From positions 1 to 24,586 of the forward strand of contig CAZJUB010000015.1 in assembly GCA_964549075.1 (NCBI GenBank): a stretch of 24,586 bases of DNA, read 5' to 3'. Each line of letters starts with the position of its first letter. The stretch's first letter is position 1. Shown one piece after another: positions 1-24,586 of the stretch. This DNA comes from an uncultured archaeon. Its GTDB lineage: Archaea; Asgardarchaeota; Heimdallarchaeia; Heimdallarchaeales; Heimdallarchaeaceae. Below the pieces are notes generated by a model. It saw only the letters and a list, made by a program, of their open reading frames with translations, was not told the DNA's origin and did not search any database. Made by a program: the position numbers and the translations under genes.

Positions 1-2
1 TA

Positions 3-188
3 GGAATAAGTGAAAAAGAAATCAACGGACATTCAAGAGATTTTGCTAAAGCAGCCATATCAGAATATGGTTATAAACAAATGTTAAATGCGGCTAAAGC
101 TCTTGCGATGACTGCAATTGATGTTTTTACTGACGAAAAACTAGTAGCAGAGATGAATAAGGAATTTCAAGAAACAAGAACAAAGTAA
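3..188 (+). CDS. M20 family amidohydrolase, C-terminal fragment (gene starts before window)
   Basis: Manual translation from base 3: GISEKEINGHSRDFAKAAISEYGYKQMLNAAKALAMTAIDVFTDEKLVAEMNKEFQETRTK*. The H-S-x-x-F ... AKALAMTAID motif is typical of the C-terminus of AbgB/PM20D2-like M20 enzymes. Not in the ORF track. Confidence 0.8.
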   Translation, partial: GISEKEINGHSRDFAKAAISEYGYKQMLNAAKALAMTAIDVFTDEKLVAEMNKEFQETRTK

Positions 189-274
189 GAGAAAAAGATT
201 CAAACATTCTCTTTATTTCTTTTTTATCTTCATTAACATACAAATATAAATAGATGTTTCCTCAAAACTGTTGT

Positions 275-1576
275 ATGAAAGTTTCGAAAGAAAAAGTAAG
301 ATACTTAGTCTTTGAAGGAGGGGGAGGAAAAGGTGTTGCTTATCTTGGAGCAGTACAAGCTCTAGAAGAATTGGGCATATTGTCTTATGTGAGTAAAAAC
401 AGAGATGGGAAAGAAACAATTCTTCTAGATAATAAGAAGATATTTGGTATATCTGGAACTTCTGTTGGTTCAGTTACCGCACTTATCCTTTCTTGTGGGT
501 ACAATCCTAAAGAAATAGAAGAGATTTTGAAAGGAGATATTGGTGAGAAACTTCTTGATACAGTTGAATTTGACAAAATTCCTACCGTTTATACTGATAA
601 ACACCCAGTCTACGTTATAGATGATCCAGAATTAGAACGAGATCAGCTCCTTCTTGACAAATACATGAAAGAGTATATGGTTGCTGATCAAAAATCCTTC
701 GGGGGTCTTCTTAAAATACCGGGTAAAGCAATCACAGAGTTAAATTTCAAGTTCTTAGCAAGTATATTCAAATGGTACGTTTACTACGAAGCGCGTCGAA
801 CAAAAGAAGAAGAAGAGGCATCAAAACACGAATTTATTACTACCGTTCCTGAAATCGTTCAGAAAAAAACCGTAAAACAAGCTTTTGATATGATTGTTGA
901 TAATCCCGCTGAAAGTATTAGTAGTTTCAAATATGAATTTGGATTCTTTCTTGCAAAGGCTTTTCGTGAGAAAGTAGATAATTTGATTATGGAAAAGTGT
1001 GGCATAAAGAATTGCACTTTTAAACAATTTTATGATTTCTTTGGAATAGACTTAGTAGTTGCAGCTTTTGATGTTTCTACAAATCAGACCTATTATTTCC
1101 GAAATGATGAAAAATGGGAAAATCTCTGTGTTGCTGATGCTGTGAGAATGTCAGTAAGTATTCCTATTATCTTCAAACCTGTAGTTTTTGGGATTAAGAA
1201 TAACAAGTTTACTTCTGCTTTAGAGGATACTCCTAAAAGTTACATCGTTGATGGAGGTTTAGGTAATTCATTTCCTTTTCATGTTTTTGATGAACCGGGT
1301 AAAGATAAACTTAATCCTCATGTGTTAGGTTTTAATCTTCAATTCTACCGTCCTTTCACTGAAGGTGATACAACATTTTTTGGTTTCTTAGAAAATATCT
1401 TTCTAGCACTATTAAGATTAACGACAGAAGCCCAGTTCAAACATCCAGAAGAAAGAGATCAAGCTATAGAAGTCGAATCTAAGGAACTAGGAGTGTTAGA
1501 TTTCAAATTTGAGGAATTACCACAAGAATTAATCGCAAGAGTGAAAAAGACAACTTTAGATTATTTCAAAAAATAA
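275..1576 (+). CDS. Patatin-like phospholipase (ExoU/VipD-like subgroup)
   Basis: Oxyanion loop FEGGGGKG, nucleophile GTSVG, AVRMSVSIP and catalytic DGG. ATG 275 preferred over 254 because a TATA-like AATATAAA lies ~30 nt upstream. Confidence 0.9.
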   Translation: MKVSKEKVRYLVFEGGGGKGVAYLGAVQALEELGILSYVSKNRDGKETILLDNKKIFGISGTSVGSVTALILSCGYNPKEIEEILKGDIGEKLLDTVEFDKIPTVYTDKHPVYVIDDPELERDQLLLDKYMKEYMVADQKSFGGLLKIPGKAITELNFKFLASIFKWYVYYEARRTKEEEEASKHEFITTVPEIVQKKTVKQAFDMIVDNPAESISSFKYEFGFFLAKAFREKVDNLIMEKCGIKNCTFKQFYDFFGIDLVVAAFDVSTNQTYYFRNDEKWENLCVADAVRMSVSIPIIFKPVVFGIKNNKFTSALEDTPKSYIVDGGLGNSFPFHVFDEPGKDKLNPHVLGFNLQFYRPFTEGDTTFFGFLENIFLALLRLTTEAQFKHPEERDQAIEVESKELGVLDFKFEELPQELIARVKKTTLDYFKK

Positions 1577-1605
1577 GAAGAAATAAGATTAGGTTCGAAA
1601 TCAAA

Positions 1606-1613
1606 TTTATATA
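1606..1613 (+). promoter_or_regulatory. Archaeal TATA box (TTTATATA) for the CWH43-like gene
   Basis: First T is 31 nt before ATG 1637 and purine-rich CGAAA lies upstream. Confidence 0.55.
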
Positions 1614-1636
1614 AAACCTTAATCTTTTTCTCTAAC

Positions 1637-3640
1637 ATGTCATTCTTCAAGAAATATCTAGTTGGAGATTTCTCTCTGATTGTTTTATTTTCAGTTATTT
1701 TCTTATTCTTTCTTCAAACTCTTTCTGATCTATTTGAAATAATTTACTCTTATGATCTATTAATTCTAGAACCTGATGAAAACATTTTAGGATTGTTGTT
1801 TTTGTTATCACCATTAGTACTACTTGCTTTTTGGAAAAAAATACCTGAAATAGCTTTACTAATCTCAGGAGAGATCATTATTATTTCTAGACTTATTGAA
1901 CCTATAGTTTTTGGGATATGGATTTATATTTTTGCAGGTTTAGCTGTTGGTAGTTTTCTTATATTCTTTCCAGGAATTATAATTGAAATCAAAGATAAAG
2001 AACAAAAGATTGGAGTGGATTTAGGTATTGGATTAGCGTTTGCAGTTGGTTTATCTATTCTCTTTAGAGTCGCTGGAGTATCAAAAGATATTTCTCAATA
2101 TAAGTGGTTTCAGATTATTGGATGGGTTTTAGGTATTGTTGCAGCTCTTATTCTAATAGGATTGTTTTCTAAAATAAAAACTAAAAAGGAGGAAACATCC
2201 AAAACTTCTGAACAAGTAATTAAATTCAGCTTTTGGAAAATACTTGGTTTATCTTTGGGGATATTTAGTATATTCATCACGTTGTGGTTTACCTTCATGA
2301 GCCCGACAGTGATTTCAAGATGGACTGAGGGGAACTATATTGGTATAGTAATTGGGATATTACTTATGCTTGGTATTTTTATAGGCTTGAACCTTTGGAA
2401 ACCTGATTTAATTAATAAACTTAAACCATTAGTACTCTGGATTTGGAACAGTTTATTTGCCTTATCTATGACTTTAACTGTGCTTGCTCATCAGATATTC
2501 TTTCCAACAGATTCAAGTAGTTATCCTCTTTTAGCTCCTGTTACTGCTTGGTACCAACAAATTCCTTTAGTAATAATGATCATAACTTCACCAATTTTGT
2601 ATATAGATTTCATTCTTCTTACTAAAGAAATATCAAAACTTAGACCTACTCCTATAAAGATGGGAGGAAGTTTTGTGATTGGAGGTATTTTCATTGTAAT
2701 AATGGTCTTTATGCAGATTCTTCCAAATGTATGGGGATATTTAGAACCTATAAGTACAGGATTTCGAGACATGTATTGGTTAGCGTTCTTTATACCTGGA
2801 GTAATAATTACTTTAAGTATTTTACCAATCAAGAAAGCTACATTATCATTTAAAGCAATACCAAAGAAAATCAATACAAAAATTATTGTTTCAGCTATTT
2901 TTGGAATAATTTTCATCGGAACAATTGTAGGAGCAGTATTGACTAAACCTAGTCCTAACTATTCTGCTTCAGGTAAAACCTCTTTGATTATTATGACTTA
3001 TAATATTCAACAAGGCGTTAATATCTCAGGAGACTGGAATTTCGATGAACAACTTAAATTGATTAAAGCAGTTAATCCTGATATCCTTGGACTCCAAGAA
3101 TGTGATTCAGATAGAATATCTTGTGGAAATCTAGACGTTGTTAGATACTTTGCATCTAGACTAAACATGTATTCTTACTATGGTCCTAAAACGGTAACTA
3201 ATACTTACGGTTGTGCCATTTTGTCTAAATATCAGATATTAAATCCTTTTTCGTTCTTTGCAGTTAGTGATACAGAACAGATCGGTTCAGCACAAGCACA
3301 AATTACAGTGGGAACGACAGAATTTAATGTGGCGGTTAACCATCCTGCTGGAGACTCAACTCAAGTAAGAATAGATCAGAATCTAGAGATGCTTGAAATG
3401 GTGAATGGATTATCTCATGTTATTTTTATGGGAGATTTTAATTTTAGACCTTATACCCAAATGTATAACGATACAATTGCAGCTGGATTAGTAGACTCAT
3501 ACGCATCTGTTCATGGTTCCCCAGCTTTAGATAACATTGATCACATATTTTTGAGTTCGGGAACTACAGTAATTAGTTCACAGTATATCGAAGAAGGGCA
3601 ATCAGACCATCCAGCTTACTGGATAGAGATTGTTCTCTAA
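1637..3640 (+). CDS. CWH43/PGAP2IP-like multi-pass membrane protein with C-terminal endonuclease/exonuclease/phosphatase (EEP) domain
   Basis: About 12-13 hydrophobic segments, then EEP motifs MTYNIQQG, PDILGLQE, GDFN, IDHIF and SDH. The segment QECDSDRISCGNLDVVRYFASRLNMYSYYGP...YGCAILSKY resembles the CWH43 C-terminal domain. Confidence 0.8.
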   Translation: MSFFKKYLVGDFSLIVLFSVIFLFFLQTLSDLFEIIYSYDLLILEPDENILGLLFLLSPLVLLAFWKKIPEIALLISGEIIIISRLIEPIVFGIWIYIFAGLAVGSFLIFFPGIIIEIKDKEQKIGVDLGIGLAFAVGLSILFRVAGVSKDISQYKWFQIIGWVLGIVAALILIGLFSKIKTKKEETSKTSEQVIKFSFWKILGLSLGIFSIFITLWFTFMSPTVISRWTEGNYIGIVIGILLMLGIFIGLNLWKPDLINKLKPLVLWIWNSLFALSMTLTVLAHQIFFPTDSSSYPLLAPVTAWYQQIPLVIMIITSPILYIDFILLTKEISKLRPTPIKMGGSFVIGGIFIVIMVFMQILPNVWGYLEPISTGFRDMYWLAFFIPGVIITLSILPIKKATLSFKAIPKKINTKIIVSAIFGIIFIGTIVGAVLTKPSPNYSASGKTSLIIMTYNIQQGVNISGDWNFDEQLKLIKAVNPDILGLQECDSDRISCGNLDVVRYFASRLNMYSYYGPKTVTNTYGCAILSKYQILNPFSFFAVSDTEQIGSAQAQITVGTTEFNVAVNHPAGDSTQVRIDQNLEMLEMVNGLSHVIFMGDFNFRPYTQMYNDTIAAGLVDSYASVHGSPALDNIDHIFLSSGTTVISSQYIEEGQSDHPAYWIEIVL

Positions 3641-3647
3641 AATTTTT

Positions 3648-4190
3648 TTATTTTTCTTTCTTCTTTTTGACTAATATCACTCTTTTTTTTATTTCCATTA
3701 CTTCAAATTTTCCGCTTTTAGTGATTTGATTAAGGTACTTTTCCATGGGTCTACCCGATTTTTGAATCGACATTAAACCTCCAGGTTTTAATATACGATA
3801 CATTTCTTTCACTAATTCATCAATGATTGCTGTTAGGTTGTGAAAAACTCCAAAGAAGAATGCTACATCTATACTGTTATCATCTAAAGAAGTCTGAAGC
3901 ACATTTTCTAATTTTATTTCAATATTGTTCTTATCCATTTTCTCAATCTTTCTTTTAACTTTCTTAACGAAAATAGGATTGATTTCAATTGCGTAAATGA
4001 ATCCATCTTTTCCAACGATATCAGCTGCTGGAATTGTGAAAAAACCTGGACCGAATCCGACTTCTAAAACTTTATCTCCTTTTTTCAAACCCGCTGAAAC
4101 CAACATTTCAGTAGGATCAACAAATAAGCTGTAAAGATATTTATGCATAAGAGTTATGGATGCTGCTTCTACACGATCATGTAATGACAT
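3648..4190 (-). CDS. Class I SAM-dependent methyltransferase (UbiE/Methyltransf_11/31-like)
   Basis: VLEVGFGPG motif I, YAIEI motif II, SIDVAF, EMYRILKPGG. Confidence 0.9.
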   Translation of the reverse strand: MSLHDRVEAASITLMHKYLYSLFVDPTEMLVSAGLKKGDKVLEVGFGPGFFTIPAADIVGKDGFIYAIEINPIFVKKVKRKIEKMDKNNIEIKLENVLQTSLDDNSIDVAFFFGVFHNLTAIIDELVKEMYRILKPGGLMSIQKSGRPMEKYLNQITKSGKFEVMEIKKRVILVKKKKEK

Positions 4191-4292
4191 TTTATTCGTC
4201 TTGTTCAGTAGTTTTCCACATATTTTAACCTATGCAAAAAACTATTTTTAGATTGAAGAAACAGAAAAAATGTGGTTGAACAAAATAAAATT

Positions 4293-5579
4293 TCAGTTTT
4301 TATCATTTATAACCTCTAGAATAGTTTCCTTTACATTTGTAGATATTCGTTTTATTCGCTTTTCTTCATGTGCATATTTACTAAAAAGAATATGAAAATG
4401 GAACTTGTTTCTCATGGTGTAAACAACAGCAACTATGACATTAATAGGAAAAGATAGTCCACCATAAAAAGATTCTATTGGAAGTTTTTCAGTATCAAAC
4501 ACTGGTCCTAATTCATCTAGAGGTCCAAGATTAGTTATTGTAAATGGTTTTTGGTTTGATACAACATCTATAAGAATTGGTCCGAGTTCTCTTAAGGTGT
4601 CTACAGGGACATTTTTATGAACATACTTATGAATCCAAAAAGCTCTCTTGATATTTAGTTCATGAGCAAGTTTCTTCTGGTATTTTCTTACGTTTTTCCA
4701 AAAGGACTTATTCTTCCTATATCTCATTCTTACCAGAGCAGCTCCAGCATATAAATCAAAAGATTCTCCAACATCTATAGCCAATTTTTCCCGTAGATTG
4801 ACAGTATTATTGATAGCTGAGAGATATGGTAAGAATGCTGTACTTACAGCACTATGAACAGTTACTTTATTTTTTTTACATACTTTGAGAAAAGAATCTG
4901 TTTGTTTTTCAGTCAATGACCAAGAAATAAAATTTAAATCACCTTTTCTATTATTGAGAGTGTTTTTTATTCTCTTTGAACCTAAACTCAATATGTACCT
5001 CAAAAATTGAATAATTTTGAACAATACTAGAACTAATTTAGTTTTAATTGCAGTGTTTGGAATCTTCTTTCTAACTTCTCTTGGAAAAAAATCACCTTTA
5101 TACAAAGAAGCATCAAGTTTTTTTACTTCATCATCTGGATTAGATAAGAAATGAACTAAATCTCTAACTAGATAAACCATAGATAGACCATCAGCGAGTA
5201 TATGCTGAGCACACAATATTAAGTCTGATCTATCCTTCGAACTGAGATAAGTTACTCTGAACAAAGGGAGATCCTTACTGTTCAAATCAAAAGGTTTGTT
5301 TAGATGTTCAACTGCAAACTTTTTTGTATATTCTTCATTTCGATAATCTTGAAAATTAATAGGAATAGCACCTACATCTTTTGAAGTTAACCCTATTTTT
5401 CCATCTTCACTTTTAATAATCCTTACTTTGAGTAGAGGATGCCTAACTTGAATTTTCTTGAAAGCGAGAATAAGCTCGTCTTGAGAGACTCTGCCTGAAA
5501 TATGGAGAGTTACTACAATGTTGTAAGGTTGACCAGCAGCGTAATTAAGATACTCTATATCGTGAAGAGGACGAATCAT
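4293..5579 (-). CDS. Condensation-domain / alcohol acyltransferase (PapA5-, Atf-like CoA-dependent acyltransferase)
   Basis: RHPLLKVRI, PLFRV, catalytic HxxxDG (QHILADG), CKKNKVTVHSA and ITNLG. Confidence 0.8.
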   Translation of the reverse strand: MIRPLHDIEYLNYAAGQPYNIVVTLHISGRVSQDELILAFKKIQVRHPLLKVRIIKSEDGKIGLTSKDVGAIPINFQDYRNEEYTKKFAVEHLNKPFDLNSKDLPLFRVTYLSSKDRSDLILCAQHILADGLSMVYLVRDLVHFLSNPDDEVKKLDASLYKGDFFPREVRKKIPNTAIKTKLVLVLFKIIQFLRYILSLGSKRIKNTLNNRKGDLNFISWSLTEKQTDSFLKVCKKNKVTVHSAVSTAFLPYLSAINNTVNLREKLAIDVGESFDLYAGAALVRMRYRKNKSFWKNVRKYQKKLAHELNIKRAFWIHKYVHKNVPVDTLRELGPILIDVVSNQKPFTITNLGPLDELGPVFDTEKLPIESFYGGLSFPINVIVAVVYTMRNKFHFHILFSKYAHEEKRIKRISTNVKETILEVINDKN

Positions 5580-5693
5580 TATTAATATAGGATATAATAG
5601 ATATTTCTTTTTTTCCCTTGATATACAGTATTTTGCATAAAATATATAAACACCAAACTTTCAATAATTTCGTCACAAAATATAGGTGAAAAC

Positions 5694-6059
5694 ATGGTTT
5701 TATTGTTAATAAGCGGTATCTATGCAATCGTTTTGGGTCTTGGAATAATTGGATTATGGATTATGTTACTAGCAACTAGGCAAGTACCAGAATTAAAAAC
5801 TGAAAAAATCGAAATAATTTTTCATATTACAGTAGAAAGTGTTATGGGAATTTTAAGTTTAGTAAGTGGAATTCTCCTGCTATTTAATCTAAACTGGGCA
5901 GTCTATCTTTTTATCTTGGCAATGGGTTTGGTAACCTATGCAGTAATTAATTCAGCAGGTTATTATGCTCAAAAGAAAGAATTAGCATTTGTAATAATGT
6001 TTGCAGTAATTTTAACAGTATCAACAACTTTAGTTATTTTGAATATGATTTCAATTTAA
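5694..6059 (+). CDS. Small 4-TM membrane protein, function unknown
   Basis: Four hydrophobic helices, an intramembrane HxxxE (FHITVE) and RBS AGGTGA just upstream. Confidence 0.75.
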   Translation: MVLLLISGIYAIVLGLGIIGLWIMLLATRQVPELKTEKIEIIFHITVESVMGILSLVSGILLLFNLNWAVYLFILAMGLVTYAVINSAGYYAQKKELAFVIMFAVILTVSTTLVILNMISI

Positions 6060-6153
6060 GAATTAGAAAACATAAAAAAACTTACTAACAGTAGCAAAAT
6101 TGTTGCAAAAATGTATTTAGCTACTTTTTATATCATTTGAAAATATTAGTGTA

Positions 6154-6447
6154 TTGAAGCTTATGGGTAAAAGGTATTGCTTTTTTTGTAGAGACTGTGA
6201 ATTAAGATTAACCTTATTTGATGATGTCGGAAAAAATTCTCAAAATCGAATAGCTAACTATTATTGTCCCACTTGTGAAAAAATTGTCTACCATGATACA
6301 TGTTTAACTTGTAATACTAAACTCAGCTTAATAGTAGATATACCGGAAAGTATTCTCCAAGGAGTTGAAGAGCGAGCACAGAATGGAGAATGTCCAAGAT
6401 GCAAAAATGATCGAACGATTGTTGTTTTTCTTGGAGAATGGGAATAA
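6154..6447 (+). CDS. Small double zinc-ribbon protein
   Basis: Four CxxC pairs (CRDC, CPTC, CLTC, CPRC). Start is TTG 6154 or ATG 6163. Confidence 0.7.
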   Translation: MKLMGKRYCFFCRDCELRLTLFDDVGKNSQNRIANYYCPTCEKIVYHDTCLTCNTKLSLIVDIPESILQGVEERAQNGECPRCKNDRTIVVFLGEWE

Positions 6448-6478
6448 GTTTTATAATTGTTCCAATAATCCAATTCCC

Positions 6479-7312
6479 ATGAAATATAACCAAGTTACTG
6501 ATAATGTTACTCAATTACAAATTGCTCAAGGTTCCAACATTGTATGTATTTCATTAGAGGATGAACTTATTTTCATCGACACAGGATTAAATACCATTGT
6601 TGCCAATGATTTTAGAAAACAAATGGAACAAAAATACCAGAAAAAAGCAAGTATGCTATTGATAACGCATGCCCATATTGACCATTTTCTCGGTATGAAA
6701 GCATTTTCTGATTGTACGATCGTAGCAGCTGAAGCAGCACAACAAAGATTTTCTAGATTTGTCGGTTTACAATTTACGGATGAAATAATAGAAAATATGA
6801 GTAAAATATTTCCATCCATAAAAACGGCAGTTACTGTGGCTAAAATATCTAAACCTCATTTATGGGTAAAAGAGAGAAAACCTTTTGGACCTAATGAGGA
6901 AATTTTATTCGAAGTTAAAGGAGGTCATTCTAGTTGCTCCTCAACGATTTTTTACAAATCTGACAAAATTCTTATGGTTGGAGATTTAATCCAAGCTAAA
7001 GTATGTCCATATTTTGGAGAACCTGATACTGACATGAACAAATGGATTCAAGCGTTGAAAGAATGGAATAACCAAGATATAGATTACATTCTGCCTGGTC
7101 ATGGAGGAATTTTAAACAAAGATTACGCTCAATCTGTTCTGGAGTTTTTTGAAAAAATAATCAAAGAACTACGAAAATTTAAGAAGGAAGGTTTATCAGA
7201 AGAAGAACTATTGAAACAACCAGTTTTTTCCAAAGGATACTGGCCAGAGAATGCGATTAGAAAACCTGCATATAATTATAGCTTACTGAATTTATATAGA
7301 CAATTAAAATGA
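6479..7312 (+). CDS. Metallo-beta-lactamase fold hydrolase (cyclase-like)
   Basis: IDTG, THAHIDH, GGHS, VGD and PGHG motifs. Start reassigned to ATG 6479 because TTTATAAT lies ~29 nt upstream and this removes the overlap with the zinc-ribbon gene. Confidence 0.9.
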   Translation: MKYNQVTDNVTQLQIAQGSNIVCISLEDELIFIDTGLNTIVANDFRKQMEQKYQKKASMLLITHAHIDHFLGMKAFSDCTIVAAEAAQQRFSRFVGLQFTDEIIENMSKIFPSIKTAVTVAKISKPHLWVKERKPFGPNEEILFEVKGGHSSCSSTIFYKSDKILMVGDLIQAKVCPYFGEPDTDMNKWIQALKEWNNQDIDYILPGHGGILNKDYAQSVLEFFEKIIKELRKFKKEGLSEEELLKQPVFSKGYWPENAIRKPAYNYSLLNLYRQLK

Positions 7313-7322
7313 AGGGAAAGCT

Positions 7323-7844
7323 TTGAATAGAATCGTAGTAATTGGAAATTCAGCATCTGGTAAATCAACTCTCTCAATGAAAATAAAAGAAATACTCGAT
7401 ATTCCAGTCTATCATCTTGATAAAATCCTATGGAAACCAGGATGGGAAAGAACACCAGAAAATGAATTCAGAGAAGAACACGAAAAAATCCTAAATTCAG
7501 AGAAATGGATAATTGATGGAGTTGCTTACAAATCAACACTAGAAGAAAGATTTTCTAAAGCTGATGCAATAATATTTTTAGATATACCTTTAGAAATCTG
7601 TAAAGAAAGAGCACTTCAACGAATGCATGAAGATTTAGAAAGACCAAATCCATATGTTTCTGAAGGATGCCCGTATCCTCTAGAATTAGTCGATGAACAA
7701 AACAAAACTATCGAACTTTTTCATAATGAATATAGAGAATTTATACTAGGGCTATTAAATAAGTACAAAAAAAATAGATATGTTAAGTATCTAAAAGATG
7801 AAGAAGATACAAAAAGATTACTTGAAGACCTTAGAAATTATTGA
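7323..7844 (+). CDS. P-loop kinase, adenylate kinase-like / topology modulation protein (FlaR-like)
   Basis: Walker A GNSASGKST, HLDKILWKPGW, WIIDG and ADAIIFLD. TTG start 10 nt after the MBL stop, probably co-transcribed. Confidence 0.85.
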   Translation: MNRIVVIGNSASGKSTLSMKIKEILDIPVYHLDKILWKPGWERTPENEFREEHEKILNSEKWIIDGVAYKSTLEERFSKADAIIFLDIPLEICKERALQRMHEDLERPNPYVSEGCPYPLELVDEQNKTIELFHNEYREFILGLLNKYKKNRYVKYLKDEEDTKRLLEDLRNY

Positions 7845-8419
7845 TACATTTCTTCTAGTTTTTCCATTGACAATTGGTTGACCAACCATGTAAAAGCCTC
7901 AATTACTCCAAAACCAGTTAAAGCGCTACAATCAAAGACAGCAAAGGTTCGATCTTTCATATCAAGATGCAAATTAAGCAACTGAATTAGCATTGGAGCT
8001 TGTATAGCAGCTGGAAGGTCTTGTTTATTGGCTAGAATTAAAGCAGGAACTCCTACTAAGTAGGGATTATTAATTAGATGAATACGAAGAATATCTCGAG
8101 CTTCAGGTAAACGTTCGATGTCAGCAGCATCTATTACAAATATAACAGCTGAGCTGCCTGGATAATGTATATCCCAAAGAAATCGAAATTGCTCTTGTCC
8201 TGCTACATCAATTGTAGTGATATCCCACCCATCAAAATTTATTGTATCAATATTTTGCCCTATGGTAGGAGTAATACCTTCAAAAAAATCACCTGTATTA
8301 ACATACTTTGTTAAAGTGGTTTTACCTGCAGCATCGAGTCCAAGAATCAGAATTTTAGCTTTTTTTTCAGTTTTTAATTTCCTCATTAACCATCGGGAAA
8401 AATTGGACATAAAGCTCAT
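7838..8419 (-). CDS. Arf-family small GTPase (Asgard Arf-related)
   Basis: G1 GLDAAGKTT, G2 PTIG, G3 DVAGQ followed by RFLW, G4 ANKQD and G5 CSAL. N-terminal amphipathic helix; GGAG RBS upstream. Confidence 0.92.
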   Translation of the reverse strand: MSFMSNFSRWLMRKLKTEKKAKILILGLDAAGKTTLTKYVNTGDFFEGITPTIGQNIDTINFDGWDITTIDVAGQEQFRFLWDIHYPGSSAVIFVIDAADIERLPEARDILRIHLINNPYLVGVPALILANKQDLPAAIQAPMLIQLLNLHLDMKDRTFAVFDCSALTGFGVIEAFTWLVNQLSMEKLEEMYQ

Positions 8420-8559
8420 TTTGATTCTCCGTTCTACTGCAATAATCGTCTAAAGATGACTCTTATTTAGCAGTTTGAATGTTATTATATTTTTAATATT
8501 GTTTTTAAAACTACTGTTGGTCTAACAAGATAAATGGTAAAAGTGGTGAATATAGAGTT

Positions 8560-9261
8560 CTATTTTTTTATCTTATCAATTAGCTGAGCATAATCCTTAG
8601 AATTTGCTACCAATTCAACTAAACTTAACATTTGAATTTCTGACACTACTTCATCTAATGACAGATTATCTACTAACTCTACAAATTTTTCCGATTTTTC
8701 TCCGAAGAGCACATCAGTAATCTTCTTAGTACTCGTAATCAAAAGATTAGAAAATTCTTCTACTTGTTTTAAATCAGGTGAAGTAATATCATAGACCAAT
8801 CCTATCAAATTAGCTAAACTTTCAATGCAATGAGATTTTAAGCAACTCATTTTTTTATAGAAACCTTCTACAAAGAAGAATTTTGCAGTTCTAGCAAAAA
8901 GTTTCTCTGTCATAGGATTCTCTAATGAGACTCTCTTTCCAATAGGAGCAACAAAATCGACCTCAATTAGATCTTTAATGTACCTGTAAAGTGACTTATC
9001 AGAACGCTTTTTCTTTTCAATATACTCTTTCTTTTCTTTTTCTGATGTAATATCTTTTTGTTTTAGTTCCTTTAAAGCTACTTTTTCCATGTATTTGTTA
9101 TAATCCTCCTCAATCTCCTTAACAGTCTTATAACCTTCCCTTAGTGACATAAGAATAGGAAAATACACTTGATTACCCATCATTTGTATTTGTTGTTCTT
9201 CGCTAACTAGTATCACTGGCTTTTGTTTAAAGTTTGGATCAAGTACATCTTGAGTTTCCAT
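8560..9261 (-). CDS. Winged-helix (ArsR-like) transcriptional regulator
   Basis: ILMSLREGYKTVKEI ... KSLYRYIKDLIEVDFV ... TEKLFARTAKFF, a wHTH with a charged insertion. Divergent from a GNAT gene. Confidence 0.75.
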   Translation of the reverse strand: METQDVLDPNFKQKPVILVSEEQQIQMMGNQVYFPILMSLREGYKTVKEIEEDYNKYMEKVALKELKQKDITSEKEKKEYIEKKKRSDKSLYRYIKDLIEVDFVAPIGKRVSLENPMTEKLFARTAKFFFVEGFYKKMSCLKSHCIESLANLIGLVYDITSPDLKQVEEFSNLLITSTKKITDVLFGEKSEKFVELVDNLSLDEVVSEIQMLSLVELVANSKDYAQLIDKIKK

Positions 9262-9321
9262 AAAGTACCCCTACATTTGCTTCTACTTTCTAATTTTAAA
9301 GCTTTCGCAAGCACTAATAAG

Positions 9322-9342
9322 TTTTCTCATAAGATAAGAAAG
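9322..9342. promoter_or_regulatory. Palindromic operator 1 (TTTTCTCAT-AAG-ATAAGAAAA)
   Basis: 9-bp arms with 1 mismatch and a 3-nt spacer, immediately upstream of the TATA box TTTATAA. Confidence 0.6.
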
Positions 9343-9363
9343 TTTATAAGTGTTTTTTAGAAC

Positions 9364-9384
9364 CTTTCTCAATGTTTGAGAAAG
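9364..9384. promoter_or_regulatory. Palindromic operator 2 (CTTTCTCAA-TGT-TTGAGAAAG)
   Basis: Perfect 9-bp inverted repeat with a 3-nt spacer, over the predicted TSS of the GNAT gene. Confidence 0.7.
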
Positions 9385-9416
9385 CAAACACAAAAAAATA
9401 GTTTTAGGTGTTAATT

Positions 9417-10310
9417 ATGGAATTCAAAAAATATAAAGAATCAAGATTGAAAGATCTTGGAGAATTAGTTAAAGATGTAGTCAAAGATTGGCCTCAAGAT
9501 CCATGGTATCCATCTATGGAGCAGTTAAAACAAACCTACGAATCCAATGAAAATTTTACTCCAGAGACTAGACACTTCTTGTATGAGGGTGATAAATTAG
9601 TTGCTTTTCTAAGTAGTGCTTTGGAGGAAAAAGACGAAGAGGGTATTCAGTGGGGATCCATTCATATGCCATTTATCAGAAAAGGTTATGAAGAAGTAGA
9701 GTCTGAGCTTTTTGACAAAACAATAGGTTTACTAAAAGAAAAAGGAGCTCAAAAAATCCGAACATCCTCTAGACCTGAATATGGATATATCCCTGAACTC
9801 CTTGAAAAATGGGGATTCGATAAATCAGAAGCTGGTGGAAAACGAGCTATACTCAAGGCAAAGGATTTTGTTCCTAAAGATTATATTGAACCAGATTACT
9901 TTAAGGAACTTGATCTAAATAAAGATGAAGATTTGGATAAATTCAAGAAAGTCTATTTGAAAGCTCGAAAAGAGGTAAAGAAGGAAGATTTCGACAACAC
10001 AATGAAAGCCTTCATAGAACAAGATTTAACCATTTCTTGCGTTTTAGCAGAGAAAGATGAAGTTCTCTCTTATGGTCTACTCTATAAATCAGGACAACCT
10101 AAGAGATCGTTCTTATCATCGATACCAATTTTTGATGAAGAAAAACCAGAAGTACTAAAAAAAGTATTGACCTATATGGCACATAAAGCTGTAGAAAAAG
10201 GATATGACGAAATCTATCATGCTTTAGTTGATGAAGAAAGAGAAGAGCTCTATAAGCAAATGAGGATAGAATTTACTCCTTCGTTTAGGTACGAACTCAA
10301 ATTAGACTAA
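9417..10310 (+). CDS. Tandem GNAT-fold (acetyltransferase-like) protein
   Basis: Two GNAT-like halves (KLVAFL...PFIRKGYE...KEKGA...LLEKWGF and KAVEKGYDEI...LYKQM). ATG 9417 follows RBS AGGTG; the track start is GTG 9408. Confidence 0.65.
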   Translation: MEFKKYKESRLKDLGELVKDVVKDWPQDPWYPSMEQLKQTYESNENFTPETRHFLYEGDKLVAFLSSALEEKDEEGIQWGSIHMPFIRKGYEEVESELFDKTIGLLKEKGAQKIRTSSRPEYGYIPELLEKWGFDKSEAGGKRAILKAKDFVPKDYIEPDYFKELDLNKDEDLDKFKKVYLKARKEVKKEDFDNTMKAFIEQDLTISCVLAEKDEVLSYGLLYKSGQPKRSFLSSIPIFDEEKPEVLKKVLTYMAHKAVEKGYDEIYHALVDEEREELYKQMRIEFTPSFRYELKLD

Positions 10311-10325
10311 GCCAAGGATAAATTT

Positions 10326-10349
10326 CCTCTTCTTTTTCTTTTTTTATTT
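10326..10349 (+). terminator. Pyrimidine/T-tract terminator after the GNAT gene
   Basis: CCTCTTCTTTTTCTTTTTTTATTT 15-40 nt after the stop, an archaeal oligo-U type terminator. Confidence 0.5.
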
Positions 10350-10486
10350 CTAGCAAAACACACAACCTTACAAACAAACTCAAGTTAAGTTTTCATAAAT
10401 ACTAGTATCAACTGGTATTTGATTATTATTTTTCTACAAATGTTTATAATTCTTCTAATCAAACTAGTTTAACTAAGGTATTAAAA

Positions 10487-11665
10487 ATGATAACTAAAGC
10501 AGAATATGAAGAAAGAAGGATAAAATTACAAGATGAAGTTAATAAACAAAAACTTGATGCATTTTTGGTATCCTCTGAAGAAAGTATCTACTATCTAACA
10601 GGAGTCTCATATATCCCCTTTGAACGACCATTTTTCATCATTTTTTGGTCAAACGATAATCCTACATTTATTGTTCCTGCATTAGAAAAAGAACACATGA
10701 GGAACTCTGAACTTGGTGATGTTATTGATTATTGGGAATTTCCTTCTCCTTCTGGTATTGGATGGTCAGATAAGCTGATAAAGCTTCTTAATAAAACCGC
10801 CAAGTTAGGAGTTGAACCATCTTTACGTCTTGATATTGCTAAGATTCTTGATGATTTTTCTCCAAAGCCAATTCCACTAGTAGAAACTCTAAGATTAATT
10901 AAATCTGAAACTGAAATAAAAATGCTAAAACGAGCATCCCACTATGCAGATATTTTAATGAGTAAAATTATTTCAACAAGTTATTATGGTGCATCGGTTT
11001 TAGAGAGCTTCTCACAAGGGAGAGGAGTACAAGCTCAAGTATTGAAAGAAGGCAATTTTGAACCTCTAACCACAGATATTGTAGGAGCTACTTGGCCTGC
11101 GCCATTCAGTTCCCAACCACATGGAATTCCAGATATCAGTGATAAAATGGGTGAAGGTCCGTTAGTTACGATTAGTTCTGCAAGAGTGAATGGTTATGCT
11201 GCTGAAGTTGAAAGAACTTATTTTGTTAAAAAACCATCAGAAAAAAATAAGAAAATCTACCAAGACATGATGGATGCTAGAACTATAGGTTTTGAGAAGG
11301 TTAAACCAGGAGTAAAGTGTTCTGATTTAGATAAAGAAATTAAGAAGTACCTAAAAGACTTGGGACATGAAGATTATTTACTACATAGAACTGGTCATGG
11401 ATTAGGATTAGGAGCACATGAAGGACCTTGGATAGCAGAAGGAAGTAAGGACGTTTTACAAGAAAATATGGTTATAAGCATTGAACCTGGAATATATATT
11501 CCTGAAATAGGAGGATTCCGACACTCGGATACAGTACTAATAACTAAGGAAGGGAATAAGTCATTAACAAAATATCCTGATGATCTTCAATCCTTAACAA
11601 TAACTTCCTTAAAACCATTGAAAAGGATTAAAGGAAAAATGGTAAGAAGCGTTATAGGTATTTGA
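10487..11665 (+). CDS. M24 family (Xaa-Pro peptidase / creatinase-like) hydrolase
   Basis: Creatinase/prolidase N-domain, LRLIKSETEI, HRTGHGLGLGAHEGP and SIEPGIY. Non-canonical EVERT and GFRHSDT motifs. Confidence 0.88.
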   Translation: MITKAEYEERRIKLQDEVNKQKLDAFLVSSEESIYYLTGVSYIPFERPFFIIFWSNDNPTFIVPALEKEHMRNSELGDVIDYWEFPSPSGIGWSDKLIKLLNKTAKLGVEPSLRLDIAKILDDFSPKPIPLVETLRLIKSETEIKMLKRASHYADILMSKIISTSYYGASVLESFSQGRGVQAQVLKEGNFEPLTTDIVGATWPAPFSSQPHGIPDISDKMGEGPLVTISSARVNGYAAEVERTYFVKKPSEKNKKIYQDMMDARTIGFEKVKPGVKCSDLDKEIKKYLKDLGHEDYLLHRTGHGLGLGAHEGPWIAEGSKDVLQENMVISIEPGIYIPEIGGFRHSDTVLITKEGNKSLTKYPDDLQSLTITSLKPLKRIKGKMVRSVIGI

Positions 11666-11681
11666 ATATGTATTCTACCTA

Positions 11682-13934
11682 TTATTTCACCTTCTTTTTC
11701 TTTCTTTTAATTATCATAACTACTAGCATCAGACTAAGGAAAACAAACGTTATTTTTGGAAATTCAGCATCAAAAGTTGGATCATATGTACCTACTCTAA
11801 ATGAATAGGTTTGACTATGAAAATTATAAGCTGATGAATTAGAACTAATATAAAATTCTATTAAGTCATCTTTTTCGTAATCCTTTCCTAAATTAAAAGT
11901 GAAAGTATCTTCTGAATCTTTTGTCATACTTACATTATGCCAAAAATCGCGGTTTACCTGATAATGAATAGTAGAAGAAAAGATTTCATAAGCATAATCA
12001 AAAACTGCTTTAACAATAAGATCTTCCCCTACTTTATCGTGGTTTTTCACTGTAACAATTATATCAGGGAGGAAATCTTTATGTGGTAACCAATCATAAG
12101 CAGTATCTAAATCCCTGCTATAATGAATTACATCATCACAATAATAATAACTTATTAAAGGATAAAGAACACTATCAGGAATAAGTAATTCTCCATTAAA
12201 GACATCTTCATTAATTTCTGTTCTATTAATAGAATAGCTGATAGCTTTACGAAGACAGCAACCTAAAGTATAATCTTCTTTACCTTCATCAGAACTGAAG
12301 ACATAGTTAGATGAACCTCCAATAAATGGACGTTTTTGATTAAATCCTAAAAAGGTAAAACCAGCATAAGACTTAGTTGCTATTATATTAAAACGTGGAT
12401 CATCAGCCATCAATCCTCTATCTAATGGAAATTCATTCATAGCTATAAAATCTAAATGTCCTGTTTTAAAATCAGCTAATTTAGCAGAAGGATCTTCATA
12501 ATGATAGACGTTTACAATCTGAATAGATGGTGTTATACCAATTGAACCATCGATAGGACCTACACCAAACCAATTTGGATTGCGTTGAAAGACAGTTATA
12601 TTATCAGTATAGTAGTCAATCATATACTTACCACAACTAAAAGCTGAAGTATCAAAAGCGAGCCATTGAGGTGTATTATAAATTTCTGGATATAATCCGA
12701 TGGATTTTACTCCTCCAAGAGTTTCTGTAATAGTTGAATCAGTTGAATTCAAGAAAAATTCAGGAAGGATTCGTTCTCTTAACCTTATCCAAAAATCACC
12801 AAGAGGGTCTGGTTCAGGTGTTTCTATATTACTATCAATATATACATGAAAAGCGAGAGGATCTGAAGGATCAACATAGACATCAGATATTAATTGAAAA
12901 TATCCTGGCATAATACTAGTTGTAGGAGTTCCCCATGTCAAAATAGTAAAAACAGCGTCTTTTGCTGTAACTTGTTGATTTGTACCATCGCTGTATTCTC
13001 CATTCTTTAATCCAACCATTAATTCTCCAGTTGGAATGCTAGATAAAGGAGGAGAACTTGCAGTTCTGCTAGTTATATTATACGAAGGACTCCAGAACAC
13101 GTTATCACGCATATAATATTTAAAATGACAATCATCTATTTTTTCCCAATCATAGACAAGACCTGTTTTAACTGGAATTTGTTGAGGACTCCATTTAACC
13201 ATACTTTCATGAATAAGATCTGCAACTTCAGCATTATCATAGTCAAAAGCATAATAATACAATGGATTTAAATTTATCCAATTATATCCCATATTGAATG
13301 TTTCAAGTGAAGTTTGTCCTTCATGATAACCATCATAATACATATAAGCTAAATTTGGGCCAATCGTCCATTCACCATTATATCCAAAAGTATTTGACCA
13401 TATCGTATCATAATTTGGCATTGTACCTAAAGGTAAGAGGGGCAAACACTTATCCACAAATAATCTTTGCCAATCATAATATCGTTGTTGTCTTTCTTCT
13501 AAGTCTACTATTTTAGCTGCTTCATCCATCATTTCTTTACTAATATCGAAGTAAGGCATATCATCTCTATTTCTTAGGATGTTAACAGCACCATCTTCAG
13601 CATAATAAGCCCTATGGTCAGGTGACTCTGGTGTTCCAACAACAGCCACTATTATTAAATCATAAGTGCCTTTCACCATAGTAGTCCACAGTTCTGGCCA
13701 ACTCTCAATAACAACATCAAGGTCAATTCCTATATCTTCCAGATAATCAGCGATATACAGAGCCATATCGGGTCTATTACTACCACTATTTGTTTTTAAA
13801 ACCAGATCTAACCATACAACTACATCAGATTTTACTGCAGTTGGAAAATTAGTAAAAGAAGAACAAATGATAAAAGAAAGACATGCTGTGAGAATGAGTC
13901 TTTTATTTTTGTTTTTCAGTTTAAAAGTAGACAT
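11682..13934 (-). CDS. Family-5 (OppA/DppA-like) solute-binding protein, circularly permuted, with signal peptide and C-terminal TM anchor
   Basis: SBP5 motifs DGTNQQVTAKDAVFT, FQRNPNWF, FLGFN and LRKAISYSINR. Basic and hydrophobic N-terminus; C-terminal AEFP-TM-KRKKKK. Confidence 0.85.
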   Translation of the reverse strand: MSTFKLKNKNKRLILTACLSFIICSSFTNFPTAVKSDVVVWLDLVLKTNSGSNRPDMALYIADYLEDIGIDLDVVIESWPELWTTMVKGTYDLIIVAVVGTPESPDHRAYYAEDGAVNILRNRDDMPYFDISKEMMDEAAKIVDLEERQQRYYDWQRLFVDKCLPLLPLGTMPNYDTIWSNTFGYNGEWTIGPNLAYMYYDGYHEGQTSLETFNMGYNWINLNPLYYYAFDYDNAEVADLIHESMVKWSPQQIPVKTGLVYDWEKIDDCHFKYYMRDNVFWSPSYNITSRTASSPPLSSIPTGELMVGLKNGEYSDGTNQQVTAKDAVFTILTWGTPTTSIMPGYFQLISDVYVDPSDPLAFHVYIDSNIETPEPDPLGDFWIRLRERILPEFFLNSTDSTITETLGGVKSIGLYPEIYNTPQWLAFDTSAFSCGKYMIDYYTDNITVFQRNPNWFGVGPIDGSIGITPSIQIVNVYHYEDPSAKLADFKTGHLDFIAMNEFPLDRGLMADDPRFNIIATKSYAGFTFLGFNQKRPFIGGSSNYVFSSDEGKEDYTLGCCLRKAISYSINRTEINEDVFNGELLIPDSVLYPLISYYYCDDVIHYSRDLDTAYDWLPHKDFLPDIIVTVKNHDKVGEDLIVKAVFDYAYEIFSSTIHYQVNRDFWHNVSMTKDSEDTFTFNLGKDYEKDDLIEFYISSNSSAYNFHSQTYSFRVGTYDPTFDAEFPKITFVFLSLMLVVMIIKRKKKKVK

Positions 13935-14083
13935 AGTTTGTTTACGCTATTCAAAGATATAAACATTATGGGATTTTGTTAATTTGTGAATAAAAGCTAC
14001 TTTTAAGCAATTTCATGAGTAAAATAGCACAGTTTGACATATTTTGGGAAATTTTTTTAATACTAACGATTAATATATTACTA

Positions 14084-15217
14084 TTGAATAAAAATTCCAA
14101 GATCTTAAGATTGCTTATTTATTTGTCAATTGTTCTATTGTTCTCTATTTCTTTTGGTCTTGGGCAAATAGAAAAATTCTTTCCTACAGATCATTTTCAC
14201 GATAGAGAACAAACAAATATGTCTATAGGAAATTTCATTACTACAGACCATCTCACAACAGTTGATATTTCAGATATAGATAATATTACTATCACCGAAC
14301 AGATAACTATTTCTAATAATCAGAATAGTACTGGAACAGTATTTCTCTGGTTGAACCAAACAGAAAATCAAAGATATAATGATTTAATTATAATAGATGA
14401 AGTTGGGAATCAACTTGATTATGAATTAGTAAATAACACAGACTTGCTAAATATCACTTTACGATCAGAATTAGACATGGATAAAGATATTACTCTCTTT
14501 TTAGCATATAAGATGATTACACAGCTTGGTAAAGTAGAGGTTCCTAGAGATACTGCATATTATGTTTTTGTTTACAATCAGTTCTTCTCTTATACAACAA
14601 ATCAATACACTCTTTTAATTAGACTACCAGAAAGATGTTTCCCTCACGGAGAAAGTGTTCCAGGGGATTCTACTTCTGTGGTATCAGGTAAAAATGTACA
14701 CATCATATGGGAAAGAAATAGCATATCACCGTCATCGTCACCAGAATCATTTATAGTTTATTTTGATGAAGAAAGACCTTTAAATCCAATCTGGGGGTAT
14801 GTGGTTGGTCCTCTTCTAGGATTAGCTTTAGGTTGTTCTTTTATGTATTTCTGGATGAGAAGAGGTTCATCTAAATTAGAAGAAGAGATAGAAAAGATTT
14901 ACTTAACCAAGAATCAGCAATTTTTATTGAAGTTAATCGATGAAAAACAAGGAAAAATTACTCAGCAAGACTTGATTATGATAACAGATTTTACAAAATC
15001 GAAAGTTTCAAGGAATCTCACCCCTTTAGAAGAAAATGGTCTTATTTCAAAGGAAAAGTGGGGAAGGGAATACAAAGTATATTTGACTAAAAAAGGTTCA
15101 AAACTATCTAAAAAAATAGTTGCAGAAGAGTTGCAAAAATCATCAAAGAAAACTCAATCCGATTTTTCAAAAGAGGAAAAAACAATGGAGAAGTGGGAAA
15201 AAAATGAAGATAAGTAG
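14084..15217 (+). CDS. Membrane-anchored wHTH transcriptional regulator (COG2512-like) with extracellular domain
   Basis: N-terminal hydrophobic helix, sequon-rich beta domain, TM (WGYVVGPLLGLALG) and MarR-like wHTH LTKNQQFLLKLI..GKITQQDL..FTKSKVSRNLTPLEENGLI. Start is TTG 14084 or ATG 14015. Confidence 0.8.
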   Translation: MNKNSKILRLLIYLSIVLLFSISFGLGQIEKFFPTDHFHDREQTNMSIGNFITTDHLTTVDISDIDNITITEQITISNNQNSTGTVFLWLNQTENQRYNDLIIIDEVGNQLDYELVNNTDLLNITLRSELDMDKDITLFLAYKMITQLGKVEVPRDTAYYVFVYNQFFSYTTNQYTLLIRLPERCFPHGESVPGDSTSVVSGKNVHIIWERNSISPSSSPESFIVYFDEERPLNPIWGYVVGPLLGLALGCSFMYFWMRRGSSKLEEEIEKIYLTKNQQFLLKLIDEKQGKITQQDLIMITDFTKSKVSRNLTPLEENGLISKEKWGREYKVYLTKKGSKLSKKIVAEELQKSSKKTQSDFSKEEKTMEKWEKNEDK

Positions 15218-16889
15218 ACGTTCCTTTATAGGTATCAGCATAGGAATTCTGATATTCTTATCTACATTTGTTACATTTTATTTTATTTTCGTCCCTAAAA
15301 GTTATCCAATTAAAAATATGCCAATAATTATATTACAAGATGATGATTTTAATAATTTTGACTTTTTAGGAGACGGTACAATAGATAATCCATTTCTAAT
15401 TGATAATTATAAAATAACTACTGAGAGCAAATATAGCATATTCATTGTTAATACTTTCAAGTATTTTGTTATCCAAAATTGTTATGTGAACGGTAAAGAA
15501 TATGGGATCTATCTAGATAATATTGCGGATGGAACTGCAACTATTAAAGATAATTTCTGTTTTGGAAATGAAATTGGAATTAGATTATCTCATTCAAGCA
15601 ATATAACTCTTACAAATAATATTTGCTCTAATAATGAAGGTTCTTCAGGGGTAGGAATATTTCTCTCAGATGCTACTTTTTGTAATTTAACAAACAACTA
15701 CTGTTATTCCAACGAATTTTATGGAATCAAACTAGAAGAATGTTCTTACTGTTATCTCTTCAACAACACATGTATAGAAAACAGCTTTAGACTTTTTAGT
15801 TCAGGTTTATTTGTATTTCAATCGACACACATTATTCTTGATAATAATACTTGCAATTCAAATGAAAGAGGATATGGTATTCATATTAGTGTATCAACCA
15901 ACACTATCGTAAGGAATAACACGTGTGAAGAAAACTTTCTGATGGGAATTTATCTTACTTCAAGTCCATATTCTCTAATTATAGATAACATAATTTCCAA
16001 AAATGGTCCTTGGTATATAGATGATAGTCATGGAATTATGTTGCAATATTCCTCTTATTGCAATTTAACAAGAAATATTATTACGTCAAACATCGGAAAT
16101 GGAATTTACTTGCTAAGTTCATCCAACTGTTATGTTTTTAACAATGAAATCAATAATCAAGTTAAGTACTTTACAGATTGGAATTCTCCTCACGATACTT
16201 TCTATGGATTTGCAGTTTATTGTTTATATTGCTCCTACATTACTATTCTGAACAATCAAGGTTCTAATAATTATGGTAGTTGTTGGGTAGAAATCTCACA
16301 TAATGTAAACATTTCATCAAATATTTGGGGAAATGATGAAAATTATTCTATTGAGATTTATGAAGGCTCTAATTGCGCAATACAGAATAACATAATCAAT
16401 GCAAATGAAGCTGGTATTCATATGACACTTACAACTTCAAGTATAGTAATGTATAATTTAATTACTAATTCTGAATCTTATGGACTTTCGTTTTATGGTA
16501 ATTCTAGCAACAACATTGTTCATCATAACAGCTTTGTTGATAATAATTTGGGAGGAATAAGTCAAGCATATGATGAGGGAACAAACAATTTATGGTATGA
16601 TAACATGACAGAAGAGGGCAATTTTTGGACAAATTGGAGTGGTTCTGGAAATTACTCAATTGATGGTCCTTCTAACTCTGTTGATCCGTATTGTCTTATT
16701 GATAATCCTCTTGAAATGCCAAGTTATACATATTTAACTAATCTATTTTTCCTTTCTACAATCCTGAAAAATGACTTATGTAACAATCTCTATGTATTTT
16801 CTGTTAATCCTGCTTATTTTTTCACCAATTATCTCTTATTATTCCGCGAAACCACTACAAAACTAGCTCTTTACACTGATAAAAAATAG
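15204..16889 (+). CDS. Right-handed parallel beta-helix (NosD/CASH) surface protein
   Basis: GDGTIDNPFLI N-cap, repeated GIxL..S.N..I.NN.C..N units and the C-terminal SQAYDEGTNNLWY...GNFW...YSIDG...D motif. ATG 15204 (MKISRRSFI) preferred. Confidence 0.88.
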   Translation: MKISRRSFIGISIGILIFLSTFVTFYFIFVPKSYPIKNMPIIILQDDDFNNFDFLGDGTIDNPFLIDNYKITTESKYSIFIVNTFKYFVIQNCYVNGKEYGIYLDNIADGTATIKDNFCFGNEIGIRLSHSSNITLTNNICSNNEGSSGVGIFLSDATFCNLTNNYCYSNEFYGIKLEECSYCYLFNNTCIENSFRLFSSGLFVFQSTHIILDNNTCNSNERGYGIHISVSTNTIVRNNTCEENFLMGIYLTSSPYSLIIDNIISKNGPWYIDDSHGIMLQYSSYCNLTRNIITSNIGNGIYLLSSSNCYVFNNEINNQVKYFTDWNSPHDTFYGFAVYCLYCSYITILNNQGSNNYGSCWVEISHNVNISSNIWGNDENYSIEIYEGSNCAIQNNIINANEAGIHMTLTTSSIVMYNLITNSESYGLSFYGNSSNNIVHHNSFVDNNLGGISQAYDEGTNNLWYDNMTEEGNFWTNWSGSGNYSIDGPSNSVDPYCLIDNPLEMPSYTYLTNLFFLSTILKNDLCNNLYVFSVNPAYFFTNYLLLFRETTTKLALYTDKK

Positions 16890-16899
16890 TTGCAATTAG

Positions 16900-17286
16900 T
16901 TGCATTTTGGTTTGACTATTTTTTTTCACGTATATGATTTATTCAATGAATTTCTACATATATTCATGGAACCAAGTATGATCATCGAGAGCTTGTGGAA
17001 CAAAGCTAAGTTCTCGATGTTAAGTGGGAATCTTGAAGAAATGAAAGATCTCCTCAATCATGCCATGGTTCTAGCTTACAATCTTGAATCTGAGAAACTA
17101 ATTTTAACCAAATCTCTCTCAAATACTGGTAAAATTAATCAGACTTTAGAGATTGAAATTTCTGAACAAAAAACAGCTTCTACTTCTAAAAGGATTTCAC
17201 GAACCAACTTCTTATACGAAGCAAAATCCAATAAAAACTCAATATTACATGATACTGCTGAATTGAAAATGAAAATAGAAATATAG
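16900..17286 (+). pseudogene. Probable truncated remnant of a TPR/alpha-solenoid protein
   Basis: IIESLWNKAKFSMLSGNLEEMKDLLNHAMVLA is a TPR-like helix pair resembling the C-termini of Asgard TPR proteins. No convincing start, RBS or promoter. Confidence 0.4.
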
Positions 17287-17315
17287 TTAAATCACCTAAA
17301 AGTATCTTCTTCTTT

Positions 17316-18074
17316 CTATCTATAGATCTGATCAGGTTGTTCTATTTCTACAATCATATGACTTGCATTACTCCAAGAATCTATCTGAAACGCGAAACTT
17401 GGGGCTAATTCACATCGTTTTCTCAGATAAATTTTTACCCAATCATAAGGTGGTATCATAGCGTGCCAGCTTAATTCCATTTCCCAATTATTAGATTTGA
17501 AAAGATAATGCTGAACTATAATTATCTGTATTCCACTCCAAAAACCTTCCCAGGTCGTAGTTTCATCAATCTGAAAGGAAGGATAGTTTAAAGCCAAGAA
17601 AGCTACAAAAGCATCTCTCATTGTTTCAACTATTGGTTCATCATACAAGGTCCAGTTTAATACCTTCATTAGAGCTATATCAGAAGCTACCAAATCACCT
17701 GCTTGAATTGTTACATTTACTTCTATATTTTGATTTATCTGAGTAACTGTTGGATATAAGAATACTTCCAATAGATTTGGAGATGAGTTAGTTCTCCAGA
17801 ATTTATAATCCAGAGCAATAGAAGAATTCGTATCTATTGATGTATTATATTCCACCTCAGAATCATCACCTTTGAAGGAAATTGAAACTAGAAACCAGGC
17901 AACATGATCAGGACAGGAATTCATTGTTTCGGGAACAAATTCTACTTCCAAATCTCTAAAATGCTTATTTTGTATATACACTGTTATCACTGCTATTGAA
18001 GCCACTAATAAAGAAATTATTAGAGTGACAACTAAGATTCTCGATATTCTTTTATTCAAAATTCTAATTTTCAT
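17316..18074 (-). CDS. Membrane-anchored extracellular hypothetical protein
   Basis: Basic N-terminus plus TM helix, then a beta-rich, Trp-rich domain. GGTGA RBS lies within the end of the upstream gene, suggesting coupling. Confidence 0.75.
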   Translation of the reverse strand: MKIRILNKRISRILVVTLIISLLVASIAVITVYIQNKHFRDLEVEFVPETMNSCPDHVAWFLVSISFKGDDSEVEYNTSIDTNSSIALDYKFWRTNSSPNLLEVFLYPTVTQINQNIEVNVTIQAGDLVASDIALMKVLNWTLYDEPIVETMRDAFVAFLALNYPSFQIDETTTWEGFWSGIQIIIVQHYLFKSNNWEMELSWHAMIPPYDWVKIYLRKRCELAPSFAFQIDSWSNASHMIVEIEQPDQIYR

Positions 18075-18960
18075 CATCCTCACCTATGTTTAAAACAATT
18101 TTTTCTTGCACTATTCTGTTTCTTCTGTAATTTCGATAATATAGAGCTAATATTATTACATCTAAGATTACCCAACAGACACTTATAACAATTGTAGATG
18201 TTCCTGTGTTGTTTGCAGAAACTAAATCATAAGTAATATGCATCAGCATAACCATCAATAAACTTCCTCCGGATTTGTTGAAAAGGTAAGTAAAAACTAA
18301 AGTTCCGCTAAACAATAGCAAAGGCATTACTGTAAAAGCAAATACCAGATCATACCTGTAGAAAAACATTGGTAGATGCCACATCCACCAAATTACTGTG
18401 ATTATTACTGAGCTTATTAAAGCATTCCATCTTCTTTGCAAATTAGGGAGTAAGAAACCTCTCCATCCAATTTCTTCAAATATACCATAGAAGAGGCTAC
18501 TAAAAGGAAACAACCACACATATCCCAAATATTCAGTTTTGAGACTTTCGATCAACACACTAAATGTGAAATTTCCTGTTAATTGGTCTATAGGGAAAAC
18601 AACAAGGAAAACCAATAATGGTATCAGAGCAATAATTAGAGACATAATACCTGAATATTTTAAACATCGTTTCAAAAGATCTTTAATTCCTTCCTTTCCT
18701 TTCCATTTTCCTATAACGATGATTCCTGCTATTGCAGGTCCAAAAGAACCAAGAACATGCCAAAATTCTCGGATAACAGGATTTAATTGATCATAAAATG
18801 GAATCAGAGGAAACAAGATCATCCAAGTTATACCATATGCTAAAATTATGTATAGTAGTGTGGGTTTACTTTTGAACAAGCTTTTTCCATGAAATTTAAA
18901 TAACGAATCCCTTTCAATGTAAAGCTCTTTATTTCTAAAATTTAATGTTTCATCACTCAT
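18064..18960 (-). CDS. CPBP/CAAX (Rce1/Abi) intramembrane glutamic protease
   Basis: EEIGWRG, WWMWHLP and MLMH motifs in a multi-TM protein. Confidence 0.92.
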   Translation of the reverse strand: MSDETLNFRNKELYIERDSLFKFHGKSLFKSKPTLLYIILAYGITWMILFPLIPFYDQLNPVIREFWHVLGSFGPAIAGIIVIGKWKGKEGIKDLLKRCLKYSGIMSLIIALIPLLVFLVVFPIDQLTGNFTFSVLIESLKTEYLGYVWLFPFSSLFYGIFEEIGWRGFLLPNLQRRWNALISSVIITVIWWMWHLPMFFYRYDLVFAFTVMPLLLFSGTLVFTYLFNKSGGSLLMVMLMHITYDLVSANNTGTSTIVISVCWVILDVIILALYYRNYRRNRIVQEKIVLNIGEDDEN

Positions 18961-18976
18961 ATTGTCACCACAATTT

Positions 18977-19450
18977 TTATTCTAAATTCACTGAATTTCT
19001 AGCTTTATTAGGAAATCTCATATCTAGTAATTTGATTCCGACGCCATAAGTTGTAATTCTCTTTGAAGGTATTAATTTAACACAGACCATATCTTCAAGA
19101 AGATCATTTTCTTTTGCATGCTCGATAAATTCTGCTAAATTTCTTTTTGTTTCTTCTTCGTCTACAGAGATTATATGGGCTGTAGCTCTAAAATGTATTT
19201 CAGCAGGAGGAGCTGGAATAAGTTTGTGTAAAAAATTCTTCCTAAATGGAATTGCTACTGCAACTTTGTTGTTTTTCTTAATATTCCTCACTTTTAAAGA
19301 GGAACTGCTGGTTGTAAAATAGAGATAATTACCATCACTTTTATACATAACAACTGAACTCTGAGGTTGATTGTCATCATCGGAAGTAGCTAAAACCAAC
19401 CAGATATTGTTCTTCATTATTTTTCTAATTTCTTGAATTAGTTTTGTCAA
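18977..19450 (-). CDS. Pyridoxamine 5'-phosphate oxidase-like (FMN/F420 split barrel) protein
   Basis: VLATS..PQSSVV..LYFTT..SLKVRNIKKNNKVAV. TTG start with a GGTGA RBS. Confidence 0.85.
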   Translation of the reverse strand: MTKLIQEIRKIMKNNIWLVLATSDDDNQPQSSVVMYKSDGNYLYFTTSSSSLKVRNIKKNNKVAVAIPFRKNFLHKLIPAPPAEIHFRATAHIISVDEEETKRNLAEFIEHAKENDLLEDMVCVKLIPSKRITTYGVGIKLLDMRFPNKARNSVNLE

Positions 19451-19601
19451 CTTTTTTCACCGTTTAAATCTGTCTAAATGCTATAGAACAAACACGTTTA
19501 TATATATTTTTATTTAGAATATTTTATTTAATAATATTGCTGTGTGCTCTTAGAAAAACGTAGAATCTATTTGAGAAAAACACAAGAAGAATGCAGTATA
19601 A

Positions 19602-19792
19602 AAATCCAAACCTGAAAATTCAGGCAAAGAAATAAATTCAGAATCTAGCGATTACAAAACAAGAGTTACACCTGACAGAAAATTTCTTTTTTTCAGTAGT
19701 AATAGAAAAAAGAAAGAACTCAACATGGTGTGTAAAATCTCTACTGGGTTAAAGCGGAGATTCTTCAGGATCTGAGACAGAAATATTTCTAA
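19602..19792 (+). pseudogene. Remnant of a PD40/TolB-like WD40 beta-propeller gene (last repeat and C-terminus)
   Basis: Frame A gives SKPENSGKEINSESSDYKTRVTPDRKFLFFSSNR; after a frameshift it continues NLYWVKAEILQDLRQKYF*. An in-frame TAA lies at 19599 and there is no start. Confidence 0.65.
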
Positions 19793-19796
19793 CAGC

Positions 19797-20333
19797 TCAA
19801 TATGAAAGTGACATCTCTAAAATTTTGTTTATAGTTCTCCAGTTTCTAGTAGTAGCTGTTACGTTCAATTTTTTTTCAAAGAAATTATTGTTTAATTTTG
19901 TTTTACCAGATCCATAAGGTAAATAGAGATGAATCTCCTTTCCTTGTATTTGAAATTCTTCTTCACTTTTTTTAGCAAAAGATAATTCTTCATATGGATA
20001 ATCAGATTTATCTTCAGAAAGAAAAGTAACCAATACTTTACTCAAATCTTTCTTTGAAAAAGGACTATTCTTAACTATTTTCTCAAGTTCTTCTTGAGTT
20101 CTAAGTATGACATCAACTGTATAACCATACTTCTTTTCAATTTGTGTTGTAATCAATTCTTTAATCTCAGAAGTATCACTAATAGAGCTATAGAAAATTA
20201 TATTTCCACTTTGTATATAGGTTAGTACTTGATGAAAACCTAATGATTCATATAGAGCTTTAAGTTCGTTCATCTTAATTTTCTTCTGACCACTTACATT
20301 TATTCCTCGTAACATCGAGATGAATACAACCAT
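19797..20333 (-). CDS. DUF1697 family protein
   Basis: LRGINVSG, TYIQSGN and TTRNWRT signature motifs. Confidence 0.92.
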   Translation of the reverse strand: MVVFISMLRGINVSGQKKIKMNELKALYESLGFHQVLTYIQSGNIIFYSSISDTSEIKELITTQIEKKYGYTVDVILRTQEELEKIVKNSPFSKKDLSKVLVTFLSEDKSDYPYEELSFAKKSEEEFQIQGKEIHLYLPYGSGKTKLNNNFFEKKLNVTATTRNWRTINKILEMSLSY

Positions 20334-20478
20334 ATGAAAAAGATATTAAAAAGAAGTTAAAAGATTTCGATTTAACGAAATTTGATGAAATAATAAAGCA
20401 TAATAATTCTGTAACAGGTGTTTAAAATACCCGAGAAACATTAAAAAGTAATTTTACTATAATTTTAATGGTGATCAA

Positions 20479-20733
20479 ATGAGTAATGTAAAAGTAGCTT
20501 CTGTTTTCAAATTTTTCGCTAAACCTAGTGTTGCAGCGTTAGAAGTAGAAGAAGAAATAAAGCTAGGAGATAAGTTGTTGTTTAAAGGAGCAACAACAGA
20601 TTTTAAGATGACTGTAACCTCAATGCAAATCGAAGGAGAAAACGTTGAAGCTGTTAAAAAAGGGCAACAAGTTGGAATTAAAACACTTGAAAGAGTTCGT
20701 CCTGGTGACATTGTTTTTAAAATCAGTGATTAG
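20479..20733 (+). CDS. Stand-alone EF-Tu domain II-like / U32 C-terminal-like beta-barrel protein
   Basis: FFAKPSVAA..IKLGD..KGATTDF..VTSMQI..GQQVGIK..VRPGDIVF, with a GGTGA RBS. Confidence 0.75.
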   Translation: MSNVKVASVFKFFAKPSVAALEVEEEIKLGDKLLFKGATTDFKMTVTSMQIEGENVEAVKKGQQVGIKTLERVRPGDIVFKISD

Positions 20734-20786
20734 AGATTATAAGAAATAAGTTAGAGAGAATTATCAGAAGATAGAAAGAATAGTTT

Positions 20787-21167
20787 TTATCTTGTTTCCT
20801 TTATTCCACCTATTAAGAACAAGATTCCACCAATTAAAACTAATATTCCTCCTGTTCCACCTGCAATTAAACCTAAAACTATCAAAACTATTCCTAAAAT
20901 GACTCGATTTCTTATCGGAGTACTCATATTAAATTGTATTTGTAACCAATCCCAAACAAGAATCAAAACTGCTAAACCAAGAAGTATCATAATTATACCA
21001 TTTAAAATTCTTATTCCTGAAAAACTTAAGAAAGAAAGTTCTCCAACAATTCCAATTGAATCTGATATCGTTGTCAAAATTCCTTGAATAACCAGAAAGA
21101 AACCACCTATAATTGAGTCAATGTAACCAGCACTTGACCAATTTACCTTATAAACAATTACAGTCAT
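20787..21167 (-). CDS. Small Gly-rich membrane protein
   Basis: About 4 TM helices and a C-terminal GGTGGILVLIGGIL glycine motif. Confidence 0.7.
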   Translation of the reverse strand: MTVIVYKVNWSSAGYIDSIIGGFFLVIQGILTTISDSIGIVGELSFLSFSGIRILNGIIMILLGLAVLILVWDWLQIQFNMSTPIRNRVILGIVLIVLGLIAGGTGGILVLIGGILFLIGGIKETR

Positions 21168-21234
21168 ATAGAATGAATATAACTTTTGATTTAAAAATCT
21201 GCTTAAAAAAAAGGATAAGAAATGGTTAAAGATA

Positions 21235-22188
21235 TCAAGAATTTCTAGACATCACATAACCAATTCTCGATGGTTCATTAAGGAAAGGTTCTATGTATTC
21301 AGCAAAAATCTTGGTTCTTTGATTGTTTGTCCAAGAAAATTTCTTTAAATCATATTTTTCTGCTTCTTTTGTTAGAAAACTGATAAAATATGGATATATT
21401 TCTTTTACTTCAGGTAGAATAGCTACAGCAGCAATTTGAGCTGTTTCTGGAGCACCTTTAGACCAAAAAGCTCTACCTATGCCTAAAATCTCACCATTCT
21501 TTTCAATAACAGCTGGTAAATGGTTTTCCAATCTTAATTTTTTCTTTTGAGTTTTTCCAAATGTTTTCTTATATTTTTTCGCCAAGTTATTCATTTCAGG
21601 TATTTCATTTATTATTCTAGTCAGTTTGGTAAGATCTTCTTTTGTAGCTAGCCTGATTTTATACCCATCCAAATTTGAATCAACTTCTAATGGAATTTCT
21701 TGAAAGTATTCCTTTATAGAATAATCTTCAATAAAACCATATTTTTTATAGAGATGAAGTGCTGCTTCGTTTGTATTGTTTACTGATAATTTGATAGTTT
21801 TGTGACTGTATTCTTTAATAATTTTTTTCATGACAATATTCCCAATTCCTCTTCCTTGAAAGTTAGGCCTTGTGAAAAGATTCCCTAACTCATATGAATC
21901 AGTTTTTTTATCAAAAATCATTGTATATCCAGCAACAACTTGTCCTTCATATTCAATGAAAAAATCTTTCATATTTTTTGCAAGAATCTTGAAAGGAACA
22001 CCTAACAAAAATCTATTAATCATACAGATTTTTTTCAAAACAGCGAAATCTATACCTATGATATTCTCTGAGAAATCCCTCGTAGATTCAAAAGCAGATT
22101 CATAAAAAAACATTCTTTCTTTTTCTTTTATCCTTCTGAATTTTAAATTTTCTTTTTTTACTCTGTTGTCTGGGTTCATACTAATCAC
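21235..22188 (-). CDS. Tandem GNAT N-acetyltransferase
   Basis: Acetyl-CoA motif PNFQGRGIG and NEAALHLYKKYGF, plus a second degenerate GNAT domain. Start is GTG 22188 or ATG 22179. Confidence 0.88.
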   Translation of the reverse strand: MISMNPDNRVKKENLKFRRIKEKERMFFYESAFESTRDFSENIIGIDFAVLKKICMINRFLLGVPFKILAKNMKDFFIEYEGQVVAGYTMIFDKKTDSYELGNLFTRPNFQGRGIGNIVMKKIIKEYSHKTIKLSVNNTNEAALHLYKKYGFIEDYSIKEYFQEIPLEVDSNLDGYKIRLATKEDLTKLTRIINEIPEMNNLAKKYKKTFGKTQKKKLRLENHLPAVIEKNGEILGIGRAFWSKGAPETAQIAAVAILPEVKEIYPYFISFLTKEAEKYDLKKFSWTNNQRTKIFAEYIEPFLNEPSRIGYVMSRNS

Positions 22189-22198
22189 ATATTAATAT

Positions 22199-22248
22199 AA
22201 AAAATTCAGGTCTAACGGATTAAGTAGTATCTAGACCTGAGACTTTCT
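22199..22248 (-). terminator. Hairpin plus U6 tract (terminator/attenuator) overlapping the stop codon of the leader ORF
   Basis: Minus strand reads TCAGGTCTA-N17-TAGACCTGA-A-TTTTTT. The 9-bp stem is perfect and extends 7 bp (AGAAAGT/ATTTTTT) with one bulged C and G-U pairs. Confidence 0.6.
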
Positions 22249-22331
22249 TTTTCCAATTCAACTTGTTTAACCATATTCATTTTAGCTATTCTCTTTTCAA
22301 TGTCCATTTTTCTTCTCATATCTATGTCCAT
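22212..22331 (-). CDS. Unannotated 39-aa small protein / leader peptide MDIDMRRKMDIEKRIAKMNMVKQVELEKESLRSRYYLIR
   Basis: ATG preceded by RBS GGTGG at 5-nt spacing, TATA TTTATATT upstream (22402-22395), a 40-codon open frame and helical charged composition. Confidence 0.65.
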   Translation of the reverse strand: MDIDMRRKMDIEKRIAKMNMVKQVELEKESLRSRYYLIR

Positions 22332-22350
22332 AATGACCACCAAACCTAAA

Positions 22351-22435
22351 TTCGATGTTCGAATTACTTCGACAATCGTATTAATCAAAAGTACAATATA
22401 AATTTTTCGATGTTCGAATTAATTTGATAATCGAA
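22351..22435. promoter_or_regulatory. Four palindromic operators TTCGA-N3-TCGAA in two tandem pairs
   Basis: Sites: 22351-63 TTCGATGTTCGAA, 22368-80 TTCGACAATCGTA, 22406-18 TTCGATGTTCGAA and 22423-35 TTTGATAATCGAA. Period is 17 bp within pairs and 55 bp between pairs. Confidence 0.75.
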
Positions 22436-22469
22436 CATTTTATATATAAAAAATCGAAACCTATAATAC

Positions 22470-23306
22470 ATGTCTAAAACAGTAAAATATGCTAAAAAAG
22501 TGTTAGATAAACGTTTTGAAAAACTGTTCGAGAATGAAACACGGTATGGTATCGTAATGGCAATCCGTACTTTTGGTTCCATGAATATCAAAAAACTAGC
22601 AAGAATCATGGGAAAAACAGAAAGTACAATTCACCATCATATTACAGAAATGATAAAAGAGCCAGAAGTTTTAGTCATAGATAATGAAAAAACAACTTCA
22701 ACAAGAGGGATTTATTACAAATTATCAGAAATTACAAAAGAGAGATACCCAAGAGATAAAGAGACCCTTTTCGAAGAAGAGATTCCAACATTAATGAATC
22801 GAGTTTTACAGCTTACAGATGAAGAAATAGCTAAAATGATGTTTTATCGTATGATAAACCAGCCAGATTTTGGAAAAATAGCTCAAAGTATCAAACGATC
22901 GTTATCTTACTATAGAAATATAGAAAATTTCATAGTTAATAGCTTTGAAAGATCTGAAAATGCAATGCGAGAAGGACTAAAACCAGTAAATTTAAACTAT
23001 CCATTTGGCTCTAGTACTATACTGGGGATTGATTTGAAAGTATCAAAAACTAAACACAATTTAGAAATAGCACAAGCAACTTCAGAATTCTTTGCGAAAT
23101 TAGTAAAACTTAATCAAAAATTCAAGAAAGAAATGGATGAAGAAGGAGTAAAAGAAGAAGATAGAATACAGGTTTATTATTATCTCTTTGGTGGAGAATT
23201 AATGGATTTTAAATTTGAAAAAGATGATAATTTTAATCTTAATGAATATATCAAACCAATTGAAAAGAAAATTCAAAAAGTGTATGAAGGAATAGAAGAG
23301 AATTAA
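22470..23306 (+). CDS. ArsR-like winged-helix transcriptional regulator with C-terminal extension
   Basis: NETRYGIVMAIRTFGSMNIKKLARIMGKTESTIHHHITEM...RGIYYKLS. TTTATATA begins 31 nt upstream. Confidence 0.85.
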   Translation: MSKTVKYAKKVLDKRFEKLFENETRYGIVMAIRTFGSMNIKKLARIMGKTESTIHHHITEMIKEPEVLVIDNEKTTSTRGIYYKLSEITKERYPRDKETLFEEEIPTLMNRVLQLTDEEIAKMMFYRMINQPDFGKIAQSIKRSLSYYRNIENFIVNSFERSENAMREGLKPVNLNYPFGSSTILGIDLKVSKTKHNLEIAQATSEFFAKLVKLNQKFKKEMDEEGVKEEDRIQVYYYLFGGELMDFKFEKDDNFNLNEYIKPIEKKIQKVYEGIEEN

Positions 23307-23479
23307 AGTTTACTAATGACTAGTTTTCACTAAATAAACTAAGTTTCAACTACTTAAAAACACATTTTTGCAATTTATTTGGATAGTAGTGAATTCAGTC
23401 TAGAATTCTTGTTTTTTTTTGTTGTACATATCATATCAGAATAGAAAATAATAAATATCAAGCAATTATCAGACCAGAC

Positions 23480-23508
23480 TTTCCAAATGTTTATATATAG
23501 ATTGGAAA
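23480..23508. promoter_or_regulatory. Inverted repeat TTTCCAA...TTGGAAA bracketing the TATA box of the secreted-protein gene
   Basis: 7-bp arms with a 15-nt spacer that contains TTTATATA (23490). Outer GACTTT/AAAGTC arms are also present. Confidence 0.45.
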
Positions 23509-23520
23509 ATAAAGTCCGTT

Positions 23521-23979
23521 ATGAAATTTAACAAGTTTCTCAAAATCACGTTTTTTACATTAATAATTCTGATGTTATTTCAAAACAGTAGAATAACTGC
23601 TCGAACATGTACAATCAACATTGATTACATTGGATATTGCGATTTAGACAATGATGGTAAGAATGATGACGTTTATGCAGAAGTTTTTATTACAATGTGG
23701 GAAGGAACTAATTTTCTTACTTTAGAAGCTAGTTTAAAGTTCCATGGTCAATTAATTTATTCAATTTATCGAGACAATCATGTTAGAACAGAAAGTGAGA
23801 TTACATATAGATTCTATTTCTACAATGCTACATATGAAGCAGGTTGGTATGTATTTAGTGTTTGGTTTCAAATAACAAATGGAGAAAATTCAGCATATCT
23901 GCACAGAGTTAAAGCTTTCGATCCACCAGAAGGAGATCCTGACTATCCTCCAGGTGGAGGATTAGATCCAGGACCATAA
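23521..23979 (+). CDS. Small secreted beta-sandwich protein with DxDxDG Ca-binding-like loop and Pro/Gly tail
   Basis: Signal peptide (MKFNKFLK-hydrophobic-ITA), DLDNDGKNDD and C-terminal FDPPEGDPDYPPGGGLDPGP. Confidence 0.75.
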   Translation: MKFNKFLKITFFTLIILMLFQNSRITARTCTINIDYIGYCDLDNDGKNDDVYAEVFITMWEGTNFLTLEASLKFHGQLIYSIYRDNHVRTESEITYRFYFYNATYEAGWYVFSVWFQITNGENSAYLHRVKAFDPPEGDPDYPPGGGLDPGP

Positions 23980-24033
23980 CAATGTGTTTTAGTGTTTAAA
24001 ACTTATGAGAAATAAATAGTAGTGGTTTAGTTG

Positions 24034-24586
24034 ATGGGATTTCCAAAAAACACAACTCAAATTGTTCAATTAATAGAAAATTATCCTCTTGAATCTTACA
24101 GTGAGTTAGCTAAAAAAGCAAACATATCAATACAAACATTTATCCGAAGAGTTGAAGAACTGAGATCTACAGGTATAATAGGAAAAATTCATAGTTCTCT
24201 TAATCCTGAAAGTTTACAATTAGAGCGACATTTGGTTATTTTTAAAACATCCACTATAAAGGAAATTAAATCTTTAGAATTAGCGTGTGACAAACATCCA
24301 TATACATCTTCAAGAAATAGGATATTTGGTACTGATTATGGATTATATGCTGTTTTTGATATACCAGAAAATTCTAAGAAAAATCTTGATATTTTCTTAG
24401 ATTATTTAGCTAAGAACAATTTATGTAAAAGCTATGAAACATATAAATCAATAGGAAAAAGGATTTTTCACCCACAACCATTTTATAATAATATAATTGA
24501 TTTAGATGATTTTGATATTGAAGACTATTTTAAACAAAACAAACAGTGTAAGAAAGCCATGTCTAAAGGGAGAGAGTCTGAAGGGA
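24034..24586 (+). CDS. Lrp/AsnC-family wHTH regulator, 5' part (runs off window)
   Basis: Manual translation MGFPKNTTQIVQLIENYPLESYSELAKKANISIQTFIRRVEELRSTGII...LNPESLQLE...CDKHPYTSSRNRIFG, open to the window end. Confidence 0.8.
   Translation, partial: MGFPKNTTQIVQLIENYPLESYSELAKKANISIQTFIRRVEELRSTGIIGKIHSSLNPESLQLERHLVIFKTSTIKEIKSLELACDKHPYTSSRNRIFGTDYGLYAVFDIPENSKKNLDIFLDYLAKNNLCKSYETYKSIGKRIFHPQPFYNNIIDLDDFDIEDYFKQNKQCKKAMSKGRESEG

Follow-up and report, generated by a model that had tools for sequence, protein, structure and literature searches.

Evidence favours a leaky internal terminator over a proven attenuator between a 39-codon gene and a tandem-GNAT acetyltransferase gene in a Heimdallarchaeon

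Does a short open reading frame (ORF) that ends inside a hairpin, directly upstream of an acetyltransferase gene, mark a ribosome-mediated attenuator in an Asgard archaeon, a peptide with a role of its own, or an ordinary transcription terminator? The question is raised by a locus in a stretch of 24,586 nucleotides, here called the window, from an uncultured member of the Heimdallarchaeaceae (contig CAZJUB010000015.1). The initial annotation of this stretch offered two readings: the position of the ribosome on the peptide controls hairpin formation and read-through into the GNAT acetyltransferase gene, or the peptide is an abundant product that is the substrate of the acetyltransferase or the ligand of a neighboring regulator. 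We found that the evidence points to an ordinary leaky terminator within an operon of two genes rather than to a proven attenuator in archaea. The features of the locus are collected in Table 1.

Table 1. Features of the small-ORF/GNAT locus in window coordinates.
Feature	Position	Strand	Description
Tandem-GNAT acetyltransferase gene, 314 aa	21235..22179	minus	Pfam Acetyltransf_1, E = 1.3e-16
U6 tract	22199..22204	minus	One A separates the stem from T6
Stop-enclosing stem-loop	22206..22240	minus	9-bp perfect stem, 17-nt loop
Small ORF	22212..22331	minus	39 codons and TAG stop; read from sequence
Shine-Dalgarno (SD) GGTGG of the small ORF	22337..22341	minus	Starts at -10 from ATG
Putative operator O2	22351..22363	strandless	Second TTCGA-N3-TCGAA, inside the predicted 5' leader
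TATA box of the small-ORF/GNAT unit	22395..22402	minus	TTTATA starts at 22402
Putative operator O1	22406..22418	strandless	Palindrome TTCGA-N3-TCGAA directly upstream of the small-ORF TATA box
Operator-like site O3	22423..22435	strandless	Same palindrome with one mismatch, beside the TATA box of the regulator; putative function
TATA box of the regulator	22439..22446	plus	TTTATA starts at -31 from the regulator ATG; leaderless type
Regulator gene, 278 aa	22470..23306	plus	ArsR-like winged-helix N-terminus and ~200-aa C-terminal domain without family match

The small ORF is located on the minus strand, where an ATG at 22331 opens a frame that is closed by a TAG at 22214-22212; the program-made ORF list gives only a TTG-extended frame of 58 codons (22388-22212) for it. 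As the initial annotation had stated, this 39-aa ORF has its own GGTGG ribosome-binding site and TATA box, and its peptide contains an MDIDMRRK/MDIEKRIAK repeat, five Met residues (residues 1, 5, 9, 18, and 20) and an RSRYYLIR tail. The distance between the GGTGG and the start codon falls within the genome-wide peak of SD-like 4-mers, which lies at -13 to -9.

The divergent gene encodes a regulator whose N-terminus matched Pfam HTH_5 with an E-value of 1e-4 and 22.6 bits (cut-off 22). Because the NCBIfam ArsR/SmtB subfamily models matched it far below their cut-offs, the protein is only loosely a member of this family. Its orthologues, at 57-73% identity, keep the same divergent arrangement. 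The palindrome TTCGA-N3-TCGAA was found only twice in the 3.23-Mb genome, and both copies (O1 and O2) are at this locus. O1 is conserved in all orthologous loci whose sequence was inspected, and it is followed by an ATTTAT(T/A)A element in every orthologous locus. O2 keeps its place in all loci, where it directly precedes the ribosome-binding site that serves the first cistron, and an imperfect equivalent of O3 is visible in relatives. TTTATA elements in the genome peak at -31 to -29 from ATG codons; from the -30 spacing of this peak, transcription of the small-ORF/GNAT unit is predicted to start near 22372. The promoter, operators, and ribosome-binding site are placed where the statistics of the genome itself put functional ones. 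In the ORF lists of the paralogous regulator-GNAT (340 aa) and regulator-MFS pairs, we found no comparable small ORF, only a few short TTG/GTG frames, and a profile search with an HMM of the five short peptides found no second copy of the small ORF in the genome of the window.

The search for similar small ORFs beside winged-helix homologues, which had been suggested as a check, revealed a small ORF at this position in five of nine readable orthologous loci, all from Heimdallarchaeia. In the remaining four, the operator and ribosome-binding site run straight into the GNAT gene, and the small ORF therefore fills the first-cistron slot of one transcription unit. The comparison covers five loci with DNA from one genus-level group; the relatives comprise the four other loci and two further database proteins, and six members of the family were found among 5.77 billion proteins. 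The frame is open in all five loci that carry the insert, with lengths of 39, 41, 41, 41, and 83 codons, and the synonymous sites between some of these frames are saturated (pS 0.57-0.70). The dN/dS values in the comparisons of G018, L048, and G020 were 0.14, 0.28, and 0.46, compared with 0.07-0.13 for the regulator gene. The peptides of G018 and G020 share 24 of 41 residues (59%), with synonymous sites saturated between the two genes, and the sole strain variant inside the small ORF of the window, at 22215, is synonymous. The 39-codon ORF is a real gene between the putatively regulator-controlled promoter and the acetyltransferase gene, and it is probably translated.

An origin without function would be a young frame, produced when an insertion or partial duplication parted the ancestral GNAT start region from the body of the gene, with the hairpin being incidental. 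Over its first 21 coding nucleotides, the small ORF of G018 matches the start of the G017 GNAT gene, which has no small ORF before it, at 20 of 21 positions; the matches to the GNAT genes of G022 and L046 are 17/21 and 16/21, and most other pairs match at 8-15 positions. The tiny family, confined to one group, and its patchy presence (five of nine loci) point the same way. However, the frame has stayed open in every locus despite the saturated synonymous sites, where the chance of an open frame, calculated from base composition, is ~0.04 per 39 codons. The dN/dS values are below 1, and the peptide tail and the stem described below are conserved and compensated, respectively. Past the first ~7 codons, we found no likeness to the GNAT N-terminus: the best p-value in 36 shuffle tests was 0.06, and hhalign gave a probability of 0.1% between the small-ORF profile and the GNAT alignment. 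Duplication of the GNAT N-terminus as the source of the whole small ORF is thus unsupported beyond these codons, and a functionless by-product is very unlikely.

The small-ORF peptides diverge strongly. The peptide of the window shares 19-30% identity with the four other short forms, and its Met-rich N-terminus and internal repeat are peculiar to its own genome, as the relatives have two Met residues. The N-terminal parts vary in sequence and length (39-41 versus 83 residues), and the last ~12 residues are the only part common to all seven peptides. The register of this tail is fixed, with nine residues from [LFVA]-R to the stop, and the stop is TAG in all five small ORFs with DNA. Ungapped, stop-anchored tail scores beat composition-preserving shuffles in all seven pairs tested (p = 0.0002-0.009). 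An HMM of the five short peptides missed the 83-aa proteins in its best 15 matches (E up to 5.6; 40,375 genome ORFs and the two proteins), and an HMM of the four G018/G020-type peptides missed the peptide of the window in its best eight (E up to 2.4); the peptide of the window, the G018/G020 type, and the 83-aa form are linked by targeted pairwise tests only, not by profile searches.

These data bear on whether the peptide acts in trans, as a partner, inhibitor, or substrate of the GNAT or as a co-regulator or ligand of the winged-helix regulator, in which case the hairpin and U-tract would only define or stabilize the 3' end of an abundant short mRNA. Purifying selection over the whole length in G018, L048, and G020 is consistent with such a product, as is the 83-aa form, whose frame is also open in a second strain and whose two sequences agree, by direct count, at 66 of 83 residues. 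The small ORF also has a strong ribosome-binding site and its own promoter and always occurs with this regulator-GNAT pair, and a terminator behind it would lift the peptide above the enzyme, as reported for upstream genes in Methanococcus maripaludis (PMC10450193). However, since four of nine loci have the regulator and GNAT without the small ORF, neither protein needs it, and the peptide evolves so fast that the copy of the window escapes the profile of its relatives. The small ORFs matched nothing above chance in Pfam, NCBIfam, and PADLOC, and the ESM Atlas gave no usable feature match for the 83-aa form, only low-confidence helical look-alikes. The AlphaFold model of the GNAT (pLDDT 86.5) was closest to tandem GNATs, namely VipF as the top match, a clavulanate-pathway tandem GNAT, MshD, and glucosamine N-acetyltransferase. 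MshD and the glucosamine enzyme act on small molecules, which counts against this reading; VipF is described only as an acetyltransferase effector. Co-folding of the GNAT with the 39-aa peptide lent no support (score 0.01, mark 0.32), a result that counts neither way. Overall, a trans-acting peptide appears rather unlikely.

Two further peptide-based candidates were rejected. GNAT toxins paired with RHH antitoxins, such as TacAT, AtaRT, and KacAT, are single-domain proteins of ~160-180 aa. The present locus resembles these pairs in that a small gene immediately precedes a co-oriented GNAT gene, but it differs in its 314-aa tandem GNAT, in a small ORF without an RHH or other domain, and in its separate dedicated regulator. 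A toxin-antitoxin system was rejected on this enzyme architecture and on the ordinary chromosomal neighbors, and neither the GNAT nor the small ORFs of 39 and 41 aa had a match in PADLOC. A RiPP precursor was likewise rejected on the enzyme architecture and on these neighbors, among which no additional modifying enzyme is encoded.

Direct reading confirmed the 9-bp perfect stem, formed with the stop codon and followed by U6, of the initial annotation. The 5' arm spans 22240-22232 and the 3' arm 22214-22206, with the TAG as the first three bases of the 3' arm. The stem had been called extendable to ~16 bp, which holds only for the centroid structure, where outer A-U pairs consume part of the U-tract; the minimum-energy stem has 12 pairs, the nine plus three inner pairs across a 3-nt bulge. 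The local fold of 91 nt has an energy of -19.9 kcal/mol (z = -2.86), a value matched by 1 of 200 shuffles. Additionally, the strain variant at 22215 turns a G.U adjoining the stem into a G-C and strengthens it. In the equilibrium fold of the whole ~200-nt leader, a long-range alternative wins in G000, the genome of the window, where the pair probability of the local stem is 0.01 (0.09-0.13 in G020). The hairpin is therefore a proposition about local, co-transcriptional folding. The built-in terminator scan reported no terminator at the hairpin because it allows loops of up to 8 nt only, and Rfam gave 0 matches at E <=1 for positions 21900-22700.

We found the same signal at many gene ends in this genome. 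A perfect hairpin of at least 8 bp occurs in 105 of 2713 random 85-nt windows, while a hairpin followed by T5 was found at 46 of 2713 ORF ends and in 3 of 2713 random windows. At 39 of these 46 ends, the hairpin and the stop codon overlap. As evident from these counts, the hairpin and U-tract are the generic gene-end signature of the genome and not a special device. Their placement so near a downstream gene is unusual for the signature: a same-strand ORF starts within 80 nt at only 3 of the 46 ends, compared with 766 of all 2713 ORF ends, and of the 176 hairpin-T5 sites in the genome, no other both ends an ORF of <100 codons and has an ORF of at least 100 codons starting within 45 nt.

The conservation of the hairpin is uneven. 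In G020, it lies in the same register as in G000, with changes on both sides at two pairs (G-C to A-T and T-A to A-T) and a third pair that is G.U in one and A-U in the other; the T-run of G020 is weaker. The two compensatory pairs rest on this single pair of genomes. Since the stem sequence changes while its complementarity stays, a protein-binding DNA palindrome is unlikely. G018 and L048 have no hairpin or U-tract, the longest stem being 4-5 bp with no T-run, and G004 has only a 6-bp stem in another register. The proposed check of stem covariation gave support in one relative, loss in two, and a different structure in one more. As the signal is missing in G018 and L048 and differs in G004, the terminator is not essential to the locus.

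In bacteria, ribosome-mediated attenuators and stop-codon arrest peptides are known from the trp leader, TnaC-tnaA, and BmrB-bmrCD. The locus shares with them a short leader ORF and a terminator-type hairpin with a U-run before the regulated gene, and here too the position of the ribosome would decide hairpin formation. An archaeal counterpart would have the tail act as an arrest peptide that halts the ribosome near the TAG upon a ligand or stress, so that the hairpin is melted or the U-rich RNA is shielded from aCPSF1/FttA and the GNAT gene is read through. The fixed tail beside the stop and the freely varying N-terminal parts agree with this reading and make it resemble TnaC more than the trp leader. 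In addition, the constant TAG contrasts with a 21.7% share of TAG among stops genome-wide, the last 10 codons of the small ORF in the window include several minor ones (CTC, AGG, TAC twice, ATC, and CGT), the stop codon lies in the 3' arm of the stem, and the terminator-like signal is atypically near the downstream gene.

Other observations speak against such sensing. We found no conserved antiterminator, as the alternatives in the nascent and full-leader folds differ between G000 and G020 and the long-range pairing predicted for the window did not turn up in G020. Only G000 has the five Met codons, so no conserved regulatory codon run exists, and Met-sensing attenuation was rejected on this ground. 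Two of the five loci with the tail have neither the hairpin nor the U-tract; between G018 and G020, conservation covers the whole peptide rather than the tail alone; and the stem and shared ancestry can likewise account for the TAG and the minor codons. The locus further differs from the bacterial systems in its archaeal polymerase and termination factors. The best-ranked full-text literature matches included no leader-peptide attenuator or arrest peptide demonstrated by experiment in archaea that could serve as a precedent. From the attenuation reading of the initial annotation, the conserved small ORF with a ribosome-binding site and promoter to itself, the lack of a well-placed TATA box for the GNAT gene, and the stem compensated in one relative have held up. 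The generic nature of the gene-end signal, its uneven conservation, the Met residues and repeat confined to the window, the missing antiterminator, and the four loci without a small ORF have not borne it out. We consider signal-sensing attenuation improbable. Its specific form, with the tail and TAG as a stop-codon arrest peptide of recent origin from the start region of the regulated gene, whose stalled ribosome blocks the hairpin/U-tract terminator or shields the U-rich RNA from aCPSF1/FttA, is highly doubtful.

The start of the GNAT gene lies close behind the U-tract, as had been noted: the ATG at 22179 is 19 nt past the last T of U6, with an alternative GTG at 22188 and a weak ribosome-binding site, GTGAT, at 22188-22184 on the minus strand. 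Wherever the small ORF is present, the GNAT gene has retained an SD-type site. The statement that it has no well-spaced TATA box was also upheld, in that its TTTATA is at -22 from the ATG, off the genomic peak, and reading of the sequence found no TATA box further upstream inside the small ORF. Because of this, GNAT expression would need read-through, and together with the compensated stop-enclosing hairpin, it makes read-through of a terminator-like signal the likely route.

We return to the leaky terminator and place roughly even confidence in a two-gene operon, controlled by the regulator, with an internal terminator, leaky and variable among lineages, that ribosomes would occlude during translation. 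One TATA promoter would drive the unit, with the small ORF as its translated first cistron and the tandem-GNAT gene as its second, and the divergent ArsR-like regulator would repress it through the two TTCGA-N3-TCGAA operators that flank the promoter. The hairpin and U6, elsewhere a signal of transcription-unit ends, would act within the unit, with the GNAT start 19 nt further on. Leaky termination at U6 would leave more small-ORF than GNAT transcript and make the GNAT gene dependent on read-through. One or both arms of the stem would be covered by a ribosome that has reached the last ~10 codons or the stop, so read-through should rise with close transcription-translation coupling.

Such an arrangement is consistent with published reports on archaeal termination. 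Internal-operon terminators were reported to lower downstream expression in 38% of M. maripaludis operons (PMC10450193), termination efficacy in archaea was attributed to U-tracts together with aCPSF1 (PMC8716108), and in a Haloferax reporter, 59% of transcripts ended at one hairpin (PMC7237163). The last report also describes archaeal termination as generally hairpin-independent, which counts against this arrangement. As with the ioTTS of M. maripaludis, a U-tract of at least five residues (here U6, 22204-22199) lies between co-oriented genes of one unit, the downstream gene has no separate promoter, and the upstream gene is expected to be expressed above it (PMC10450193). The present case differs in that the upstream gene is a 39-codon ORF, a 9-bp stop-enclosing stem precedes the U-tract, and the signal occurs in only some orthologous loci. 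Ribosome profiling in Methanosarcina mazei placed 10% of the new small ORFs in 5'UTRs and 9% between operon genes (PMC11456600). The small ORF described here is similarly unannotated, upstream of and co-oriented with a longer gene, and possibly regulatory; it differs in being predicted, but is backed by comparison among relatives and ends in a defined RNA structure.

If termination inside the operon is the right reading, the locus would be a compact Asgard case of a small cistron and a bacterial-looking hairpin/U-tract tuning an enzyme gene, and it is well suited to comparative work. It may also serve as an example of a small gene born from the start region of its neighbor, with the likeness limited to the first ~7 codons. 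If arrest-peptide attenuation were borne out, an Asgard lineage would provide the first ribosome-mediated transcription attenuator known from Archaea, with consequences for how coupled transcription-translation is thought to have evolved; at present, it is only a possibility. The strong enrichment of stop-spanning hairpins and T-runs at the gene ends of this Heimdallarchaeon bears on whether RNA structure has a role in archaeal termination and may matter more than the locus itself.

The initial annotation had described a 39-aa ORF with its own GGTGG and an upstream TATA box, and we found all of these on the minus strand ahead of the gene for a tandem GNAT acetyltransferase. The peptide contained every feature that had been named: Met occupied five of its first 20 positions, MDIDMRRK recurred as MDIEKRIAK, and its tail read RSRYYLIR. 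The perfect stem formed by the last codons and TAG was followed by U6, and the GNAT start came shortly after the U-tract, as had been stated. The observation as a whole was thus confirmed. Its interpretation, leader-peptide attenuation or a peptide-plus-modifier system, was partly supported: the small ORF appears to be maintained and the GNAT gene has no well-placed TATA box, but the hairpin/U-tract proved to be generic.

Elements read between the GNAT gene and the divergent ArsR-like regulator gene
Feature	Position	Strand	Remark
TATA box (TTTATA) of small ORF	from 22402	-	read in sequence
Palindrome TTCGA-N3-TCGAA, perfect (O1)	22406-22418		read in sequence
Palindrome TTCGA-N3-TCGAA, perfect, second copy (O2)	22351-22363		read in sequence
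Palindrome, third copy, one mismatch (O3)	22423-22435		adjoins the regulator's own TATA box
GGTGG of small ORF	22341-22337	-	read in sequence
Small ORF, 39 codons	ATG 22331 to TAG 22214-22212	-	read in sequence
Perfect 9-bp stem, 17-nt loop	22240-22232 with 22214-22206	-	built from last codons and stop
U6	22204-22199	-	one A between stem and U6
GNAT gene, 314 aa	ATG 22179	-	19 nt past last U
Winged-helix regulator gene, 278 aa	from 22470		divergent

The 3.23-Mb genome contained exactly two copies of TTCGA-N3-TCGAA, and both lay in this intergenic region. Together with the mismatched third copy beside the regulator's TATA box, this arrangement suggests a strictly local, autoregulating repressor. 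Genome-wide, TTTATA was most frequent at -31 to -29 relative to ATG codons (the leaderless type), and SD-like 4-mers peaked at -13 to -9. The regulator's TTTATA was located at -31, while the small ORF had its GGTGG at -10 and its TATA box approximately 70 nt upstream, with O2 inside the predicted leader. The sole TATA-like element of the GNAT gene was at -22, outside the genome peak, which bears out the earlier statement that this gene lacks a well-spaced TATA box, and no TATA box further upstream was read inside the small ORF. The GNAT gene therefore appears to depend on the small-ORF promoter, and its transcription most likely starts there and passes the hairpin and U6.

The hairpin/U-tract had been put forward as part of a candidate attenuation system, and a genome-wide control showed that it is no special device. 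We compared 2713 ends of ORFs of at least 100 codons in G000, the genome of the window, with 2713 random windows. A perfect hairpin of at least 8 bp lay around the stop at 262 of the ORF ends versus 105 of the random windows, and such a hairpin followed by T5 was present at 46 versus 3; in 39 of these 46 ends, it overlapped the stop codon. This strong enrichment identified the overlapping hairpin/U-tract as the organism's ordinary gene-end signature. In this Heimdallarchaeon, the stop-spanning hairpin with T5 or more looks like the intrinsic-terminator signature of bacteria. A same-strand ORF started within 80 nt of only 3 of the 46 hairpin-plus-T5 ends (spacings of 52-76 nt), compared with 766 of all 2713 ORF ends. 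Of the 176 sites that combined a hairpin with T5 on either strand of the genome, the small-ORF site alone closed an ORF of <100 codons with a long ORF at most 45 nt further on, and its placement is unusual within its genome. Hairpin-plus-T5 sites at ORF ends were depleted before close downstream genes.

The 91-nt fold containing the hairpin had an energy of -19.9 kcal/mol (z = -2.86), a value equalled by 1 of 200 shuffles. A terminator scan passed over the hairpin only because its loops were limited to 8 nt, and Rfam gave no match at the hairpin locus. Stem covariation, which the initial annotation had offered as a check, was found in part. The stem was in the same register in G000 and the related genome G020 (i + j = -18 when positions are numbered from the stop). 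Both bases had been replaced in two compensatory pairs (G-C became A-T, and T-A became A-T), and a third pair had improved from G.U to A-U; in G020, the perfect 8-bp stem was followed by CTTATTTT. In contrast, G018 and L048 had mismatches in that register, a longest stem of 4-5 bp and no T-run, and G004 had 6 bp in another register. By regulator identity, G000 was further from G018, L048 and G020 than these three were from each other, so the simplest history would be that the hairpin and T-run were ancestral and lost together in the G018/L048 branch. Such a joint loss is consistent with one functional module that the locus can do without. When the whole leader was folded at equilibrium, the local stem was disfavoured, with a pair probability of 0.01 in G000 and 0.09-0.13 in G020, and the competing long-range pairings were not conserved between these two leaders. 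One of them joined 22332-22349, the ribosome-binding region of the small ORF, to the stop/3'-arm/U-tract region at 22199-22220 (-) through 17 positions, of which 6 were G.U; this pairing is probably due to chance, because it was not conserved in G020.

To follow the distribution of the small ORF, the GNAT protein was searched in 41 related genomes and the regulator in all 25 genomes of the genus, together with one metagenome scan and one genome-contig scan. Nine orthologous loci had a readable promoter-proximal region, and a small ORF of the kind that the initial annotation had proposed to seek occupied exactly this slot in five of them (39 codons in G000; 41 each in G020, G018 and L048; 83 in G004), all within one genus-level group. 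The other four (G017, G022 and the near-identical metagenome contigs L045 and L046) had no small ORF, and the operator and GGTGA were followed directly by the GNAT ATG. Two loci were left out as uninformative, namely G002, which is cut by a contig end, and the rearranged G014 (L022/L047, contig C89). In the latter, approximately 2 kb of unrelated sequence stood in place of the promoter region, the first ~120 GNAT codons and any small ORF between them, reflecting either a rearrangement or a MAG mis-assembly. When 5.77 billion proteins were searched with a profile, six small-ORF family members emerged: four from the loci compared here, one that differed from the G018 form at 2 residues and an 83-aa protein ~80% identical to the G004 form. 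The family is new and very narrow.

Over their first 21 coding nucleotides, the small ORFs of L023/L049 (G018) and L048 were compared with the GNAT genes of L004/L050 (G017), L005/L051 (G022) and L046. The G018 small ORF matched the GNAT start of G017, which lacks a small ORF, at 20 of 21 positions, G022 at 17 and L046 at 16; L048 matched G017 at 18, and most remaining pairs matched at 8-15. No similarity to the GNAT N-terminus was detectable beyond ~7 codons. The 16-20/21 matches suggest that the small ORF took over the start region of the ancestral GNAT gene, seemingly through an insertion or partial duplication just downstream of that region.

The frame was open in all five small-ORF loci; from base composition, we calculated a probability of ~0.04 that 39 codons would stay open. 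The dN/dS check that had been suggested, when run on the small ORF, gave 0.14 for G018-G020 (pN 0.23, pS 0.70), 0.28 for L048-G020 and 0.46 for L048-G018, where the differences numbered just 4 synonymous and 9 non-synonymous; for these pairs, the values of the regulator gene were 0.07-0.13. Three single-base strain variants (22215, 22388 and 22462) were present in contigs from a single marine-sediment run, the last of them in the regulator's leader region. Variant 22215 (one contig, run X7), the sole variant within the ORF, changed the last sense codon synonymously from CGT to CGC and turned the G.U adjoining the stem into G-C, strengthening the stem. Variant 22388 abolished the alternative TTG start of a 58-codon frame.

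Peptide identity was 59% between G018 and G020, and only 19-30% between the window's peptide and the other four short forms. Among the matches listed for 40,375 ORFs, an HMM of the other four short forms did not recover the window's peptide, and an HMM of the short forms did not recover the 83-aa form. Targeted pairwise tests justified by synteny related the window's peptide to the G018 type (p = 0.001) and to G020 (p = 0.02). Aligned ungapped from the stop, the last 12 residues scored p = 0.0002-0.009 in all seven pairs tested, short versus long forms included; the common element is therefore the C-terminal tail [LFVA]-R-[ST]-[RKQ]-x-[YF]-x-[IL]-x-stop. The stop was TAG in all five small ORFs with DNA, versus 21.7% of stops genome-wide, a count weakened by the relatedness of the loci. 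That the peptide acts in trans as a small protein is possible but rather unlikely. That it is a functionless by-product is highly improbable, as the open frames, the dN/dS values, the conserved tail and the compensatory stem pairs all argue against it.

The GNAT model was confident (pLDDT 86.5, pTM 0.80) and showed a tandem GNAT fold closest to VipF, a clavulanate-pathway tandem GNAT, MshD and glucosamine N-acetyltransferase. Its close family comprised 17 proteins at E <= 1e-10 among 5.77 billion, and every member with a source name was from Heimdallarchaeia. The regulator had a marginal ArsR-type HTH, and its other ~200 residues matched no family. It is one member of a family whose genes form divergent pairs throughout the genus, including another in G000 (contig C16, 29271-30056). 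Paralogues at ~34-42% identity were paired with a different ~340-aa GNAT (L029-L035, L037-L041) and those at ~28-34% with an MFS transporter (L036, L042-L044), which hints at detoxification or efflux-type regulon logic. The ORF lists of these 12 and 4 pairs contained no comparable small ORF. The remainder of the window held ordinary chromosomal genes, such as an M24 peptidase, a solute-binding protein, an Rce1-like protease and an Arf-family small GTPase (7838-8419 (-); Pfam Arf, E = 4e-44), the last typical of Asgard genomes; it is neither a mobile element nor a biosynthetic cluster. DNA of this uncultivated population was found in salt-marsh and marine-sediment sequencing runs.

The best-supported reading is a two-cistron unit under regulator control, in which a young, fast-evolving yet maintained small ORF would come first and GNAT second, with a leaky terminator between them that would vary by lineage. 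This account matches the internal-operon terminators described in another archaeon, M. maripaludis, which occur in 38% of its operons and lower downstream expression (PMC10450193). It is also consistent with U-tract-driven termination (PMC8716108) and with a Haloferax reporter in which 59% of transcripts ended at a hairpin (PMC7237163). Ribosomes positioned over the final codons or the stop would mask the arms of the stem, and coupling-dependent read-through therefore follows as a natural but unproven corollary. We consider it distinctly unlikely that the small ORF encodes a ligand-sensing arrest peptide; the literature matches listed included no earlier archaeal case of either arrest peptides or leader-peptide attenuation. 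Small ORFs as such are known in archaea from ribosome profiling, both within 5' leaders and between the genes of operons (PMC11456600). The small-ORF/GNAT arrangement points to a testable archaeal interplay between transcription and translation.
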